A stretch of DNA of 64,000 nt from the sequence record NZ_CP119397.1. One strand, 5' to 3'. Below the pieces are notes generated by a model that saw nothing but the letters and a program-made list of their open reading frames with translations, was not told where the DNA came from and searched no databases. How positions within the stretch are numbered: position 1 is the stretch's first letter; each line of letters opens with the position of its first letter. This document shows, one piece after another, positions 1 to 64,000 of the stretch. A program made the position numbers and the translations under genes. The stretch is from a plasmid.

Positions 1-229
1 TTACCTGCGTTTTTGCATTGCGGATACCGGCATCGGCCTCGACCCGGCGGTGATGGCGCGGGTGTTTGACTCGTTCTACACCACCAAAAAACAGGGGATG
101 GGCATGGGCCTGACCATCAGCCACGCGATCATCGAACGCCACCGCGGCAAACTCTCGGCAGAAGCCCGCCGCCCCTACGGCAGTTGCTTTACCTTTGTGT
201 TGCCGACAGAGGGGGAACACCCTCAATGA
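1..229 (+). CDS. Sensor histidine kinase, C-terminal HATPase_c fragment. The 5' part lies outside the window. The reading frame starts at nt 2 and the stop is at 227-229.
   Basis: Frame-2 translation gives ...IADTGIGLDPAVMARVFDSFYTTKKQGMGMGLTISHAIIERHRGKLSAEARRPYGSCFTFVLPTEGEHPQ*. This carries the G1/G2-box-like motifs (DTGIG, GMGMGL) typical of the HK ATPase domain. Confidence 0.7.
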   Translation, partial: YLRFCIADTGIGLDPAVMARVFDSFYTTKKQGMGMGLTISHAIIERHRGKLSAEARRPYGSCFTFVLPTEGEHPQ

Positions 230-480
230 AAATGGCACACAACGCCGCCGTTTTCCCGCCCCTGGCAATAACCGGCAACTTTTCTAACGCGCACCCCCAG
301 CGATAATGTTGGGGGTCAGAGAAGGCGTGGCCCCCTACCTTAAATAATCAGTATCACTGGCAGGTGCTGCCTATAATGCATTAAATCAACAGGCAGAGTA
401 TTTTCTTAGGGATTTTACAGGCACCGATCTTGTTGAATGTTCTTATCTGATTCTGGCTTGGAACGATGTATAATCATCCG

Positions 481-1032
481 TCAGATATAAGTTATCTCTT
501 TTTTATTATACACCACTGAATTATCAGGAATATCCTTATTGACGAACGTCATCGCGCCGATGACCACGTTGCTGCCGATCCGTAAATTCTCACCAATTAT
601 GCAGCTGTTTGCCCCAACCTCCACGTTATCACCAATATAGATTTTCCCCTCCTGATCATTTTTTCTGACACCGATAGTGACATTCTGTTTTATATAAAAA
701 TCATCTCCAATGATGCAACAGTCAGCTATCACAATGCCCACATAATGTGAAATGCTGAGGCCTACGCCGATTTTGGCACCTAATTTAATGTCTAAACCGT
801 ACTTATTCCGTAGATTACGATTTACCCTGACAGCATATTTTTTCATTTTACCATTAAGGTAAAGGTAGTTAGCCACACGCCACCAAAAATGAAAACGCCG
901 ATCCGGGCACTTAATGGCTTTATAAATTGTTTTTAACCAGGAAAAATTTTTATCAGTCCTCATGACTTCAGCCCGAAGACAAGATTTTAGATGTTCAATA
1001 CTGTTGTGTTGACGTTCCAAATTAAAACCCAA
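481..1032 (-). CDS. Hexapeptide-repeat (left-handed beta-helix) O-acetyltransferase. It is serine-acetyltransferase / WcaB-like and resembles polysaccharide-modifying acetyltransferases. TTG start.
   Basis: 183-aa ORF with repeated [LIV]G-x-x-x-x hexapeptides (IGVGLSISHYVGIVIADCCIIGDDFYIKQNVTIGV..IGDNVEVGANSCIIGENLRIGSNVVIGA). It sits in a strongly AT-rich segment unlike its flanks. Confidence 0.7.
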   Translation of the reverse strand: MGFNLERQHNSIEHLKSCLRAEVMRTDKNFSWLKTIYKAIKCPDRRFHFWWRVANYLYLNGKMKKYAVRVNRNLRNKYGLDIKLGAKIGVGLSISHYVGIVIADCCIIGDDFYIKQNVTIGVRKNDQEGKIYIGDNVEVGANSCIIGENLRIGSNVVIGAMTFVNKDIPDNSVVYNKKEITYI

Positions 1033-1456
1033 GAAGCAGAAGATTTAGTTATTTGCTCATCCTGTTTTAAGAATAAAGCCCCCTGTTTTTAAACTGCTAA
1101 TTTAAAACCACTTAATCGCTCATGGGCTAAATAACCCTTCAAGAGCATGATACTTAAAATACGCTTAACTTTTTATAAAAAATTGATTGATATCAACAAA
1201 ATGCATTAAAACCTTCTATAGCAGTACTCGAGCAAGAAAATTTCTATATTCAATTTTAAAGCTAATTATGTTGATGAAATAATTTTCAGGTGCTTTAGTA
1301 GAAAGCTGTCTTATTAAGATTTTTAGCAGGTTTCGGCATTGGATAGACCTTACCGGGATGATAAGTGCCATTATTTTATCCTTATCCAGCCTGGAACAAT
1401 AAAATATCAGCACGATGAAGAGGGGAAGTACGCCGCCCTAGGGCGGCGGGCGTGGC

Positions 1457-1792
1457 TCAGGCGGCCGGGTTACCCGGCAATGCGGCGAGGTGGCGGCGCA
1501 GTTCGCCGTGGGCCATCGCCACGGCGGGGGAATCCTGCAAGGCGGCGAGGTATTTCTGGTGGAACGCGCTGGGATTGTCCGCGCCGGGCGTCAGTTGCTG
1601 TTCGATGCGGCGTTGGTAATCCTGCACCGTGCTCTGTTCCACCCCCTGCTCTTTATCATCCAGCCGCTCATCCAGCCCCACCAGGATCTCAGAAATCTGC
1701 TGGAGCCAGGCGAATTGCGGGTGGCTGGTCAGCAGTTGCAACTGGTCAAACGCGCTGCCTGCCGGGCCAAACTGGGCCAGTTCACTCTCCAC
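1457..1792 (-). CDS. Hypothetical protein, 111 aa. It lies ~105 nt downstream of the response regulator on the same strand. It could be a remnant.
   Basis: Open frame with host-like codon usage. I recognise no family. Confidence 0.3.
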   Translation of the reverse strand: MESELAQFGPAGSAFDQLQLLTSHPQFAWLQQISEILVGLDERLDDKEQGVEQSTVQDYQRRIEQQLTPGADNPSAFHQKYLAALQDSPAVAMAHGELRRHLAALPGNPAA

Positions 1793-1897
1793 CAGCGTTT
1801 TATGCAGCCTGCGCAGCGAGGGTTGACATCGTTCTCAGCTGCGCGCGCGGGTCAGGCGGGGTGTGGGTCGTCAAGGGCTTCTCCTTTGAGAACAGAA

Positions 1898-2551
1898 TTA
1901 ACGGCTTTGGGATTTCAGGATATTCAGGCGCTCCGCAGCCCGGACTAAATCCGCCAGCGAGCGCGCCTGCATTTTTTCCATCACACGGCGTTTATGCACT
2001 TTGGCGGTGATTTCACTGACGCCCAGCGCATTGGCGATCTGTTTATTCAGTAACCCGCCGATCGCCAGCTCCAGCACTTCGCACTCGCGCGGCGTCAGGG
2101 TCTGATGCCGCTGCCGCAGCGCCAGGTGCTCGCAGGAGAGCGTGAGGTTCTTCTCCGCCAACTGCAAGGCATCGGCCACCGCGTTCAACAGCTGGTCGGC
2201 CATCACCGGTTTGGTCAAAAACTCATGCGCCCCGGCTTTCATCGCCTTGACGGACATCGGAATGGTGCCGAAGCCGGTCAGGAAAATTATCGGGATGGCG
2301 TGGCCGTTGTTATGCAGCGTTTCGGCCACGTCAAAGCCATTGGCGACCGGCATATTCATATCAAGAATCAGGCAACTGGGTACCGGGCTGAAGGGGTGCG
2401 CCAGAAACGCCTCAGCAGAGGCGAAATCCGCCACCGTATACGCTGCTGACTCCAGCAAGCGGACAAGCGAACGCCTGACCGCCTCATCATCGTCCACCAC
2501 ATACACTATCTGATCCATCGTTAAGTCCTGTTTTTGCCGTGGGTCAGCCAC
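1898..2551 (-). CDS. Two-component response regulator, FixJ/LuxR (NarL) family, with REC and HTH_LuxR domains. The likely true start is the internal Met at ~2518 (MDQIVYVVDDDE...).
   Basis: A phosphoacceptor DD..D..K receiver motif is followed by a C-terminal LuxR HTH (TPRECEVLELAIGGLLNKQIANALGVSEITAKVHKRRVMEKM). Confidence 0.85.
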   Translation of the reverse strand: MADPRQKQDLTMDQIVYVVDDDEAVRRSLVRLLESAAYTVADFASAEAFLAHPFSPVPSCLILDMNMPVANGFDVAETLHNNGHAIPIIFLTGFGTIPMSVKAMKAGAHEFLTKPVMADQLLNAVADALQLAEKNLTLSCEHLALRQRHQTLTPRECEVLELAIGGLLNKQIANALGVSEITAKVHKRRVMEKMQARSLADLVRAAERLNILKSQSR

Positions 2552-2772
2552 ACGGGCCGCCCAGCCAGAATTACCGCGATCATGAAGTCAGAACCACCAG
2601 ATTGATTTAGTAGGATATTATGACTTTATAATAATGAGTATGGATATAATGAGCGAATACTTTATTTCGTGAAGAATTAAGCAAAATGCCATAAGGAAAC
2701 CGGCCAGGTCTCCTTTTCAGCGGTTAACCTGACCGGATGGTCTCTTCCAACCTGCGCTGCTTGGGGCCTGCG

Positions 2773-3762
2773 TCAGCTTTTCAGCTGCGGCGGGACGGGC
2801 GGCGTGCCGTGGGTATGGAAGGTGTCGATGGTTTTCAGCCCCCAGGCCTGCCCTTTTTTCCGGTCAGCCTCTGTCCAGACCACGGTTTGCCAGTCCGGTG
2901 CCAGGATCAGCCGGGCGCCGGAGTTTGCCAGCTCCACGCGGTTGCCCGCCGGCTCCCAGACATACAGGAAAAAGGTGCCCTGAATCGCGTGTTTATGCGG
3001 GCCGGTCTCAATGTGGATGCCGTTTTCCAGAAAGATATCGGCGGCGCGCAGAATGTCTTCACGGCAGTCTGTGGCGTAGGTGACGTGGTGCAGGCGGCCG
3101 TTACCGCCGCCATGCTCTTCGGTACAGGCCAGATCATAAGTTTTATTGTTGACGGTAAACCAGCACCCGCCGATACGGCCGTTATCCAGTTGGATCATCT
3201 CTGTCACCCGCGAGCCGAGGCGGGTTTCCATGAATTTTTTAAATTCCGTCACATCGGCGGCCAGCAGATTAAGATGATCCAGGCGGCGCGGGCAGGCACC
3301 ACGGCTATGGTAGCGCTGCGCCAGATTTTTCAGCGACGGGCGTTCACCTGCTTCGGCCTGGTAGCGCACGGTATCGTAGTAAATCTCAAAAATGTGCCCA
3401 AACGGATCGGCAAAGCGGAAAGCGCGGCCGTGCCCCGGATCGTCATCCACCCAGCCGATCACCTCATAGCCACTGGCTTCAATCGCTGCGACACGGCGCA
3501 TCAGGGCGGCCTCAGACGAGGCGCGGTACGCGATATGCCCGACGCCGGTGGTGTGGTGGCGCGTGAGTTTCAGCGTATGGAATTCGTAATCATCCCAGGC
3601 GCGCAACCACGCATGGTGCTCTGTCCGGGCCGACACCGTCAGGCCATACACATTGACAAAGAAATCGAGGCTCTCTTCAAATTTGTCAGTGTAAAGCTCG
3701 ACGTGGGCCAGATGGGCAATATCAAAACAGGGTTCCGGCAGGGAATTTGTCATTGTCATCAT
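2773..3762 (-). CDS. Type I extradiol ring-cleavage dioxygenase, catechol 2,3-dioxygenase-like. VOC/glyoxalase superfamily, two-domain.
   Basis: 329 aa with conserved RLHHV..Y..RAAD motifs and an overall architecture like XylE-type C23O. Confidence 0.8.
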   Translation of the reverse strand: MMTMTNSLPEPCFDIAHLAHVELYTDKFEESLDFFVNVYGLTVSARTEHHAWLRAWDDYEFHTLKLTRHHTTGVGHIAYRASSEAALMRRVAAIEASGYEVIGWVDDDPGHGRAFRFADPFGHIFEIYYDTVRYQAEAGERPSLKNLAQRYHSRGACPRRLDHLNLLAADVTEFKKFMETRLGSRVTEMIQLDNGRIGGCWFTVNNKTYDLACTEEHGGGNGRLHHVTYATDCREDILRAADIFLENGIHIETGPHKHAIQGTFFLYVWEPAGNRVELANSGARLILAPDWQTVVWTEADRKKGQAWGLKTIDTFHTHGTPPVPPQLKS

Positions 3763-3924
3763 TCTCGTGGTGTAGGCATACAGCGTTAGACATTATGAAA
3801 AAGCAGGGTAACCGCCCGATGCCGGACGGGGCAGACGGTTTGACCTTATCGCGGTATGCGTTTTATTTATACTGTGATCGCGGTAACAGCACCGGCCTGC
3901 CGGACAACAGGCCAGTATGCGCCC

Positions 3925-4827
3925 TTACTCCTCCCCCTGCGCCTTCAGCCGCGCCTCTAAAAATGACAGGAAAACACGGGTAACCTCGCTGCGCTGGCGG
4001 TGCTGGGAGTAGAGCGCGTTCAGGCTCAGCGGCGCGGGGTGGTGCGCGGCCAGCACCGGCACCAGGTCGCCGCTTTTCAGCGCCGGGCCGACGATAAACG
4101 CCGGCAGCAGCACCAGCCCCAGCCCGGCGATCGCCGCGTCACGCAGCACTTCGCCGTTGTTGCTGATGATCGGCCCCTGCACATCGAGCATTTTGCGCTT
4201 GCCGTCCTGCACCAGTTCCCAGCCGGTCTGCCCTTCCCGTCCGTAACGCAGGCAGGCGTGCGCCAGCAGGTCCTCCGGCGTCTGCGGCTCCCCGGCACGC
4301 CTGAGGTAGGCGGGGCTGGCGCAGACCACCCGGCTGAGCCGGCCGAGGCGGCGGGCGATCAGCGTCGAGTCCGCCAGCGCGCCGATGCGGATGGCGATGT
4401 CAAACCCCTCACCAATCAGGTCCACCTGCCTGTCCCCCAGCTCCACCTGGAACCGCACCGCCGGGTGCAGGCTCAGGAATTCCGCAATCAGCGGCGAGAG
4501 GTGGCTCATGCCAAATGACATCGGCATGCTGATGCGGAACGTGCCGTGCAGCGCCTGGCGGCGTTCGCTGACGGCCTGTTCCGCCTCGTGGATGTCATCC
4601 AGAATGCGCTGCGCATGCTGGCCGAACACCTGCCCCGCCTCGGTCACCGAAAGCTTGCGGGTGTTGCGGATCAGCAGCCGCGCGCCCAGTGAGTCCTCCA
4701 GCGCCGCCATCCGGCGGCTGACGTACTGCTTTGACAGCAACAGCTGATCCGCTGCCGCGGTAAAGCTGCCGGCGCGGATCACGGTGATAAAAATACGAAG
4801 GTCTTCTATCTGCACATTGTCCACCAT
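3925..4827 (-). CDS. LysR-family transcriptional regulator. Start at the internal ATG (MVDNVQIEDLRIF...). It is divergent from the pirin gene.
   Basis: N-terminal HTH (LRIFITVIRAGSFTAAADQLLLSKQYVSRRMAALE) plus a LysR substrate-binding domain. Confidence 0.85.
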   Translation of the reverse strand: MVDNVQIEDLRIFITVIRAGSFTAAADQLLLSKQYVSRRMAALEDSLGARLLIRNTRKLSVTEAGQVFGQHAQRILDDIHEAEQAVSERRQALHGTFRISMPMSFGMSHLSPLIAEFLSLHPAVRFQVELGDRQVDLIGEGFDIAIRIGALADSTLIARRLGRLSRVVCASPAYLRRAGEPQTPEDLLAHACLRYGREGQTGWELVQDGKRKMLDVQGPIISNNGEVLRDAAIAGLGLVLLPAFIVGPALKSGDLVPVLAAHHPAPLSLNALYSQHRQRSEVTRVFLSFLEARLKAQGEE

Positions 4828-4937
4828 ATTGTGACAGTGATTGTCATTACAGCCGATTGTTGGGCAAAACAGTTTACGTATACTTGTTCCCCATAGGAAG
4901 GGCAACCGCCTTTCACCCCATCACCAAGGAGAACACC

Positions 4938-5657
4938 ATGATCGAGCAAAGACTGTCTGAACAACGTGGCCAGGGTAATCACGGCTGGCTGAACTCATAC
5001 CACACCTTCTCGTTCGCGGGTTACTGGGATCCGAAACAGACCGGTTTCTCTGACCTGTTGGTGATTAATGATGACCGGGTTGCACCGTCACGCGGTTTCG
5101 GGGCGCACGCCCACAACAATATGGAGATCATCTCCTATGTGCTGGAAGGGGCGCTGGCGCACAAAGACTCCATGGGCACCGGCTCGGTGATTGTCCCTGG
5201 TGATGTGCAGCTGATGAGCGCCGGTGCCGGCGTCACGCACAGCGAGTTCAACCACTCCACCCGCGACGGCGTGCACTTCCTGCAAATCTGGATTGTGCCG
5301 GATGAAAAGAACACCACGCCGGGCTACCAGCAGGTGTCAGTACCGGACAGTGAAAAACGCGGCCAGCTGCGCCTGATCGTCTCGCCGGACGGCAGCAACG
5401 GGGCGCTGCGGGTGCGGCAGGATGTGAAAATCTACGCCGGGCTGTTTGATGGCGATGAGCAGCAGACGTTTGCGCTCGGGCAGAACCGCTACGCCTACAT
5501 CCATGTGGCACGCGGCAGCGTGAACATCAACGGTATCGCGTTTACCGCCGGTGACGGTGCGCGCGTCCGGGATGAGGCCTCGCTGACCTTCAGCGGCGGC
5601 GACCAGGCGGAAGTGCTGTTGTTTGACCTGCGCCCGCTGGAAGTCAATCACCCGTAA
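4938..5657 (+). CDS. Pirin-family protein, YhhW/quercetin 2,3-dioxygenase-like bicupin.
   Basis: An AGGAGA Shine-Dalgarno sequence precedes the ATG at 4938. Conserved cupin metal-binding His/Glu motifs (HAHNNMEIISYVLEG...H.E). Confidence 0.85.
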   Translation: MIEQRLSEQRGQGNHGWLNSYHTFSFAGYWDPKQTGFSDLLVINDDRVAPSRGFGAHAHNNMEIISYVLEGALAHKDSMGTGSVIVPGDVQLMSAGAGVTHSEFNHSTRDGVHFLQIWIVPDEKNTTPGYQQVSVPDSEKRGQLRLIVSPDGSNGALRVRQDVKIYAGLFDGDEQQTFALGQNRYAYIHVARGSVNINGIAFTAGDGARVRDEASLTFSGGDQAEVLLFDLRPLEVNHP

Positions 5658-5667
5658 GTCTTGAGGC

Positions 5668-5706
5668 CTACCCGGCCACCCGCTGCAAAGCGGGTGGCTT
5701 TTTTAT
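5668..5706 (+). terminator. Rho-independent terminator downstream of the pirin gene.
   Basis: Hairpin CCACCCGCTGCAAAGCGGGTGG followed by TTTTTT. Confidence 0.7.
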
Positions 5707-5715
5707 GCCCGGCGT

Positions 5716-6626
5716 TCACAGCCGGAAACCGCCCTGCTGCAACTCCGCTTCCACCCAGCGGATAAAGGTGCTGACGTTGGCGCTGCGCTCATTGCTGTGC
5801 GGCATCACCAGATGGTGGGCATTCACCGGCAGCGTGAACGCCTCCCCAAACACCGGCACCAGCAAACCGTCACGCACATAGCCCTGGCTCAGCATGGCGC
5901 TCTCCAGAATCACCCCCAGCCCCATCACCGCTGCCTCAAAACTCATGTATGACCGGTCAAAACTCAGCCCGTAATGCGAGGCGTAACGCGGCGTATTGTG
6001 GTACTCGAACCATTTCTCCCAGTTCAGCAGGGTGCTGGTGGAGTGGATAAGCTCACAGCCCAGCAGGTCATGCGGCGTCGCGACCGGGTGGCGGCGCAGA
6101 TAGTCCGGCGAGGCGAGCACCATCACCCGGTCATTCTTGATGGTCATCACGCGGTAGGCGTCCCAGTCGGGGATGCCGTGCCGGATATCAATATCGATAT
6201 TGTCGCGCGAAAATTGCAGGTTTTCATAAGAGCAGGAGAGATTAATCGTGATCTCCGGGTGCTGTTCCCGGAATGCGCCTAACCGCTTCATCAGCCAGAT
6301 TAAACCGAATGAAGGCGAGGAGTGAACCCGCAAGGTTTGCTGGGCACTGTCATTAATCAGCTGGTCGGTGGCCCGGCCAATAATACTCATTGCCCCGGAG
6401 ACCTCTTTTAAATATTTCTCTGCCGTTTTGGTCAGCGCAACCCCTTTTCCGTTACGGATAAAAAGTTTTTTCCCAATGAATTTTTCCAGGGCGGCAATCT
6501 GATGGCTGACGGCCGACGGCGTAATATTCAGCTGCTCCGCCGCGGTATGGATACTGAGCGTATTGGCGACTTCCAGGAATGACTGGATATTCCTGAGCGA
6601 GGGAAGCGGCAGGTTTTTTTGTCATG
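5716..6626 (-). pseudogene. GcvA-like LysR-family regulator with a +1 frameshift in a homopolymer (A7 on the coding strand, = T7 at 6614-6620 on +). The N-terminal HTH continues upstream of the annotated 224-aa ORF.
   Basis: The same frame as ORF 5716..6390 continues upstream as ...NLPLPSLRNIQSFLEVANTLSIHTAAEQLNITPSAVSHQIAALEKFIGKKLFIRNGKGVALT (a GcvA-type N-terminus) but ends in a TGA. The ATG at ~6624-6626 (ATGACAAAAAAA...) joins this frame only if the A-run is one base shorter. Confidence 0.6.
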
Positions 6627-6823
6627 CGCTGTCATGGTTTACTCCGCTAAGCAATAAGCTGATGGCCGAGTGTGGTTGATTTCGCTGATAAAAGTCGCCT
6701 GCTTGACGCCAGAGTGTGACGCAATGCACAAAATAGCCGCCTGCGCCTTTTTACTCCGTTTTTATGACGCCGCTCATGCCTCAAATTTTTCTCAGCTATA
6801 AATGAGATTCCTTAACTTCTGTT

Positions 6824-6859
6824 TTAGCGCAATGCCGTTATATTCGTATTTCACGCTAA
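6824..6859. promoter_or_regulatory. Inverted repeat TTAGCG-N24-CGCTAA in the divergent LysR / MFS intergenic region. Candidate LysR-type operator.
   Basis: Perfect 6-bp inverted arms about 60 bp upstream of the MFS gene start. Confidence 0.3.
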
Positions 6860-6911
6860 TGAGCCGAACCGAAAATCATAAAAAACGGTTGTTCTTATTA
6901 AGAGGTAAACC

Positions 6912-8261
6912 ATGTCTCGCATAGAACACGCTGTCCCTTACACTGCTGCTAAAAAAACGAATTATCGGTTTGTGGTGCTGTCGCTGATTTTTATTGTGTA
7001 TGCGATTAATTACGCGGATCGCACAAACATCGGCGCGGTATTGCCTTTTATCATCGATGAATTCCATATCAATAATTTCGAGGCGGGTGCCATCGCCAGT
7101 ATGTTTTTCCTGGGCTATTCGCTCAGCCAGATCCCGGCCGGCTTTTTTATCGCGAAAAAGGGCATCCGGGATCTGGTGGCGCTGTCGGTGCTTGGTTTCT
7201 CCGCCTTCACCTGGCTGATGGGCACTGCCGGTTCCGTGCTGGGGCTGAAGTGCATCCGCCTCGGGCTGGGGCTGACCGAAGGCCCCTGCCCGGTGGGGCT
7301 GGCCTCCACCATCAACAACTGGTTCCCGGCCAAAGAGAAAGCCACCGCAACCGGCGTCTATATCGCGGCCACCATGTTCGCGCCGATTATCGTGCCGCCG
7401 CTGGCAGTCTGGATCGCCGTGACCTGGGGCTGGCGCTGGGTCTTTTTCTCCTTTGCCATTCCCGGCCTGATTGTGGCGGCAGCCTGGTACCTGCTGGTGA
7501 GAACCCGCCCGTCGGAGAGCCGGTTTGTGTCAGAGGCGGAGCAGGCGTTCATCAGTGACGAACAGGCGCACCACAGCACCGCACACCAGAACAGCACGGC
7601 GCGGCCGAACATCGTGACAGCGCCCCGTTTCACCCTGCTGGACAAGCTTATCCGCGTGAAGGCGCTGACGCCGGTGGCGACCGTGAAGGGGCTGTTTACC
7701 TCACGCAATATCCTGGGCGACTGCCTGGCCTATTTCATGATGGTCAGCGTGCTTTATGGGCTGCTGACCTGGATCCCGCTCTACCTGGTCAAGGAGAAAG
7801 GTTTCACCTTTATCAGCATGGGGCTGGTGGCGAGTATGCCGTGCATCGGCGGCTTTATCGGGGCGATCACCGGCGGGTTTATCTCAGACAAACTGCTGGG
7901 CCGCCGCAGAAAACCCACCATGATGTTCACCGCCGTAACGACCGTGGTGATGATGCTGATCATGCTGAATATCCCCGGCAGTACCGTCGCCGTCTGCACC
8001 GGGCTGTTCTTTGTCGGCTTCTGCCTGAACATCGGCTGGCCCGCCTTTACCGCCTACGGCATGGCGGTGGCGGACAGCAAAACCTACCCCATCGCCGCCT
8101 CCATCATCAACAGCGGCGGCAACCTCGGCGGCTTTGTGTCACCGATGGCGGCCGGTTTCCTGCTGGACTACACCGGCGGCTTCAACGCGGTCTTTATTTA
8201 CTTCGGCATCTGCGCCGCCCTCGGCCTGCTGATTATTTGCACACTCGACGAACCGAAATAA
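6912..8261 (+). CDS. MFS transporter, anion:cation symporter (ACS) family. Sugar-acid / hexuronate-type permease.
   Basis: 449 aa, 12 predicted TM segments, N-terminal ACS-family signature (YADRTNIGAVLPFIIDEF...GYSLSQIPAGF). Confidence 0.85.
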   Translation: MSRIEHAVPYTAAKKTNYRFVVLSLIFIVYAINYADRTNIGAVLPFIIDEFHINNFEAGAIASMFFLGYSLSQIPAGFFIAKKGIRDLVALSVLGFSAFTWLMGTAGSVLGLKCIRLGLGLTEGPCPVGLASTINNWFPAKEKATATGVYIAATMFAPIIVPPLAVWIAVTWGWRWVFFSFAIPGLIVAAAWYLLVRTRPSESRFVSEAEQAFISDEQAHHSTAHQNSTARPNIVTAPRFTLLDKLIRVKALTPVATVKGLFTSRNILGDCLAYFMMVSVLYGLLTWIPLYLVKEKGFTFISMGLVASMPCIGGFIGAITGGFISDKLLGRRRKPTMMFTAVTTVVMMLIMLNIPGSTVAVCTGLFFVGFCLNIGWPAFTAYGMAVADSKTYPIAASIINSGGNLGGFVSPMAAGFLLDYTGGFNAVFIYFGICAALGLLIICTLDEPK

Positions 8262-8307
8262 CCGTCACTGATAACCCGTTCTTACTTTCTTTATCCGGAG
8301 CTTACTT

Positions 8308-9057
8308 ATGTTGTTAAAAGATAAAGTCGCCGTTATTACCGGCGCGGCCTCCCCACGCGGCCTGGGTTTTGCCACCGCCAGACTCTTTGCGGAACAGGGT
8401 GCCAACGTGGTGATTATCGACCTGGATGCCGCGGCCAGCCGGCAGGCCGCCGCGACGCTTGGCGACGCGCACCTGGGGCTGATGGCCAACGTGGCGGATG
8501 AGGCGCAGGTGAGCGCGGCCGTCGAGCAGGTGCTGGGCCGCTACGGCCGCATCGATATTCTGGTGAACAATGCCGGGATCACGCAGCCGATCAAAACCCT
8601 GGACATCAAACGCGACAACTACGACGCCGTGCTGGATGTCAGCCTGCGCGGCACGCTGCTGATGTCCCAGGCGGTGCTGCCGGCGATGCGCACGCAACAG
8701 GGCGGCAGCATCGTCTGCATCTCCTCGGTGTCCGCCCAGCGCGGCGGCGGGATCTTCGGCGGCCCGCACTACAGCGCGGCCAAAGCCGGGGTGCTGGGGC
8801 TGGCGCGCGCCATGGCGCGGGAGTTCGGCCCTGACAACATCCGGGTCAACTGCATCGCGCCGGGGCTGATTCAGACCGACATCACCGCCGGCAAACTCTC
8901 CGATGAGATGAAACAGACCATCCTGAGCGGCATCCCGCTCAACCGCCTGGGCGATGCACAGGATGTGGCGCGCGCCGCGCTGTTCCTCGGCAGCGATCTC
9001 TCTTCTTACTCCACCGGGATCACGCTGGACGTGAACGGCGGCATGTTAATCCACTAA
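8308..9057 (+). CDS. SDR-family oxidoreductase (FabG-like short-chain dehydrogenase).
   Basis: TGAASPRGLG cofactor motif and the S..YxxxK catalytic motif (YSAAKAG). Confidence 0.85.
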   Translation: MLLKDKVAVITGAASPRGLGFATARLFAEQGANVVIIDLDAAASRQAAATLGDAHLGLMANVADEAQVSAAVEQVLGRYGRIDILVNNAGITQPIKTLDIKRDNYDAVLDVSLRGTLLMSQAVLPAMRTQQGGSIVCISSVSAQRGGGIFGGPHYSAAKAGVLGLARAMAREFGPDNIRVNCIAPGLIQTDITAGKLSDEMKQTILSGIPLNRLGDAQDVARAALFLGSDLSSYSTGITLDVNGGMLIH

Positions 9058-9070
9058 GCGAGGCTGCACC

Positions 9071-9940
9071 ATGTCCCAGATTGATACCGAAAACACCGTG
9101 ACCGGCATTGAGGCGGTGGCCGCCGCCGCGTGGCGCATCCGCCGTTACGCCCTGCGGATGGGCGAAGTCCAGGGCCAGGGCTATATCGGCCAGGCGCTGG
9201 GTTACGCGGATGTGCTGGCGGCAGCCTTCAGCCACGCCATGACCTACCGCCCGGAGGAGCCGGCGTGGGAGGGGCGCGACCGTTTCCTGCTTTCCCACGG
9301 CCATTACGCCATCGCCTGTTATGCCGCGCTGATTGAGGCGGGCATCATCCCGGAAGCGGAGCTGGAGACCTACGGCTTTGATGACAGCCGCCTGCCGATG
9401 TCCGGCATGGCGACCTACACCCCCGGCATGGAGATCTCCGGCGGCTCGCTGGGCCAGGGGCTGACCATCGCGGTCGGCATGGCGCTGGGGCTGAAGCAGA
9501 AGCGCAGTGCCTCCTGGGTGATCAACTCCATGTCAGACGGCGAGCTGGACGAGGGCGCGGTCTGGGAAGCCGCGCTCTCAGCGGCGCACTACGGGCTGGA
9601 TAACCTTATCAACCTGGTGGACATCAACCGCCAGCAGGCGGACGGCGACTCACGCAAAATTCTGGGCTTCGAGCCGCTGGAGGAGAAGTGGGCTGCGTTT
9701 GGCTGGTATGTGCAGCGCGTCAACGGCAACGACCTGCCGGCGGTGATCCGGGCGTTTGATAACGCGAAACAGTGCCCGGAAAACCAGCCGCGGGTGATCC
9801 TGTGCGACACCCTGATGGGCAAAGGGGTGCCGTTCCTGGAGACCCGCGACAAGAACCACTTTATCCGTGTTGATGCCGATGAATGGCAAAAAGCCCTCGC
9901 GGTGCTGGATGCCAACACCCCCACAGGAGCGCACTTATGA
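9071..9940 (+). CDS. Transketolase, N-terminal subunit of a split transketolase. TPP-binding.
   Basis: 289 aa with TPP-binding motifs (GHYAIACYAALIEAGI, GSLGQGL, SDGELDEG). Its stop overlaps the start of the next gene (ATGA). Confidence 0.9.
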   Translation: MSQIDTENTVTGIEAVAAAAWRIRRYALRMGEVQGQGYIGQALGYADVLAAAFSHAMTYRPEEPAWEGRDRFLLSHGHYAIACYAALIEAGIIPEAELETYGFDDSRLPMSGMATYTPGMEISGGSLGQGLTIAVGMALGLKQKRSASWVINSMSDGELDEGAVWEAALSAAHYGLDNLINLVDINRQQADGDSRKILGFEPLEEKWAAFGWYVQRVNGNDLPAVIRAFDNAKQCPENQPRVILCDTLMGKGVPFLETRDKNHFIRVDADEWQKALAVLDANTPTGAHL

Positions 9941-10938
9941 GCCAGACCACCCAGACCAAACCCCGCCTGACCACCTCCGCGATGATTGCCTCGATTGCTG
10001 AAGAGGGGCAGGCCACGCGCGCGGCACCGTTCGGCCATGCGCTGGTGCAACTGGCGAAGCAGCACCCGGAGATTGTCGGCATGACGGCCGACCTGTCGAA
10101 ATATACTGACCTGCACATTTTCGCCCAGGCTTACCCGGAACGTTTTTTCCAGATGGGCATGGCGGAACAGTTGCTGATGGGGGCCGCGGGCGGCATGGCG
10201 AAAGAGGGGTTTATCCCGTTTGTCACCACTTATGCGGTGTTTGCCACCCGCCGCGCTTATGACTTTATCCACCAGGTGATCGCGGAAGAGCACCTGAATG
10301 TCAAAATCTGCGCGGCACTGCCGGGGCTGACCACCGGTTACGGCCCGAGCCACCAGGCGACGGAGGATCTGGCGATAATGCGCGGCATCCCGGGCATGAC
10401 AATCATCGACCCGTGCGATGCCCTGGAGATTGAGCAGGCCGTCCCGGCGATGGCCGCCCATGCCGGGCCGGTCTATATGCGTTTGCTGCGCGGCAAAGTG
10501 CCGGTAGTGCTGGACAAATACGACTACCGGTTTGAAATCGGCAAAGCGCGGCTGTTGGAAGAGGGAAATGATGTGCTGATCATCTCCTCCGGCATCATGA
10601 CCATGCGTGCGCTGGAGGCAGCGGAGAAACTGCGCAAAGACAACGTCAGCGTGGCGGTGCTGCACGTGCCGACCATCAAGCCGCTCGATGAGAAAACCCT
10701 CCTTGAACAGGCCGCCAGACCGGGGCGGCTGGTGTTGACGGCCGAAAACCACACCCAGCCAGGCGGGCTGGGCGAGGCGGTGGCTGCCCTGCTGATGCGC
10801 AATAAAGTCTGGGCGGATTTCGATGCCATCGGCCTGCCCGACGCGTTCCTCGATGCCGGCGCCCTGCCGACCCTGCACGACCGATACGGCATCTCCACTG
10901 CCCGCATGGTGGAGAAAATCAAACAGCGGCTGGGGTAA
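9937..10938 (+). CDS. Transketolase, C-terminal subunit (pyrimidine-binding plus C-terminal domain).
   Basis: Start ATG at 9937 overlapping the upstream stop. The protein runs MSQTTQTKPRL...GLPDAFLDAGALPTLHDRYGIS. Confidence 0.9.
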   Translation: MSQTTQTKPRLTTSAMIASIAEEGQATRAAPFGHALVQLAKQHPEIVGMTADLSKYTDLHIFAQAYPERFFQMGMAEQLLMGAAGGMAKEGFIPFVTTYAVFATRRAYDFIHQVIAEEHLNVKICAALPGLTTGYGPSHQATEDLAIMRGIPGMTIIDPCDALEIEQAVPAMAAHAGPVYMRLLRGKVPVVLDKYDYRFEIGKARLLEEGNDVLIISSGIMTMRALEAAEKLRKDNVSVAVLHVPTIKPLDEKTLLEQAARPGRLVLTAENHTQPGGLGEAVAALLMRNKVWADFDAIGLPDAFLDAGALPTLHDRYGISTARMVEKIKQRLG

Positions 10939-11062
10939 TCTCCCCGATTCTTTTTCCCCCGCGGCGGCGGGGGTTGTCATTCTCTTCGCCTCCCTCGCAA
11001 TGGCACCTCTGCTATAACACACAAACATTTTAAGGTTTTTCATGGCCGGACTGTTTCCTAAC

Positions 11063-11344
11063 GTGATAAAAAGTTAGAAACATAAGGGCTTACAAAAACT
11101 TTTTGAAAAAGGCGATACAAGCGGAGTCCAGGCAAAAGATGTGGATCGCATTAAACTCCGTTTGCTGGTACTTGATGAGGCGGCAACCATTGATGAATTT
11201 AAGCATTATCCCGGCTTTAAATTTCATTCGTTGAAGGGGGACAGACAAAACCTTTTTGCGATTACCGTCCGCGCCAATTGGCGGATCACCTTCGAATTTA
11301 AAGAGGGTGATGCCTATATACTTAATCTTGGGGACTACCACTGA
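11063..11344 (+). pseudogene. higB: higB-type (RelE/ParE superfamily, HigB of plasmid-Rts1 type) toxin gene with an in-frame TAG at codon 5 (11075-11077).
   Basis: The frame reads (V)IKS*KHKGLQKLFEKGDTSGVQAKDVDRIKLRLLVLDEAATIDEFKHYPGFKFHSLKGDRQNLFAITVRANWRITFEFKEGDAYILNLGDYH, matching HigB (MIKSFKHKGL...ITVRANWRITF..GDAYIL..DYH) except for the stop. The ORF track retains only the GTG-initiated 67-aa tail (11141..11344). Confidence 0.6.
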
Positions 11345-11644
11345 TGACCATGATTACCCCCCCATCCGGGCGGCTTGATCGCGGAATACCTGGAAGACTA
11401 TGGCGTCAGCCTCCGGGCCCTGGCGCGTGACCTGGATGTCTCTCCCTCGGCCTTGAGCAAGGTCGCGACAGGTAAAACGGCGATCAGTCCCGATATGGCC
11501 CTCCGCCTTGAGGCAGGGTTAGGCATTGCCGCTCGCCTGTGGCTGGCAATGCAGGCCGCCTATGACCTCAGCCGCGCCCGCGCCGTGCTCGACCTGTCGC
11601 GGGTTGTGCCCTCGCCCCACACGCACAATGCACTGACGCATTAA
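11344..11644 (+). pseudogene. higA: higA-type HTH (XRE) antitoxin. Its ATG overlaps the higB stop (TGATG), but the frame is shifted in a C7 run (11357-11363). The intact frame resumes as ...LPPHPGGLIAEYLEDYGVSLRALARDL....
   Basis: ATG at 11344 gives MTMITPP then leaves frame. The HigA-like frame (ORF 11375..11644, TTG-initiated) joins the ATG only with a +/-1 change in the C-run. The HTH is VSPSALSKVATGKTAISPDMALRL. Confidence 0.5.
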
Positions 11645-11846
11645 GCAAGAAGCCCGCGGTTATGCGGGCTTATTAACGGATATCCTTAATGATTTCCTCC
11701 CGTCATCTCTGACATTTCATACCCTTCAGCATCTTCCCGCAGATAAAAGTGATAACGGACACGTTTGCACAGCCAGGATATAGGCAAGAGGCCTCTGTAA
11801 AATTATGCTTGGCACGCTGAGCAGGCGTAAGAATCAGGAGGGAAAC

Positions 11847-12077
11847 ATGAAAACCGACGCTATGTTTAAAAAGGGCAGTAACCGGGCGGTATGCCCTTCC
11901 CGGCATGTGAACAAGGAAGGTGGCGACGAAACTGAAATCATCCAGGGTGATGATTCCACTCTGTTGCCGCAGGCTAAACCCAGCTGGGGATCGTTTGCCA
12001 AAGAACGGCGCGCTGACGCAGACTTTATGACGACACGCGAGGATGTTATCAGCAACGCGGCGCGTGTTAATCGGTAA
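11847..12077 (+). CDS. Small hypothetical protein, 76 aa (MKTDAMFKKGSNRAVCPSRHVNKEGGDETEIIQGDD...).
   Basis: Good Shine-Dalgarno sequence (AGGAGGGAAAC) 6 nt before the ATG. No recognisable family. It lies in a lower-GC gap. Confidence 0.3.
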   Translation: MKTDAMFKKGSNRAVCPSRHVNKEGGDETEIIQGDDSTLLPQAKPSWGSFAKERRADADFMTTREDVISNAARVNR

Positions 12078-12236
12078 GCTCAGGGATACCCCCTCGCTGT
12101 TTTTATCATCGGTAGACACTTGTTCCCTGCCCCACCCATTCCCCATCACAGAACAACCCATTCATTATTATTCACTACAAAAGAACAATAATCAGTTTTA
12201 CAGTAGGCTCACACTCTTAAAACAGCGAGCCGAATC

Positions 12237-13625
12237 ATGCAAATGTCCTCCGATACCCACGCATTTTCTGTTAACCCCGCCAACGGTGAAAAGATTGCCG
12301 CCTATCCGTTTGTGACGGCTGACCAGATCGATCAGGCCGTTGAGAATAACTACCGCGCTTACCAGCAATGGCGCGCCCTGCCGCTGGCGGCGCGGGCGCA
12401 AAAGCTGCGCGATCTGGCCGTCTCACTGCGTGCCCATGCGGAACCGCTGGCGCTGATGATAACGCTGGAGATGGGCAAGCCGGTGAACCAGGCGCGCGCC
12501 GAGGTGGAGAAGTCCGCCGCACTGTGTGACTGGTATGCCGAGCATGGCCCGGCGATGCTGGCAACGGAACCGACCCTGGTGGAAAACCAGAACGCGGTGA
12601 TTGAATACCGCCCGCTTGGCCCGCTGCTGGCGGTGATGCCGTGGAACTTCCCGCTCTGGCAGGTGCTGCGCGGCGCGGTGCCGAGCCTGCTGGCAGGCAA
12701 CAGCTATGTACTGAAACATGCGCCGAATGTGCTCGGCAGCGCGCAACTGATTGAGAACATTTTCCTGCATGCCGGGTTCCCGGCCCATCTGTTTACCCAA
12801 CTGAACGCCACCAATGAAGGCGTGAGCCAAATCATCAACCATCCGCGCATTGCAGCGGTGATGGTGACCGGCAGCGGCCGGGCCGGCAGCGCCATTGCCG
12901 CCCAGGCGGGTGCCGCGCTGAAAAAATGCGTGCTGGAGCTTGGCGGTTCCGATCCGTTTATCGTCCTGAACGATGCCGATCTGGATGAGGCCGTGAAAGC
13001 CGCCGTCGCCGGGCGTTACCAGAACAGCGGTCAGGTGTGTGCGGCGGCCAAGCGCTTTATCGTGGAAGCCGGGATCGCCGCGCGCTTTACGGAGAAATTT
13101 GTTGCGGCAGTACGTGCCATCAAAATGGGCGACCCGCGCGAGGCTGAGCACTATGTCGGGCCGATGGCGCGTTATGACCTGCGTGACGAGCTGCATCAAC
13201 AGGTTCAGGACTCCCTGGCACAGGGCGCGACGTTGCTGCTCGGCGGTGACAAGCTGGCCGGCGCAGGCAACTACTACCTGCCGACGGTGCTGGGCAACGT
13301 GACCCCGGAGATGACCGCATTCCGTCAGGAGCTGTTCGGCCCGGTGGCCGCCATCAGCGTGGCGCAGGATGCCGACCACGCGCTGGCGCTGGCGAATGAC
13401 AGCGAGTTCGGCCTGATGGCGACGATTTACACCGCCGATGCGCAGCGCGCAGAACAGATGGCAGCCGCGCTGGAGTGCGGCGGCGTGTTCATCAACGGCT
13501 ACAGCGCCAGTGACCCGCGCGTGGCGTTCGGCGGCGTGAAGAAAAGCGGCTTTGGCCGGGAGCTTTCCCATTTTGGCCTGCATGAGTTCTGCAACATCCA
13601 GACCGTATGGAAAAACCGCCGTTGA
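12237..13625 (+). CDS. sad: NAD(P)-dependent succinate-semialdehyde dehydrogenase (Sad/YneI-type aldehyde dehydrogenase).
   Basis: 462 aa, the same length as E. coli YneI and near-collinear with it (LCDWYAEHGPAML, AVMPWNFPLWQV, KKCVLELGGSDPFIVL, GQVCAAAKRF, HEFCNIQTVWK). Confidence 0.9.
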   Translation: MQMSSDTHAFSVNPANGEKIAAYPFVTADQIDQAVENNYRAYQQWRALPLAARAQKLRDLAVSLRAHAEPLALMITLEMGKPVNQARAEVEKSAALCDWYAEHGPAMLATEPTLVENQNAVIEYRPLGPLLAVMPWNFPLWQVLRGAVPSLLAGNSYVLKHAPNVLGSAQLIENIFLHAGFPAHLFTQLNATNEGVSQIINHPRIAAVMVTGSGRAGSAIAAQAGAALKKCVLELGGSDPFIVLNDADLDEAVKAAVAGRYQNSGQVCAAAKRFIVEAGIAARFTEKFVAAVRAIKMGDPREAEHYVGPMARYDLRDELHQQVQDSLAQGATLLLGGDKLAGAGNYYLPTVLGNVTPEMTAFRQELFGPVAAISVAQDADHALALANDSEFGLMATIYTADAQRAEQMAAALECGGVFINGYSASDPRVAFGGVKKSGFGRELSHFGLHEFCNIQTVWKNRR

Positions 13626-13684
13626 CCGGTTGCCGGGGGTGCCGCGCCCCCGGATCGCATAAATGAATAATCCTCATAACAGCA

Positions 13685-13709
13685 TTATCGCTAGGCTGCT
13701 AAGCGATAA
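13685..13709. promoter_or_regulatory. Perfect inverted repeat TTATCGCT-N9-AGCGATAA ~50 bp upstream of pptA. Candidate operator.
   Basis: 8-bp perfect arms in the sad-pptA intergenic region. Confidence 0.3.
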
Positions 13710-13758
13710 GCCTGCGATTGCCTATACTTGGCAAAGTCTGTGTTAAAGGAGAGAGAAA

Positions 13759-13986
13759 ATGCCCCATGTGCTTGTAAAACTGGTACCCGGTAAAACCGAG
13801 GAGCAAAAACGCGCGTTGACCGACGCCATCTCCCAGAGCGTACAACAACATCTCGGCTCCACCGAGGATGAAGTCTCCGTGGCGTTTGAAGAGGTGCCGA
13901 TGGATCAATGGGCTGAGACGGTCTATCGCCCTGAAATCGTCGGCGCGGCGGATAAACTCTATAAAAAGCCCGGTTATACGCTGTGA
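13759..13986 (+). CDS. pptA: Tautomerase PptA (4-oxalocrotonate tautomerase family).
   Basis: 75 aa beginning with the catalytic N-terminal Pro (MPHVLVKL...). It resembles E. coli PptA/YdcE. Confidence 0.85.
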   Translation: MPHVLVKLVPGKTEEQKRALTDAISQSVQQHLGSTEDEVSVAFEEVPMDQWAETVYRPEIVGAADKLYKKPGYTL

Positions 13987-14097
13987 TCGTGGCCTGCCTG
14001 ACCGGGCAGGCACGCACAAACCTGATTCTTACATTACGCTGTATACGGGCGCCGCGAGGGTGTCCGTTTTCTTTTTTACATCAAGAGGTGGTAAACA

Positions 14098-15144
14098 ATG
14101 AAAACCCAGGGCTATGCAGCACTGAAAGCGGGCGCACCGCTGGTTCCTTTCTCCTTCGAGCGTCGTGCACTGCGTGACAACGATGTCGCCATGGAAATCC
14201 TGTTCTGTGGCGTCTGCCACTCTGACCTGCACCAGGCCCGCAATGACTGGGGTATGGGCAGCTACCCGATGGTACCGGGCCATGAGATCGTCGGCCGCGT
14301 GACTGACATCGGCGCGGGCGTCACCCGCTACAAAGCCGGTGACCTGGTGGCCGTAGGCTGTATGGTCGATTCCTGCCAGACCTGTGACCAGTGCCGTCAG
14401 GGCGAAGAGCAGTTCTGCCGCGAAGGCATGACCCCGACCTACGCCGGTCAGGATCGCATCACCCAGGAAACCACCCAGGGCGGCTACTCCAAGCACCTGG
14501 TGGTGCGTGAAGAGTTCGTGCTCTCCGTGCCGGAGACGCTGGAACTCTCTAAAGTTGCCCCGCTGCTGTGCGCCGGGATCACCACTTACTCCCCGCTGCG
14601 CACCTGGGGCGTTGGCCCCGGCAGCCGCGTCGCCGTGGTTGGCCTGGGCGGCCTCGGCCATATGGCCGTCAAACTGGCAGCCGGTATGGGCGCGACCGTG
14701 ACCGTTGTTGGCCGCAGCGCGGCGAAAGCCGACGATGCCCGCGCGCTGGGTGCTGACCACTACCTGATCTCTACCGATGAGCAGGCGATGCAGGAAGCGT
14801 ACAACAGCTTTGACGTGATCATCGACAGCATCCCGGTGCGCCACGACGTGTCGGTATACATGCCGCTGCTGGATGTGGACGGGACGCTGGTGATGGTTGG
14901 CCAGATTGGCCCAATCGACGAGCAGAACACCATGCCGATGGTGTTTGGCCGCCGTCGCCTGGCCGGCTCCCTGATTGGCGGCATCAAAGAAACCCAGGAA
15001 ATGCTGGATTTCTGTGGCCGTAAAAACATCCTGCCGGAGTGTGAAATCATCAACATCGATCAGATCAACGAAGCCTTCGAGCGCATGGAGCGTTCTGACG
15101 TGCGTTACCGTTTCGTGATCGACATGGCGTCCCTCTCTGCCTGA
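14098..15144 (+). CDS. Zn-dependent NADP-linked alcohol/aldehyde reductase, YahK / cinnamyl-alcohol-dehydrogenase-like.
   Basis: GVCHSDLH and GHEIVG zinc motifs, GLGGLGHMAVK Rossmann motif, C-terminal DVRYRFVID as in YahK. Confidence 0.9.
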   Translation: MKTQGYAALKAGAPLVPFSFERRALRDNDVAMEILFCGVCHSDLHQARNDWGMGSYPMVPGHEIVGRVTDIGAGVTRYKAGDLVAVGCMVDSCQTCDQCRQGEEQFCREGMTPTYAGQDRITQETTQGGYSKHLVVREEFVLSVPETLELSKVAPLLCAGITTYSPLRTWGVGPGSRVAVVGLGGLGHMAVKLAAGMGATVTVVGRSAAKADDARALGADHYLISTDEQAMQEAYNSFDVIIDSIPVRHDVSVYMPLLDVDGTLVMVGQIGPIDEQNTMPMVFGRRRLAGSLIGGIKETQEMLDFCGRKNILPECEIINIDQINEAFERMERSDVRYRFVIDMASLSA

Positions 15145-15219
15145 TGCGTCACCCTGCCTGATGTCCCACGCTGCGCCCAGGGGCGCAGCGTTCTTTCGCT
15201 TCGTTTTCCCGCTCTCGCT

Positions 15220-15534
15220 CTATTTCATCCATCCGACCAATTGGCCCTCCTTCATCAACGCGACTTTGCCGGAACGGTAAATAATCACCTGGTTCAGCCC
15301 GCCAAAGTAAACCGTAGCCTGCGGCGTCTTCTCATCGATCGCCATCACCACCCCATCCAGCGTTACCCAATTGCCGCCATCTTTTACCACCACTACCCGG
15401 CCAAACCCTTTATAGGTTTTAACCGCCTTTGCGGCGTGGTGTGTGGCCTGCGGATCTTCTTTTGCCATTGCCACATGCTGTTGCGCGCATCCCACCAGCA
15501 GAACGGCAGCCATCATCATTTTACGCATGGTCAT
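15220..15534 (-). CDS. Putative lipoprotein, 104 aa. Signal peptide with an LVGC lipobox.
   Basis: MTMRKMMMAAVLLVGCAQQ..., small and Lys/Val-rich. Confidence 0.55.
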   Translation of the reverse strand: MTMRKMMMAAVLLVGCAQQHVAMAKEDPQATHHAAKAVKTYKGFGRVVVVKDGGNWVTLDGVVMAIDEKTPQATVYFGGLNQVIIYRSGKVALMKEGQLVGWMK

Positions 15535-15559
15535 TTTCTCGTTGTTATTTACAGGTTAT

Positions 15560-15697
15560 TCAGCGGCGACCACGTAATAGCGCGAGGATGCCGAACATCA
15601 CGATCATGATCACGACCCCTGACAGATGGGCGAAGACAAAGGCAAAGAGGCGGCCAAGTGTCCAGCCAAAACCGCGCAGAAAATAAGCGATAAACAT
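15560..15697 (-). CDS. Putative 45-aa hydrophobic membrane micro-protein (MFIAYFLRGFGWTLGRLFAFVFAHLSGVVIMIVMFGILALLRGRR). Not in the ORF track because it is under 60 aa.
   Basis: ATG-initiated and sits tightly between two same-strand genes. Low support. Confidence 0.3.
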   Translation of the reverse strand: MFIAYFLRGFGWTLGRLFAFVFAHLSGVVIMIVMFGILALLRGRR

Positions 15698-15714
15698 GTC
15701 AAAAATCCCGGCAA

Positions 15715-16323
15715 TTAATGATGTCCGTGACCATCAGCATTCATGCCCCCGCCCATCGCACCGGCGTGCGCATTGGCCGCGCCATTGTTCCGGGTGCTGG
15801 ATGCCGTTTCATGGCCCGGTTGGTGATGCTGCCCGCCGTTATGGGCGGTGTTAACGGGCATGGTAATTGCCGGGATATGCGGCACAGCGACTTGCGTCCC
15901 CGGCGGCAGCGCGGCGGCCGTCGTCTGCACCTGAACCCCATTTACAGCGGCACTCACGGGGGTGGTCCCCGGCAGGCTGCCAGCCGCCACATTGATAACC
16001 CCCATGACGCGCTGTTGCTGCATAGCGGCGGCAAGTTTCATGCTGGTCGCGTTGATGACGGCACCCTTACCCACGGCGTTCATTGCCCGTGCGGTTAACT
16101 GCGCAGCAGCGCGCTCATCGGCATAAGCCTGTGCACGCGCTGCCGCAGCGGCATTCAGGCGTTGTTCTGCCTCGCTGCCGTTCACGCCACTGCCAAGCTG
16201 GAAAGCTGCGTGATTATAGGCCGCCTGCGCGGCCGTCACGTTTATCTCAGCATGGCGGGAGTCCAGCGCAGCGCAGGCAGTATTCGTTACAAGCATAGCA
16301 ATGGCGATAAAGGTATTTTTCAT
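15715..16323 (-). CDS. Secreted low-complexity Ala/Gln-rich protein with a His-rich C-terminus. Start at the internal ATG (MKNTFIAIAMLVTNTACA signal peptide).
   Basis: Signal peptide, then an Ala-rich region, then HNGGQHHQPGHE...AHAGAMGGGMNADGHGHH. I recognise no family. Confidence 0.5.
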   Translation of the reverse strand: MKNTFIAIAMLVTNTACAALDSRHAEINVTAAQAAYNHAAFQLGSGVNGSEAEQRLNAAAAARAQAYADERAAAQLTARAMNAVGKGAVINATSMKLAAAMQQQRVMGVINVAAGSLPGTTPVSAAVNGVQVQTTAAALPPGTQVAVPHIPAITMPVNTAHNGGQHHQPGHETASSTRNNGAANAHAGAMGGGMNADGHGHH

Positions 16324-16568
16324 ACGCACTCTTAAATGAAAGATTTCAGCTTCGTTTCCGGCGCGCATCATGCCTTTGTTACCCGGCTTACAAATTGATC
16401 CCGATCATCACTGCCGCGGCTTATATTGAAATTTGTATGAATAAAAAACAGGAATTCATGGCACATATGAAATGGCGGCGGATCATGCCGGGCCGGGGCT
16501 GTCACCTTATTGAAACCGGCTTTTTCTCCAGGGTTGCTACACTTAACCCTTTAACCAAGGAGCCGCGA

Positions 16569-16895
16569 ATGAAATCTGTACGTCTGATTGAAACCCTGCT
16601 GATCGGGGAAGATGAACACCCGACCCATAAATATGAGATTTACGGGTCCGACAGCCAGACCCCGGAATACGCGCTGTTGTTTGAGCGGCAGGCTACCGGC
16701 AGCGGCGGCTGGGTGGAGAGTGAAGAGCGCATCAGCCTGGCGGTTGAACAGGAAAAACAGGAAGCGAGTTCCGTGATGGATTATGGCTACAGTGACAGCG
16801 CCGCCGCGCTGCGCGATCTGGTCAGTGACGCCATCACCCGCTGTGAGGAGCACTGGCAGGAGAGCCAGCACCCGGGGGAGAATGAGCGGCACTAG
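16569..16895 (+). CDS. Hypothetical acidic protein, 108 aa (MKSVRLIETLLIGEDEHPTHKYEIYGSDSQ...).
   Basis: AAGGAG Shine-Dalgarno sequence 7 nt upstream of the ATG at 16569. The 166-aa track ORF begins further upstream without an SD. Confidence 0.4.
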   Translation: MKSVRLIETLLIGEDEHPTHKYEIYGSDSQTPEYALLFERQATGSGGWVESEERISLAVEQEKQEASSVMDYGYSDSAAALRDLVSDAITRCEEHWQESQHPGENERH

Positions 16896-16909
16896 GCCGC
16901 TTTTTCCTT

Positions 16910-17680
16910 TTACCCTTGATACTCCCCGCGCCGCTGCGGGGAAAACGAGTCCGGGGAGTGGGTTAACAATGTCTCCGGGCGGATGCGGTGCAGGTGGTAA
17001 TCCACCTGATAATCGCGGGTATTACGGAACATCACGGAATAATTAAGAAACACGCCGCTGTCGCTATAAGAAAGTGACGTGATCCGCAGCAGCGGTGTGT
17101 GCTCAGGCACATTGAGAAAGCCGGCGAGCTGTTTATCCGCCAGGATCGGCGTCAGGCTTTCATAGTTGCCGCTGATCGTAATGCCGCACTCCTTCTCAAT
17201 ATAATCGAATTTTGACCCCTCCAGATGCACCAGCGACAGGTTCCGGAACAGCTTCACCGGCATGTAACTGTCCTCCAGCATCAGCGGTTTTCCCTCCACT
17301 GAACGTACACGGCGCGAAAAGTAGATCCGCTCGTGAACCTGGATGCGCAGCTGGCTGGCGATGGCGGGCGGCGCGGGCATCAGTTCAAACGCCAGCACCT
17401 TGCTGGACACGTTTTTCCCTTGCTGGCGCATCACCTCCACAAAACCGGTGAGGTTGGTGGTTTCGTGATGGACATCCTTACGCGCCACAAAGGTGCCGCT
17501 GCCGTGACGGCGTACCACTAATCCCCCGCCCACCAGCAAATCAATCGCCTTACGGATGGTCATCCGCGCCACGCCAAACTCCTGCGCCAGGGTTTTCTCG
17601 CCGGGCAGCGGGCTGCCAATATTGTAATCCGACGAATTCAGCCGCAGGCGTAACCGTTCTGCAATGGATTTATAGATCAT
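16910..17680 (-). CDS. GntR/HutC-family transcriptional regulator (HTH plus UTRA effector domain). Probable regulator of the adjacent alpha-glucoside PTS operon.
   Basis: N-terminal GntR HTH (SPLPGEKTLAQEFGVARMTIRKAIDLLVGGGLVVRRHGSGTFV). It is divergent from the PTS genes. Confidence 0.8.
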   Translation of the reverse strand: MIYKSIAERLRLRLNSSDYNIGSPLPGEKTLAQEFGVARMTIRKAIDLLVGGGLVVRRHGSGTFVARKDVHHETTNLTGFVEVMRQQGKNVSSKVLAFELMPAPPAIASQLRIQVHERIYFSRRVRSVEGKPLMLEDSYMPVKLFRNLSLVHLEGSKFDYIEKECGITISGNYESLTPILADKQLAGFLNVPEHTPLLRITSLSYSDSGVFLNYSVMFRNTRDYQVDYHLHRIRPETLLTHSPDSFSPQRRGEYQG

Positions 17681-17901
17681 CTGTAGATCTCTCTGTGCCA
17701 GTTAACAGGGATAGTGCTGTTGAACATGTCCAGTTTATTGCAGAAAAGTAGACCTGAGCGCGGGAAATAAAACCATGAATGCGATCACGGATCACAGCGG
17801 CGCGCCATGTCGCCGGAACCGCGGCTCTCTATTCTTCAGGTCAGTCAGGATTACTACAAAAACCATTCACCCTACATTTGTTGTTTTATGAGGATGTAAA
17901 A

Positions 17902-20849
<2,948 letters not shown>

Positions 20850-20912
20850 TCCTGCGGGCCGGCAGCGTTCTGATACCGGCCCAGCGCTTTTCGTCTTTCG
20901 CTGTTGCCTGCC

Positions 20913-21815
20913 TTACCCCCGCCCTTTGCGCGCCAGCAGGGTGGCGAAACGCATTTTAATCCGCTCGCCCTGGGCGTTGGTTTTATGCAGCGCGCCGGGG
21001 TTCTCGTTATATTTCAGGATCTCCCAGCCTGCGTAGGCGTCCCGCAATTCCCCGGTGCGGAAGGTGAACGGGAACGGCATCACACAGGGGTAGTCTTCGC
21101 TGTCCATCGCCGCCACGATCAGGTTATAGCCGCCCGGCACGGTGGCCTGTTGCATCTGCTGTAACAGCGGCGCGATGCTTTCCGGTTGCAGGAACATCAT
21201 CACTACCGTCGACAAAATAAACGCATAGTGCCCTGTTATCACCGCGCCGTTCAGGTCGTGCTGCGCGGTGGTGATGCCGGATAACCCCTCGACGCTGACA
21301 ATCGTGTTCAGGCTGGCCAGGCTTTCGGCGTGTTTGTCCCACCCTTCTACCGTAAAGCCCTGTTGCTGCAAATAGAGCACATTGCGGCCGTTGCCGCAGC
21401 CCACATCCAGCGCCCGGCCCGGCGGGATGATCCCGGCGGCCTCGATCACCTCGGAATGGGGCAGCGTCAGCTGATATTTTTTATGGTAGTAGGCCGCCGG
21501 TTCGCAGTAGAACGCCAGACGGCAGGCGATGTCCGGGCTGAACGCCACAATGCGGTGCCACTGCTGCGGCGCGATGCGCGGCGGCTGGTGTTCCCGGTCA
21601 AAGGTAAAGCGCTGGGTCACGTCGCCCTGTTCAGTCAGCAGGGCAAACTCCAGCGTGCCGTTGAGGATCGTCAGCTGCGCCCAGGTGCCCGGCTGGGTAT
21701 TGTGCGGCTGCTGGAAAGCCGTGGGCAGCGTATCGTGGTGCCACACCGGCAGGGTTTTGTAGCAGACCAGCGTGTCGTCAGAAATCGGGGTGGTGTCGCA
21801 AATTACATCGTGCAT
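20913..21815 (-). CDS. tehB: Tellurite-resistance SAM-dependent methyltransferase TehB-like. It is the long two-domain form (DUF1971 N-domain plus methyltransferase).
   Basis: SAM-binding motif LDVGCGNGRNVLYL. 300 aa. Its first 13 nt overlap the norW 3' end. Confidence 0.8.
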   Translation of the reverse strand: MHDVICDTTPISDDTLVCYKTLPVWHHDTLPTAFQQPHNTQPGTWAQLTILNGTLEFALLTEQGDVTQRFTFDREHQPPRIAPQQWHRIVAFSPDIACRLAFYCEPAAYYHKKYQLTLPHSEVIEAAGIIPPGRALDVGCGNGRNVLYLQQQGFTVEGWDKHAESLASLNTIVSVEGLSGITTAQHDLNGAVITGHYAFILSTVVMMFLQPESIAPLLQQMQQATVPGGYNLIVAAMDSEDYPCVMPFPFTFRTGELRDAYAGWEILKYNENPGALHKTNAQGERIKMRFATLLARKGRG

Positions 21816-22960
21816 ACATGCCTCATGGGATCGGGTAACTGTTTCAATAACAGGAAAGCCTCTTTCATCCGGCCTTCGCTGACCACAAATGCCTGGAGCT
21901 GCTGCTGGTCATCCCTGCCGCAGGCGATAAGCCCGTCACGCCCCGCTTCCACCACCCAGTGCAGATCCGGGGCGGTGGCTTCCCCGGCCAGGTGCAGCGG
22001 CAGGTCCGGGGTTTTCACCTTGATCAGCATCGGCGGCAGGCGCAGGCTGTCCCGTGCGCCGGTGAGGTTTTTCGCAAGCGTCATGGCCGCCAGTTGTGCC
22101 GGTTGCAGGTAGGGCCACAGCCTGCCCTGGATTTCGGCGCAGTCACCCAGCGCAAAAATGGCCGGGTCGGAGGTCGTGAGATGCGCGTCCACCACGATGC
22201 CGTGGCGGGTCTGCAACCCGGCACCCTGCGCCAGCGCGATATTCGGCATCAGGCCGGTGGCGCAGACCACGGCGTCCGCGTGCAGCGTGCGGCCATCAGC
22301 CAGCGTCGCGGTAATCTGATCATCCTGGCGTGCCAGCGCGGCGGCTTCCGCATTGAAATACATCTGCACGCCGCTGCCGATCAGCCGGTGTTGCAGCCGG
22401 GCGCTCACCTCCGGCGGCATCAGCGTGGCGAGCAGGGCGGCGGCGCGATCCACCAGCATCACCTGTTTGCCCGCCCGGTTGAGGTCCATCGCCAGCTCGG
22501 TGCCAATCAGCCCGCCCCCCAGCAGCAGCACCCGCTGCGCGCCCTGCAACTCTGCCTCTGCCCGGCGGTATTCCTGCTGGCTGTTCAGGGTGTGCATCAG
22601 TTCCCGGCCGGGGATCGGCGGTATCCGCGCCTCCGCGCCCAGGGCCAGCACCAGATGACGGTAGGTGAACGTCCCGGCGTCGGTGACCACGCGCTGCGCC
22701 GCCCGGTCGATGCGCGTCACCGGCGTATGCGGGTGCAGCATCAGGTTATGGCTTTCGGCAAACGCCTGGGCAGGCAGGCGGGTAAGGTCCTCTGCCCGCT
22801 GGCGCTGGCTGAACACCTGGCTCAGCTCCGGTTTATGGTATTCATCACAGCTGTCGGCGGCGATTAACCTCAGGCTCAGGCGGCTGTCCAGCCGCCGCAG
22901 GTGTTTGACCAGCTGGCGCGCGGCAAAGCCTGCGCCGATGATAATGATGTCGTCGGTCAT
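21803..22960 (-). CDS. norW: NADH:flavorubredoxin oxidoreductase NorW.
   Basis: Collinear similarity with E. coli NorW (IIIGAGFAARQLVK..., GDCAEI, MLIKVKTPDLPLHLAGE). Confidence 0.9.
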   Translation of the reverse strand: MTDDIIIIGAGFAARQLVKHLRRLDSRLSLRLIAADSCDEYHKPELSQVFSQRQRAEDLTRLPAQAFAESHNLMLHPHTPVTRIDRAAQRVVTDAGTFTYRHLVLALGAEARIPPIPGRELMHTLNSQQEYRRAEAELQGAQRVLLLGGGLIGTELAMDLNRAGKQVMLVDRAAALLATLMPPEVSARLQHRLIGSGVQMYFNAEAAALARQDDQITATLADGRTLHADAVVCATGLMPNIALAQGAGLQTRHGIVVDAHLTTSDPAIFALGDCAEIQGRLWPYLQPAQLAAMTLAKNLTGARDSLRLPPMLIKVKTPDLPLHLAGEATAPDLHWVVEAGRDGLIACGRDDQQQLQAFVVSEGRMKEAFLLLKQLPDPMRHVCTM

Positions 22961-22963
22961 CGC

Positions 22964-24424
22964 TCAGCCCTCCAGCGGGTCAAACACCGATTTGCCCAGC
23001 CCACACTCCGGGCAGAGAAAATCGTCCGGGACATCAGACCACACCGTGCCCGGCGCCACATTTTGCAGCGGTTCACCGAGCGCCGGGTCGTACACCCACT
23101 GGCAGACGCTGCACTGCATACACTGGCCGCCGGCCGTGCCTTCGCTCTCCGGCGCGGCATTGACCGCCAGATCGGCGGGCGTTGCCGCTTGCGCGCCCTG
23201 AACCGGCGGGGCCTTGACCGGCAGCGGTGACAGCGCCCACTGGCGGGCGATGGTGCGGCCATGCTCACGGCAGATTTCCAGCATATCGCCATCCGGCCGC
23301 CATTTGGCTTTCAGCGCCAGGGTGGTGTCGAACCCGGCATCCATCAACCGGGTCTGGATGCGGTCAACCGCCCCGCCGTTCCAGCCATAACTGCCGAAGG
23401 CGGAGGCTTTTTTGTTGCGGAAACGCAGGCCCGCCATCTCTTCCAGCATCCCCGCCACTTTCGGCATCATCACATTATTCATGGTAGAAGAGCCGACCAG
23501 GATCCCTTTCGAGAGGAACACCTGCGTCAGGATCTCGTTTTTGTCATGCCGCGACACATTATAGATTTTCACCGCCACGCGCGGGTCAGTCTCAATGATG
23601 CCCTGGGCGATCGCGTCCGCCATCATGCGGGTATTGTTGGACATGGTGTCATACAGCAGCGTGATGCGGTCTTCCTGATAATCCGCTGACCAGTTGAGGT
23701 AGTGCTGCACAATCTGTGTGGGGTTATCGCGCCAGACCACGCCGTGCGAGGTGGCAATCATGCTGACCGGCAGGTTAAAGCCGAGGATCTCATTAATTTT
23801 CGGCGTCACCAGCCGGCTGAACGGCGTCAGGATGTTGGCGTAGTAGCGCAGGCACTGCTCGAACAGCTCGTTCTGGTCGACTTCATCGTTAAACAGGTGC
23901 TCATCACAATAGTGCTGGCCGAAGGCGTCATTACTGAACAGCACTGCGTCGCCGGTCAGGTAGGTCATCATGCTGTCCGGCCAGTGCAGCATCGGCGTCT
24001 CGACAAAGATGAGCTGCTTGCCGTTACCGATCGCCAGTGTGTCGCCGGTTTTCACCACATGGAAATTCCACTCCGGGTGATGGTGGTGGCCGTTAATTGA
24101 ATCGATGGCGTTTTCAGTGCAATAGATGGGCGTGTCCGGGATGTGTGCCATCAGCGCCGTCAGCGCGCCGGCGTGATCCTCTTCCGCATGGTTAATCACG
24201 ATGTAATCGATCGTGGCCAGATCAATCTCCTGCATCAGGTTCAGCACAAAATTCCGGCTGAATTTATGGTCGACGGTATCGATCAGGACGTTCTTCTCCT
24301 CGCGGATCAGGTAGCTGTTATAGCTGCTGCCTTTCAACGTCTTGTATTCGGTACCGTGGAAGTCACGCACTTCCCAATCCCGTTGGCCGACCCAGGTGAT
24401 ATTGTTTTTGACGTGGATGCTCAT
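22964..24424 (-). CDS. norV: Anaerobic nitric oxide reductase flavorubredoxin NorV. Metallo-beta-lactamase-like di-iron, flavodoxin and rubredoxin domains.
   Basis: HAEEDHAG di-iron motif and a C-terminal rubredoxin with CMQCSVC...CPEC. Confidence 0.9.
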
Positions 24425-24460
24425 GGAATGTCCTCTTCAGAGTAATCAGTTACCCTGAGA

Positions 24461-24478
24461 TTGCACAGCGCGTGCCAA
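24461..24478 (-). promoter_or_regulatory. Sigma-54 (-24/-12) promoter for norVW.
   Basis: The minus-strand sequence reads TGGCACGCGCTGTGCA (GG-N10-GC spacing) ~35 nt upstream of the norV ATG. Confidence 0.6.
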
Positions 24479-24509
24479 TTTTTATCTTATTGAAATCTAA
24501 ACAATAAAA

Positions 24510-24565
24510 ATAAGTCATTGTAAAAATGACACAGGAGGGATAGTGTATTTTTGACACGGTTATTG
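24510..24565. promoter_or_regulatory. Candidate NorR enhancer sites (inverted GT...AC / TGACAC repeats), preceded by an AT-rich probable IHF-bending region at 24482-24513.
   Basis: GTCATTGTAAAAATGAC inverted repeat (24514-24530) and repeated TGACAC (24527-24532, 24552-24557) between the sigma-54 promoter and norR. Confidence 0.4.
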
Positions 24566-24575
24566 TGGAAAAGAC

Positions 24576-26096
24576 ATGATGAAAATGTCCGTTAACGGGC
24601 TGGCCGCGCTGGCGGTTGACATGCAGAACGGGCTGTCCCGGCCCGACCGGTTTGACCGGATGATCGGCAGCCTGCATCAGCTGTTGCAGTGTGATGCCAC
24701 CGCGCTGCTGCGCTTTGAGGGGCAACATTTCCGCCCGCTGGCCACCGCCGGGCTGGCACCGGATGTGATGGGTCGGCGGTTTCAGCTGGCGGCCCATCCC
24801 CGGCTGGAAGCGATTGCCCGCGCCGGGGACGTGGTGCGCTTTCCGGCGGACAGCGACCTCCCCGACCCCTATGACGGGCTGATCCCGGAACAGCAGGATC
24901 TGCACGTTCATGCCTGCGTCGGGTTGCCGCTGTTTTCCGGCCAGAACCTGATTGGGGCGCTGACGCTGGACGGCATGGACGCGCGGCAATTTGATGCCTA
25001 CCGCGATGAGGAGCTGCGCGTGGTGGCCTCGCTGGTGGCCGGGGCGCTCAACAATGCCCTGCTGATGGCGCAACTGGAGAAGCCGGGCCGCCGCCTGACG
25101 GTCGCGGATGACGCGCCGCATGAGGTGGATGACACCGAAATGGTGGGCGATTCTGCCGCCCTGCAACAGTTGCAACGGGAGATGGCGGTGGTGGCGCCCA
25201 CGGATCTGACGGTGCTGATCACCGGCGAGACCGGGGTCGGCAAAGAGCTGGTGGCGCAGGCGCTGCACCGGCACTCGGCCCGGGCGGCGAACCCGCTTAT
25301 CTACCTGAACTGCGCGGCGTTGCCGGAGTCGGTGGCCGAAAGCGAGCTGTTCGGCCACGTCAAAGGGGCGTTTACCGGCGCGATCCACGATCGCACCGGC
25401 AAATTCGAGATGGCCGACGGCGGTACGCTGTTTCTGGATGAGATTGGTGAGCTGTCGCTGCCGTTGCAGGCGAAACTGCTGCGGGTGTTGCAGTACGGCG
25501 ATCTGCAACGCGTCGGGGAAGACCGGCCGCTGCGGGTGGATGTGCGCATCCTGGCCGCCACCAATAAAGATCTGCGGCAGGCAGTGGCGCAGGGCGCGTT
25601 CCGTGCTGACCTCTACCACCGGCTGAGCGTGTTTCCGCTCCAGGTGCCGCCGTTGCGGGAGCGCGGTGATGACATCGTGCTGCTGGCCGGGTATTTCTGT
25701 GAAAAATGCCGGGTAAAATTCGGGCTGCGGCATCTGGCCCTCAGCGCAGCCGCCCGCGCCCGGCTGCGCGCCTATGCCTGGCCAGGCAATATCCGCGAGC
25801 TGGAACACGCCATCTACCGCGCCACGGTGGTCGCGCAGGCGGAAACCAGCGCGGCTGACCTGCTGCTGCTGCCCCACCATATTGCGCTGACGCCGCACAG
25901 CGACGCCCCGCAGGAGGAAATACCGGAAGACCCGCTGCCGCTGCAAAATTTACAGGCCGCCACGCGGGATTTTCAGCGCCGTTACATCCGCCGCGCCCTG
26001 GAGGCCAGCCATAACAACTGGGCCGCCTGCGCCCGTTGCCTGGAGATGGACCCCGGCAACCTGCACCGGCTGGCGAAGAAACTGGGGTTGAAATAG
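24576..26096 (+). CDS. norR: Sigma-54-dependent NO-responsive transcriptional activator NorR (GAF, AAA+, HTH).
   Basis: Near-collinear with E. coli NorR ([45 protein letters not shown]-terminal [26 protein letters not shown]). Confidence 0.9.
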
Positions 26097-26157
26097 GGGC
26101 AGATAAGCGTTTTACGGCGGGGCGGAGCCAGCTGACTCAGCCCCTAGACAGGTTACT

Positions 26158-26457
26158 TCAGAGGCGGTAAATACGGCCTGTGCCGGTCGGCATTTCAACA
26201 CTGAGGCTCAGGGTTCCGCCTAACGCCTCAATATATCGTTTCAGGCTGGCGAGTTTAATCTCTTCCCCGCGCGCTTCAATAGCCGCTATCGCAGGCTGGC
26301 TAATCCCCATCTTTTTCGCCAACTCTGTTTGGGACATCTCCAACTCTTCGCGTAGCTGGCGAAGCCGGATCTCAAGGATTTTCGCATCAGCTTTCTGCTG
26401 GATGCGCGCCTGTGATTCCGGGGAGCGCTTAGCGATTAATTCATTGAGTTTACTCAT
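26158..26457 (-). CDS. HTH XRE-family antitoxin (HigA-like), second gene of a two-gene TA-like operon.
   Basis: 99 aa with a helix-turn-helix (MSQTELAKKMGISQPAIAAIE). It overlaps the upstream gene by 4 nt. Confidence 0.7.
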   Translation of the reverse strand: MSKLNELIAKRSPESQARIQQKADAKILEIRLRQLREELEMSQTELAKKMGISQPAIAAIEARGEEIKLASLKRYIEALGGTLSLSVEMPTGTGRIYRL

Positions 26458-26846
26458 TTTACTGACTCCGGATAGTGTCTTTTTACGTCGGCGATTTTCA
26501 TTGCCTCAAGATGTTTTCTATACTCTTCTTCCGCGGTTTTTATCATATCTGCGTAAAATCGTTTTTCTTTAAGGCCAGTTTTGTCACCCGCGCATAACAC
26601 AATAGCCTGTCTTTTTGGGTCAAATACAAAGAACGCTCTGACAGGCCGACCGTTACTTTGCACCCTCAGCTCTTTCATGTTGGAAATTGTTGACCCCCTG
26701 ATGTGGTCAACCTCCGGCCTGCCCAGCATCGGTCCAAAATGCTCAAGCACCTTTAAGCCTGCCAACACATCTTCGATCATGTCAGTATCTTGCTCTTCCA
26801 ACCATTCATCAAAGTGTGCTGTGGTATCAACAATCCATCTTCCCAT
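26454..26846 (-). CDS. Putative type II toxin of the RelE/ParE superfamily (Gp49/DUF891-like 'addiction module killer'), encoded upstream of its XRE antitoxin.
   Basis: 130 aa. The toxin-first gene order with a 4-nt overlap is typical of higBA-type modules. The family call is by pattern only. Confidence 0.55.
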   Translation of the reverse strand: MGRWIVDTTAHFDEWLEEQDTDMIEDVLAGLKVLEHFGPMLGRPEVDHIRGSTISNMKELRVQSNGRPVRAFFVFDPKRQAIVLCAGDKTGLKEKRFYADMIKTAEEEYRKHLEAMKIADVKRHYPESVK

Positions 26847-27186
26847 CTTACCCGCCTGCTCCTATAAACCATAGTTTATATTATATAACCTGTAGTTTAT
26901 ATACCGATGTATGTGACCTCGCCCTGATCAAGGTCAGGTTTTAGGTATAGGGTGTGATCAAAAAGAGGAGGGTTTACAAAAGTGCACTTGTGAAGATAGG
27001 CTGGATGTAGCCGCACACAGCGCTTTTTTATTTTTGATTGGCGGAAAAATAAAAACCCCCGCGGCCAAAAGCACACGAGGGTTTTTATTTATGGGCGTAT
27101 TTCCCACAGCAAAATCTGCGCCCGGATCATTACACCTGAACAGGCTTTGCTGTGGGCCAATAAATAATAATGGAGAGAATAAAATT

Positions 27187-27264
27187 TGGAACGCCATCGA
27201 GGGATCGAACCCCGGACTGCCAACTTCTTGCTGAAATTGCCGCTCTTCCAACTGAGCTAATGAC
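27187..27264 (-). tRNA. tRNA-like gene with an atypical anticodon arm. It may be a tRNA pseudogene or island-junction remnant. The anticodon is ambiguous (GCA if a 7-nt loop is assumed).
   Basis: The minus-strand sequence ACGTCAT-TA-GCTC-AGTTGGAA-GAGC-...-CGGGG-TTCGATC-CCTCG-ATGGCGT-T-CCA shows a canonical acceptor stem (7 bp), D-arm, T-arm (GTTCGATCC) and an encoded CCA. The anticodon region (GGCAATTTCAGCAAGAAGTTGGCAGTC) is 4 nt too long, forms a 6-bp stem and lacks U33. Confidence 0.5.
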
Positions 27265-27392
27265 GTATTTTCTTTACCCCGGCCGCTGTTAATTAAATAA
27301 CGGGCCGGGGTCATCAACACCAGGCGGGAAAACGTATCTGCTCCGGGAAACCCATCATCGCTGTTGCACGTTACCCTGCCCGGTGTTTTAGC

Positions 27393-27605
27393 TTACAGCG
27401 CGACGACGTTCGCGGCTGATGGGCCTTTCATCCCTTGTTCGATGCTGAATTCAACCTGCTGGTTTTCTTCCAGGGTTTTGAAATCATTGCTCTGGATGGC
27501 AGAGAAGTGCACGAACACGTCTTTGCTGCCGTCAGCCGGAGAAATAAAACCAAAACCTTTACCCGCGTCGAACCATTTTACTGAACCTGTCATTTTAGTA
27601 GACAT
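27393..27605 (-). CDS. cspG: Cold-shock protein, CspA family (CspG/CspB-like).
   Basis: 70 aa, [38 protein letters not shown]..., with the RNP1 and RNP2 motifs. Confidence 0.9.
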
Positions 27606-27770
27606 AGAAATTTCCTTTCTGTTTTTTTAGGCCGCCATAATGGCGAAAGAGGTCTGTTTTTTTAGTGAGAAATTATGGGGCGCTAAAAGAAGAAATTTCG
27701 CTGAAGAAGGGGTATCTGAAGATATCGCTAAGACGGAGAATCGCTTGACTCAAATTGCTTTCAAAAATCT
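27606..27770 (-). promoter_or_regulatory. Long 5' UTR and promoter region of the cold-shock gene (cold-box-type leader expected).
   Basis: ~165-nt AT-rich untranslated leader upstream of the csp ATG, as in the cspA/B/G genes. Confidence 0.4.
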
Positions 27771-28056
27771 GTACTACAAACCGAGAACGCTATTTACACA
27801 TAATTAACAGGCATTAGCAAGCGCTATTTATTAAAGACTTTTTATACTGCCTGAAAATAACTGCGCGGCGCGTTATCCCTGCCCCCGCTTTTGCCCATGG
27901 CGGCAAAAGGTGCCATCGCCTTTTTTTCTGCCCGGCAAATTTGTTAAACGCCAGTGTTAAAGGCGGGATGCCTGAGGTTAATGTTAAAAGTATGTTGTAA
28001 CTATGGAGCAACACGTAAACGGGGATATTGCCCCGGCAACACCGGGGCACCGTCCC

Positions 28057-28497
28057 TTACGCCGGGATACGCAGTTTCTGGCCTGGATAGATTTTATCGG
28101 GGCTGGAAAGCATCGGCTTGTTGGCTTCGAAAATCTTGTTGTACTGGTTGGCATCACCGTACATTTTCTGCGAAATTTTGCTCAGCGTATCGCCGGACAC
28201 CACATTATAAAATTGCGACGCCGGTTCAGCCGCGGCGCTGGTCACCTGGTCTTCTACCTCGCTGATGCCGTGCACGTTACCGGCTGCCACCAGGATCTTC
28301 TCTTTCTGCTCCTGGGTCAGGCCGTCGCCGGTCACTACCGCTTTATTGCCGTCCACTTTCACATCTACTTTGTCACTGCCCGGCAGATTCAGTTCGTTGA
28401 TGTGTTTTTTCAGGGCATCACTGGCCTGCGATTCGTTGCCTTTTACCGCATCCCACAGTTTTTCACCCGCATCTTTCACAAAATCAAAAAGTCCCAT
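28057..28497 (-). CDS. kbp: Potassium-binding protein Kbp (YgaU), with BON and LysM domains.
   Basis: Near-collinear with E. coli YgaU ([18 protein letters not shown]...[45 protein letters not shown]). Confidence 0.9.
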
Positions 28498-28612
28498 GCC
28501 TTACTCCTGGTTATGACGAAGAGTGTTAAACGTAGCAAAGATTTACCCCTTCAGCCGGTTGGCGCGGCAAACCCGCGCCGTTTTCCGGAGGAATCTGACC
28601 CAGGGCCTGCCC

Positions 28613-29929
28613 TTACCCCGCCTGGTAAAGCGGGAACGCGCCGAACAGCAGGCCACCGGCCATCAGCGCCAGGCTGACCAGGATCCCCCACTTGATGGCG
28701 AACCGCTGGTGGTCACCGATGTCCACTTTCGCCAGCCCCACCAGCAGGTAAACCGACGGCACCAGCGGGCTGAGCAAGTGGAACGGCTGGCCGATAATCG
28801 AGGCGCGGGCGATCTGTTCCGGGGTAATGCCGTAGCTGGCGGCCGTCTGCGCGATCACCGGCAGGATGCCGAAATAGAAGGCGTCATTCGACATAAAGAA
28901 AGTGAACGGCAGGCTGACCAGCGCGGTAAACACCGCCAGATAGGGGCCGAAACTGTGGGGGATGATCGCCAGCAGGCTTTTGGCCATCGCGTCCACCATG
29001 CCGGTGCCGGAGAGGATACCGGTAAACACCCCGGCGGCGAAAATCAGTGAGGTGACGGCCAGCACATTCCCGGCATGGGCACTGATCCGCGCTTTTTGCT
29101 GCGCCAGGGAGGGGTAGTTCAGCATCACCGCAATCGCGAACGCCAGCATAAACAGGATCTGGATCGGCAGCAGCCCGACCACCAGCAGCACCAGCAGCAC
29201 CGTGGTCAGGACGAAGTTCGGCCAGAACATCCGCGGGCGGCGGTTGGCCTCGTTCTCTTCGGCATCGCCAAAGCCCAGATCGATGTTTTCCAAATGCTGG
29301 CTGTCGAGGCGCATCACCCCCAGCCGTTTGCGCTCACTTACGCCGAACAGCATCGCCAGCCCCACCAGCGTGACGCAGCCCAGGAGGATCGCCGGCAGCA
29401 TCGGGATGAAAATATCCAGCGCGTCAATGTTCAGCGCTGCCGCCGCGCGGGCCGTCGGCCCGCCCCACGGCGAGAGGTTCATGATGCCGCTGGCCAGGTT
29501 AATCAAACAGGTCATCGCCAGCACATTCATGCCGAGTTTGCGGTAAAGCGGTAAAAACGCCGCCACGGCGATCATATAGGTGGTGGAGCTGTCGCCGTCG
29601 AGGGAGACCAGCAGGGTTAAAATGGCGGTGCCCATCAGCACTTTCAGCGGGTCACCGCGCACTACCCGCAAAATGGCACGTACCAGCGGGTCAAATAACC
29701 CGGCATCAATCATCAAACCAAAATAGAGAATGGAGAACGTCAGCATCACGCCGGTCGGTGCCAGCGCCTTGACGCCGTTCAGCATCATCTCGCCCAGCCC
29801 GCTATAGAACCCACCCGCCAGTGCAAACAGGGTCGGCACAATAATCAGCGCAATCAGCGCTGACATCCGTTTTGTCATGATGAGATACATAAAGCAGGTC
29901 ACCATCGAAAAACCAAGTATCGTCAGCAA
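28613..29929 (-). CDS. CitMHS-family citrate/divalent-cation:H+ symporter.
   Basis: 438 aa, a polytopic membrane protein with the CitMHS family pattern. Confidence 0.8.
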   Translation of the reverse strand: MLTILGFSMVTCFMYLIMTKRMSALIALIIVPTLFALAGGFYSGLGEMMLNGVKALAPTGVMLTFSILYFGLMIDAGLFDPLVRAILRVVRGDPLKVLMGTAILTLLVSLDGDSSTTYMIAVAAFLPLYRKLGMNVLAMTCLINLASGIMNLSPWGGPTARAAAALNIDALDIFIPMLPAILLGCVTLVGLAMLFGVSERKRLGVMRLDSQHLENIDLGFGDAEENEANRRPRMFWPNFVLTTVLLVLLVVGLLPIQILFMLAFAIAVMLNYPSLAQQKARISAHAGNVLAVTSLIFAAGVFTGILSGTGMVDAMAKSLLAIIPHSFGPYLAVFTALVSLPFTFFMSNDAFYFGILPVIAQTAASYGITPEQIARASIIGQPFHLLSPLVPSVYLLVGLAKVDIGDHQRFAIKWGILVSLALMAGGLLFGAFPLYQAG

Positions 29930-30249
29930 AATCAGTTCCTCTTATCAGTGGCGAAATGGGCAACGAAACGGGGCGCGGCCGCGATGTTATGAAAATGTTT
30001 GTAAATAACCTTGTGATCGGTCATTTTATCGGCATTGGTTTACGGTTAACCCCTTGTTTATATTGAGTTAACCTCTTTGCAGCGTAGCAATGTTTTTTCG
30101 TGCAAACTTTTTTTAACAAAAAAAGGTGACAGCGATCATGCAGGAGAAAAGAATGAGGAAGGGAGTGTGACAGGGATCACGCATAAAAACGGCTAACGTC
30201 AGGCCTGCAGGGTGCCGGCCTGACAGCAGGTTGGAAACATCAAAAAGCC

Positions 30250-31002
30250 TTAAATCTGTACCAGGCCGCCATCCACAAACAGTTCAGCCCCGTTAATGTA
30301 GCTGGCGTCATCAGAGGCCAAAAACAGTACCGCGTTGGCGATCTCAGCCGGCTGGCCGACGCGCCCGGCCGGGATCGCCTCAACCATCTGCGCTTTGATC
30401 TCTGCGGCCTCCCCACCGCTGCCGAACAAGGTGTCCAGCCCGCTGGTGTCCGTCACGCCGGGGCTTATCACGTTGACCCGGATGCGGCGTGCCTTGAGGT
30501 CGAGGATCCAGCTGCGGGCAAAGTTGCGCACTGCCGCCTTGGTGGCCGAGTAGACGCTGAAGGCCGGGGTGCCGGCGATGCTGGTGGTTGACGAGGTCAG
30601 CACCACTGCCCCGCCGTCACGCAGCAGCGGCAGCGCCTTTTGCACCGTAAACAGCACCCCTTTCACATTGGTATCGAATGTCTGCTGATAGTGCGCTTCG
30701 GTAATCGCCCCCAGCGGCGCAAATTCCCCGCCCCCGGCGTTCGCCACCAGCACATCAATATGGTGATGTTTCTGCTGCACCGCGTCATATAACCGGTCAA
30801 GGTCGGCGAGCTGGCTGACATCCCCTTGCACCCCGGTCACATTACCGCCGATGGTTTTCACCGCGGCGGCCAGTGTTTCCTCACGGCGGCCGGTGATAAA
30901 CACCGCTGCGCCCTGGTCAGCAAAGGCTTTCGCGGTGGCCAGGCCGATACCGCTGGTGGCACCGGTCACCACGACCACTTTTTGAGCAAATGTCGTTTTC
31001 AT
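30250..31002 (-). CDS. SDR-family oxidoreductase.
   Basis: TGATSGIG cofactor motif and the YSATKAA catalytic motif. Confidence 0.85.
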   Translation of the reverse strand: MKTTFAQKVVVVTGATSGIGLATAKAFADQGAAVFITGRREETLAAAVKTIGGNVTGVQGDVSQLADLDRLYDAVQQKHHHIDVLVANAGGGEFAPLGAITEAHYQQTFDTNVKGVLFTVQKALPLLRDGGAVVLTSSTTSIAGTPAFSVYSATKAAVRNFARSWILDLKARRIRVNVISPGVTDTSGLDTLFGSGGEAAEIKAQMVEAIPAGRVGQPAEIANAVLFLASDDASYINGAELFVDGGLVQI

Positions 31003-31118
31003 CGTATTTCTCCGCTATCCGTTGGGTTGTTGAAAATGAGACTATCACCGCCACGACTGGGCAAAAAGCCAGCAAAAATGGGTTGTATCGTTCTGTTTAT
31101 GGAACACTGGGAGGGTGG

Positions 31119-32030
31119 GTGCGCAATGATCTGAATGACTACCGCTACTTTGCGGAGGTGGTGGCGCACGGCGGGTTCGCCGCCGCCGGGCGGGCATTGC
31201 AGGAGCCGAAATCCAAACTCAGCCGCCGCATCGCCAACCTGGAGACGCGCCTCGGAATACGGCTGATTGAACGTACCAGCCGCCGTTTCCGGGTCACCGA
31301 GGTGGGGCAGGCGTTTTACCTGCGCTGCCGGGCGATGTTGCTGGAGGCGGAACAGGCCGACGCGGTGATTGCCGAAACCCAGGCTGAGCCGCACGGCGTG
31401 GTGCGGTTCAGTTGCCCGACCGGCATGGTGGAGGTGGTGTCACCGCTTATCACGGCCTTTCTGCACCGTTACCCCAAAGTCAGGCTGCAACTGCTCGCGC
31501 TGGATCGTGCCGTGGATTTGATTGAGGAGCGGGTGGATGTGGCGCTGCGCATCCGCATCGCGCTGACCAGCGATGCCGAGCTGATCATGCGGTCGCTCGG
31601 GGAATCACGCCGTATTCTGGTGGCCGGTCGACAGTGGGCGAACCACGCCGGCAAGCCGATCAGCGCCCTCGCCGGCCTGCCGACCCTCGCCACCCAGGAT
31701 GAGCCGGGCGAGGTGGTGTGGGAACTGGAATCCACGGCAGGCGATACGCACACCCTGCGCCATGCCCCGCGCATGACCTGCAGTGATTTCGCGGCAGTGC
31801 GTGCGGCGGCCATTCAGGGGCTGGGCGTGGCGTTTCTGCCGGATCACAGCTGCCGTGAGGCACTGGCGCAGGGCGGGCTGATCCGCCTCTGGCCCGACTG
31901 GCACAGCCAGGCCGGGCGGGTGCACCTGGTGTTTACCACCCGCCGCGGGCTGCCCCCGGCAGTGCGGGCGTTTATCGACTGCCTCGCCGGGGGGTTCCCG
32001 GCCGGGGCGCTGAGTGACAAAGCGGGCTGA
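31119..32030 (+). CDS. LysR-family transcriptional regulator. GTG start after a GGGAGGG Shine-Dalgarno sequence. It is divergent from the SDR gene.
   Basis: HTH (YRYFAEVVAHGGFAAAGRALQEPKSKLSRRIANLE) plus a LysR substrate-binding domain. Confidence 0.8.
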   Translation: MRNDLNDYRYFAEVVAHGGFAAAGRALQEPKSKLSRRIANLETRLGIRLIERTSRRFRVTEVGQAFYLRCRAMLLEAEQADAVIAETQAEPHGVVRFSCPTGMVEVVSPLITAFLHRYPKVRLQLLALDRAVDLIEERVDVALRIRIALTSDAELIMRSLGESRRILVAGRQWANHAGKPISALAGLPTLATQDEPGEVVWELESTAGDTHTLRHAPRMTCSDFAAVRAAAIQGLGVAFLPDHSCREALAQGGLIRLWPDWHSQAGRVHLVFTTRRGLPPAVRAFIDCLAGGFPAGALSDKAG

Positions 32031-32122
32031 GTCTGAAAAGGCCTGCTTATGCGCCAACCAGCTTGCATCCCGCCTAAAAACCAGCGAAAGATAAAGCCCC
32101 CCGTTTTTGCAAGGAGACGCCC

Positions 32123-32827
32123 ATGTCTGCCCCGCTTTCGATTGGCTTTTTGCTGTTCCCCCACCTTACCCAGCTTGACCTGACCGGGCCGTATGAGGTG
32201 TTTGTGCGTGCGCCGCATACCCGCGTGCACCTGATCTGGAAAACCCGTGACCGGGTCACGGCAGACCGCGGCCTGGGCCTGCTGCCGACCACCACCTTTG
32301 CGGACTGCCCGGATCTGGATGTGCTCTGCGTGCCCGGCGGGCCGGGGCAGATTGACCTGATGGAGGATGAGGAGACGCTCGCTTTCCTGCGCCGGAAAGC
32401 GCAACAGGTGCGGCTGATTACCTCGGTCTGTACCGGCTCGCTGGTGCTGGGCGCGGCCGGGCTGTTGCAGGGCTACCGCGCTACCAGCCACTGGGCGTCG
32501 CTGGACCAGCTCGCGCTGCTGGGGGCCGAGCCGGTGGCGGAACGCGTGGTGCATGACCGCAACCGCATCACCGGCGCAGGCGTGACTTCCGGCATCGATT
32601 TTGCGCTGCATGTGGTGGCGGAAATCTATGGCGCGGAAGCGGCCCAGCTGATCCAGCTGCATATGGAGTATGACCCGGCCCCGCCCTTCTCCGCCGGTTC
32701 TCCGCGCAGCGCCTCCCCGGCCCTGCTGGACGCCGCCCGTGCACAGAGCGCGGCCTTTGTGGCAAAACGCCGCGCCGTCACGGAACGCGCCGCGGCCGCC
32801 CTGCACCGTTCAGACAAGGAGCCGTAA
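32123..32827 (+). CDS. DJ-1/PfpI (ThiJ) family protein (glutamine amidotransferase-like, isonitrile-hydratase-like).
   Basis: Nucleophile-elbow Cys (SVCTGSLVLGAAGLL) in a DJ-1 fold. Confidence 0.8.
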   Translation: MSAPLSIGFLLFPHLTQLDLTGPYEVFVRAPHTRVHLIWKTRDRVTADRGLGLLPTTTFADCPDLDVLCVPGGPGQIDLMEDEETLAFLRRKAQQVRLITSVCTGSLVLGAAGLLQGYRATSHWASLDQLALLGAEPVAERVVHDRNRITGAGVTSGIDFALHVVAEIYGAEAAQLIQLHMEYDPAPPFSAGSPRSASPALLDAARAQSAAFVAKRRAVTERAAAALHRSDKEP

Positions 32828-32843
32828 GGCCCGGCGTGACGGT

Positions 32844-33137
32844 TTAGAGCAGGTGGCGCAGCAGCCCGGTGGCCACCACGCTGATGACCACCACCGGCAG
32901 CAGCGAAAAGCGCATTGCGGCCAGCAGGGTGATCGCCAGCGCCAGGATCTCAGCAGGCTCGCGGGTGACGAAATGCGGGGCGATCACCGTGATCAGCACG
33001 CAGCCCGGCGCGGCTTCCATCACGGCGCGGGTGCGCGGGCCAAGCGTACGGTCACGCAGCAGCAGGTAGCCGCCAATCCGCGTCAGGTAGGTGCTGACAG
33101 CCATCAGCAGGATGGTCAGAATCGTCGTGGCGCTCAT
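32844..33137 (-). CDS. azlD: AzlD-family branched-chain amino acid exporter small subunit. Start at the internal ATG (MSATTILTILL...).
   Basis: ~97-aa hydrophobic protein whose start overlaps the azlC stop (ATGA). Confidence 0.7.
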   Translation of the reverse strand: MSATTILTILLMAVSTYLTRIGGYLLLRDRTLGPRTRAVMEAAPGCVLITVIAPHFVTREPAEILALAITLLAAMRFSLLPVVVISVVATGLLRHLL

Positions 33138-33865
33138 GCTTTTTTCCCCACCAGCAGAATGGCGGCGATGCCGCTGAGCGCCCCGGCCGGCACATAGTAG
33201 GCCGTACCGGGAAAGAGGTGCCAGGTGATCCCGGCGCTCACCAGGCTGACCAGCCACGGCAGCGCCGCACGGGTGCCGCGCCACATGCCTTTGAGCAGCA
33301 CCAGAAACACCGCCGGGAACGCCATATCAAACCCAAAGCGGGTGATGTCCCCCAGCAGCGGGCCGACCAGCACGCCGCACCCGGTGGAAAAGACCCAGAG
33401 CAGCCAGAGCGCACCCGCCACCCCGGCATAAAAGCCCATGCTCAGCGCCGGGGCCAGCCCGCGGGCGCGGCGATCCAGGGCGTCCGCCATACCCATCGCC
33501 CAGCACTCATCACACATGAAAAACAGCGCCGGTAACGCCTTCCGGGCGGGAAGATGGTGCAGGTAGGGCGCGAGCGACGCCCCCATCAGCAAGTGGCGGC
33601 TGTTCACCAACAGGCTCACCAGCACAATGGTCAACAGCGGCGGCGGTGACGCCCAGAGCGCAATGGCGGCAAACTCCGAGCCACCGGCGAAGTTCAGCCC
33701 GGTCAACAGCGACAGCCCGGCCGCCGTGAACCCTTTTTGCGCGGCCTGCGCGCCGAGCAGCAGCCCGAACGGCAAGATGCCGATCATCACCGGCAGCGCG
33801 GCCACCACGCCCCGGAAGACCTCATCGGAAACGCGGGTCGCGGGTGATACCCTGATGCCTGACAT
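33134..33865 (-). CDS. azlC: AzlC-family branched-chain amino acid exporter permease.
   Basis: 243-aa polytopic membrane protein, upstream of and overlapping azlD. Confidence 0.8.
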   Translation of the reverse strand: MSGIRVSPATRVSDEVFRGVVAALPVMIGILPFGLLLGAQAAQKGFTAAGLSLLTGLNFAGGSEFAAIALWASPPPLLTIVLVSLLVNSRHLLMGASLAPYLHHLPARKALPALFFMCDECWAMGMADALDRRARGLAPALSMGFYAGVAGALWLLWVFSTGCGVLVGPLLGDITRFGFDMAFPAVFLVLLKGMWRGTRAALPWLVSLVSAGITWHLFPGTAYYVPAGALSGIAAILLVGKKA

Positions 33866-34064
33866 GGCTCCCTCCTGTTAATAATCCCGTGTGAACCCCG
33901 TGCGGGCGGATGCCCTGACGGCGACGCAGTATAGCGCAGGCGCAACATTTTTTTAACACTCAAGAGGGGGTAGACGCGGGGGGAAGCACCGCAGGGAAAG
34001 GTGAAGGGGGAAGGTAAAGGGGAAAGAAATCGCGGCAAAAGGTTGCCCTTCTGCCGCGCTACGC

Positions 34065-34817
34065 TTATTTCTCGGTGCCGAAGCCCTGTTTGATCACAGC
34101 CGGCAGCACGTTCGGGAAATAGATATGTTTATAATACCCACCCACGCTCTCACTCCAGCTGTCGCCGTCTGTGCGGCCAATGGTTGCCCAATGCTGCTGG
34201 ATTTCCTGGTTATAACGGGCGATCAGTGCCGGCATACCCTCTTTCTGATAGGTCTCTTCATGGCGGAAGGTTTCCATCGGCAGGCGCGGCTTCTGGTGCG
34301 CCGGTTCATCGACGTAGCCCAGCGCCAGGCCGACCACCGGGAAGGTCAGGGACGGCAGCGCCAGCAGGTCAATCATCTCGTCCGGGCTGCGGCGGATACC
34401 GCCAATCGGCACCACGCCCAGCCCCGCGGAGCGGGCGGCCGTCATCGCGGAGGCCAGCGCAATACCGATGTCAGTGCAGCCGGAGACCAGGCTCTCGATG
34501 CTCTGGTGGGCGATCTGCGTCTCGCCGTTCATGGCAATCGCCTGTTCACTTTTATGCATATCCAGCACAAAGGTGAGAAACACCGGCGCCTGGGCAATCC
34601 ACGGCTGGCCACCGGCGATCCCGGCAATCTGGCGGCGGCGGGCGCTGTCACGCGTCACAATCACCGACACCTGCTGGGAGTTCACCGAGGTCGGTGCACG
34701 GTATGCGGACGCAATAATCGCATCCAGGATCTCGTCAGAAATGGCAGTGTCGAGGAAACTTCTTTCACTGCGATGGCGGGTCAGGGTGTCAATAACGGAA
34801 TTCATAGTACTCTCCAC
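34065..34817 (-). CDS. NAD(P)H nitroreductase, NfsA/FRP family.
   Basis: Nitroreductase fold with the conserved LTRHRSERSF N-terminus. Confidence 0.8.
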   Translation of the reverse strand: MESTMNSVIDTLTRHRSERSFLDTAISDEILDAIIASAYRAPTSVNSQQVSVIVTRDSARRRQIAGIAGGQPWIAQAPVFLTFVLDMHKSEQAIAMNGETQIAHQSIESLVSGCTDIGIALASAMTAARSAGLGVVPIGGIRRSPDEMIDLLALPSLTFPVVGLALGYVDEPAHQKPRLPMETFRHEETYQKEGMPALIARYNQEIQQHWATIGRTDGDSWSESVGGYYKHIYFPNVLPAVIKQGFGTEK

Positions 34818-35010
34818 GGTGTCTTGCCCGTCACCCTACTATTATTCCTAGCCTGATAATTGTTTCGTTGTGCGATGGAAAACCAGATGGAAAAGCCACA
34901 TCACCGCCCGGCGGTTTCGCCCAATAAGCAGGTTATCAGCAGGTTAACTCTCGGTAACAGCCGCCGGATCGGCTACGATACCTGACCAGATCACGGAGGG
35001 AGCACGGCGG

Positions 35011-36495
35011 GTGACCAGAAAAGCAACACGGAGCGAGGTGCCGGCGCTGGGCGCGCTGGATCGGCAGGCCGGGCAACTCAGCCGCCAGTTAACGCAGGCC
35101 CTGCGGCAGGCCATCCACAACGGCAGCCTGCAACCCGGCGAGATGCTGCCCTCCACACGCAGGCTGGCGCAGGCGCTGCAACTGGCGCGCGGCACCGTCA
35201 CCGAGGCGTATGAGCAACTGGTGGCGGAGGGGTTTCTGGTGTCGCGCCGTGGCTCAGGCACCTGCGTCACCCCGCTTCAGCAGGCCGCGCCGCCGCCCGC
35301 CTGTGTTCCGCCTTGCGCCGCCCCGCCCCTGTCTGCCCAGGCGCACGCCTTTGCCCAGGCCGCCGGACGCATCGTCACCCTGCCCGCTGCGCCGTTTGCC
35401 GTCTCTGAGCCGGTCGGGGCCGCCGCGCCGGATGAGGTCTGGCGCACACTGGGCAACCGCCTGCGCAGCCGGGGCGCGGGCGCGCCCGCCGGTTACGCTG
35501 CCCCACATGGCGCGTGGCCGTTGCGTCAGGCGGTGGCGGAGTACGTGCGCACCTCCCGGTCGGTTCAGTGCTCGCCGGAACAGGTGATCATCACCGCCGG
35601 GATCCAGCAAGGGCTGGCGCTGTCTGCCCAGATCCTGCTGGACGCCGGTGACGCGGCCTGGGTGGAGGATCCGGGCTACCCCGGCATCACCGCCCTGTTT
35701 GAGAGCGCCTGCCATGACCGCCGGATGGTCCGCGTGCCGGTGGATGCCGAAGGGCTGGATGTGCAGGCCGGTCAGGCGCTCGCCCCACATGCACGGGCAG
35801 CCTTCGTGACACCGTCACACCAGTACCCGCTGGGTATGCCGATGAGCATGTCGCGCCGCAACGCCCTGATTAGCTGGGCCAGGGCGCAACAGGCGTGGAT
35901 TGTGGAAGATGATTACGACAGCGAATTCCGCTACACCGGCCACCCGTTCCCCGCGTTGCAGGGGCTTGCGCCGTCACAGGTGATTTACCTCGGCACCTTC
36001 AGCAAAATCCTGTTCCCCTCGCTGCGCCTTGGGTATGCCGTGGTGCCGGATGCGCTGATTGATGCCTTTTGCGGCGCACGGCTGCTGATGGACCGGCACC
36101 CGCCGGGGGCGGACCAGACGCTGCTGGCGGCGTTTATGGCAGAGGGGCATCTGGCGCGCCATATCCGCCGTTTACGCACGCTGTATGCGGAGAAGCATCA
36201 TGACCTGAACCGCGCGGTGGCGGAACAGATTGACCCGGCGCTGGCCTGGCTCCAGCCCTGCGATCAGGGTATGCACCGGGTGCTGTGGCTGCGGGAAAGC
36301 GATGACCGCGAGGTGCTGCCGCGGGCGCTGGCGGCCGGGGTGGCGGTGCGCGCCATCTCGCCGATGTACGCTGACGGCCGCGGCCGCAGTGGGCTGCTGC
36401 TCGGGCTGGGCGGGTATTCGCGTGAGCAGGTGGACGCCGCCGCCCGCACGCTGAACCGCATATTGCTAGCGACGCGGAACAAACCGTCAGCCTGA
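35011..36495 (+). CDS. MocR/GabR-type regulator: GntR HTH fused to a PLP-dependent aminotransferase-like domain.
   Basis: N-terminal GntR HTH (STRRLAQALQLARGTVTEAYEQLVAEGFLVSRRGSGT), a long linker, and an aminotransferase class I/II domain with the SFSKILFPSLRLGY PLP-Lys region. Confidence 0.8.
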   Translation: MTRKATRSEVPALGALDRQAGQLSRQLTQALRQAIHNGSLQPGEMLPSTRRLAQALQLARGTVTEAYEQLVAEGFLVSRRGSGTCVTPLQQAAPPPACVPPCAAPPLSAQAHAFAQAAGRIVTLPAAPFAVSEPVGAAAPDEVWRTLGNRLRSRGAGAPAGYAAPHGAWPLRQAVAEYVRTSRSVQCSPEQVIITAGIQQGLALSAQILLDAGDAAWVEDPGYPGITALFESACHDRRMVRVPVDAEGLDVQAGQALAPHARAAFVTPSHQYPLGMPMSMSRRNALISWARAQQAWIVEDDYDSEFRYTGHPFPALQGLAPSQVIYLGTFSKILFPSLRLGYAVVPDALIDAFCGARLLMDRHPPGADQTLLAAFMAEGHLARHIRRLRTLYAEKHHDLNRAVAEQIDPALAWLQPCDQGMHRVLWLRESDDREVLPRALAAGVAVRAISPMYADGRGRSGLLLGLGGYSREQVDAAARTLNRILLATRNKPSA

Positions 36496-37362
36496 GCAGC
36501 GTCTGGCGGTGAGCACGCAGGCCATCACCCCGGCCATCACCGCGATCATCGCCGGTTCAACCGCCTCGTGCAGCAACCACCCGGCCAGCGCCAGCCCGAA
36601 GAAGGGTTGCAGCAACTGCAACTGGCCAACGGCGGCAATCCCGCCCTGCGCCAGCCCGCGATACCAGAAAATAAAGCCTATCCACATGCTGAACAGCGAC
36701 ACATAACCCAGCGCTGCCCAGGCTTCACCCCCCGCCGGGGGCCAGCCGGCGGGCGCGGTCACCAGCATCAGCAATAAGGCAAACGGCAGGGCGAACACCA
36801 GCGCCCAGGAGATCACCTGCCAGCCGCCGAGTGTGCGCGACAGCACCGCCCCTTCGGCGTAGCCCAGGCCGCACAGCACTATCGCCGCCACCATCAGCAG
36901 ATCCCCTGATGACAGCCCGCCCACGCCCTGACGCAGCGCAAAGCCCGTCACCAGCGCCGCCCCCAGCGCGGAGAAGAGCCAGAACGCCGGTCGCGGCCGC
37001 TCACCGCCGCGCAGCACGCCAAACAGGGCTGTGGCCAGCGGCAGCAGGCCGATGTAGACCAGTGAATGGGCCGAGGTGGTGTGTTGCAGTGCCAATGCCG
37101 TCAGCAGCGGAAACCCCACCACCACCCCGGCGGCGACCGTGGCCAGCGGCAGCCATTGCGCCCGCTGCGGCGCGCGCTGGCGCAACAGCAGCAGCGCCGG
37201 GCCGGCCAGCAGTGCGGCAATCACCGCCCTGGCGGCCGTCAGGAACAGCGGGTCAAACGCCAGCACCGCCAGCCGCGTGGCCGGCAGCGACCCGCTGAAG
37301 ATCAGCATTCCGATGAAACCATACAGCCACCCCTGCGCCACCCGTGCTGCGTTATCCGCCAT
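36487..37362 (-). CDS. DMT-superfamily (EamA) transporter. Start at the internal ATG (MADNAARVAQGWLYGFIGMLIFSGSLPATRLAV...).
   Basis: Ten TM helices in two EamA repeats. Confidence 0.75.
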   Translation of the reverse strand: MADNAARVAQGWLYGFIGMLIFSGSLPATRLAVLAFDPLFLTAARAVIAALLAGPALLLLRQRAPQRAQWLPLATVAAGVVVGFPLLTALALQHTTSAHSLVYIGLLPLATALFGVLRGGERPRPAFWLFSALGAALVTGFALRQGVGGLSSGDLLMVAAIVLCGLGYAEGAVLSRTLGGWQVISWALVFALPFALLLMLVTAPAGWPPAGGEAWAALGYVSLFSMWIGFIFWYRGLAQGGIAAVGQLQLLQPFFGLALAGWLLHEAVEPAMIAVMAGVMACVLTARRCSG

Positions 37363-37541
37363 ACCGTTCCCCACGCCATAAATGAAAATGTCCTGTGTCT
37401 CGCTGCCATTCTGGCGCGCCTGACGGCACAGCGTCAGAGCCACTTTGCAGGGATTTCAGTGGGCCACTTTGCCGGGGGAGATTGAGCCGGGCGGGCAAAC
37501 CGGTTAGGGTGGGAAACCCTTCAGACCATGGAACGCTGCGC

Positions 37542-38069
37542 ATGGACACGTTGCTGACACCCCGTTTTACCCTGACCCGGCTGGCTGAACATGACTGGCC
37601 TTTTTTCCTGCAACTGCGGCAGGACAGCGCGATCATGCGTTATATGGCAGAGATTATTCCGGAGGCGGAAACACGAGCGTTATTTGAACAACGTTTGCAG
37701 CCCTGGGCACCGGGCGCGCCGCACCCGCTGGATTTTATTATCCGGGCGCACGGCAGTGACACGCCGCTGGGGAATATTGGGCTACGTCACGGTGATGAGG
37801 GGCCGCACGTCGCGGAAGTCGGGTATACGGTCGCAGTGGCTGCCCAGGGGCGCGGCATTGCCGGTGAGGCATTGCAGGCAGTGTGTGACTTTGCCTTCCG
37901 GCAGGTGGGCATCCGTACCCTGAAAGCGGTGATCGTGGCGGAAAACGCGGCCTCGGCCAGGGTACTGGAGAAAAATGGGTTCCGGCGTGTGGCGGTGCTG
38001 AAAGCCAGCTACACCCTGCGGGGGCAGACCTATGATGACTGGGTTTATCAGCGGGTACAGGAAGGGTGA
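37542..38069 (+). CDS. GNAT-family N-acetyltransferase (RimJ/RimL-like).
   Basis: Acetyl-CoA-binding motif QGRGIAGEALQAVCDFAF. Start at the internal ATG. Confidence 0.75.
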   Translation: MDTLLTPRFTLTRLAEHDWPFFLQLRQDSAIMRYMAEIIPEAETRALFEQRLQPWAPGAPHPLDFIIRAHGSDTPLGNIGLRHGDEGPHVAEVGYTVAVAAQGRGIAGEALQAVCDFAFRQVGIRTLKAVIVAENAASARVLEKNGFRRVAVLKASYTLRGQTYDDWVYQRVQEG

Positions 38070-38182
38070 TGCCCACGGCTGAGGGTATGCGGTACCCTGC
38101 AAAAAAACAGGGGCAGAAGCGCCAACACCGGCGCGGCTGCCCCATCGACAGAAAAGGTCGTCATGGCCCGGCAGGCCACGGC

Positions 38183-38395
38183 TTACGCCTCTTCCGTCAC
38201 GATCACGAATGCCCCGGTTTCTTTCTTCACTTCCGCGCCGGCATCTGCACAGGCAGAGGCGAGCCGGAAAAATTCATCACTGCCAATATTCCAGTCGAGC
38301 CGGATATAGCGGTGTTGCCCGGAATGCAGCATCTCAAGTGCTTCATTGACACCCTCGGCCGATGCGCCATTCCCTGAAGTCTTCAGTTCTGTCAT
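38183..38395 (-). CDS. Hypothetical 70-aa protein, distal gene of a two-gene overlapping operon.
   Basis: A 4-nt overlap (ATGA) with the upstream 99-aa gene. I recognise no family. Confidence 0.4.
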   Translation of the reverse strand: MTELKTSGNGASAEGVNEALEMLHSGQHRYIRLDWNIGSDEFFRLASACADAGAEVKKETGAFVIVTEEA

Positions 38396-38691
38396 TTTTT
38401 CTTCCTGAGCAACTTTCTCAGCCCCCGCAGTTCTTTGGCAGAGAGCGGTGGCTCAGCAGAGGTGTTCTCCGCCGGGGCGCTGCCCGCCTCAATGGTCTCT
38501 TCCACGTTGTCCTGATATTCGGTGCCGTCCACCTCATCAGCGCTCGGTGCGGTGCCGCTGAGCGCCTCGTCCAGCAGGGCGGCCGTTAACTGGCTCAGGC
38601 TGAGGCTTTTCTCTTCTGCCTCTGTTTTGAGCTTCTCTTTTAACTCAATCGGTATCTTAACGGTCAGACTGGTGATTTCACTCATGTACAA
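38392..38691 (-). CDS. Hypothetical 99-aa protein with an N-terminal ribbon-helix-helix-like segment (SLTVKIPIELKEKLKTEAEEKSLSLSQLTAALLDEAL), an acidic disordered centre and a basic tail (RKLLRKKK).
   Basis: RHH-like pattern at the N-terminus. The gene is translationally coupled to the downstream 70-aa gene. Confidence 0.45.
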   Translation of the reverse strand: MYMSEITSLTVKIPIELKEKLKTEAEEKSLSLSQLTAALLDEALSGTAPSADEVDGTEYQDNVEETIEAGSAPAENTSAEPPLSAKELRGLRKLLRKKK

Positions 38692-38901
38692 CTCCGTAAC
38701 ATTAAATTAAATGACAGCAACAATGATGAAAACAAACCGGCAACGTGCCGCTAACAGTGTAAACGATTACCGCAATCGATAGCGTATCTATAAGAAAAAT
38801 CAGAGTGATCCCCTGTGCAAAGGGCACGAAAAAAGGCAGGGCGAGGGGGAAAACACGAAAGGTGGGCGCGGAAAAGGGCGGTTTCCGCGCAGGGCACGCG
38901 G

Positions 38902-39186
38902 TCAGAGGCCATCCACAATGGTGATCATCGCGTCAGCGACGCCGGCGCGCCTGGCCCGTGCCTGCTGGTACGCCTCTGAGTGGTAACAGGCCAGCGCCGT
39001 GGGGTAATCGTCAAATTCAATCACCACATGTTTGATGAAGGCTGCCCCTTCCAACGTTTCAGCCTGGCCGCCCCGCGCCAAGAAGCGGGCGTTAAACTGG
39101 CGGAATGCGTCGGGGGCCAGCGCCATATAGTGCTGATACTGTACGGGATCATGAACGGTGACGTGGGCAATCCAGTAGGCGGGCAT
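38902..39186 (-). CDS. DUF1330-family protein.
   Basis: 94 aa, MPAYWIAHVTVHDPVQYQHYMALAP... with the characteristic DUF1330 pattern. Confidence 0.7.
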   Translation of the reverse strand: MPAYWIAHVTVHDPVQYQHYMALAPDAFRQFNARFLARGGQAETLEGAAFIKHVVIEFDDYPTALACYHSEAYQQARARRAGVADAMITIVDGL

Positions 39187-39190
39187 CGGG

Positions 39191-39868
39191 TTACTCCTGC
39201 TCAGTTAAAATGCGTTTCGCCAGTTCAGCGGCTTCCGTGAGGTGGGCCAGCACCTCGTTGCGCGCCAGATCGGCGTCATTTTTATCAATCGCATCATAGA
39301 TGCGTGACATGCGCTCAAAGCCCGCGACACGGCGCTCATGGCTTTTCAGCGTCAGGGCGCGCAGGCGGCTGATGCGGCTGTTAAGCCGCTGCACAATTTC
39401 CCAGGCGATGGTGTGGTTGGCAACCTGGAAAATGGTTTCGTAAAACGCCTGGGAGGCCTCAACCCGCCGGATGTCATCATGCTCGTTGGAGGCCTCGGCG
39501 ATCTGCATCAGTTTCTGGTGCAGCACCTGTTTGTCATGCGGTTGCGCCAGCCGGGCGCAGTCGTGCGCCGCCTCCTGCTCCAGCAGCATCCGGATGGCGT
39601 AAATCTGCTCCGCCACTTGCCAGGTCAGCACCGCCACTATCGGCCCCTTTTTCGGCAGGTTCTCAATCAGCCCTTCGGCTTCCAGGTAGCGGATAACCTC
39701 CCGGACCACGCTGCGGCTGACGCCCAGCTCTTCACTGAGTGTCCGCTCCACCAGCCGGTCACCCGCTTCAAAATACCCGGCGATAATCGCCTGGCGCACT
39801 TTGGTCAGCGCCAGTTCACGCAGGGTTTGCGGGGTATTCTCTATTTTTAATGAATGGTTTGGCAGCAT
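39191..39868 (-). CDS. GntR-family regulator, FadR subfamily (HTH plus FCD effector domain). Divergent candidate regulator of the 40.4-46.9 kb operon.
   Basis: HTH (ERTLSEELGVSRSVVREVIRYLEAEGLI) plus an all-helical FCD domain. Confidence 0.85.
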   Translation of the reverse strand: MLPNHSLKIENTPQTLRELALTKVRQAIIAGYFEAGDRLVERTLSEELGVSRSVVREVIRYLEAEGLIENLPKKGPIVAVLTWQVAEQIYAIRMLLEQEAAHDCARLAQPHDKQVLHQKLMQIAEASNEHDDIRRVEASQAFYETIFQVANHTIAWEIVQRLNSRISRLRALTLKSHERRVAGFERMSRIYDAIDKNDADLARNEVLAHLTEAAELAKRILTEQE

Positions 39869-40323
39869 GGGCTTCTCTTTGATGAGCGGAATTTTTAACG
39901 TATACGTAACAATAAGGGGCGGGCGTCCGCCTCGTCCTGACCGCCTGCCGGTTAACTATTAGCACTGTTTCGCCTGCTTTGGCAATCCTGGTATGCCATA
40001 TGCCATCCGATTAACTGCATGGCGTCTTTACCGGCACCTGACGGGAAACTGCCGGAAATCCGCGTCAGTTCACAAATCTGTTATTTCGCCGGAATGCGCA
40101 AATTATCACCACCCATCCAGCCCGGCCATGTAAAATATCCAGCTGATAAATATCGACAATTATTTTACACCCTGCCTTTTTTTTCACCTTTTTCTTCCTG
40201 CACCCGTCAGCCCGGTAAACCGGTATTTCTGAAACAGCGTTGGCGGGTTAAACCCGCCTGCTGCCGGGGTTTGCCTGCTGTAGATGCCGCCCTTTTCAGA
40301 AAATTTTAAGTATTCCGTATGAT

Positions 40324-40370
40324 GGTATACCAACTTTTGACATACAACGAAGCCCGGTGCTATACCTCGT
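40324..40370 (+). promoter_or_regulatory. Candidate GntR operator (perfect palindrome TGGTATACCA, 40324-40333) abutting a sigma-70 promoter (TTGACA 40337-40342, 18 nt, TATACC) for the downstream operon.
   Basis: A GT-N-TA-N-AC type palindrome typical of GntR-family operators sits ~85 bp upstream of the first gene. Confidence 0.45.
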
Positions 40371-40418
40371 CTCACGCCACATAGAGTTAACATTTCATTT
40401 ACTTTTGGAGGTTGTTCC

Positions 40419-41021
40419 ATGCATCCGAATATCCGTAAGACACTGGTTTCCACTGAGACGATCTATTCCGACGGCGGCAAGGCAGCCGGCCAGCCGCTGG
40501 TGATGATCGCGGCCGCAGCCGTGGTGAAAAACCCGTGGGCCGGGCAAGGCTTCGTTGAAGATCTGGCGCCAAAAATCCGCGAGATGGCCCCGGTGCTGGG
40601 CGAGCTGCTGACGGCGTTGATCATCAAAGAGGCCGGGTCGGGCGAGCAGGTTCAGGCGTTCGGCAAAAGTGCCGTGGTGGGGCTGGACGGCGAACTGGAA
40701 CACGCCTCCGCGCTTATCCACACCCTGCACTTCGGCAACCATTACCGCTCGGCAGTCGAGGGGAAAAGTTACCTGGCGTTCAACAACACCCGCGGCCCGG
40801 CCAACTCCCCGATCCTGATCCCGATGATGGGCAAAAACGACGAGGGCAGCCGCGAACACTACCTGACGTTCCAGTTCAACATCAATGATGCCCCTTTCAG
40901 TGACGAAATCGTCATTGCGCTGGGCGCTGCGCTGGGCGGCAGGCCACACCACCGTATCGGCAACCGTTACCTTGACCTGAAAGAGTTAGGCCATGATCCG
41001 AAAAACCCAGCAGCTGTCTGA
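40419..41021 (+). CDS. Amino-acid-synthesis family protein (PF06684, AA_synth / DUF1185-like). Function unknown.
   Basis: 200-aa protein of the AA_synth pattern. It is the first gene of a tightly coupled operon. Confidence 0.65.
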   Translation: MHPNIRKTLVSTETIYSDGGKAAGQPLVMIAAAAVVKNPWAGQGFVEDLAPKIREMAPVLGELLTALIIKEAGSGEQVQAFGKSAVVGLDGELEHASALIHTLHFGNHYRSAVEGKSYLAFNNTRGPANSPILIPMMGKNDEGSREHYLTFQFNINDAPFSDEIVIALGAALGGRPHHRIGNRYLDLKELGHDPKNPAAV

Positions 41022-41838
41022 GATAAACCTCCGGGTCAGCTATCTGGAAGCGGGCCAGGGCGCGCCGCTGGTGCTGATCCACGGGGTCGGGATGAACGCG
41101 GAATCCTGGTATCCGCAGATGGCAGCGCTGAGCCGCCACTTCCGGGTGCTGGCGGTGGACATGCCGGGGCATGGTGAAAGCGAGGGCTTCCGCCACCCCG
41201 CCGCCCTGAACGAGTACGTCGCGTGGCTGGCCGCGTTCCTGCGTACCCAGCCGGAGGCGCGTTTTGCCGTGGCGGGTCACTCGATGGGCGCGCTGATCAC
41301 TGCCGGGCTGGCGATCGACTGCCCGGCGCTGGTGAGCCACGCGGTAGTGATGAGCGGGGTGTTCCGCCGCAGTGACGCGGCCCGCGCCGCCGTCGTGCAG
41401 CGCGCCGCTGAACTCGCCGCCGGGCAGGGAGAGATCGACTCGCCGCTGGCGCGCTGGTTCAGTGACGCACCCGGCGAACAACCACTGCGCCGCCAGGTGG
41501 GCGACTGGCTGCACCGGGTTGACCGGCAAGGCTACGCCTGCGCCTATCAGGCGTTTGCCGGGGGCGACCAGCTCTACGCCGACCGCTGGCAGGCGATCCA
41601 GTGCCCGGTACTGGTGCTGACCGGCGAACAGGATGCCAACTCCAGCCCGGCAATGGCCCGGCAGATGGCCCAGGCCGCCCCCCACGGGCGGGCGGTGATT
41701 ATTGAAAACGCCCGGCACATGGTCACCCTGACAGACGCAGAGCGGGTCAACGCGGAACTTCTGGCGTTTCTCCGCCCTGCCCCTGCACCGGTTGCCCGGC
41801 AGACCACACGAGAAGGAGTGACAGATGGACGCAGATAA
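40993..41838 (+). CDS. Alpha/beta-fold hydrolase.
   Basis: HGVGMN oxyanion region and a GHSMGA nucleophile elbow. It overlaps the upstream gene by 29 nt and the downstream gene by 14 nt. Confidence 0.8.
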   Translation: MIRKTQQLSEINLRVSYLEAGQGAPLVLIHGVGMNAESWYPQMAALSRHFRVLAVDMPGHGESEGFRHPAALNEYVAWLAAFLRTQPEARFAVAGHSMGALITAGLAIDCPALVSHAVVMSGVFRRSDAARAAVVQRAAELAAGQGEIDSPLARWFSDAPGEQPLRRQVGDWLHRVDRQGYACAYQAFAGGDQLYADRWQAIQCPVLVLTGEQDANSSPAMARQMAQAAPHGRAVIIENARHMVTLTDAERVNAELLAFLRPAPAPVARQTTREGVTDGRR

Positions 41839-42754
41839 ACGCAGACAATTACGTGACGCTTTCGGCGCTTTTATGACCGGCGTCACCGTCGTGACCACCA
41901 CGGGTGATCACGGCCAACCGCTTGGCTTTACCGCCAATTCCTTCTCCTCGGTGTCGCTGGAGCCGCCGTTGCTGCTGGTCAGCATTGACAAGCGTTCGGC
42001 CAATTTTGCCCAGTTTACCGGCTGCGGCCACTTCGCCATCAATGTGCTCGCCGAGCAGCAGAAAGAGACCTCAAACATTTTTGCGCAGAAAATTGAGGAT
42101 CGCTTCGCGCTGATTGACTGGCACCCGGCTGCCTCCGGTGCGCCGCTGATTGACGGCAGCTCCGCCTGGTTTGACTGCCGCCTGCATCAGGTGGTGGATG
42201 CCGGTGACCACGCCATTTTGATCGGGGAAGTCGGGGCGTTCGGCTCCAGCGGCACCGCCGGGCTGGGTTACTACCGCGGTGCCTATTTCACCCCGTTCCA
42301 TAATGCCGAATCCCTGATCACCAACCCGGAAGTGGTGGTCAGCGCGCTGATTGAATCCAACGGCCGGGCGGTGATGGTCAGACAGCAGGATGGCGGCTAC
42401 GCCCTGCCCGCCCGCACCGTCGGCGGCCAGGGCGTCAGTGACACCCTGGCCGCACTGACCCGCGATCTGTCTCTGAACGCCAGCCCCGGCTTTGTCTATT
42501 CGATTTACGACGAGCGCCCCAAAAACCGCCAGCACATCGTGTTCCTGTGCGCCCTGCCGACCGATGCCGCAGAGGCACAGCCGCCGCTGCACCAGGCCGA
42601 GTGGTATCCCCTGAGCAATCTGGCCGGTTTGCCGATTGCCGACTCCGCCCTGAAATCGCTGATGAACCGTTTTGTCAGGGAACATGCGGTGGGTAATTAC
42701 GCCATCTATTACGGCGATGAACAACGCGGCAGCCTTAAACATTTCGCCGGCTGA
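41825..42754 (+). CDS. Flavin reductase (HpaC/RutF-like, PF01613) fused to a ~150-aa C-terminal domain of unclear function. The C-terminal domain may be a NUDIX-like fold with a degenerate Nudix box.
   Basis: N-terminal flavin-reductase motifs (FMTGVTVVTT...GFTANSFSSVSLEPPLLLVSI..GDHAILIGEV). The C-terminal half has no canonical GX5EX7REUXEEXGU box. Confidence 0.7.
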   Translation: MDADKRRQLRDAFGAFMTGVTVVTTTGDHGQPLGFTANSFSSVSLEPPLLLVSIDKRSANFAQFTGCGHFAINVLAEQQKETSNIFAQKIEDRFALIDWHPAASGAPLIDGSSAWFDCRLHQVVDAGDHAILIGEVGAFGSSGTAGLGYYRGAYFTPFHNAESLITNPEVVVSALIESNGRAVMVRQQDGGYALPARTVGGQGVSDTLAALTRDLSLNASPGFVYSIYDERPKNRQHIVFLCALPTDAAEAQPPLHQAEWYPLSNLAGLPIADSALKSLMNRFVREHAVGNYAIYYGDEQRGSLKHFAG

Positions 42755-42773
42755 ACGCCGTGAGGACGCAACC

Positions 42774-43811
42774 ATGAAACTCTCTTTATTCGTTCATATG
42801 GAAAGAATTTCCCCCGATGAGCCGCAGGAAACGCTCTACAACGAGATGATGACGCTGTGTGAAATCGCGGATCGCGGCGGTATGCACGCTATCTGGACGG
42901 GTGAGCACCACGGCATGAATTTCACCATCGCCCCCAACCCGTTTATCAACCTGGTGGACATCGCCCACCGGACATCCAGGGTTCGCCTGGGCACCGGCAC
43001 CGTGGTCGCCCCGTTCAACCACCCGATCCGGCTGGCCGGGGAAGCGGCGATGACTGACCTTATCACCGGCGGGCGGCTGGAGCTGGGCATCGCACGCGGT
43101 GCGTACAGCTTCGAATATGAACGCCTGATGCCGGGGCTGACGGCCTGGGAGGCGGGCCAGCGGATGCGTGAGCTGATCCCGGCGGTGCAGAAGCTGTGGC
43201 AGGGCGATTACGCCCACCAGGGGGAGTTCTGGTCATTCCCGTCGACCACGTCCGCGCCGCAACCGGCCAAAGACGCCGCACCGCCGATCTGGGTGGCAGC
43301 GCGTGACCCGAACAGCCATGAGTTTGCCGTGAAAAATAACTGCAACGTACAGGTGACGCCGCTGCATCAGGGCGAGGAGGAGATTGTCCGGCTGGTGACC
43401 TGCTTCAAAGAGGCCTGCCGGGCATTCCCACCGCCTGCCCCGCTGAAAATCATGCTGCTGCAACATGGCTATGTGGCGGAGGATGAGGCCGACGCGCAGC
43501 AGGCCGCCACCGCATTTAACCGCTTCTACAACTATTTCGGTGCCTGGTTCAAGAATGAGCGCCCGGTCACGCAGGGGCTGATCCAGCCGCTGACCGACGA
43601 GGAGATTGCGGCCAACCGTTACTACTCCGCCGAGGCCATGCGCACCAACCTCGCCATCGGCACCGCCAATGACCTGATCGCCCGCCTGAAACATTATGAG
43701 GCGCTGGGCTATGACGAGTTCGCGTTGTGGATCGACAGCGGGATGCCGTTTGCCCGCAAAAAAGCGTCACTGGAGCGTTTTATTCACGGCGTGCTGCCCG
43801 AATTTCACTGA
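42774..43811 (+). CDS. LLM-class (luciferase-like) flavin-dependent monooxygenase.
   Basis: 346-aa TIM-barrel LLM pattern (MKLSLFVHME...HHGMNFTIAPNP...). Start at the internal ATG after an SD. Confidence 0.85.
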   Translation: MKLSLFVHMERISPDEPQETLYNEMMTLCEIADRGGMHAIWTGEHHGMNFTIAPNPFINLVDIAHRTSRVRLGTGTVVAPFNHPIRLAGEAAMTDLITGGRLELGIARGAYSFEYERLMPGLTAWEAGQRMRELIPAVQKLWQGDYAHQGEFWSFPSTTSAPQPAKDAAPPIWVAARDPNSHEFAVKNNCNVQVTPLHQGEEEIVRLVTCFKEACRAFPPPAPLKIMLLQHGYVAEDEADAQQAATAFNRFYNYFGAWFKNERPVTQGLIQPLTDEEIAANRYYSAEAMRTNLAIGTANDLIARLKHYEALGYDEFALWIDSGMPFARKKASLERFIHGVLPEFH

Positions 43812-43820
43812 GGAACCCTG

Positions 43821-45287
43821 ATGGAATCGTTCAAACTCTATATCGACGGCCGCTTTGAGGCGGGCAGCGCCTGTTTCACCTCGCTGAACCCGGCCACGGA
43901 GCAGCCCTGGGCGGAGATTGCCGAAGCGCAGGCAGAGGACGTCAACCGGGCGGTGGCCGCCGCGCACCGCGCTTTCCATGACGAACGCTGGCGCGGCCTC
44001 ACCGCCGGTGCGCGCGGCAAATTGCTGCTGCGGCTGGCGGATCTGCTGGAGCAGAACGCCGGGGAACTGGCGCGGCTGGAGACGCTCGACACCGGCAAAA
44101 TCATCCGGGAAACCCGCGCCCAGGTAGCGTATGTCGCGGAGTATTACCGCTATTACGCCGGGCTGGCGGACAAGATGGAGGGCCGCACCCTCAGCATCGA
44201 CAAACCGGACATGGAAACCTGGGTCACGCGTGAACCCGTGGGCGTGGTCGCGGCGATCATCCCCTGGAACAGCCAGCTGTTTTTATCGGCCGTGAAAATC
44301 GGCCCGGCGATCGCCGCCGGCTGCACGCTGGTGGTCAAGGCCGCGGAAACCGCCCCGGCCCCGCTGCTGGCGTTTGCGCGCCTGATCGACGAAGCCGGGT
44401 TCCCGCCCGGCGTCTGTAACATCATTACCGGCTTCGCCGCGACGTGCGGCACGGTGCTGACCACCCACCCGCTGGTGGACCACATCGCCTTTACCGGCGG
44501 CCCGGAAACGGCAAAAAGCATCATCCGCAACAGTGCGGAAAACCTGGCGCGCACCTCGCTGGAGCTGGGCGGCAAATCACCGTTTATCGTGTTTGAGGAT
44601 GCTGACCTGGAGAGCGCCGCCAATGCGCAGGTCGCGGCGATCTTCTCCGCCTCGGGCCAGAGCTGCGTGGCCGGCTCCCGGCTGCTGGTGGCAGAAAGCA
44701 TCAAAGACGCGTTTCTCGAGGCGCTGACGCAGAAGGTGCGCGGCATTGTGATTGGCTGCCCGCAGCAGCCGGAAACCCAGTTCGGCCCGCTCTGCACCCC
44801 CCAGCAAAAAACGCGCATCCACCAGCGGGTCACGCAGTCACTGGAACAGGGCGCGCGGCTGGTCACCGGCCATTACGACCTGGATCGCCCCGGTTATTAC
44901 TACCCGCCAACCATCCTCGACTGCTCAGCCCAGCCGCAGGCCGTGTGCGTGACGGAGGAACTGTTCGGCCCGGTACTCTCGGTGCTGACCTTCCGTGATG
45001 AGGCCGAAGCGGTGCGCCTGGCGAATGACACCGGGTATGGGCTGGCGGCCGGGGTGTTTACCCAGAACCTGACCCGCGCCCACCGCGTGACGCGCCGTCT
45101 GCGCACCGGCGTGGTGTGGCTCAACACCTACCGGGCGGTCTCCCCGCTGGCCCCCTTTGGCGGCTACGGCAAATCGGGCTTTGGCCGTGAAGGCGGCATG
45201 GACGCGGCGCTGGAGTACACCACCACCAAAACCGTCTGGTTACGCACCAGTGATGCGCCGATAGATGACCCGTTTGTGATGCGCTGA
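43821..45287 (+). CDS. NAD(P)-dependent aldehyde dehydrogenase.
   Basis: Catalytic Cys (GQSCVAGSRLLV) and Glu (LELGGKSP) motifs. 488 aa. Confidence 0.9.
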   Translation: MESFKLYIDGRFEAGSACFTSLNPATEQPWAEIAEAQAEDVNRAVAAAHRAFHDERWRGLTAGARGKLLLRLADLLEQNAGELARLETLDTGKIIRETRAQVAYVAEYYRYYAGLADKMEGRTLSIDKPDMETWVTREPVGVVAAIIPWNSQLFLSAVKIGPAIAAGCTLVVKAAETAPAPLLAFARLIDEAGFPPGVCNIITGFAATCGTVLTTHPLVDHIAFTGGPETAKSIIRNSAENLARTSLELGGKSPFIVFEDADLESAANAQVAAIFSASGQSCVAGSRLLVAESIKDAFLEALTQKVRGIVIGCPQQPETQFGPLCTPQQKTRIHQRVTQSLEQGARLVTGHYDLDRPGYYYPPTILDCSAQPQAVCVTEELFGPVLSVLTFRDEAEAVRLANDTGYGLAAGVFTQNLTRAHRVTRRLRTGVVWLNTYRAVSPLAPFGGYGKSGFGREGGMDAALEYTTTKTVWLRTSDAPIDDPFVMR

Positions 45288-45480
45288 CCCAGTGCGCAGG
45301 GCGGCGCGCCCCCGCCGCCCGCGTTATGCGTTTCAGGACGACACCGCCCGCCTGTTTCTGACGTCATCACCTGTTAAGGCAACCCTCGCCGGTTGTCAGG
45401 ATGGCTGTGGGCTTTTTTCAGGGAATACCGCCTTACACCCGCTGTTTACACGCTGAAATCCTGATTTCCCGGAGGTTAGA

Positions 45481-46878
45481 ATGAGTGCCCAGCCCGACCA
45501 GAAACGGTTAATTGAAAACAAGTCTGTTGATTACGTCCCGGCGTCAGAGCGCCACGGCCGCTCACGCAGCCTCTTTACGCTCTGGTTCTGCACCAACATT
45601 GCACCGCTGGCGGTGGTCACCGGGGCGATGGCCAGCCAGACGTTCCACCTCAGCATTGCCTCGGCGCTGACGGCGATTATCGCCGGGCACCTGTTCGGCG
45701 GGATTTTCCTGGCCCTGACGTCGGCACAGGGGCCGCAGGTGGGCATTCCGCAAATGGTACAGAGCCGGGCGCAGTTCGGCCGTTACGGTTCGCTGCTGGT
45801 GATTATCTTCGCCACCGTGATTTACCTCGGCTTCTTTATCTCCAATATCTCCCTGTCCGGGCGGGTGATTAACAATGTCATCCCGGCGTTGCCGCTCCCG
45901 GCCGCCACGCTCACCGGGGCAGTGGTCGCGACGCTGATTGGCGTGGTGGGGTACCACTTTATCCACCATATCAACAAGGTAGGTGCCTGGGTGATGGGCG
46001 CGGCGCTGCTGGGCGGGCTTTTGCTGATGCTGACCCAACCGCTGCCGGCCGATTTCTGGCAGCGCGGCAGCGTCACCCCCGGCGGCTGGTTTGCCACCTT
46101 CTGCATCGGCGCGGTGTGGCAAATCAGCTTTTCGCCCTACACCTCTGACTATTCACGCTACCTGCCGGCCAGCGCCGGCATTGCGCGGCCGTTCCTCTGC
46201 ACCTATCTGGGGGCGTGCTGCGGCACTATCCTGGCGTTTGTGTTCGGGCTGGTGGCGGTTAACCTGGTGCCCGGCAGCGATGCAATGGCCTCCGTCCGGC
46301 AGGCGACCGGCTGGCTCGGGCCGATGCTGATGGGGCTGTTTTTGGTCAACATCATCTGCCATAACTCCATGAACCTGTATGGCGCGGTACTCTCGCTGAT
46401 TACCGCCGTCCAGACGTTCCGCCCGCACTGGACGCCGGATGCGCGTGTCCGGGTGCTGTTCTCCGCGCTGGTGCTGGCAGGCTCGGTGCTGACGGCCCTG
46501 GCGGCTTCCGCGCACTTTGTCACCTTCTTCCTGAACCTGATCCTGGCGTTGATCGCCGTGCTTATCCCGTGGAGCGTGATTAACCTGATCGATTTCTACC
46601 TGATCAATAAACAGCGCTATGACATCCCCTCGATTTTCAGCGCGGACGGCGGGCGTTACGGGCGGGTCAACACCCGCGCCTTGCTGGTCTATTTCGGTGG
46701 GATTGTGGTGCAGGTGCCGTTTGTGGAGAACGCCTTTTTCACCGGCCCCTATGCCAACCTGATCCCAGGGGTGGATATCTCCTGGATTATCAGCCTGGTG
46801 GTGACCAGCATCGCCTACCCGCTGTTCCACAGCCGCCATGATGTGCGGGTGCCCAGCGGCCGGGCAAGCAAAGCCTGA
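45481..46878 (+). CDS. NCS1-family (purine-cytosine / allantoin-type) permease.
   Basis: 465 aa, 12 TM segments, NCS1 N-terminal pattern (YVPASERHGRSRSLFTLWFCTNIAPLAV). Confidence 0.85.
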   Translation: MSAQPDQKRLIENKSVDYVPASERHGRSRSLFTLWFCTNIAPLAVVTGAMASQTFHLSIASALTAIIAGHLFGGIFLALTSAQGPQVGIPQMVQSRAQFGRYGSLLVIIFATVIYLGFFISNISLSGRVINNVIPALPLPAATLTGAVVATLIGVVGYHFIHHINKVGAWVMGAALLGGLLLMLTQPLPADFWQRGSVTPGGWFATFCIGAVWQISFSPYTSDYSRYLPASAGIARPFLCTYLGACCGTILAFVFGLVAVNLVPGSDAMASVRQATGWLGPMLMGLFLVNIICHNSMNLYGAVLSLITAVQTFRPHWTPDARVRVLFSALVLAGSVLTALAASAHFVTFFLNLILALIAVLIPWSVINLIDFYLINKQRYDIPSIFSADGGRYGRVNTRALLVYFGGIVVQVPFVENAFFTGPYANLIPGVDISWIISLVVTSIAYPLFHSRHDVRVPSGRASKA

Positions 46879-47061
46879 GAGCCGCCCCGCCCGGCTTTCC
46901 GCCCCGGCCATGCCCCTGCCCTTTGGCGGGGCTTTTTTCAGCCCGCCGGCTTCTTTTTCCCGCTGGCTAAAGTTTCGGCAAAAACCCACCGATAACTTAC
47001 CAGCAGGACGTTTATGTACAGGATGTCGCCTATGTGATAGCGCAACGCCGGGAGTGCCATA

Positions 47062-49014
47062 ATGGCCGGAAAAGTACGACAGAAACACCCCATGAGTACC
47101 CGCACACAGATGCTGCTCACGGGCGCGTTAACCATCACCCTTGGGTTTGTGGTCACCATTGGTGTGCTGAGCTGGCAGTCAGGCCGCGAGCAAAAATTGC
47201 TGGCCGGGCAGTACCTGCAACAGATCGCCCAGTCCAGCGCCCTGCAAATCCAGCAGGAGCTGAGCTATGCCAGGGATGTGGCGCACAACCTGGGCCAGAG
47301 CCTGATCGCCCTGCCCGCCGCCGGGATAAAAGAGCGCGCCGCCGCCGATAAGCTGACGGAATACGCCCTGCGGGATAACCCTGATTACCTGTCGATGTCC
47401 GTGATTTTCGAACAGGATGCCTTCGACGGGCGCGACGCCGAGTTCGCCGCCCTGCCCGGCCAGGCACCGAACGGCCGCTACGCCTGGTTTGTCGACAAAA
47501 ACCAGGCGGGCCAGTACGCGATGCACCCGCTGCTCTCCTATGCCACGCCCGGCCAGGGCGACTACTATCTGGTGCCGCAAAAGAGCCGCAAAGATACCCT
47601 CACCGAACCCTACACCTACGCCTATAACGGTGTGCCGACGCTGCTGACTTCCGTTTCGTCGCCGATCGTCAGTGACGGCAAACTCTGGGCGGTGGTCGCC
47701 TCCGACATCTCGCTGGCGTCGTTGCAGAAAAAAGTCGATCAGATAAAACCCTGGGAAGGCAGCGGCTACGCCATGCTGCTTTCGCATGGCGGCAAAGTGG
47801 TCTCCCACCCGGATAAAACGTTAGCGGGTAAAGTCTGGCCCGGCCGGGCCGATAACTTCACCGCGGACATCGTGCAACAACATGACGCGCGGCTGGACGA
47901 AGAGGTGATGGTGACCTGGCAACCGGTCACCATCGGCAACAGCGACCAGCCGTGGTACCTCGGCGTGGTGGTGCCGGTCAGCCAGGTGATGGCGGCCGCC
48001 AACCGGCAGTTAACCAATGCCGTGATCCTGATGGTGGTGAGCATCCTGCTGGTGAGCGCGCTGCTTGGGGTAATTTTCAGCCGCAAAGTGCTGCGGCCGA
48101 TCGGCGGCGAGCCGTTGCAGGCTGCCACCATTGCGCTGGCGGTTGCGGAAGGCAAGCTGGATAACGTCATCCCGGTCAGTGCCGGTGACCGCAGCAGCCT
48201 GTTTTTTGCCCTGCACACCATGCAGGCGCAGTTGCGCGGTATTGTCGGCCAGCTGAAAGAGGCCAGCGACTCGGTGCGCCAGGGCGCAGGCGAGATTGCC
48301 GGCGGCAACCTGGATCTCGCCTCCCGCACGGAACAGCAGGCCGCCGCGCTGGAGGAGACCGCCGCCAGCATGGAGCAGATCACTGCCACCGTGAAACATA
48401 ACGCCGCGAACACGCACCAGGCCACGGTATTGACGGAGAACGCCACCCGCATCGCCGGGCGCGGCGAGCTGCTGGTGAACCAGGTGGTGGAGACGATGAC
48501 GCAGATTGATGACAGCGCCCGGAAAATCGGCGACATCACGGCGATCATCAACAGCATCGCGTTCCAGACCAATATCCTGGCGCTGAACGCTGCGGTGGAG
48601 GCCGCACGGGCCGGAGAACAGGGGCGCGGCTTCGCCGTGGTGGCCTCTGAAGTGCGCAACCTGGCGCAACGCAGCGCCACCGCCGCCACCGAGATCGCCG
48701 CGCTGATTGAAGAGTCCGGCCGCCGCGTCGGCAGCGGGGTGCAACTGGTGCACGATACCGGCAACACCATGCAGGAGATGACCCAGGCCGTCACGTCCAT
48801 GCAGAGCATTATCAACGAGATCGCTACCGCCTCGGACGAACAGGCCAAGGGCATCAGCCAGGTGACGCTGGCGGTCAACGAGATGGACGGCACCACCCAG
48901 CAAAACGCCGCCCTGGTGCAGGAGATGTCTGCCGCAGCCAGCTCGCTGGAGGCGCAGGCGCAACAGCTCGCCCAGACAGTAGAGCAGTTCCGGTTGTCGG
49001 CCCAGCCTGCGTAA
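47062..49014 (+). CDS. Methyl-accepting chemotaxis protein with a periplasmic dCache/Cache-like sensor. The start may be the internal Met at 47092.
   Basis: Two TM segments flank a ~270-aa periplasmic domain. HAMP domain and a conserved MCP signalling domain ([40 protein letters not shown]). Confidence 0.85.
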
Positions 49015-49042
49015 CCGGCAACCGGATCGGTAGCTTGTCTGC

Positions 49043-49080
49043 GTGATAACGCGGCCACCCTGTCAGGTGGCCGCTTTTTT
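49043..49080 (+). terminator. Rho-independent terminator after the MCP gene.
   Basis: GCGGCCACC-CTGTCA-GGTGGCCGC followed by TTTTTT. Confidence 0.7.
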
Positions 49081-49184
49081 GTGCATGTGCGCCGGGCCGG
49101 TGATGCCTGCGTAACGGTTTTTGCCGGAACGCGTTATGCTGGGGGGATACGCCTCCTTTAACACAAATTATCTTTCCGGAGACA

Positions 49185-50723
49185 ATGTTGGCCCTATTCC
49201 GTAACCGGTCCCCTGAACGCATCATGCGCGCGTGTTTGATGATTATCAGCGCGGCGGTGCTGTTCACCGGCACCTGGTCGCTCTGGCACTCCTGGCACGG
49301 CACCGTGCAGGATGCCGAGAAGGACGCGAAAAACCAGTCGCTGTCGCTCTCGCGGCAGGCGCAGGATACCTTTTTACAGGTGGAACTCACCCTGGAGGAG
49401 CTGGCGCGCAACGCAGACGCGATGTTTGCCGCGCCGTCCCATTTTGCCGGGCCGGGCGGGCTGCTGGCCATGCAGAAGAGCAAACTGCCGCAACTGAATG
49501 GGCTGTTCGTCTATGACGCGCAGGGGCGCTGGGTCACCACGACCGCGAAACACGTGCCGCCGCGGGCCAATAATGCTGACCGGGAATATTTTATCTGGCA
49601 CCGTGAGCATAACGACGCGCTGATCCACGTCGGGCATGTGATCCGCAGCCGCTCCAGCGGGGAGCTGATCATCCCGGTATCCCTGCGCCTGAATGATGCG
49701 CAGGGGGCGTTCCGCGGCGTGGTGCTGGGCACGGTGAGGGTCGATTTTTTCCGCCACTTTTATGGCTGGTATGAGCAGGGGCCGAACGATCTGCTCGGGC
49801 TGCTGCACGCTGACGGCACCATCCTTTATATGCGCCCCTTCCCGGACAGCGTGATTAACCGCAGCCTGGCGCACAGCCCGCTGTTTACCCGCCTGCTGAA
49901 AAGTGCGCTCACCGGCACCCGCACCTGGAAAAACCGGGTGGACGGCGTAACGCGCCTGACGGGCTATGCCCGGCTGGAGCGCTACCCACTGGTGGCGGTG
50001 GCCGGTTATGACCGTAATGCCTTACAGCGCACCTGGTTCAGCAATAATGCGGTGATCATCATCCTGAACGGCCTGCTGCTGTTGCTGGTGATCGTGCTGG
50101 GCCTGCTGGGGTTGAGGCAGTTCAACACCACCTTGCGTAAACAGCGTGAGCTGCTGGAAGTGCGTGACGAGCTGACGCGGGTCAACCATACCTTGCAGGA
50201 TCTGGCGCTGGTGGACGGCCTGACCGGCATCGGCAACCGCCGCCAGTTCGATTTTTATCTGGAGCAGTGTCTGCTGCGTGCGAAAGGGTCCGGGTTGCCG
50301 GTGTCGCTGGTGATGCTGGACATCGACTTTTTCAAAAACTACAACGATGCCTTTGGCCATGTTGCCGGTGACGAATGCCTGAGGCAGGTCGCGGAGATCC
50401 TCGACCACCTGCCGCGCCGCGGTGCCGACCGGGTAACCCGCTACGGCGGCGAAGAGTTCGCGCTGATCCTGCCGGGCACCGGCGCCGATGAAGCCAGACA
50501 GGTGGCGAAACGCGCACTGGCGGCCCTGCGCCGGGCGGCCCTGCCGCACAGCGCCAGCCCGTTGCCGGAAAAAATCGTCACCCTGAGCGGCGGCGTCAGC
50601 ACCGCCCACCCCGGCGGCAGCGCCGATGAGCTGAAACGGGCAGCCGATGCCGCGCTCTATCAGGCCAAACGCGCCGGCCGTAACCGGATTATGGGTGCCG
50701 GGGTGGTGAAGGAGGGGGAATGA
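49185..50723 (+). CDS. Diguanylate cyclase (GGDEF) with a periplasmic sensor domain and an intact I-site.
   Basis: Two TM segments flank a periplasmic domain. RYGGEEF active site with RGAD (RxxD) five residues upstream. Confidence 0.85.
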   Translation: MLALFRNRSPERIMRACLMIISAAVLFTGTWSLWHSWHGTVQDAEKDAKNQSLSLSRQAQDTFLQVELTLEELARNADAMFAAPSHFAGPGGLLAMQKSKLPQLNGLFVYDAQGRWVTTTAKHVPPRANNADREYFIWHREHNDALIHVGHVIRSRSSGELIIPVSLRLNDAQGAFRGVVLGTVRVDFFRHFYGWYEQGPNDLLGLLHADGTILYMRPFPDSVINRSLAHSPLFTRLLKSALTGTRTWKNRVDGVTRLTGYARLERYPLVAVAGYDRNALQRTWFSNNAVIIILNGLLLLLVIVLGLLGLRQFNTTLRKQRELLEVRDELTRVNHTLQDLALVDGLTGIGNRRQFDFYLEQCLLRAKGSGLPVSLVMLDIDFFKNYNDAFGHVAGDECLRQVAEILDHLPRRGADRVTRYGGEEFALILPGTGADEARQVAKRALAALRRAALPHSASPLPEKIVTLSGGVSTAHPGGSADELKRAADAALYQAKRAGRNRIMGAGVVKEGE

Positions 50724-50776
50724 AAGTGATAGCGAGAACGGCTGCCCATAAGGAATAGGGCAGCGTTCCTGTTGTT

Positions 50777-51151
50777 CTACTCACTGAACCGCGGAACCTC
50801 TTCGGGCCGGGTAAACAGGGTCAGCCCCAGTGATTGCCCGAGGCGCACATCCTTATCTGCCCCCGCTGATGCGCCGGGGAGGCGCAGGATCGCATCACAA
50901 TGGCCGATCAACCGGTGCGCCACCGGGTAGAGGAACGCTTCGCTGATCTCATCCCCAATCCGGGTTGACCCGGCCGTCTGCGCCAGCGGCAGCGCCAGCC
51001 ATTCGCCAATCACCGGCGTATGCCCGCGTTGGTAAACCGCCAGCGCCGCCTGCGCCAGTTTCGCCAGGTTTTCGTTAATCTGCGCGAGCGAACCGTCAGT
51101 GCCGCTTCTGACCGGGCCGGCAATCAGGATCATCATTCTTTTCATTATCAT
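50777..51151 (-). CDS. Small conserved hypothetical protein (124 aa, MMILIAGPVRSGTDG...). It may be DUF4406 / nucleoside-2-deoxyribosyltransferase-like. It is co-oriented directly downstream of nudK.
   Basis: ORF with host-like composition that abuts the nudK stop. The family is a guess. Confidence 0.45.
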   Translation of the reverse strand: MIMKRMMILIAGPVRSGTDGSLAQINENLAKLAQAALAVYQRGHTPVIGEWLALPLAQTAGSTRIGDEISEAFLYPVAHRLIGHCDAILRLPGASAGADKDVRLGQSLGLTLFTRPEEVPRFSE

Positions 51152-51154
51152 CTC

Positions 51155-51739
51155 CTAGAGCTTCGCATGAATTGCAAGGTAGTGAAGCAACATGATGGTT
51201 TTGGCATCCATAATGTCGCCGGTGTCGATCGCCTTCAGGGCGCGTTCAAACGGCCACTCCAGCACCTCGATGTCTTCGCCCTCCTCTATCACGCCGCCGC
51301 CCTCCCCGCGGCGATGGCGCGCCGTGTATTCGCCGATGAAAAAGTAGAGCTTTTCCGTCACGGAGCCGGGGCTCATATAGGCCTCGAACACTTTCTCGAC
51401 CTTTGTGATTTGAAAACCGGTCTCCTCTTCCGCCTCCGCCATCACCCGCGCTTCCGGTGAGGCGTTATCCAGCAGCCCAGCCGCCGCCTCAATCAAAAAA
51501 CCGGAATGGCCGTTGATATACACCGGAAAACGGAACTGCCGGGTCAGCACCACCGTGCGTTGGGCCTTGTTGTATAACAGGATCACCGCGCCGTTGCCGC
51601 GGTCATACGCTTCCCGGCTCTGCGTCTGCCAGGTGCCGTCGCGGCGCAAAAAGTCGAATGTGTAGGTTTTCAGGGTGTACCAGTTGTCAGATAACAGGGT
51701 TTCCCGGATGTGACGAACGCGCTGACAATCTTTTTCCAT
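51155..51739 (-). CDS. nudK: NUDIX hydrolase NudK-like (GDP-mannose pyrophosphatase family). Start at the internal ATG ([16 protein letters not shown]...).
   Basis: Collinear with E. coli NudK ([27 protein letters not shown], Nudix box [25 protein letters not shown]). Confidence 0.8.
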
Positions 51740-51819
51740 AGTGCAGGCCTCATAAGGGGTGACAAAAAACACGCTATCATGCACAATCGTGCAATATCAA
51801 GAAAATTCGTGAAGGATAA

Positions 51820-52581
51820 ATGATGCTCGCCAGCCAACGGAAACAACAGATTTTGCAGATTCTCGCCGAAGAAAAACAGGTGCTCTCCTCAGAACTTAGC
51901 CAGCGATTTGGGTTGTCTGAGGACTCTATCCGCCGTGATCTCAGGGAATTGGCAGCCGAAGGGCTGGTGCAGCGGGTGCACGGCGGCGCGCTGCCGGTGT
52001 CTGCCGCCCTGGCACCGTTCGATGTAAGAAAAAGCGTGCAGATAAACTCAAAACGTGCAGTGGCGAAAAGGGCCGCCAGCCTGATTCAGCCGGGCCAGGT
52101 GGTGCTGATGGATGGCGGCACCACCACGGAAGAGATGATCACTTTCCTGCCGCCGGATCTCGCCATTACGGTGGTCACCCACAGCCCAAGTATTGCCGTC
52201 GGGCTGGTCAGCCACCCGTCAGTTGAGGTGATCCTTATCGGCGGAACGCTGTTTAAACATTCGGTGGTGACGATGGGGGCATCTGTGCTGGAGGCTACCC
52301 GCCGGATAAATGCCGATCTGTTCTTTATGGGTGTCACTGGCGTGCACAAAACGGCCGGGTTCACCACCGGGAACTACGAGGAGGCGGGCATCAAACGGGC
52401 GCTTTCCGGGCGGGCCGCCGAAACGGTGGTGATGGCCTCACAGGAAAAAATCAATTCCGCCTCCCCGTTCGCCATCGGGGATCTCGCGTTGGCCGCTACG
52501 TTAGTGGTGGATACTGAGCTGGAACCAGAGATGGAGGCCGCCCTGGCCCGGCAACAGGTAGCGGTAATCCACGCCGATTAA
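51820..52581 (+). CDS. DeoR-family transcriptional regulator (HTH plus sugar-phosphate-binding DeoR C-domain).
   Basis: N-terminal HTH (RKQQILQILAEEKQVLSSELSQRFGLSEDSIRRDLRELAAEGLVQRVHGGA). Confidence 0.85.
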   Translation: MMLASQRKQQILQILAEEKQVLSSELSQRFGLSEDSIRRDLRELAAEGLVQRVHGGALPVSAALAPFDVRKSVQINSKRAVAKRAASLIQPGQVVLMDGGTTTEEMITFLPPDLAITVVTHSPSIAVGLVSHPSVEVILIGGTLFKHSVVTMGASVLEATRRINADLFFMGVTGVHKTAGFTTGNYEEAGIKRALSGRAAETVVMASQEKINSASPFAIGDLALAATLVVDTELEPEMEAALARQQVAVIHAD

Positions 52582-52693
52582 TGAAATTTTCTCATGACAC
52601 CATTCTTCTTCCGGCACTTACGCTTTGCCGGTGTTTTTCCTATGCTTTTGTTCAGCTAAACACTCTGCTTATTCTGCTGACAGGAGATTCATC

Positions 52694-53095
52694 ATGACGA
52701 AAATTTATCAGGCGGGTTCCCAGGCTTCGTATGCCGGGCCGGAAGAGTGGTTTACCGGCACCGTGCGGGTTGACCCGCTGTTTGCCGCTGAGGAACCGGC
52801 GCGCACCAGCGGCGGCAGCGTCACCTTTGAACCCGGCGCGCGTACCGCCTGGCACACCCACCCGCTGGGCCAGACGCTGATTGTCACCGCCGGGTTTGGC
52901 TATGTGCAGACCTGGGGCGAACCGGCCCGCGAAATCCGCCCTGGGGATGTGGTCTGCATCCCGCCGCATGAGAAGCACTGGCACGGTGCCTCGGCCACCA
53001 CGGCCCTGACCCACATCGCGCTACAGGAAGCGCAGGACGGCAAGGCAGTGGAGTGGCTGGAAAAAGTCACCGATGAACAATACGGTGGTCAATAA
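52694..53095 (+). CDS. Cytoplasmic cupin-domain protein, 133 aa.
   Basis: Cupin motifs G(X)5HXH...G and P..H.H ([48 protein letters not shown]). Confidence 0.75.
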
Positions 53096-53136
53096 GCCCT
53101 TTTTCCCGGTAACCCTTATCACCCAGGAGGACGCGA

Positions 53137-54030
53137 TTGGCGCGGGAAAACCTTAACGATCTGACGGCCTTTGTCACCCTCGCCCGTGAGAAGAGTTTTA
53201 CCCGGGCCGCCGCGCAACTGGGGGTCTCGCAGTCGGCGTTAAGCCACAGCCTGCGTACCCTGGAAACGCGGTTGGGCATCCGGTTGCTGACCCGCACCAC
53301 CCGCAGCGTGTCGCTGACGGATGCCGGTGAACATCTGCTGAACGATCTGGGGCCGTACATTGACGGCATCCAAGACACCTTGCAGTCGCTTAAGGATCTC
53401 AACGGCACGCCGTCCGGCACCATCCGCATCTCCACTTCTGATTACGCCATCAATACCGTGATCTGGCCGAAAGTGCGGGGGTTATTGCGCGACTACCCGG
53501 AGATCCATCTGGAGCTGATTGATGACTATGCGCTGACCGATATTGTCTCCAACCGGTTTGATGCCGGTACGCGGCTGGGCGAGCAAATTACCAACGGCAT
53601 GGTGTCGGTGAAAATCGGGCCGGATGTCCGCTTTGCGGTGGTCGGCGCGCCCGGCTATTTCACGCAGCACCCGGTGCCTGAACACCCTAACGATCTACTG
53701 CAACATACCTGCATTAATCTGCGCTTTCCTACCCACGGCAATCTGTATGTCTGGGAGTTTGAAAAAGACGGCAAAAGCGTCAATGTGAAAGTGGAAGGCC
53801 AACTGGTGTTCAGCCGGATTTACCAGAACCTGTCTGCCGCGCTGGAGGGGTTCGGGCTGGCGCATGTGCCGCGTGACATCGCCGAACCCTACATTGCCCG
53901 CGGGGAACTGGTCAGCGTGCTGGAGGACTGGTGCCCCTATTGGGACGGCTATTACCTCTATTACCCGAGCCGCCGCCAGCCCTCAAAAGCCTTCAGCCTG
54001 CTGCTGAATGCGTTGCGCTTCTACCAGTAA
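53137..54030 (+). CDS. LysR-family transcriptional regulator.
   Basis: HTH (LTAFVTLAREKSFTRAAAQLGVSQSALSHSLRTLE). Confidence 0.85.
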   Translation: MARENLNDLTAFVTLAREKSFTRAAAQLGVSQSALSHSLRTLETRLGIRLLTRTTRSVSLTDAGEHLLNDLGPYIDGIQDTLQSLKDLNGTPSGTIRISTSDYAINTVIWPKVRGLLRDYPEIHLELIDDYALTDIVSNRFDAGTRLGEQITNGMVSVKIGPDVRFAVVGAPGYFTQHPVPEHPNDLLQHTCINLRFPTHGNLYVWEFEKDGKSVNVKVEGQLVFSRIYQNLSAALEGFGLAHVPRDIAEPYIARGELVSVLEDWCPYWDGYYLYYPSRRQPSKAFSLLLNALRFYQ

Positions 54031-54084
54031 CGCCTTGTACATTAACCGGCATCGCGCCGGTTAACGGCCTCAGCACACGCTGGG

Positions 54085-54573
54085 TTACTGGGTGTACTGT
54101 GCGTCACTCACCTTTTCCAGCCAGGCCACGGCCTCTCCTTCCGGCGTTGCCTCCTGGATCGCCAGATGCACCATGCCTGTTTTGTCTGTCGCGCCGTGCC
54201 AGTGTTTCACGCCCGGCGGGCAGTGCACCACATCCCCCGCGCGAAGGGTCTTTTTCTCACCGCCCCATGCCTGCACCCAGCCGGTGCCGGAAGTGACGAC
54301 CAGCGTTTGCCCGAGCGGGTGGGTATGCCACGCCGAACGCGCGCCCGGCTCAAAGGTGACATACGCGCCGGTGGCGCGCTGCGGCGGCACCGGCGAAGTG
54401 AACAGCGGATCAACCCAGACCCGGCCGGTAAAATTCGCCGCTGGCCCTGGGACAGAGGCGCGGTCTTCACTTTTTGTCAGGCGCATCTGGGTCGCTTCGG
54501 TCTCCACGGCCTGGGCAGGCAGGGCAAAGGCCAGCATCAGGGGCACGGCGGCAGGGGTAAAACGCATCATCAA
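54085..54573 (-). CDS. Secreted (signal-peptide) cupin-domain protein, a paralogue of the cupin at 52694-53095.
   Basis: Signal peptide [22 protein letters not shown]. The cupin core is nearly identical to the cytoplasmic copy ([48 protein letters not shown]). Confidence 0.75.
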
Positions 54574-54865
54574 GGCATCTCCTGTTTCAGCATGGAAAAG
54601 GTGGGCAGTCGGGTGCTGAACGTGGGAACGTTCTGCGCAGCCTTACAGGGAGGGTATCGGGCAGCGACGGGCCAGAGAAGGGGCGGATCGTGATAACTGT
54701 TATGAATAAAACCGATAACACGCCCCGATTCATGCGCTTACTTCATAACTGCCAGCAAATTATCGCTATATTCTGCTGAGTCACCCCTGACTACACTATG
54801 CCTCTTATATCCATTATGTTGGCCGGCGCGGCTTGCCTGCGTCCGGCGATGTTTATTCCAGGAGA

Positions 54866-56065
54866 ATGATGACGATGTCAGTCACAACTGAGGCGACGCG
54901 CCCGCGCCAGATGTGGAGCGCCGTCGGGGCGATGACGCTCTGTGTTGCCATGCTTATTGCCTCTGAATTTATGCCGGTGAGCCTGCTGACGCCGATTGCC
55001 CGGGATCTCCATGCCACACAGGGCATGGCCGGGCAGGCGATTTCGGTATCCGGGTTGTTTGCCGTGCTGACCAGTCTGCTGATCGCGCCGCTTGCCGGGC
55101 GGTTTGATCGCCGCCACATCCTGATGCTGATGACCTTACTGATGATGGCCTCGCTGGTGCTGATCGCCCTGGCCCCCAGTTTTGGGGTGCTGATGGCGGC
55201 ACGCGCCTTTCTCGGGATGGCGGTAGGCGGTTTCTGGGCGCTCTCGACCGCCACGGTGTTGCAACTGGTGCCTGAACCGCTGGTGCCGAAAGCACTGGGC
55301 ATGATCTATATGGGCAATGCGGTGGCGACGGCATTCGCCGCCCCGGCCGGGGCCTATCTGGGGGCGGTGATCGGCTGGCGCGCAGTATTCTGGGGGCTGG
55401 TGCCGATGGTGGTGGCGAACCTTCTGTGGCAGTGGGTCAGCCTGCCGGCGATGCCGCCGCGCGCCGGCATTCCGCTGTCACGGGTATTCAGCCTGCTGAA
55501 ACGCCGCCATGTCGGGTTTGGGATGCTGGCGATTATGCTGACCTTCGCCGGGGCGTTTGCCTCGTTCACTTACCTGCGGCCTTTCCTGGAAACAGAAACC
55601 GGTGCCGCGCCGGAACAGCTCTCCCTGCTGCTGCTGGGGCTGGGCGCTGCCGGATTCGCCGGCACCTATATTGCCGGGCAGTTACTGGCGCGGGATCACC
55701 TGTTGCAACTGCTGCGCGGTTTGCCGGTGCTGCTGGCGCTGGCCACCGCGGGCCTGTTGCTGATGGGGCATTTTGTGCCGGGCGTGGCGGTGATGATGAT
55801 CCTCTGGGGCGGCATTAATGCCGCGATCCCGGTCTGCTGGTCTACCTGGCTGTCCCGCGCCCTGCGTGACGAACCGGAAAGCGGCGGCGGGCTGATGGTC
55901 GCCTGTATCCAGCTTGCCATTATGCTGGGCGGTGCGCTGGGCGGCCTGCTGCTCGACCATTTCTCCATCACCGCCACTTTTACCGGCGGGATGCTGCTGC
56001 TGGTGTTATCGGCGGTGATCGTCGGCCGCGGCGGGCGGATTTGGTGGACGGCGTCTCGGGGCTAA
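54866..56065 (+). CDS. MFS transporter, sugar-efflux / arabinose-efflux-permease type (SotB/YdeA-like). Start at the internal ATG after a GGAGA SD.
   Basis: 12 TM segments, MFS motif A-like loop (PLAGRFDRRH). Confidence 0.85.
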   Translation: MMTMSVTTEATRPRQMWSAVGAMTLCVAMLIASEFMPVSLLTPIARDLHATQGMAGQAISVSGLFAVLTSLLIAPLAGRFDRRHILMLMTLLMMASLVLIALAPSFGVLMAARAFLGMAVGGFWALSTATVLQLVPEPLVPKALGMIYMGNAVATAFAAPAGAYLGAVIGWRAVFWGLVPMVVANLLWQWVSLPAMPPRAGIPLSRVFSLLKRRHVGFGMLAIMLTFAGAFASFTYLRPFLETETGAAPEQLSLLLLGLGAAGFAGTYIAGQLLARDHLLQLLRGLPVLLALATAGLLLMGHFVPGVAVMMILWGGINAAIPVCWSTWLSRALRDEPESGGGLMVACIQLAIMLGGALGGLLLDHFSITATFTGGMLLLVLSAVIVGRGGRIWWTASRG

Positions 56066-56137
56066 GGCGCTGGACGATGGCACCCAATAAAAAAGCCGAT
56101 GCCCTGGGGCATCGGCTTTTTTCTGCCAACCGGAAAA

Positions 56138-57610
56138 TTACGCGGCCGGTAACTGTTGTGCGGTGGTTTCCACCAGCGCCAGCAGCGTTTTGATGTCGTC
56201 CAGCGTAACGGTCGGGTTGAGCAACGTCATTTTCAGGCAGGTGACGCCGTCAAATTCCGTGACGCCCACGTTGGCACGCCCGGAGTCCAGCAGGGCATCA
56301 CCGATGCGCTGGTTGAGCAGCGCGATGGCGGCATTGTCCGCACCGGCAAGCGACGCCGGACGGTAGCGGAACAGCACGCTGGCCAATTGCGGCTGCATCA
56401 CCAGCTCCAGGGCCGGTTGCTCAGCCACATAGGCCGCAACCTGCTGCGCCAGCGTCACACCGTGATCGATGATCTCAGCGTATTGCTTCTGGCCCAGCGC
56501 TTCCAGGCCCATCCACAGTTTCAGTGCATCGAAACGGCGGGTGGTCTGCAACGACTTGGAGACCAGGTTCGGCACGCCCTGCGCTTCATCGAACTCAGAG
56601 TTCAGGTACGCCGCCTGATAGCGCATCAGCTCATAGTGGCGTGCTTCCTTCAGCAGGAAGGCGCCGCAACTGATGGTCTGGAAGAACTGCTTGTGGAAGT
56701 CCAGGGTGATGGAGTCCACCAGCTCAATGCCGTCCAGGTAGTCGCGGTACTTCTCAGAGAGCAGCAGCGCGCCGCCCCAGGCCGCATCGACGTGCAGCCA
56801 GATGTCGTGCTCGGCCGCCACCGCCGCGATGTCACGCAGCGGGTCAATCGCACCGGCATCGGTGGTGCCGGCGGTCGCGACGATCGCCAGGATCTGCTCG
56901 CCGTTGGCCTGCGCCTGCGCCACTTTCTCTTTCAGATCATTGAGATCCATACGCGCAAAGCGGTCAGTTTTCACCAGCGTGACGGACTGGTAACCCAGGC
57001 CCAGCAGCGCCATGTTTTTCTGCACCGAGAAGTGGGCGTTTTCAGAACAGAAGACTTTGATCTTTCTGAGGTTGCCTACCAGCCCATCCTGCTGGATGGA
57101 GTGGCCCTGGCGGGCGAAGAAGGCGTCACGCGCCAGCATCAGGCCCATCAGGTTGCTCTGGGTGCCGCCGCTGGTGAACACCCCGGCATCGCCGGGCTGG
57201 TAACCGACCTGGGTACGCAGCCACTCGATCAGCTTCATCTCAATGATGGTGGCTGACGGGCTCTGGTCCCAGGAGTCCATGCTCTGGTTGGTGGCGTTGA
57301 TCAGCACTTCAGCCGCCTGGCTGACAACCAGGCTCGGGCAGTGCAGGTGTGCCACGCACTGCGGGTGGTGTACCGACAGGCTGTCTTTCAGGAAATACTC
57401 AATCGCGCGTTCAATCGCGGCCTGGTTGCCCAGGCCCTGCGGGTTGAAATCCAGCGTGATGCGCTCACGCAGTTCCGCCACGCTTTTCCCCTGATACATC
57501 TCAGGCTGTTGCAGCCACTGCACGACGGCCGCGCTGCTCTGGGCGATGGCCTGCTGGTACGCCTCAGTGCTTTGCGCAGAGGCGGCCAGAATCGGGTTTT
57601 GCCGGGTCAT
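56138..57610 (-). CDS. ddc: L-2,4-diaminobutyrate decarboxylase (PLP-dependent, group II decarboxylase).
   Basis: Group II decarboxylase pattern with the PLP-Lys region (SITLDFHKQFF). It is immediately downstream of dat. Confidence 0.9.
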   Translation of the reverse strand: MTRQNPILAASAQSTEAYQQAIAQSSAAVVQWLQQPEMYQGKSVAELRERITLDFNPQGLGNQAAIERAIEYFLKDSLSVHHPQCVAHLHCPSLVVSQAAEVLINATNQSMDSWDQSPSATIIEMKLIEWLRTQVGYQPGDAGVFTSGGTQSNLMGLMLARDAFFARQGHSIQQDGLVGNLRKIKVFCSENAHFSVQKNMALLGLGYQSVTLVKTDRFARMDLNDLKEKVAQAQANGEQILAIVATAGTTDAGAIDPLRDIAAVAAEHDIWLHVDAAWGGALLLSEKYRDYLDGIELVDSITLDFHKQFFQTISCGAFLLKEARHYELMRYQAAYLNSEFDEAQGVPNLVSKSLQTTRRFDALKLWMGLEALGQKQYAEIIDHGVTLAQQVAAYVAEQPALELVMQPQLASVLFRYRPASLAGADNAAIALLNQRIGDALLDSGRANVGVTEFDGVTCLKMTLLNPTVTLDDIKTLLALVETTAQQLPAA

Positions 57611-57624
57611 TCTTTCTCTTCCAC

Positions 57625-59010
57625 TCAAACCGGTTTAACACCGGCAGCCAACAGGGCGTGTTCAAATTTATCCAGGAAAATCTCCAACTCGTCGTTGGTG
57701 ATAAGCAGGGAAGGCAGCAGACGCAGTACGCTGCCGTGACGCCCGCCACGCTCCAGGATCAGCCCCGCTTCGAAGCATTTTTTCTGCAACAGGGCAGACA
57801 GCTCGCCGTCAGCCGGGTAGCAACCCATGTGATCCTGCGCTTCGCCCGGCTTCACAATTTCGATGCCGATCATCAGGCCCAGGCCGCGTACGTGGCCAAT
57901 CACCGGGTAACGTTTTTGCAGGTCAGCCAGTTTGCCTTTCAGCCACTCACCCTGGGCGGCGACTTTGTCAGCCACCTGGTTGTCTTTCAGGTACTTCAGG
58001 GTGGTCAGGCCGGTGGCCATCGCCAGCTGGTTGCCGCGGAAGGTGCCGGTGTGGTGGCCCGGTGCCCAGGCGTCGAACTGTTTCTTGATGCCCAGCACGG
58101 CCAGCGGCAGGCCGCCGCCGACCGCTTTGGACATCACGATGATGTCCGGCTCAATGCCTGCGTGCTCGAAGGCAAACAGTTTGCCGGTACGCGCAAAGCC
58201 AGCCTGCACTTCGTCGATGATCAGCAGGATGCCGTGCTCCTGGGTCACTTTACGGATGCGTTGCAGCCACTCGACCGGGGCCGGGTTCACGCCGCCTTCG
58301 CCCTGCACGGCTTCCAGGATCACGGCTGCCGGTTTGCGCACGCCGCTCTCGACATCGTTGATCAGGTTTTCGAAGTAGTAGGTCAGCGCTTTCACACCGG
58401 CTTCACCGCCGATGCCCAGCGGGCAGCGGTACTGGTGCGGGTAAGGCATGAACTGGACTTCCGGCATCATGCCGTTGACGGCCTCTTTCGGAGACAGGTT
58501 ACCGGTCACCGCCAGGGCGCCGTGGGTCATGCCGTGGTAGCCGCCGGAGAAGCTGATCACGCCGCTGCGGCCGGTGTGTTTCTTGGCCAGTTTCAGGGCG
58601 GCTTCTACCGCGTCCGCGCCGGACGGGCCGCAGAATTGCAGGCAGTACTCGCTGCCCGCGCCCGGCAATAAGGAGAGCAGGTATTCGGAGAACTGATCTT
58701 TCAGCGGAGTAGTCAGATCCAGTGTATGTAACGGCAAGCCGCTGGTAATGACATTTTGGATGCTTTGCAGTACATCAGGGTGATTATGGCCGAGCGCCAG
58801 CGTGCCTGCGCCTGCGAGGCAATCAAGATATTGATTGTTTTCAACATCGGTGATCCAGACGCCCTGGGCTTTTGCGATCGCCAACGGCAATTTACGTGGA
58901 TAACTCCTGACATTCGATTCGAATTCAGCCTGACGCGCCAAATAAGTTTCATTGTTACTGTTTAATGAATTAGCACCTAAAGTATCAATACGGACTTTAT
59001 CCGTCATCAT
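57625..59010 (-). CDS. dat: Diaminobutyrate--2-oxoglutarate transaminase (class III aminotransferase).
   Basis: Class III aminotransferase PLP motifs ([34 protein letters not shown]). 461 aa. Confidence 0.9.
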
Positions 59011-59469
59011 ATCACTCCTACAACCAGGGTTATTGTTAACGCCCAGGTTGAATAATTGAATTAAAAAAGTCGTTACCGTGGGTAAAGCGCGGCCAATATA
59101 GGGTTTTTTACCCCGGTACTCAATACTTAATTTTGTTTAGATTTGTTTACATTTTTTAGCCTAATAATCAACAGGTTGGTGGATTAATCATCACCTCAGT
59201 TGTTATCATTATGTTACATGTTTTTTTATAGCCAATAAAACGCCGCATTTTATTGTCTGCGGGGCATGAAAGGGCGCGGCAACCTGCCGGACGCATTGCC
59301 GGTAAAAACGCAATAAAATCCAATTTATTATTGCCGTTGAACAACGGCTTAATTAAACACCCCGGTTTCCGGCAAGGAAAAGCCCAGGTCTGTTGCCCCT
59401 GTTAGCGGCTGGCTGCGGGTACGTGGGAGGCGTGCAGGGGCCGCCTGTTTTTTGCGGCCCCCGGTGGGT

Positions 59470-60123
59470 TTAGCGGCTTGCGGCCTGCTGCCGGTTTACG
59501 GCAATCTGCTCCGCGTCGTGCAACAGCGCCTGCAAATCCTCTTCATCAATATCCAGAAATTGCCCCGCAAGCAGCGCTTCATGCAGATCCTCCCGGGTTA
59601 TCGGCACCGCAAAAGAGATCGGGGCGGGTTTGCTTTCAGCAGCAGATAAAGGATGGGGATAACGCCGCCCGGCCAGATTGTTGAACACAATCGCCAGCAC
59701 CGCGAGGCACAGCGAGTTAACCAGAATCGGGCTGAAAACGTAGTAAAAGCCCTCCTGGTGGATCCCTGCCCCGCCCACAATGGCCGTCAGCGCCACTGCC
59801 CCACCGGGCGGATGCAGGCAACGCAGCACATACATCAGGGCAATCGCCAGCCCCACCGCCACCCCACAGGCGATAGCCGGCTGGGGAATGCACATGCCGA
59901 CGGTGACCCCAATCAGCGCGGAAAAGACGTTGCCGCCGATAATCGACCAGGGTTGTGCCAGCGGGCTGTTGGGCACGCCAAACAGCAACACCGCCGAGGC
60001 CCCCATCGGTGCCACAAACCAGGGATTGACGTCGCCCAGTAACCAGCGGCTGAACAGGCTGGTCAACACCAGGCCAATGGCCGCCCCCAGGCTCGCCAGG
60101 ATAATCTGTTTTTTGGCAACCAC
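59470..60123 (-). CDS. HPP-family membrane protein (PF04982).
   Basis: N-terminal membrane domain containing the HPPGG motif (LRCLHPPGGAVAL). Confidence 0.75.
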   Translation of the reverse strand: MVAKKQIILASLGAAIGLVLTSLFSRWLLGDVNPWFVAPMGASAVLLFGVPNSPLAQPWSIIGGNVFSALIGVTVGMCIPQPAIACGVAVGLAIALMYVLRCLHPPGGAVALTAIVGGAGIHQEGFYYVFSPILVNSLCLAVLAIVFNNLAGRRYPHPLSAAESKPAPISFAVPITREDLHEALLAGQFLDIDEEDLQALLHDAEQIAVNRQQAASR

Positions 60124-60466
60124 TAACGGCTGGGGCCAGAGGCGGCGCAGCCCCTTTTACGCGGGCCGGCCACGTATGTTGACGATGTTCATCCATTTTG
60201 CAGGTCACTCATTATTAGTCAGTTCTTTTTATGTGGCCGCGATTCTCCCTATTCAGTGCCCCGCTATCAACTTTTTATCCCGCCTGCCCAACACGCCACC
60301 CCACACCACCGGAACCGCACAAAAAAACGCGATTTAACGTCCTGTTAAATAAATAAAAACATCAGTAGACCCAACTGGTAACAGCTTGTAGTATAAATTG
60401 CCGCGCGCAACCGGAAGGCTTCTGGCAGGATACGCGCCACTCAGCGTGCATTGGTACGATCCTTCC

Positions 60467-62536
60467 ATGAAGTGGCTTTCTAAAAACGCAGTTCTGTTCT
60501 CTGTAAAAACCTGTCTTGCCGCCTTTCTGGCCCTGTTTATTTCCCTTGAACTTAACCTTGAAAAACCGGCCTGGGTCTTGACCACGGTCTATGTTGCCTC
60601 ACAGCTCTATTCCGCCTCGACCCTTTCCAAATCGGTGTTCCGCCTGTTGGGTACCCTCCTGGGGGGGCTGTTTATTTTCCTGATTTACCCCATCACGGTG
60701 CAAAGCCCGGTGCTGTTCAGCCTGTGCGTCTCGCTGTGGGTGGCGGCCTGCCTCTATCTTTCGCTGCATGACCGCACGCCGAAAAGTTATGTGTTTATGC
60801 TGGCGGGTTACAGCGCCGCCATTATGGGCTTTCCCAGTGTGGCGTCGGCCGGCTCCATCACGGACACGGTGATTTCCCGCATTGAAGAGATCACGGTGGC
60901 GATTGTCTGTAGCTCACTGGTGCACCGGCTGGTCTTCCCGGTGTCGATGCGCAGCCTGCTGGAACAGAGCGTCAGCGTCTGGTACCAGAACGGGCGCAAA
61001 CTGTGCAGCGAGCTGATCACCGTGTTGCCGAAAGACAAATCCCTGGCGCGGGAGGACATCCTGATCCAGATGGCGAACTTCCCGCTGAATGTCGAAACGC
61101 TGATCACCCATTGCGTGTATGAAGGCGATGCGGCGCGCAAGCTGATCCGCCTCGTCAGCGTGCAGTACCAGCACCTCTCTTACCTGATCCCGACGCTGAC
61201 CGCCATTGAGGTGCGGCTGAACCTGCTGGGCGAACAGCAGATCCGCTTTCCCGAGCCGGTGGCGCAGACATTCCGGCAGTTTCTGCACTGGCTGAACGGG
61301 GGTGACATCCTGCATGAGATTGATGCCGTCAAAGAGGCGCTGCACACCTGTCAGGCCGGGCTGCAACAGGCCTGGCAGCGCCGGGCGCTGGGCACGGAAG
61401 AGAGCATTTTGCTGATTGGCCTGCTGGAGCGGCTGGCGGATTTTGTGCGCATCGCCGGGGCGTACCAGAGCGTCAGCGTGCTGGTCAGCGATCTCTCCGG
61501 GGATACGCGGCTGGCGAAAAAGGCCCGCGCGCACCGCCACATTGATAAAGGCATGTTGCTGCTCTCGGCATTGACGGCTTTTCTCGCCACGTTCGGCTCC
61601 TGCCTGTTCTGGATTGGCAGCGGCTGGGCGGACGGGGCCACCGCCCCGATGATGGCGGCGATCCTCAGCTCCTTCTTTGCCGGGGCCGACACACCGCTGA
61701 CGCCGATGAAACTGTTTATCAAAGGGGTGCTGTTCGCGCTGGTGGTCAGCGTGCTGTATATCGCGTTGCTGATCCCGCAGGCCGTGACCTTCGAGGCGCT
61801 GCTGATTTGCCTGACGCCGGGGCTGATGGCGCTGGGGCTGGTGATCGCCCGGCCTGCCACCAACATGATTGGGCTGAGCGTCGCCACGCAGTTGCCGGGG
61901 TTTATCGGCATGAGCCACCACTTTGCGCCCAATCTGCCGGGGGTAATCAACACCGCGATGTCTGCGATGGTGGGGATCCTGTTCGCGGCCACCATTACCG
62001 CGGTTATCCGTAACAAGCGCCCGGCCTGGACGGCCAAACGCGCACTGCGCAAAGGGCTGCGTGACTTGCTGCGGTTCATCAAAGAGATTGAGCGCAACGC
62101 CTCGTCGCTGCTGGCGCGCCAGCAGTTTATCGCCCGTACGCTGGACAGGGTGAACATTATCCTGCCGCGCAAACGGCTCGACCCGGAGGCGGATCTGGAA
62201 TCCGGCGGGAACCTGATTGCAGAAGCGTGGATGGGGGCCTACTGCTTTGATTTCTATGCACGCGACCGTGAGGTGCTGGTGCAGTACCACATCGACAGCG
62301 GGCAGATGTTTCACGAGCTGGGGTTATACCTCAAGCGGCGTATGAAATCGCTGCACACCGCCCCGCACCCGGCGTTGCTGGAGGAGCTCGATTTACTGCT
62401 GTTCCGGCTGGAGATGCTGGCAAGCCGGGATGAGCGGGCGTTTAAGCCGCTGTTCTACTTGTTTAACATCCGGTTATTGCTGTTTCCGCAATTGCGCTGG
62501 CCGGGCCATGAGCACGACGCCGGTGACCCGGTGTGA
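60467..62536 (+). CDS. FUSC-family (fusaric-acid-resistance / AaeB-YccS-like) efflux membrane protein. The start may be 60398 or the internal ATG at 60467.
   Basis: ~690 aa, two blocks of TM helices separated by a cytoplasmic domain. YccS/YhfK-type pattern. Confidence 0.8.
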   Translation: MKWLSKNAVLFSVKTCLAAFLALFISLELNLEKPAWVLTTVYVASQLYSASTLSKSVFRLLGTLLGGLFIFLIYPITVQSPVLFSLCVSLWVAACLYLSLHDRTPKSYVFMLAGYSAAIMGFPSVASAGSITDTVISRIEEITVAIVCSSLVHRLVFPVSMRSLLEQSVSVWYQNGRKLCSELITVLPKDKSLAREDILIQMANFPLNVETLITHCVYEGDAARKLIRLVSVQYQHLSYLIPTLTAIEVRLNLLGEQQIRFPEPVAQTFRQFLHWLNGGDILHEIDAVKEALHTCQAGLQQAWQRRALGTEESILLIGLLERLADFVRIAGAYQSVSVLVSDLSGDTRLAKKARAHRHIDKGMLLLSALTAFLATFGSCLFWIGSGWADGATAPMMAAILSSFFAGADTPLTPMKLFIKGVLFALVVSVLYIALLIPQAVTFEALLICLTPGLMALGLVIARPATNMIGLSVATQLPGFIGMSHHFAPNLPGVINTAMSAMVGILFAATITAVIRNKRPAWTAKRALRKGLRDLLRFIKEIERNASSLLARQQFIARTLDRVNIILPRKRLDPEADLESGGNLIAEAWMGAYCFDFYARDREVLVQYHIDSGQMFHELGLYLKRRMKSLHTAPHPALLEELDLLLFRLEMLASRDERAFKPLFYLFNIRLLLFPQLRWPGHEHDAGDPV

Positions 62537-62542
62537 AGGTGC

Positions 62543-63016
62543 TCAGGAAAAGTCATAAATCAGCCTGAAGAAATTCTCTTCATTAAAGGGCGTGACGTGA
62601 TGCGGTTTCTGATGGTCAATGATCGCCCAGTTTTCAAAGTTCGCCCGGCTGTCCTGCATCCGCAGTTCAAACAGTTTTCTGTCACTGCGGTCATTGCCCA
62701 CGGAAACCAGGATACAGCCTTTCGCCCCGCCAAAATAATAGAGGCCCTGCGGCACAATAAAGAGGGTCTTTTTGCCGTTGGTCAGGCGCAGTTCCTGAAC
62801 CTGGTAGCGGGCGTAAGGCGCATTCCCGGCAGTCAGAAACGTTTCTGTCCTGTCACAGCGGACGCTGCTGTCCTGGAACCATAACTCGATGTTTTCGAAC
62901 AGGAAGGCAATTTCCCGTTGAAACATGGAGATATCCTCTTTCACGGCCTCAATCGCGGTTCTCTCTTCTTCCACGTTTTCACGCATCTTTTTGAAAAAGT
63001 CATCTTTGGCTGTCAT
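62543..63016 (-). CDS. Hypothetical protein, 157 aa, no recognisable family. It sits at the edge of a low-GC segment.
   Basis: Clean ORF with an ATG start. Its composition differs from the flanking high-GC genes. Confidence 0.5.
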   Translation of the reverse strand: MTAKDDFFKKMRENVEEERTAIEAVKEDISMFQREIAFLFENIELWFQDSSVRCDRTETFLTAGNAPYARYQVQELRLTNGKKTLFIVPQGLYYFGGAKGCILVSVGNDRSDRKLFELRMQDSRANFENWAIIDHQKPHHVTPFNEENFFRLIYDFS

Positions 63017-64000
63017 TGGGTGCTCCTTTATTTATCACAATGCCGCAGCAGGTATTTTTTGAGCGTATCACCCGGCTGCACAGGGTGCATTTTTCCTGCC
63101 ATCATTTTATCTCACCGACTTATTTCCCCGCGCTTCGCTTTCTCACTTTTCCTTATTGAACAAAGAGAGCACATTCTTATTTCCCGTGGTGCCCGGCCGG
63201 GGCATACGGCGGATAAACCGCCCGGTGTCATTTTTCATAAAAAAAATCAGTGATGGCCCTGCACCGCATGGCAGGCGCGGCTGCATGGCGGGCGGAACCC
63301 GGCGCGGAAAGGGGTTGCCGGGCCCTGCCGGCGGGGGGTGTGAAAAAAGCTTCACCGTTGCGTGGTGGTTTTCTGTTATTTAACAGGGGGTACGGAAAAC
63401 AGCCTGAAACCGTTATTTCCGCCTCTCTCATAAATCATCATTTTTTAAAAAAATGGGTTGACATTATAGCAGCGAATACTACATTTAAGGTGACGATGAG
63501 ATGACAAATGATCAAGGCATCAGGCGAAGGGTGCCGCTGTTTATATCTTGTTGTTGCCATGCAGTTATCTGTATGAAGAGATGTGCGATAAAGGCCACGA
63601 AGTGAATGTTGTATGGGAAGGTTACGCCCGGCGTTTATTCCTGGGGTGTATTTACGTAACCACGCTTTCAGGCCACGTAATAGCAGTTGCTCATCGCACG
63701 CAGGGGGAACTACCGCGATAATCAGGTTCTTTATTGCCGTGGGTTCTTTAGCGGCGCGGTTATATTACGCAACGGCAGTTATCAGGCCGTGAAATAAAGA
63801 ATGCCTATCGCAGGGCGGTGTACTGAGCCGGCTGCGCATCCGGGCTGGCGGTATAGCGGAGTATTTCCTACGCGTCAGTGTCATCAACGCGTTATACAGG
63901 AGGACATAGTTATCGGGTGTCATATATTCCTGTTATTACAGTGCACCTCATCAGATGTGCAAACCGAAGTATCATGTTGTTAAGTCAGTAAATGTTAATG

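Follow-up and report, generated by a model that had tools for sequence, protein, structure and literature searches.

Probable erosion of a type II higBA toxin-antitoxin locus on a secondary replicon of Chimaeribacter arupi

Overview of the locus

Flanked by a split transketolase operon on one side and a gene for an aldehyde dehydrogenase on the other, a type II higBA locus on a conserved secondary replicon of Chimaeribacter arupi is very probably non-functional and eroding. It was analysed in a stretch of 64,000 nucleotides of plasmid record NZ_CP119397.1 (the window; all coordinates are those of this stretch) together with the corresponding loci of related strains. The picture of an eroded toxin-antitoxin (TA) pair comes from four features: an intact orthologue at the same site, fixed lesions in the toxin gene, polymorphic lesions in the antitoxin gene, and neutral change in the dead gene. 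An earlier note on this DNA proposed, as one of two readings, that the higBA pair is decaying, its toxin neutralised and its antitoxin degenerating, and the comparative data support this, with toxin lesions that are fixed and higA breaks that vary by strain. We infer from the sequences that the window strain makes nothing functional from higBA.

The ancestor would have been an intact module that encoded a HigB of 93 aa and, overlapping it, a HigA of 100 aa, preceded by an AGGAG ribosome-binding site and by two operator palindromes around an extended -10 element. Two lesions would have disarmed the toxin and become fixed in the lineage of C. arupi: the loss of 49 bp by slipped misalignment between TCAACG direct repeats, and a TGG-to-TAG nonsense change at higB codon 5. 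Left with neither a toxin to neutralise nor an operator to bind, higA would then have been dispensable and lost strain by strain, the frameshifts observed being net deletions of 2 nt in the window, 1 nt in L004 and 10 nt in L087. This is ordinary, documented erosion of a type II TA system, toxin first and antitoxin later; there is no new mechanism and no new system, and the added value lies in the lesion series, two recurrent hot spots and a mis-annotation.

The comparison set consists of 15 syntenic relatives. Clade A comprises the window, L001–L005, L087 and L096, with 0.1–2.8% divergence; lineage B comprises L095 and L085/L086, and lineage C comprises L091–L094. The clade A assemblies other than the window are Illumina-only isolate genomes and Logan read sets. 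Alignment to the higBA of related strains, which the earlier note had proposed, places intact orthologues at the same site in L095 and L091; all of L091–L094 are intact, and among these only L091 has flanks long enough to show its neighbours.

Genomic context and replicon

The gene order of MFS transporter, SDR, transketolase N and C, higBA and aldehyde dehydrogenase is the same in 12 related contigs, and L091 retains part of this neighbourhood, the rest being deleted. Upstream of higBA, a terminator-like G+C hairpin (10956–10973, + strand) follows the transketolase C-subunit gene, which ends at 10938; the hairpin is also present in L095, and its weak T tail makes transcriptional read-through possible. 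Just 3' of higA, the hairpin AGCCCGC-GGTTAT-GCGGGCT (11651–11670, + strand) forms the operon terminator stem and is kept in all relatives. It scores as a terminator in L095, where its T tail is intact, and in the window the T tail has been replaced by a vapB-bearing segment. The 76-aa ORF downstream is vapB-like by tblastn, and a Pfam search of this ORF gave no match. An Rfam search of positions 10800–12300 at E <= 1 returned nothing, so no known RNA element accounts for the region.

'Nissabacter archeti' is a heterotypic synonym of C. arupi, and the same locus is found in several C. arupi assemblies. The earlier note treated the locus as chromosomal, which is not borne out: an 89-aa ORF in the higA remnant is identical to WKZ94735.1, a protein annotated on a 250,769-bp C. 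arupi plasmid, so the remnant probably resides on the conserved megaplasmid of C. arupi, the 251-kb p251, and not on the chromosome. According to PMC10587679, plasmid p251_DSM115072 was assembled from Illumina and Nanopore reads together, with Polypolish used for polishing, and is stated to occur in all C. arupi genomes. The best matches in PLSDB are intact higBA pairs with 75% identity on enterobacterial plasmids.

The toxin gene higB

The higB pseudogene (HigB/RelE family; 11063–11344, + strand) starts with GTG, and its frame reads VIKS*KHKGLQKLFEKG...LGDYH before closing at a TGA at 11342–11344. Codon 5 (11075–11077, + strand) is an amber TAG. The earlier note had the stop codon right and its ancestral residue wrong, having expected Phe; the codon is TGG (Trp) in the closest intact relatives (VIKSWKHKGL...), and TAG is therefore a single G-to-A transition. 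No full-length higB ORF with a ribosome-binding site is left in the window, as the frame is interrupted at codon 5 and the AGGAG Shine-Dalgarno (SD) sequence lies within the deleted 49 bp.

Family membership was open to refutation by an HMM search, and it held: with codon 5 repaired, the translation matches the whole length of Pfam profile PF05015 (HigB-like_toxin) with 62.6 bits and E = 5e-17, at a cut-off of 27 bits. The 67-aa remnant by itself scores 39.6 bits against PF05015, and an NCBIfam search of the higB frame matched no model. The P. vulgaris HigB structure 4MCT aligns to the repaired window protein with E = 8e-32, and in this alignment the window frame still has the catalytic His, Arg and Asp-Tyr-His (fkfHslkg, nwRitf and DYH), corresponding to the catalytic roles described for His54, Arg73, Asp90, Tyr91 and His92 in P. 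vulgaris (PMC5027501). By family, higB is the remnant of a gene for a ribosome-dependent mRNA endonuclease.

All eight clade A loci carry TAG at codon 5, and the presence of both TAG and the 49-bp deletion in every C. arupi or 'N. archeti' assembly examined argues that these are not sequencing errors. When a collection of 5.8 billion proteins was searched, no full-length HigB exceeded 90% identity, and the 67-aa fragment was represented there by five sequence variants on at least 11 contigs; a metagenome scan with RTGATAAAAAGYTRGAAACATAAGGG for further TAG or TGG alleles gave 0 matches. We also considered the TAG as a recoding site or selected feature and rejected it, because only near-identical strains share the TAG and the codons downstream drift neutrally.

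As a counter-point to a dead locus, all of the HigB catalytic residues are kept, and a suppressor tRNA together with transcriptional read-through from the transketolase operon could in principle give traces of full-length toxin in the strains with intact higA. A search for an amber suppressor tRNA in the 64-kb window found tRNA-Cys as the sole tRNA there.

The promoter and operator deletion

Upstream of higB, the intact loci of L095 and L091–L094 read GACTGTTTCTCAAC[GGGAAACAAGTGTTATACTGTTTCCCGTTGAGAAACAGGAGTTATCAAC]GTG, and the bracketed 49 bp are missing from the window. Exactly those 49 bp before higB are absent in every clade A locus, a deletion that the earlier note overlooked. Its scar (11052–11063, + strand) consists of a TGTTTC half-site at 11052–11057 and CTAACG at 11058–11063, the fused TCAACG repeat. 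The L095 sequence contains a 20-nt perfect inverted repeat and TCAACG direct repeats 49 nt apart, and no repeats are present in the corresponding stretch of the window.

In the intact orthologues two TGTTTC-N7-GAAACA palindromes, which together make up the 20-nt inverted repeat, flank an extended -10 element (TGtTATACT), and an AGGAG SD is present; all four of these went with the deletion, and the single half-site TGTTTC survives. The palindromes are putative HigA operators by analogy with plasmid Rts1, where operators O1 and O2 likewise overlap the promoter Phig (PMC12266136). A search for TGTTTC-N7-GAAACA with up to one mismatch found 0 sites across the 64-kb window, which lends no support to re-targeting of HigA nearby. 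The window thus keeps the gene order and the TGATG overlap of an autoregulated higBA operon, with the palindromes and the -10 element deleted.

There is no SD before the GTG at 11063 in the window. A sigma-70 scan of positions 10850–12300 reported no + strand promoter, although this silence is weak evidence because the scan also missed the extended -10 promoter of intact L095. A start inside higB near TATATACT, at about 11312–11321, could conceivably drive higA.

The residual toxin reading frame

The sole in-frame ORF left in higB is a 67-aa frame (11141–11344, + strand) whose GTG corresponds to HigB residue 27; the ORF list confirms the earlier description of a GTG-initiated C-terminal fragment, and gene callers list a 67-aa HigB-like fragment in related contigs. 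This ORF is a leftover and not a designed product. Counting from the TAG, the next in-frame start comes after 63 nt, and its SD is poor: upstream of the GTG at 11141 there is GGAG at 14 nt and only AGG at 8 nt. At the position of this GTG, lineages B and C, L088 and Winslowiella have GCG or GCT. In an AlphaFold model of the intact HigB P0001 (90% identical, pLDDT 92), residues 1–26 form a strand (2–5), a helix (8–16) and the start of a second helix (24–39), so that on this model the 67-aa fragment would be devoid of the first strand, the first helix and the beginning of the second helix of a compact alpha/beta fold. With the promoter and SD gone, a poor SD before the internal start, a GTG that is not conserved and elements of the fold missing, a reinitiated 67-aa toxin is unlikely. 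The earlier proposal that an N-truncated toxin is still made by reinitiation finds no support in these features, in the loss of the operators or in the neutral change of higB.

It is very improbable, for the same reasons, that the locus is a live, switchable module in which a phase-variable C tract at the start of higA toggles HigA, and the 67-aa HigB from GTG 11141 is toxic. The tract does differ among strains, with C8 or C7, a further -1 slip in the window (C7 to C6) would restore a 99-aa frame, and the catalytic His, Arg and Asp-Tyr-His are retained in the open 67-aa frame. Such a module would nonetheless have to operate with the higB promoter, operators and SD deleted, from a start codon that has no good SD and that is GCG or GCT in the other lineages, L088 and Winslowiella, with a fragment predicted to be missing strand 1, helix 1 and part of helix 2, and with a toxin gene that is neutral within clade A. 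Moreover, an antitoxin switched off beside a live toxin would be lethal and not regulatory, and the higA break in L087 is a 10-nt deletion far from the C tract.

The antitoxin gene higA

The higA pseudogene (HTH_3/TIGR02607; 11344–11644, + strand) has its ATG on the higB stop, in the TGATG overlap that the earlier note described, and ends with a TAA at 11642–11644. The frame from the ATG at 11344 reads MTMITPPSGRLD... and stops at 11428–11430, having departed from the HigA frame after codon 4; the HigA frame (LPPHPGGLIAEYLED...) resumes in the +1 frame and continues up to 11644. The loss of frame in the C7 run at 11357–11363 and its resumption 1 nt off were likewise correctly read from the window alone. 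With the frame corrected, the translation matches TIGR02607 (antidote_HigA) with 85.6 bits, at a cut-off of 47.7 bits, and HTH_3 with 38.8 bits.

The start of intact higA includes ATT AAC CCC CCC CAT, an AA followed by C8, and the corresponding tract in the window (11356–11363, + strand) has a single A at 11356 and seven C at 11357–11363, a net deletion of 2 nt through the loss of one A and one C. The earlier note held that C8 in place of C7 would give an intact operon. The window is indeed one C short, but because the intact alleles read AA plus C8, C8 alone would not restore higA. The 100-aa higA is intact in the clade A loci L001, L002, L003, L005 and L096, and also in L095 and L091, and the intact alleles have their own GAGGA SD 9 nt before the ATG. 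The A2C7 form (-1 nt) occurs in L004 and in L085/L086, the A1C7 form is seen only in the window among the loci examined, and in L087 the loss of 10 nt close to the 3' end results in a product of 94 aa (P0131). The outgroups read CCC CCA CAC, and the C tract is therefore lineage-specific.

A residual 89-aa ORF with a TTG start (11375–11644, + strand) covers the HTH domain and is missing the first 11 residues. No usable SD precedes the TTG, as GGGCGG lies 1 nt from it. The ORF is identical to WKZ94735.1 / WP_304483943.1, 'HigA family addiction module antitoxin (plasmid) [Chimaeribacter arupi]', and the same 89 aa are encoded by L004 (Logan SRR24578022), whose locus differs from that of the window by 0.7%.

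Homopolymers are the classic Nanopore error, and an artefact of sequencing or assembly would leave higA with a true AAC8 that was miscalled and make the TAG in higB a base-call error. The identical 89-aa ORF is on the plasmid of a hybrid Nanopore/Illumina assembly, and A1C7 is found in the window alone, both as such an artefact would predict. Its probability is nevertheless low: the TAG is present in seven other related assemblies from Illumina-only isolates and Logan read sets, the tract is frameshifted differently in L004, which was assembled independently, and again in L085/L086, and the hybrid assembly was polished with short reads by Polypolish (PMC10587679). In a comparison of its flanks (about 9.8 kb) with five related assemblies, no further indel disrupts a gene of the window, so the higA break is not part of a general homopolymer-error problem, and the toxin lesions would stand even with an intact higA.

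The tract is thus C8 and in frame in some strains and C7 and out of frame in others, the window being short of one A as well and the L087 break lying elsewhere. It is probably better seen as a mutational hot spot than as a phase-variable tract; phase variation of the antitoxin would be without output when the toxin is dead. With TAG in every clade A locus and no further gene indels in 9.8 kb, neither of the explanations that the earlier note offered for the C run, phase variation or sequencing error, is supported.

Variation among strains and lineages

Lineage B repeats parts of the decay seen in clade A. L085/L086 differ from their sister L095 by 1.6–4.6% in the flanks, and are decayed whereas L095 is fully intact. 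They share with the clade A pattern both the 49-bp deletion and the C8-to-C7 slip in higA, and have higB lesions of their own (a 1-nt deletion at codon 29, I2R, R70C, Y85H and loss of the stop codon), and the second ATG of their higA is changed to ATA. Since L095 retains the promoter and each lineage has its own SNPs near the junction, we read the 49-bp deletion from these sequences as recurrent in lineages A and B; a single shared origin was considered and rejected on the same two observations. Recombination among lineages may be an alternative source of the shared deletion, as the distances for higB and for higA give a mosaic picture across the lineages.

For higB and higA alike, dN/dS between lineages is about 0.1, which points to long constraint and recent decay. 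Within clade A, higB has seven nonsynonymous and two synonymous variable codons, matching neutrality (binomial p = 0.59; neutral expectation about 3.8:1 nonsynonymous to synonymous). The corresponding counts for higA are one and four (binomial p = 0.019 against neutrality), or three and five when variants P0121 and P0246 are added (p = 0.03), and the substitution classes of the two genes compare with a Fisher p = 0.09. The higA counts give a weak hint of lingering constraint after the death of the toxin. Three separate clade A frameshifts contradict such constraint. The scarcity of nonsynonymous higA changes is also a counter-point to a wholly dead locus, in that it may mean that some higA function is kept.

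These counts bear on the alternative that HigA is retained as an orphan antitoxin, selected either to counter addiction by HigB arriving on plasmids or for a regulatory role, expressed by read-through or from a weak internal promoter, and lost only recently in the window strain. We regard this as unlikely, even though several observations fit it. The 100-aa higA is intact in at least five clade A assemblies, with higB dead since their common ancestor; the intact gene has its own SD; clade A higA has one nonsynonymous change to four synonymous, against seven to two in higB; close relatives of HigB are common on Pantoea, Erwinia and enterobacterial plasmids; and the anti-addiction concept is established for ccdEch (PMC2654758). 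Against it, three independent frameshifts have arisen among about nine clade A strains and a fourth in lineage B, P0121 and P0246 raise the nonsynonymous share of higA changes to three of eight, and higA is broken in the window itself. In addition, the operators are deleted here and found at 0 other sites in the 64-kb window, the main promoter is gone, and a + strand scan found no sigma-70-like site.

Erosion of a non-functional locus remains our preferred reading, and its course could conceivably have been channelled by built-in fragile sites instead of being random, HigA then persisting for some time in an orphan, anti-addiction role; we regard this extension as doubtful. It draws on the occurrence of the 49-bp deletion and the C8-to-C7 slip in two lineages whose closest sisters are intact, and on the 6-bp direct repeats to either side of the operators with their 20-nt inverted repeat. 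If true, excision of the promoter mediated by the operator palindromes would be a recurrent and 'safe' one-step disarming of higBA addiction, a route that might be favoured once the carrying megaplasmid is an indispensable chromid.

Relation to other toxin-antitoxin systems

The closest well-described counterpart is the HigB-HigA system of Rts1 from Proteus vulgaris (PDB 4MCT, 4MCX and 4YPB). The two have in common the toxin-first order with stop/start overlap, a HigB of 92–93 aa with equivalents of His54, Arg73, Asp90, Tyr91 and His92, and a HigA of about 100 aa with an HTH_3 domain and an N-terminal HPG motif; in intact orthologues of the window locus, two palindromes overlap the promoter, like O1 and O2 of Rts1 Phig. 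Protein identity is about 60–65%, so that of the earlier statement that the toxin frame matches Rts1 HigB almost residue for residue the family assignment stands and the near-identity does not. The half-site of the intact orthologues is TGTTTC/GAAACA and not the Rts1 sequence, and unlike the working Rts1 module the window locus is a pseudogene pair with promoter, operators and SD deleted, an amber toxin and a frameshifted antitoxin.

Mine et al. in 2009 reportedly found that chromosomal ccdO157 of E. coli, vertically inherited at a fixed site, degenerates within the species. This TA islet is like the window locus in that the toxin is inactivated while the antitoxin lasts for a time; the decay of ccdO157 within E. 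coli is reviewed in PMC2654758, where anti-addiction by a chromosomal antitoxin is likewise an established idea. The differences are that ccdO157 belongs to the CcdAB family and is a gyrase poison, whereas the window replicon is probably a megaplasmid, its toxin lesion is fixed in the whole species and a promoter/operator deletion belongs to the series. The ccdEch of Erwinia chrysanthemi is an intact TA pair that experimentally blocks post-segregational killing (Saavedra De Bast et al. 2008, as cited in PMC2654758). The likeness would be to a possible role that we hypothesise for the intact HigA alleles of sister strains, neutralising a related plasmid toxin; the antitoxin of the window, unlike that of ccdEch, is broken.

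A survey of Photorhabdus counted 185 pseudogenisations of the toxin only, 186 of both genes and eight of the antitoxin only (Belot et al. 2026, PMC13617665). The pattern here matches that of the survey, in which toxin-only or both-gene loss is common and antitoxin-only loss rare, and in both cases the neighbourhood is conserved as the TA pair decays. The survey counts ORF status, and the window locus adds lesions at base level, including the recurrent 49-bp deletion and C8 slippage. The higBA loci thereby form a natural series resolved to the base, from the intact orthologue through promoter/operator deletion and toxin nonsense mutation to varied antitoxin frameshifts, and two lineages repeat parts of the same path. 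The series supports the toxin-first order of loss seen in large surveys, and indicates deletion mediated by repeats or palindromes and homopolymer slippage as mutational routes. It also exposes an annotation problem, in that the 89-aa remnant has been deposited as an intact HigA (WKZ94735.1 / WP_304483943.1) and the 67-aa remnant is called HigB-like.

Divergence among the higBA lineages

Divergence of higB and higA from the window was compared for L085 (a decayed higBA locus), its intact sister L095, and L091, which belongs to a separate lineage with intact higBA. The L091 higB lies near that of the L085 and L095 lineage (3–5%), yet the L091 flanks are nearer to the Chimaeribacter arupi/'N. 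archeti' loci that include the window (6–9%), and the higA of L095 is 10–14% away from all others. This mosaic divergence of higB and higA suggests that lineages have recombined inside the cassette.

The neighborhood upstream of the intact higBA in L091 is itself deleted (L091:2595–3607), with the MFS gene reduced to a 138-aa fragment and a single 198-aa product having both adh_short and Transketolase_C matches; because these two matches are joined in one product, a large deletion appears to have fused the SDR and transketolase genes.

Related higBA loci in other contexts

The nearest higBA lacking the usual MFS–SDR–transketolase–aldehyde dehydrogenase synteny (L088:1479–2062, and L090; 85% nucleotide identity) has a mobile context, with a fragment of an rve integrase and a RES-Xre toxin-antitoxin pair next to it. 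The HigB of L088 and L090 is otherwise intact and carries an Arg-to-Cys change in the conserved ITVRANW motif, a change common to the decayed HigB of L085.

A second higBA paralogue of C. arupi, located on another contig of strain 2016-Iso3 (L051:4001–4276), is apparently intact. Its HigB has 58% identity; upstream lie GGAACA-type palindromes of its own, and it includes a HigA of its own. This paralogue could engage in cross-talk with the orphan HigA, the intact 100-aa antitoxin of some C. arupi/'N. archeti' strains whose toxin gene is dead.

A vapB-like gene beside higBA

A second eroded toxin-antitoxin remnant occupies the same intergenic spot as higBA. This remnant, a vapB-like antitoxin gene of 76 aa that stands alone (11847–12077, rightwards-transcribed), is preceded in the window by a strong AGGAGG Shine-Dalgarno sequence and has no vapC located 3' of it there. 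The product has ~50% identity to plasmid vapB genes (tblastn, E = 1e-16), and a Pfam search with it gave no match. The gene lies inside a segment of ~430–450 bp (~11671–12130 in the window) carried also by L002, L004 (with an 11-bp deletion within it), L096, and L085, and missing from L001, L003, L005, L087, L095, and L091.

Annotation and composition of the higBA remnants

The higBA remnants are handled as genes in public annotation. For the 89-aa ORF (11375–11644) the deposited name is 'HigA family addiction module antitoxin (plasmid)' (WKZ94735.1/WP_304483943.1), with no pseudogene label, and the 67-aa ORF (11141–11344) is entered as a HigB-like protein by gene callers. The two halves of the operon (11063–11644) contrast sharply in base composition, with a G+C content of 42% in higB and 64% in higA, the window being 59.5%.

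Follow-up and report, generated by a model that had tools for sequence, protein, structure and literature searches.

The window, a 64,000-nt stretch of plasmid DNA (NZ_CP119397.1), encodes between 22 and 33 kb NorWVR, a Gp49/HTH pair, a cold-shock protein (Csp), a BON-LysM protein, a CitMHS transporter, an SDR protein and a LysR protein. Along the minus strand, the CitMHS and BON-LysM genes precede csp, behind which follow, in this order, a first hairpin (hairpin 1), 10 nt of spacer, a tRNA-like element, an AU-rich trailer, a second hairpin (hairpin 2) and a terminator. Beyond the terminator lie a Gp49/HigB-like and HTH gene pair, referred to here as the toxin-antitoxin (TA) pair, and then norR, norV and norW (Table 1). 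The stretch comes from Chimaeribacter arupi, and its Csp is 100% identical to a cold-shock protein of this species labelled as plasmid-borne by one source; conserved megaplasmids, 353 and 251 kb in size, are described in C. arupi (PMC10587679).

A promoter scan found no sigma-70-like promoter between csp and the element, and hairpin 1 was not called by the terminator scan. In Serratia marcescens nothing aligns to the terminator at model positions 398-428 of Rfam cspA, and the 3' end of the same model aligns poorly in the window.

Table 1. Features of the csp locus and of the tRNA-like element, in coordinates of the 64-kb window.
Feature	Position	Strand	Description or evidence
tRNA-like RNA, 80 nt	27187..27266	-	ARAGORN, Rfam tRNA, minimum free energy (MFE) cloverleaf, seven distinct orthologous sequences, pair counts, family model
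Acceptor stem	27260-27266 with 27191-27197	-	ACGUCAU/AUGGCGU, 7 bp; A1-U72, one U4.G69
D arm	27242-27257	-	stem GCUC/GAGC, D loop AGUUGGAA
Anticodon-arm hairpin, degenerate	27221..27239	-	7-bp stem CAAUUUC/GAAGUUG, loop AGCAA, flanking G.G mismatch conserved
T arm	27198-27214	-	stem CGGGG/CCUCG, loop UUCGAUC
Discriminator U	27190	-	
Genome-encoded CCA	27187-27189	-	
cspA-family cold-shock gene, 70 aa	27393..27605	-	directly upstream of the element; Pfam CSD
Rfam cspA thermoregulator (RF01766) match	27348-27785		179 bits
csp 3'UTR motif ACAGCGAUGAUGGGUUUCCCGGAGCAG	27338..27364	-	conserved; alignment of csp 3' regions
Hairpin 1 (CCCCGGCC...GGCCGGGG)	27277..27310	-	GC stem with no U-tract after it; ends 10 nt before the +1 base of the element
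AU-rich trailer	27157..27186	-	directly 3' of CCA; sequence of window and orthologues
Hairpin 2 (CCCACAGCAAAG...UUUUGCUGUGGG)	27103..27156	-	in all Chimaeribacter and Serratia csp 3' regions, with or without the element
Strong intrinsic terminator	~27045..27088	-	GC stem flanked by A-tract and U-tract; closes the csp/tRNA-like/hairpin-2 unit
Gp49/HigB-like and HTH pair	26158-26846	-	after the terminator

Cloverleaf fold and anticodon arm of the element

ARAGORN, which the initial annotation had named as a means of verification, calls a single tRNA in the 64-kb window, an 80-nt tRNA-Cys(gca) on the minus strand at 27187-27266 (sequence ACGUCAUUAGCUCAGUUGGAAGAGCGGCAAUUUCAGCAAGAAGUUGGCAGUCCGGGGUUCGAUCCCUCGAUGGCGUUCCA). 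The cloverleaf described there, with acceptor, D and T stems, an encoded CCA and a length of 80 nt, is borne out by the sequence, its 5' end alone having been placed 2 nt short, at 27264. Against the Rfam tRNA family (RF00005) the element scores 37.9 bits (gathering threshold 29; E=2e-6 with 600 nt scanned); this match was missed by the gathering scan of the whole window with default filters and was recovered when a short stretch was searched. The S. marcescens orthologue scores 35.8 bits against the same cut-off of 29. Scans of the window and of S. marcescens gave no match of the element to any Rfam family other than tRNA, and ARAGORN, which also searches for tmRNA, reported none; the element is only 80 nt long. 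A 23-nt segment from its 3' part has a single match in the window and none in 100 shuffles; for this reason, and because other genomes have kept the element, a chance match can be set aside.

The departure from a normal tRNA is in the anticodon arm, as had been recognized. Its D and T arms are separated by 27 nt, 4 nt in excess of the 23 of class-I tRNAs, as the initial annotation also had it, and the variable region is of 5 nt with G46 and C48. In the RF00005 alignment the first anticodon-stem pair is mismatched and the stem comprises five pairs with 11 nt between its strands. The MFE fold of the window element is a cloverleaf in which a G.G mismatch is followed by a 7-bp stem and the 5-nt loop AGCAA; the arrangement described earlier, a 6-bp stem closing the loop CAGCAAG with A33, is present as an alternative from which one extra C-G pair gives the 7-bp form.

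Several canonical features of a tRNA are retained in all seven distinct orthologous sequences, namely the 7-bp acceptor, G18G19, the T54-Psi55-C56 and A58 positions and the discriminator followed by CCA. Those lacking are a 5-bp anticodon stem with a 7-nt loop bearing U33 and purine-37, and a conserved anticodon. The element is not filed as a tRNA because these anticodon-arm features fail, despite its passing the Rfam tRNA score.

Its resemblance to known tRNAs was gauged against 32 distinct E. coli K-12 tRNAs drawn from 13 regions. The best match to the body is 45 of 59 positions (Val-GAC), and neither half is near-identical to any of these tRNAs. An origin from tRNA-Gly, hinted at by U73, C2-G71 and G3-C70, finds no support in overall identity to the E. 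coli K-12 tRNAs. A kissing interaction between a variable loop and hairpin 2, for which short complementarities had been seen by eye, was set aside, the loops ranging from 5 to 10 nt.

Orthologues, conservation and loss

Other Chimaeribacter and S. marcescens carry the same element ~115-127 nt behind their orthologous cspA-family gene. Ten Chimaeribacter loci, on contigs encoding an identical Csp, all carry it (10/10), separated from the csp stop codon by 127 nt; its sequence is the same in all of them save for one D-stem G-to-A variant. Beyond the terminator these loci are of two types, with either the TA pair or a 173-aa ORF and a LysR gene. Orthologues were also found in C. californicus, one JGI metagenome contig, one SRA assembly and six genomes of the S. 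marcescens complex, where the locus is chromosomal and reads pentapeptide protein, csp, element and isochorismatase, with neighbours unlike those in Chimaeribacter. The resulting set of seven distinct sequences from two genera underlies both the alignment and a covariance model (family model R1), which scores the window element at 105 bits, the orthologues at no less than 96 and ordinary tRNAs at no more than 61; all orthologues fold to a cloverleaf. A loose D-arm/T-arm pattern scan of genome contigs returned, among the matches listed, chiefly tRNAs of no relation, whose variable or anticodon region is a little longer than usual, C. californicus being the only true orthologue among those listed. 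A metagenome scan yielded one orthologue and one unrelated pseudo-tRNA adjoining a tRNA-Lys.

Conservation is concentrated in the element. Between C. arupi and S. marcescens the tRNA body, taken as positions 1-27 and the last 34 nt, is identical at 54 of 61 positions (89%), whereas the spacer from csp to the element reaches 39%, the next 150 nt downstream 38%, the csp coding sequence 83% and its third codon positions 61% (43/71). At the csp third-position rate, the probability of at least 54 identities in 61 is 2e-6. The bases of the tertiary interactions (U8, A14, G15/C48, G18G19, A21 and G46) are invariant in all seven distinct sequences, as are U54-U55-C56, A58, G53-C61, U73 and CCA. Departures from pairing within the body are an A1.G72 mismatch in two Chimaeribacter relatives and a broken D-stem pair in one strain. 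U(-1) and the 10-nt spacer between hairpin 1 and the element are likewise conserved in both genera.

The anticodon hairpin (18-20 nt) is only 42-65% identical among orthologues. In each case a G.G mismatch is followed by five to seven pairs, and the loops, AGCAA, AUUCCG, the 10-nt CUAUUUCACA and the 8-nt AAAUUAUC, span 5-10 nt; that of S. marcescens is of 8 nt. The proximal five pairs persist, with pair 5 appearing as U-A, U.G, C-G or G-C, and pair 7 as C-G, U-A or A-U. The stem is 92% paired and two of its pairs have changed on both sides in a compensatory manner; over the whole structure 95.7% of pairs are formed, against 35-52% when the partners are slid. The number of covarying pairs is itself not significant by a shuffle control, in which 246 of 500 shuffles reach two pairs; covariation is limited to these two because the alignment holds only seven distinct sequences from two genera. 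Among the seven, neither U33, purine-37 nor an anticodon is conserved, and only members of the C. arupi group have GCA. The isotypes called by ARAGORN, Cys(gca), ???(tc), Val(cac) and ???(atta), are correspondingly inconsistent, in keeping with the earlier caution that the Cys reading was unreliable.

Collectively, these comparisons indicate that the body of the element is under purifying selection and that selection on the anticodon arm maintains no more than a hairpin, with no anticodon kept. A genuine tRNA of the host with the same body, if there is one, could also account for the body conservation through gene conversion.

The csp 3' region shared by Chimaeribacter and Serratia consists of a motif (GCGAUGAUGG...CCGGAGCAG), hairpin 1, hairpin 2 (ACAGCAAAG...CUUUGCUGU) and the terminator. 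The motif is largely invariant (GCGATGA.GG...CCGGAGCAG) in Chimaeribacter and four Serratia lineages. In the csp loci of the liquefaciens group of Serratia and of S. fonticola neither ARAGORN nor the family model detects the element, and the csp 3' region is otherwise kept. Liquefaciens-group genomes retain ATTAGCT...TTTCAATAA at the corresponding place, which is suggestive of both element ends left behind by an internal deletion. Comparison of these loci indicates that several species of Serratia no longer have the element. Its absence from the liquefaciens group and S. fonticola implies that it is dispensable and that hairpin 1 works without it; its presence in two genera implies that it is old enough to be common to both. 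A tiny ORF (MDAYAIT) downstream of the element in Serratia was considered as a coding sequence and rejected, its ATG being lost in L174.

Elsewhere, neither ARAGORN nor the family model revealed a copy at the csp loci of Yersinia, of an AT-rich symbiont and of several SRA or metagenome assemblies. BLAST searches in near and distant modes of the element with its flanks against complete E. coli genomes, PLSDB plasmids and INPHARED phages gave no match, a larger plasmid search gave scattered gene-level matches only, and a pattern scan of viral contigs gave 0 matches.

Identity, proposed role and alternatives

We regard it as very probable that the locus carries a conserved, selected tRNA-like element that does not decode. 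As judged from the comparisons, it is probably a functional RNA of tRNA shape and tRNA descent, and neither a normal tRNA, a dead pseudogene nor an integration scar. The neutral expectation for a pseudogene fails because the body is identical at 54 of 61 positions, whereas the flanks reach 38-39% and third positions of csp 61%. The element appears to keep all that is needed for the tRNA L-shape and for handling by the tRNA maturation machinery. Its conserved features are those read by RNase P, that is, the 7-bp acceptor stem, U-1 and NCCA, and the conserved minihelix of acceptor and T arm, with the features of the elbow, is also what is read by TrmA, TruB and the CCA-repair enzyme.

For the role of such an element we tentatively favour that of a cis-acting processing module in the csp 3' region, a proposal whose chances we place somewhat short of even. 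Read-through from csp followed by excision is the simplest model because the element has no promoter of its own and csp no proximal terminator. The element would be co-transcribed from the csp promoter by read-through, and RNase P would cut at its 5' end, so that the csp mRNA would end just behind hairpin 1, which would then serve as its protective 3' stem. Maturation of tRNAs is well established in E. coli, where RNase E acts in tRNA trailers. The AU-rich trailer resembles the entry sites of this nuclease in enterobacterial tRNA trailers, and by this analogy RNase E may cleave there, with 3' exonucleases then trimming back to CCA. Excision would release a stable, tRNA-shaped RNA of ~77-80 nt and would free the downstream RNA comprising hairpin 2 and the terminator.

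Two published observations are relevant to such processing. The 7-bp acceptor stem is a major determinant for RNase P, and tRNA-like modules in bacterial non-coding RNAs are processed by RNase P, the CCA-adding enzyme, TruB and DusA (PMC4201824). Taken as a whole, the reading of a selected, non-decoding element that acts as a cis processing module is one to which we give even chances, a compromise between the strong case for its first part and the weaker one for its second. A wider formulation, rather unlikely as it stands, is that in Yersiniaceae the 3' end of a cold-shock mRNA is made by RNase P at an embedded tRNA-like module, not by a terminator, with release of both a stable RNA and a 3'-derived sRNA. 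Were this true, the tRNA-shaped RNA and the hairpin-2/terminator sRNA could both act in cold adaptation. The distribution within Serratia, with the element present in S. marcescens and absent from the liquefaciens group and S. fonticola, offers a natural test set.

The main rival, unlikely on balance and compatible with the cis processing model, is a tRNA mimic acting in trans, in which the excised RNA would bind or titrate a protein that recognizes the top half or the elbow of tRNA, such as a modification enzyme, EF-Tu if the RNA is charged non-cognately, a nuclease, a toxin or a transferase that depends on aminoacyl-tRNA; the linkage to csp would then only supply cold-induced expression. A mimic would be expected to show the same pattern of selection, with a conserved body and a free anticodon loop, and the invariance of the encoded CCA and U73 fits it as well. 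The 'tRNA-Other' of Bacillus cereus is one precedent. Another is the tRNA-like domain of bacterial YrlA (PMC4201824). Against it, no conserved partner gene lies alongside the element, the neighbours differing between Chimaeribacter and Serratia; by established identity rules its acceptor stem carries no known anticodon-independent identity set (no G3.U70, G-1 or long variable arm); and it has been lost in several Serratia species.

A tRNA pseudogene, for instance a chimera formed by past integration at an attachment site, was what the initial annotation had leaned towards. We consider a decaying gene or a junction of this kind improbable, and the sequence comparisons appear largely to refute this origin. 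The non-canonical anticodon arm, the differing gene content beyond the terminator among Chimaeribacter strains (TA pair, or LysR with the 173-aa ORF) and the probable deletion remnant in liquefaciens-group Serratia, which indicates that the element can be lost, are what such an origin could account for. They are outweighed by a body far better conserved in two genera than flanks and synonymous sites, by the invariance of its tertiary-interaction bases and by stem changes that are compensatory. A recent chimera is argued against by the conservation of the element across genera. The idea of an attachment junction is unsupported on three counts. The ORFs of 22-33 kb include no integrase. The 3' segment of the tRNA is single-copy in the 64 kb with up to three mismatches allowed, and no relevant direct repeat is present. 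Neither half rises above generic similarity to the 32 distinct E. coli K-12 tRNAs sampled. Moreover, the strain-variable region starts past the terminator of the unit and not at the 3' end of the tRNA. The position beside the TA pair and csp had been taken to support a junction. The linkage to csp is real and conserved, but it reflects the context of a probable shared transcription unit and no junction, and the TA pair is an incidental neighbour because other genes replace it in some Chimaeribacter and it is absent at the Serratia locus.

It is very improbable that the element is kept only as an attB site for integrative elements, or as a recombination hotspot, with no function as RNA: tRNA genes are classical integration sites and the downstream gene content varies in Chimaeribacter, but an empty attB is not normally maintained by selection, neither an integrase among the ORFs of 22-33 kb nor an att repeat in the 64 kb was found, variation begins beyond the terminator, and the compensatory stem changes point to constraint at the RNA level. 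Scarcely credible is a decoding tRNA, whether one that works as tRNA-Cys(GCA) despite its 6-bp stem and A33 or one that uses a loop of 8-10 nt for frameshift or quadruplet decoding, since no anticodon loop is conserved; the Cys(gca) call in C. arupi, the 8-nt loop of S. marcescens and U73, the discriminator that enterobacterial tRNAs for Cys and Gly use, as seen in the cysT and glyW sequences of E. coli, are set against the restriction of GCA to the C. arupi group, the lack of a conserved U33 or purine-37 and loops varying from 5 to 10 nt, the C. arupi loop itself being able to close to 5 nt. The unusual functional tRNA that the initial annotation had put forward as its second option is therefore unlikely as well.

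Comparison with known tRNA-like systems

Full-text literature searches found no description of a csp-linked tRNA-like element or of one in Serratia or Chimaeribacter. Annotation pipelines label the element as tRNA-Cys or as an undetermined tRNA, or miss it. It should be left out of tRNA complements and of inferences on codon usage.

With a canonical tRNA the element shares the acceptor, the D arm, a T arm with UUCGA, the 5-nt variable region, the discriminator and the encoded CCA. It differs in that its acceptor sequence matches none of the 32 E. coli tRNAs and in that the family model separates the two. The B. cereus 'tRNA-Other' is a retained chromosomal pseudo-tRNA that is not a normal decoder, reported with a recognizable anticodon arm; it belongs to a different phylum and a different context. 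YrlA, a bacterial Y RNA, is likewise non-decoding and mimics the D arm, T arm and acceptor region of tRNA (PMC4201824). It has, however, a Ro/Rsr-binding helix and sits in rsr loci, whereas the present element has a true acceptor stem with CCA and no Rsr-binding module. No member of the Ro/Rsr (TROVE) Pfam family occurs among the neighbouring genes in Chimaeribacter or Serratia.

Transcripts in which a tRNA-shaped unit is joined to other RNAs are annotated in E. coli K-12, namely thrU-tyrU-glyT-thrT-tufB and glyW-cysT-leuZ with 3'ETS-leuZ, from which maturation nucleases release the flanking RNAs. The tRNAs of these co-transcripts are genuine decoders, whereas the element described here is non-decoding and lies 3' of an mRNA. 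Regulation in the cold-shock family rests largely on RNA stability.

A similar arrangement is that of mascRNA and MALAT1 in eukaryotes, where a tRNA-like cloverleaf lies downstream of a protective 3' structure and RNase P cleavage produces both the 3' end of the upstream RNA and a small tRNA-like RNA. The anticodon arm of mascRNA is poorly constrained, and its CCA is added and not genome-encoded. A comparable order is found at the csp locus of both genera, where hairpin 1, with no U-tract, ends 10 nt upstream of the element and U(-1) is present. Should the element be processed as proposed, the tRNA fold would have been put to new use in bacteria, as in eukaryotes, as a cis processing signal, here one that sets where an mRNA ends. 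The likeness would be a functional analogy and not homology. The present element is bacterial, follows the mRNA of a cold-shock protein and has a genome-encoded CCA.

Conserved region downstream of csp

The csp paralogue is followed by a 3' region of ~340 nt that is kept in Chimaeribacter and Serratia, including loci from which the tRNA-like element is missing. Taken together, the AU-rich stretch, the second hairpin and the terminator with its U-tail appear to be a candidate for an sRNA derived from the 3'UTR; there is no matching Rfam family. Serratia loci carry an additional conserved segment of ~100 nt, located 3' of hairpin 2, which contains a seven-codon ORF (MDAYAIT or MNAYAAS) preceded by GGAG. 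The ATG of this ORF is missing in the Serratia locus L174, and the segment is therefore more likely to represent an RNA structure than a peptide.

Features of the csp neighbourhood and of other atypical tRNA loci (L-numbers denote comparison loci)
Feature	Location	Coordinates	Strand
csp 3' region motif GCGAUGAUGG...CCGGAGCAG	Window	27338-27364	-
Hairpin 1, csp 3' region	Window	27277-27310	-
Hairpin 2, ACAGCAAAG...CUUUGCUGU, csp 3' region	Window	27103-27156	-
Terminator, csp 3' region	Window	27045-27088	-
csp 3' region, comparison loci	L138; L143; L145	3230-3610; 2730-3050; 2740-3070	
Additional Serratia segment	L138; L143; L174	3480-3610; 2930-3050; 2430-2550	
Gp49/HigB-like and HTH antitoxin pair	Window	26158-26846	-
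173-aa ORF and LysR regulator (alternative content)	L002, L005, L006	4575-6127	
Degenerate tRNA-Lys copy/normal tRNA-Lys(UUU)	L132; L131	549-625 and 637-712; 2276-2343	
Streptomyces long-segment tRNAs	L011, L020, L034, L038, L042 and others		

Replicon context and variable flank

According to one source, the name of the C. arupi cold-shock protein record P0001, the csp locus of this species is plasmid-borne, whereas in S. marcescens the orthologous locus belongs to a chromosomal contig, L141, of 5.24 Mb; the csp/tRNA-like unit is therefore found on different replicon types in the two species. In C. arupi, megaplasmids measuring 353 and 251 kb are conserved (PMC10587679).

Between the terminator of the csp unit and norR, Chimaeribacter strains encode either a Gp49/HigB-like toxin–antitoxin-type pair with an HTH antitoxin or a 173-aa ORF with a LysR regulator. 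This interval is an indel hotspot with no relation to the tRNA-like element. The Gp49/HTH operon is closely preceded by a 19-nt sequence repeated in tandem (TATAAACCATAGTTTATAT / TATAACCTGTAGTTTATAT, window 26863-26902), probably the antitoxin operator.

Detection of the element and other atypical tRNAs

An Rfam scan of 600 nt gave the tRNA-like element 37.9 bits, exceeding the cut-off of 29; when the entire 64 kb were scanned at the gathering threshold, no tRNA match was reported at this position. For atypical tRNAs, the filter sensitivity of a scan affects detection.

Among the matches listed from a loose pattern scan, many tRNAs had 2-6 additional nucleotides between the D and T arms, including tRNA-Ile(TAT) genes of Streptomyces, some of which lie on plasmids, and 79-nt tRNA-Met(CAT) genes at the Cloacimonadota locus L019. 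These long-segment tRNAs have no relation to the csp-linked element. On a JGI metagenome contig, a degenerate tRNA-Lys copy immediately precedes a normal tRNA-Lys(UUU). With its 6-bp anticodon stem (CCCCGA/UCGGGG) and broken acceptor 3' strand, the copy is an independent case of anticodon-loop loss by a tRNA duplicate.

Follow-up and report, generated by a model that had tools for sequence, protein, structure and literature searches.

The plasmid locus described here, in which a GntR-type regulatory gene diverges from six catabolic genes, raises the question of whether its products form a new pathway or a known one. The first-pass annotation of the window (the whole 64-kb stretch of plasmid DNA that was analyzed) proposed an undescribed system. 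This novelty claim was refuted by our comparison, in which the block proved to be a gene-for-gene, same-order ortholog of the tgn cluster of Acinetobacter baylyi ADP1, that is, the best-hit counterpart of a characterized operon with an assigned substrate. We put the probability at about 0.88 that the region is a catabolic locus for trigonelline (N-methylnicotinate), a compound of plants and algae, orthologous to ADP1 tgnR/tgnFDABCP (Table 1). Judged by its sequence, the Chimaeribacter cluster is a copy of an already characterized operon and not a new pathway, and for this reason it is ordinary except for a few small accessory parts that are unexplained.

Table 1. Coordinates of the genes and predicted regulatory elements of the locus (positions in the window; identities are to A. 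baylyi ADP1 proteins)
Feature	Position	Strand	Description
Predicted tgn locus	38902-46941		Chimaeribacter arupi plasmid (250 kb); assigned by orthology to tgnR/tgnFDABCP
DUF1330 gene	38902-39186	-	94 aa; PF07045, Pfam E 1.6e-32; 4 nt downstream of tgnR stop
tgnR	39191-39868	-	GntR family, FCD-type (FadR-like); Pfam GntR and FCD; divergent from the catabolic genes
Second operator-like site (candidate)	39989-39998		TGGTATGCCA; one mismatch; 121 nt upstream of tgnR start
Alternative candidate promoter	40295-40323		TTCAGA-17-TATGAT; abuts O1; called by consensus scan
Predicted TgnR operator O1	40323-40332		TGGTATACCA; perfect palindrome, 4 nt upstream of -35 hexamer
Candidate tgnF promoter	40337-40366	+	-35 TTGACA (40337-40342), 18-nt spacer, -10 TATACC (40361-40366)
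tgnF	40419-41021	+	DUF1185/AA_synth; Pfam PF06684 2.7e-64; 74.5% identical to Q6F9F3
tgnD	40993-41838	+	Alpha/beta hydrolase, Pfam Abhydrolase; 48.5% identical full-length to CAG69310, whose name predicts (E)-2-((N-methylformamido)methylene)succinate (MFMS) hydrolase
tgnA	41825-42754	+	Predicted reductase component of trigonelline monooxygenase; 49% identical over residues 1-306 to TgnA (310 aa)
tgnB	42774-43811	+	Predicted oxygenase component of trigonelline monooxygenase (ring-opening step); luciferase-like, FMN-dependent; 67.7% identical to TgnB (ACIAD2543, UniProt Q6F9F6; PMC11354265)
tgnC	43821-45287	+	Aldehyde dehydrogenase family; 69.1% identical over 488/488 aa to CAG69307, whose name predicts (Z)-2-((N-methylformamido)methylene)-5-hydroxybutyrolactone (MFMB) dehydrogenase
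tgnP	45481-46878	+	Presumed trigonelline importer; NCS1 permease (Transp_cyt_pur); about 60% identical to CAG69306, same position
Terminator-like hairpin and T-run	46914-46941	+	CCCTGCCCTTTGGCGGGG then CTTTTTTCAG; would end the operon

The general layout agreed with the first-pass annotation. The open-reading-frame listing and a sequence scan contained the GntR/FCD regulator, the six plus-strand genes, the palindrome TGGTATACCA, and the 550-bp region between regulator and operon, and the Pfam family calls (FCD with GntR, PF06684, Abhydrolase, Flavin_Reduct, Bac_luciferase, Aldedh, and Transp_cyt_pur) were all well above the gathering scores. The first five catabolic genes do overlap or nearly abut (the first two junctions overlap by 29 and 14 nt, and the next two leave gaps of 19 and 9 nt). 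The sixth, which had been counted with them, does not near-abut the fifth, since 193 nt separate the aldehyde dehydrogenase gene from that of the NCS1 permease; no terminator was predicted in this gap.

Searches in both directions identified the seven proteins as reciprocal best hits of the ADP1 tgn cluster in identical order, with identities of 56% (R), 74% (F), 48% (D), 49% (A), 68% (B), 69% (C), and about 60% (P); the ADP1 proteins, searched against the window, picked the same genes. In the A. baylyi locus of our set (L010), all seven genes recur with order and orientation unchanged. Its proteins are identical in sequence to CAG69304-CAG69311, among which NCBI and UniProt name the reductase and oxygenase components of trigonelline monooxygenase, MFMB dehydrogenase, MFMS hydrolase, and succinate-semialdehyde dehydrogenase. 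JGI names a homolog 70% identical to the luciferase-like monooxygenase (LLM) of the window 'flavin-dependent trigonelline monooxygenase, oxygenase component'. The substrate of the ADP1 cluster is trigonelline according to PMC7913881, PMC8269262, and PMC13236597, which cite Perchat et al. 2018 (PMID 29686076), and the ring opening is assigned to TgnA/TgnB (PMC8269262, PMC13236597). In Sinorhizobium meliloti, pSymA is selected for when trigonelline is the only source of carbon (bioRxiv 10.1101/296483).

Several features of the individual proteins bear on these assignments. The earlier description of the AA_synth family as lacking an assigned function is outdated: TgnF, a helper of the succinate-semialdehyde dehydrogenase TgnE, is reported to stimulate that enzyme (PMC7913881). 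The structures matching TgnF are PDB 2qtp and 3byq. TgnD contains the nucleophile motif GHSMG. Within the 309 residues of TgnA, Pfam Flavin_Reduct spans only 14-155 and the match to NF045919 is confined to 7-156; the extra C-terminal domain of about 150 aa is degenerate and Nudix-like, its profile matching NUDIX hydrolases. PDB 3rh7, which is the S. meliloti TgnA ortholog, matched over the full length (E 1e-77). For tgnB, an upstream TTG at 42672 was also offered by the listing, and the ATG at 42774 was preferred because homology to TgnB supports it. Paralogous LLMs are only about 42% identical to the TgnB of the window, and its TgnC shares only 34% identity with TgnE.

TgnR is 55.7% identical to the ADP1 regulator in the equal position and orientation. 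The DUF1330 gene behind it lay just beyond the coordinates of the first-pass annotation and was missing from it. The DUF1330 protein matched PDB 2fiu (E 2e-21) and is 59.6% identical to the product of L010 5550-5831. Of the 85 tgn loci, 66 have a homolog, and in 60 it sits directly beside the GntR gene and points the same way. This distribution marks the gene as a conserved accessory member of such loci, and in the window it is probably co-transcribed with tgnR.

O1 is the sole exact copy of TGGTATACCA in the 64 kb. Of 82 loci across alpha-, beta-, and gammaproteobacteria, 66 have the exact palindrome ahead of tgnF and 79 have it with at most one mismatch; in the alignment with Serratia, O1 falls inside a conserved island. 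The palindrome is thus a strong phylogenetic footprint and probably the TgnR operator. The only other match in the 64 kb with one mismatch or fewer, TGGTATGCCA, is also found between tgnR and tgnF and could serve in autoregulation, but its support is weak because it is not conserved in the Serratia loci compared. As for the 'good' sigma-70 promoter noted earlier next to the operator, the -35 hexamer is indeed perfect, but the -10 hexamer is weak, and the consensus scan did not call this promoter. This -10 hexamer is embedded in TGCTATACCT, which is operator-like with two mismatches. Both hexamers and their spacing are kept in Serratia, where the spacer sequence has diverged.

Trigonelline degradation by the tgn genes of A. 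baylyi ADP1 was reportedly characterized by Perchat and coworkers in 2018. The enzymology below was worked out for ADP1 or is read from the curated names of its proteins, and we carry it to the Chimaeribacter copy by orthology; the chemistry follows these names, citing papers, and what the primary work reportedly describes. Trigonelline would be imported by TgnP, and TgnA would reduce flavin at the expense of NADH. With the reduced flavin and O2, TgnB would directly cleave the pyridinium ring to give MFMB, which TgnC would oxidize to MFMS. Hydrolysis of MFMS by TgnD would yield succinate semialdehyde, methylamine, formate, and CO2. No tgnE ortholog was found in the 64-kb window with the ADP1 proteins as queries, and the last step must therefore come from elsewhere: succinate semialdehyde would be oxidized by a dehydrogenase encoded outside the window, with TgnF assisting. 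The earlier expectation that an LLM monooxygenase and a flavin reductase oxidatively open an N-heterocycle was right in kind: the cluster reads as an inducible catabolic operon of this sort, completed by an aldehyde dehydrogenase, a hydrolase, an NCS1 permease, and a putative GntR repressor. We infer that TgnR, bound to TGGTATACCA by the tgnF promoter, would keep the operon repressed in the absence of an effector; trigonelline itself or one of the pathway intermediates could play this role.

How far the organization is conserved was surveyed in 85 fetched loci from gamma-, beta-, and alphaproteobacteria (82 for the operator count). The colinear F-D-A-B-C core is present in 76 of them, in all three classes and in S. 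meliloti pSymA. The tgnP gene was found in 42 loci, gamma- or betaproteobacterial throughout, and tgnE is absent from 49, including most Burkholderia and many Rhodobacterales. The TgnB clade of Enterobacterales is the most divergent branch among those sampled, being 67-72% identical to all others, whereas the proteins of Acinetobacter, Burkholderia, and alphaproteobacteria share 74-85% mutual identity. This divergence, the identity of only about 48-49% of TgnD and TgnA to the ADP1 proteins, and the missing tgnE count against the trigonelline assignment. Together with the enlarged intergenic region upstream of tgnF (482-550 bp in the Enterobacterales clade versus a median of 134 bp), the first two would suit a locus that kept the tgn architecture and chemistry while its substrate shifted in Enterobacterales to another N-alkylpyridinium or related betaine (e.g., another methylated pyridine carboxylate). 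We consider such a shift unlikely. None of the eight genes has been lost or moved, the operator is exact, and a clean gap separates the TgnB family (at least 57% identity) from the nearest paralogous LLMs (about 42% or less). Moreover, A. baylyi and S. meliloti pSymA, comparably divergent from each other, are both tied to trigonelline, and for homarine, the obvious isomer, there is a hom operon of different composition (PMC13236597).

It is more improbable still that the plasmid carries a truncated or decaying remnant of the cluster, unable to support growth on trigonelline for want of tgnE, the porin, and the methylamine-handling genes. TgnE, the porin, and the upstream sox-like genes, which flank the cluster in Acinetobacter, are lacking from the window, but each of the eight ORFs is unbroken and of full length, and the motifs GHSMG, ELGGKSP, and GQSCVAG are conserved. 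The missing tgnE is likewise a feature of the 49 loci mentioned above, Serratia chromosomes share the tgnE-less layout, and a housekeeping succinate-semialdehyde dehydrogenase may plausibly stand in for TgnE. Least credible is the undescribed Rut-like pathway in which the ring of an unknown N-heterocycle or amide would be opened oxidatively and the AA_synth protein would have a new activity: none of the seven proteins reached the cutoff of an NCBIfam equivalog model and their GenBank annotation is generic, but the gene-for-gene orthology to the characterized cluster refutes this view, and the generic annotation reflects tgn naming confined to Acinetobacter proteins, not the want of a characterized relative.

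The putative trigonelline locus shares with the E. coli Rut system for pyrimidines (RutA-G, RutR) the logic of an LLM-class oxygenase and a separate flavin reductase that open an N-heterocycle, an alpha/beta hydrolase, and a permease. It differs in having no RutB, RutC, or RutE and in a permease and regulator of other families. Orthology to Rut, which the first-pass annotation had also denied, was rejected with NCBIfam scores of 103 bits for the RutF model (cutoff 254.75) and 66 for the RutD model (238.5); the RutA model did not appear in the list of 25 out of 29 LLM matches. The homABCDER operon catabolizes homarine, the 2-carboxy isomer of trigonelline, and a ring-opening oxygenase pair with an aldehyde dehydrogenase is proposed for it too. 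By description it differs in HomA (about 700 nt, FAD-binding), HomB (about 1700 nt), the peptidase HomC, a BCCT-type carrier, and the products N-methylglutamate and glutamate (PMC13236597). The C1 reductase of p-hydroxyphenylacetate hydroxylase from A. baumannii (PDB 5zc2) resembles TgnA in length (about 310 aa) and in being a flavin reductase built of two domains. Homology links the two N-terminal domains (E 4.5e-34), whereas the C-terminal domain of C1 is unrelated in sequence to the Nudix-resembling domain of TgnA. That domain of C1 is MarR-like and binds the substrate, whereupon the reductase is activated.

Closer relatives are the tgn loci themselves. The trigonelline catabolism (trc) region of S. 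meliloti pSymA shares the F-D-A-B-C core at 45-69% identity and has a one-mismatch operator at -42, but it has no NCS1 permease, carries other ORFs and a tgnE-like gene after tgnC, and has its GntR gene co-oriented with the operon. With the ADP1 cluster (TgnA-F, TgnP, TgnR; ACIAD2539-2547 region), the window shares the families, order, and orientation (R / F-D-A-B-C-P) at 48-75% identity, the two-domain TgnA, the tgnF/tgnD overlap, the palindromic operator upstream of tgnF, and the DUF1330 gene beside tgnR. Apart from the flanking genes mentioned above, the window differs in its plasmid location, its intergenic region (550 versus about 146 bp), and the distance of the operator from the tgnF start (-96 versus -51). 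A 'TG operon' has previously been noted in a genomic report on Serratia marcescens SMTT (PMC11829121), and the Serratia loci in our survey (L083-L085) are the closest relatives (85% identity for the LLM and 77% for DUF1330). They lie on large contigs of 0.2-1.3 Mb instead of a 250-kb plasmid and differ in flanking genes, with no chemoreceptor gene downstream, but their layout is identical, down to the DUF1330-tgnR pair, the extended intergenic region, and the conserved island that holds operator and promoter.

The regulator gene and the six plus-strand genes described in the first-pass annotation were all found in the ORF list, and the ORF coordinates reproduced its overlaps of 29 and 14 nt and its gaps of 19 and 9 nt. 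The fifth junction, tgnC-tgnP, which it had not mentioned, is a 193-nt gap. Its family calls were subjected to the HMM check that it had recommended, and seven Pfam families were confirmed with scores well above the gathering thresholds. The tgnR product fits the FadR/FCD subfamily of GntR regulators, with an N-terminal GntR winged helix-turn-helix and a C-terminal FCD domain; the conserved T.GT...AC.A-type palindrome TGGTATACCA, a predicted operator, also fits this membership. None of the cluster proteins matched an NCBIfam equivalog at or above its cutoff, and the cluster thus appeared unassigned. An exact look-up showed that the Chimaeribacter arupi (Yersiniaceae) proteins, encoded on a plasmid of about 250 kb, carry generic database names.

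The cluster proved to be the counterpart of the tgn cluster of Acinetobacter baylyi. A genome scan returned 80 loci, including that of A. baylyi DSM 14961 (L010), and the loci of A. baumannii and of S. meliloti pSymA were compared by ORF lists and tblastn. The window and L010 have seven genes in identical order and orientation, and a reverse search with the A. baylyi proteins against the 64-kb window gave the same genes as best matches. The aldehyde dehydrogenase (ALDH) of the window is 69 % identical to TgnC, whereas its identity to TgnE is 34 %, and tgnF is the first gene of the operon and overlaps tgnD, the position that it has in strain ADP1. By exact look-up, the L010 proteins have the same sequences as ADP1 CAG69304-CAG69311, including 62977.ACIAD2543 and Q6F9F3_ACIAD. 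The ADP1 entries are named as hydrolase of (E)-2-((N-methylformamido)methylene)succinate (MFMS), dehydrogenase of (Z)-2-((N-methylformamido)methylene)-5-hydroxybutyrolactone (MFMB), succinate semialdehyde dehydrogenase, and the reductase and oxygenase components of flavin-dependent trigonelline monooxygenase. TgnB, the luciferase-like monooxygenase (LLM), is UniProt Q6F9F6 (PMC11354265). The JGI name of one LLM relative is 'flavin-dependent trigonelline monooxygenase, oxygenase component', and NCBI Acinetobacter proteins found with the A. baumannii LLM as the query are named trigonelline monooxygenase oxygenase or reductase components. The best PDB LLM match to the window TgnB reached only 101 bits. 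All structural features of tgn loci that were tested are present in the window except for linkage to tgnE, which varies within the family. On the strength of this orthology, we conclude that the window locus belongs to the tgn family of trigonelline (N-methylnicotinate) catabolic loci. The first-pass annotation had claimed an undescribed catabolic system and had itself stated that the claim would fall if the block were the best-match orthologue of an operon that is already characterised and has a substrate assigned to it. Reciprocal best-match orthology of this kind, to the tgn operon with trigonelline as the assigned substrate, is what was found, and the claim of novelty fails.

Features of the tgn locus and its surroundings, with protein identities between A. 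baylyi (L010) and the window
Feature	Position	Strand	Family and basis	L010 vs window
DUF1330 gene, 94 aa	38902-39186	-	Pfam 1.6e-32; begins 4 nt past tgnR stop	59.6 %
tgnR, divergent regulator	39191-39868	-	ORF list; Pfam GntR 2.5e-14, FCD 3.1e-19	55.7 %
Palindrome TGGTATACCA	40323-40332		tgnR-tgnF intergenic region	
tgnF	40419-41021	+	AA_synth PF06684 / DUF1185; ORF list, Pfam	74.5 %; L010 protein equals ADP1 Q6F9F3
tgnD	40993-41838	+	alpha/beta hydrolase, GHSMG motif present; ORF list, Pfam	48.5 % over 264 aa
tgnA, two-domain reductase	41825-42754	+	Flavin_Reduct; ORF list; Pfam domain spans only residues 14-155 of 309	49.2 % over residues 1-306; ADP1 TgnA 310 aa
TgnA C-terminal half (extra domain)	42290-42754		no Pfam match	
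tgnB, LLM	42774-43811	+	Bac_luciferase; ORF list, Pfam	67.7 % over 344 aa, 511 bits; reciprocal best match to ADP1 TgnB
tgnC, ALDH	43821-45287	+	Aldedh; ORF list, Pfam	69.1 % over 488 aa
tgnP, NCS1 permease	45481-46878	+	Transp_cyt_pur; ORF list, Pfam	60.6 %
dCache-type methyl-accepting chemotaxis protein	47062-49014	+	directly past operon terminator	
A. baylyi flanking sox-like and porin-like genes	L010 243-5412 and 13321-14484			

The neighbourhood comparison, also proposed at the outset, bore out the conservation of the gene set: an F-D-A-B-C colinear core was present in 76 of the 85 fetched loci on which the counts of breadth are based (82 loci were used for the operator and tgnE counts). 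Its hosts include Acinetobacter, Burkholderia/Paraburkholderia/Caballeronia, Xanthomonas, Luteimonas, Lampropedia, many Rhodobacterales, Rhizobiales, and Serratia. The gene order of the window is that of A. baylyi, A. baumannii, and Serratia, and the layout of the Serratia loci is exactly that of the window. A GntR gene was found in 71 of the 85 loci, and an NCS1 permease in 42, all of them gamma- or betaproteobacterial. [quoted passage not shown] In Serratia marcescens SMTT, a 'TG operon' was previously noted (PMC11829121). The LLM family is very tight in the homology search, with about 70 % identity among alpha-, beta-, and gammaproteobacteria; among plasmid LLMs (tblastn), the identity falls from at least 57 % directly to about 42 % in paralogues, and this sharp drop cleanly delimits the orthologous group. 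Within the group, the Enterobacterales TgnB proteins form the most divergent clade sampled (67-72 %), which leaves a small chance that the substrate has shifted in this clade; the retention of all eight genes, DUF1330 included, in the same order argues for trigonelline.

Some of the database records merit comment. PLSDB NZ_CP064203.1 (L001), a 3.97-Mb A. baumannii 'plasmid' that was found by tblastn and supplied the A. baumannii LLM query, is evidently a chromosome. CP060162.1, a 343-kb plasmid of 'Acinetobacter venetianus', encodes a TgnB with 80.9 % identity and 574 bits against the window protein, a score equal to that of the Pantoea plasmid copies, suggesting that the record is mislabelled or a contaminant. 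Protein clusters at 90 % identity lump TgnB with TgnA and TgnF with TgnD, apparently because neighbouring or overlapping genes have been fused in some source records; such clusters could mislead automated naming.

Perchat et al. (2018) reportedly elucidated the pathway in A. baylyi ADP1, together with its enzymes and metabolites, and the cluster has already been described as widespread. The chemistry considered here draws on the curated ADP1 enzyme names, on citing papers, and on the abstract of Perchat et al. (2018). According to the citing papers, trigonelline degradation begins when the flavin-dependent oxygenase pair TgnA/TgnB opens the ring (PMC8269262; PMC13236597), and the ADP1 DUF1185 protein TgnF stimulates the succinate-semialdehyde dehydrogenase (SSADH) TgnE (PMC7913881). 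We infer that the ADP1 chemistry applies to the window locus. Trigonelline would be imported by TgnP, and TgnA would reduce flavin with NADH. With reduced flavin and O2, TgnB would cleave the pyridinium ring without prior hydroxylation to give MFMB, which TgnC would oxidise to MFMS. Hydrolysis of MFMS by TgnD would yield succinate semialdehyde, methylamine, formate, and CO2, and the succinate semialdehyde would be oxidised by an SSADH with the help of TgnF. No tgnE orthologue was found in the 64-kb window, where the best matches were other ALDHs at 32-34 %; a second ALDH gene (12267-13610) is 32 % identical to TgnC and TgnE alike and is not a tgnE orthologue. The tgnE gene lies near the cluster in just 36 of the 82 loci and is locally absent in Serratia too, and since the linkage is variable, its absence does not exclude tgn membership. 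In A. baylyi and its close relatives, sarcosine-oxidase-like genes of the soxB, soxA, and soxG types flank the cluster, and a porin-like gene lies between tgnP and tgnE; the window has none of these genes. A possible role of the sox-like genes is to process the methylamine or some other N-methyl product.

The palindrome upstream of tgnF is exact in 66 of the 82 loci and has at most one mismatch in 79; its median position relative to the tgnF start is -45, and that in the window is -96. This strong phylogenetic footprint supports the earlier proposal that the palindrome is a regulator operator, and we consider it very probably the operator of TgnR. With at most one mismatch, TGGTATACCA occurs elsewhere in the window only at 39989-39998, in the same intergenic region. 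This second operator-like site (39989-40005, TGGTATGCCA) extends into TATGCCA TATGCCA, a short direct repeat. The site lacks conservation in Serratia and is thus retained as a weak candidate only. The tgnR-tgnF intergenic region measures 550 bp in the window (39869-40418), 482 bp in Serratia (L083 6167-6648), and 134 bp in the median elsewhere. In the alignment of the window with Serratia, a conserved island, CCGTAT-ATGGTATACCAA--TTTGACAT, is followed 18 nt downstream by a conserved TATACC hexamer; the leader and ribosome-binding region are also conserved, and the remainder shows much weaker conservation. A 96-aa ORF in the intergenic region (40019-40309) looks spurious. The 'good' sigma-70 promoter reported beside the operator, TTGACA-18-TATACC, is supported by this conservation in Serratia, although its -10 element is poor and a consensus scan preferred another candidate promoter, TTCAGA-17-TATGAT, abutting the operator. 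The candidate -10 sits inside a two-mismatch copy of the operator, and TgnR may thus bracket the promoter.

No plus-strand terminator was predicted from 40419 to the tgnP start. Inside the coding sequence of tgnP are two weak terminator-like sites (45680-45702), and past the gene is a clearer one (46914-46931). Co-transcription of the six genes is plausible. An Rfam search of 38800-47100 returned nothing but a sub-threshold Hrs1 match on the terminator, and neither the 550-bp gap nor the 193-nt gap showed signs of a riboswitch. The downstream chemoreceptor gene was considered as a part of the tgn locus and rejected, being absent from the Serratia loci. Its signalling domain alone finds matches in two Burkholderiaceae loci (L019 and L027), and the chemoreceptor is thus probably unrelated to trigonelline. 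It is followed by a long ORF (49185-50723, plus strand), whose sequence resembles that of a GGDEF-type diguanylate cyclase.

The DUF1330 gene lies outside the block delimited by the first-pass annotation, and its conserved placement marks it as a part of the tgn locus: of the 85 loci, 66 contain a homologue, and 60, across three proteobacterial classes, have it next to the GntR gene and in the same orientation, with the order of the two genes swapped in Burkholderia. We know of no assigned function for the tgn DUF1330 protein, and it is reportedly not among the six proteins used for the in vitro reconstitution of the pathway. When a profile of the TgnA extra domain (residues about 158-309), built from 50 orthologues, was searched against the PDB, NUDIX hydrolases were matched consistently (top match 3cng, 6.8e-6). 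The consensus has not kept the acidic residues of the Nudix box (glutamates), and the domain therefore probably serves to bind a ligand and has no catalytic activity. Residues P37, Y67, R124, E128, and Y137 are invariant in the alignment of the C-terminal domain. PDB 3RH7, labelled a 'hypothetical oxidoreductase', has the same sequence as the TgnA orthologue of S. meliloti pSymA (100 % identity; L002 8048-8986), and the window TgnA matches it over the full length; a structure of a two-domain TgnA-type protein already exists, without a functional label. Among the proteins of the locus, TgnF is the best conserved, with a median identity of 71 %, both with and without a linked tgnE; we speculate that it may thus have a role beyond assistance to TgnE. 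The DUF1330 protein might make or remove the true TgnR effector or handle a reactive intermediate, and the Nudix-like domain might act as a substrate sensor that gates the use of NADH by TgnA. That either part is a missing functional component, so that the tgn locus still holds parts that matter, is a tentative idea that we consider rather unlikely.

The enzymes and metabolites having been resolved in ADP1 in 2018 and the cluster described as widespread, the pathway is already known and matters little as a discovery. The assignment would allow specific tgn functions to replace the generic labels 'LLM class oxidoreductase', 'amino acid synthesis family protein', and 'carnitine dehydratase' in Chimaeribacter, Serratia, Pantoea, and Salmonella. 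Trigonelline is abundant in legumes, coffee, and algae, and the presence of the locus suggests that these plant- and gut-associated Enterobacterales can feed on it. The well supported predicted TgnR operator ATGGTATACCAT could serve in a trigonelline biosensor. Of continuing interest are the DUF1330 partner, the Nudix-like TgnA domain, the role of TgnF, and the putative TgnR operator, now well supported by conservation.

Two other systems were compared with the locus. The homarine hom operon (PMC13236597) encodes an FAD-binding HomA of about 230 aa, a HomB of about 570 aa, a peptidase (HomC), and a transporter of the betaine type; it was rejected, as its gene sizes and families, judged from the published description, differ. 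Membership of the Rut pathway was also rejected: the NCBIfam scores for RutF (103, cutoff 254.75) and RutD (66.1, cutoff 238.5) lie far below the cutoffs, RutA is not among the best 25 of the 29 LLM matches, and genes of the isochorismatase or RidA type, corresponding to RutB or RutC, are absent from the cluster. The description of the cluster as analogous but not orthologous to Rut is borne out, in that both systems, in outline, pair an LLM oxygenase and a free flavin reductase to open an N-heterocycle.
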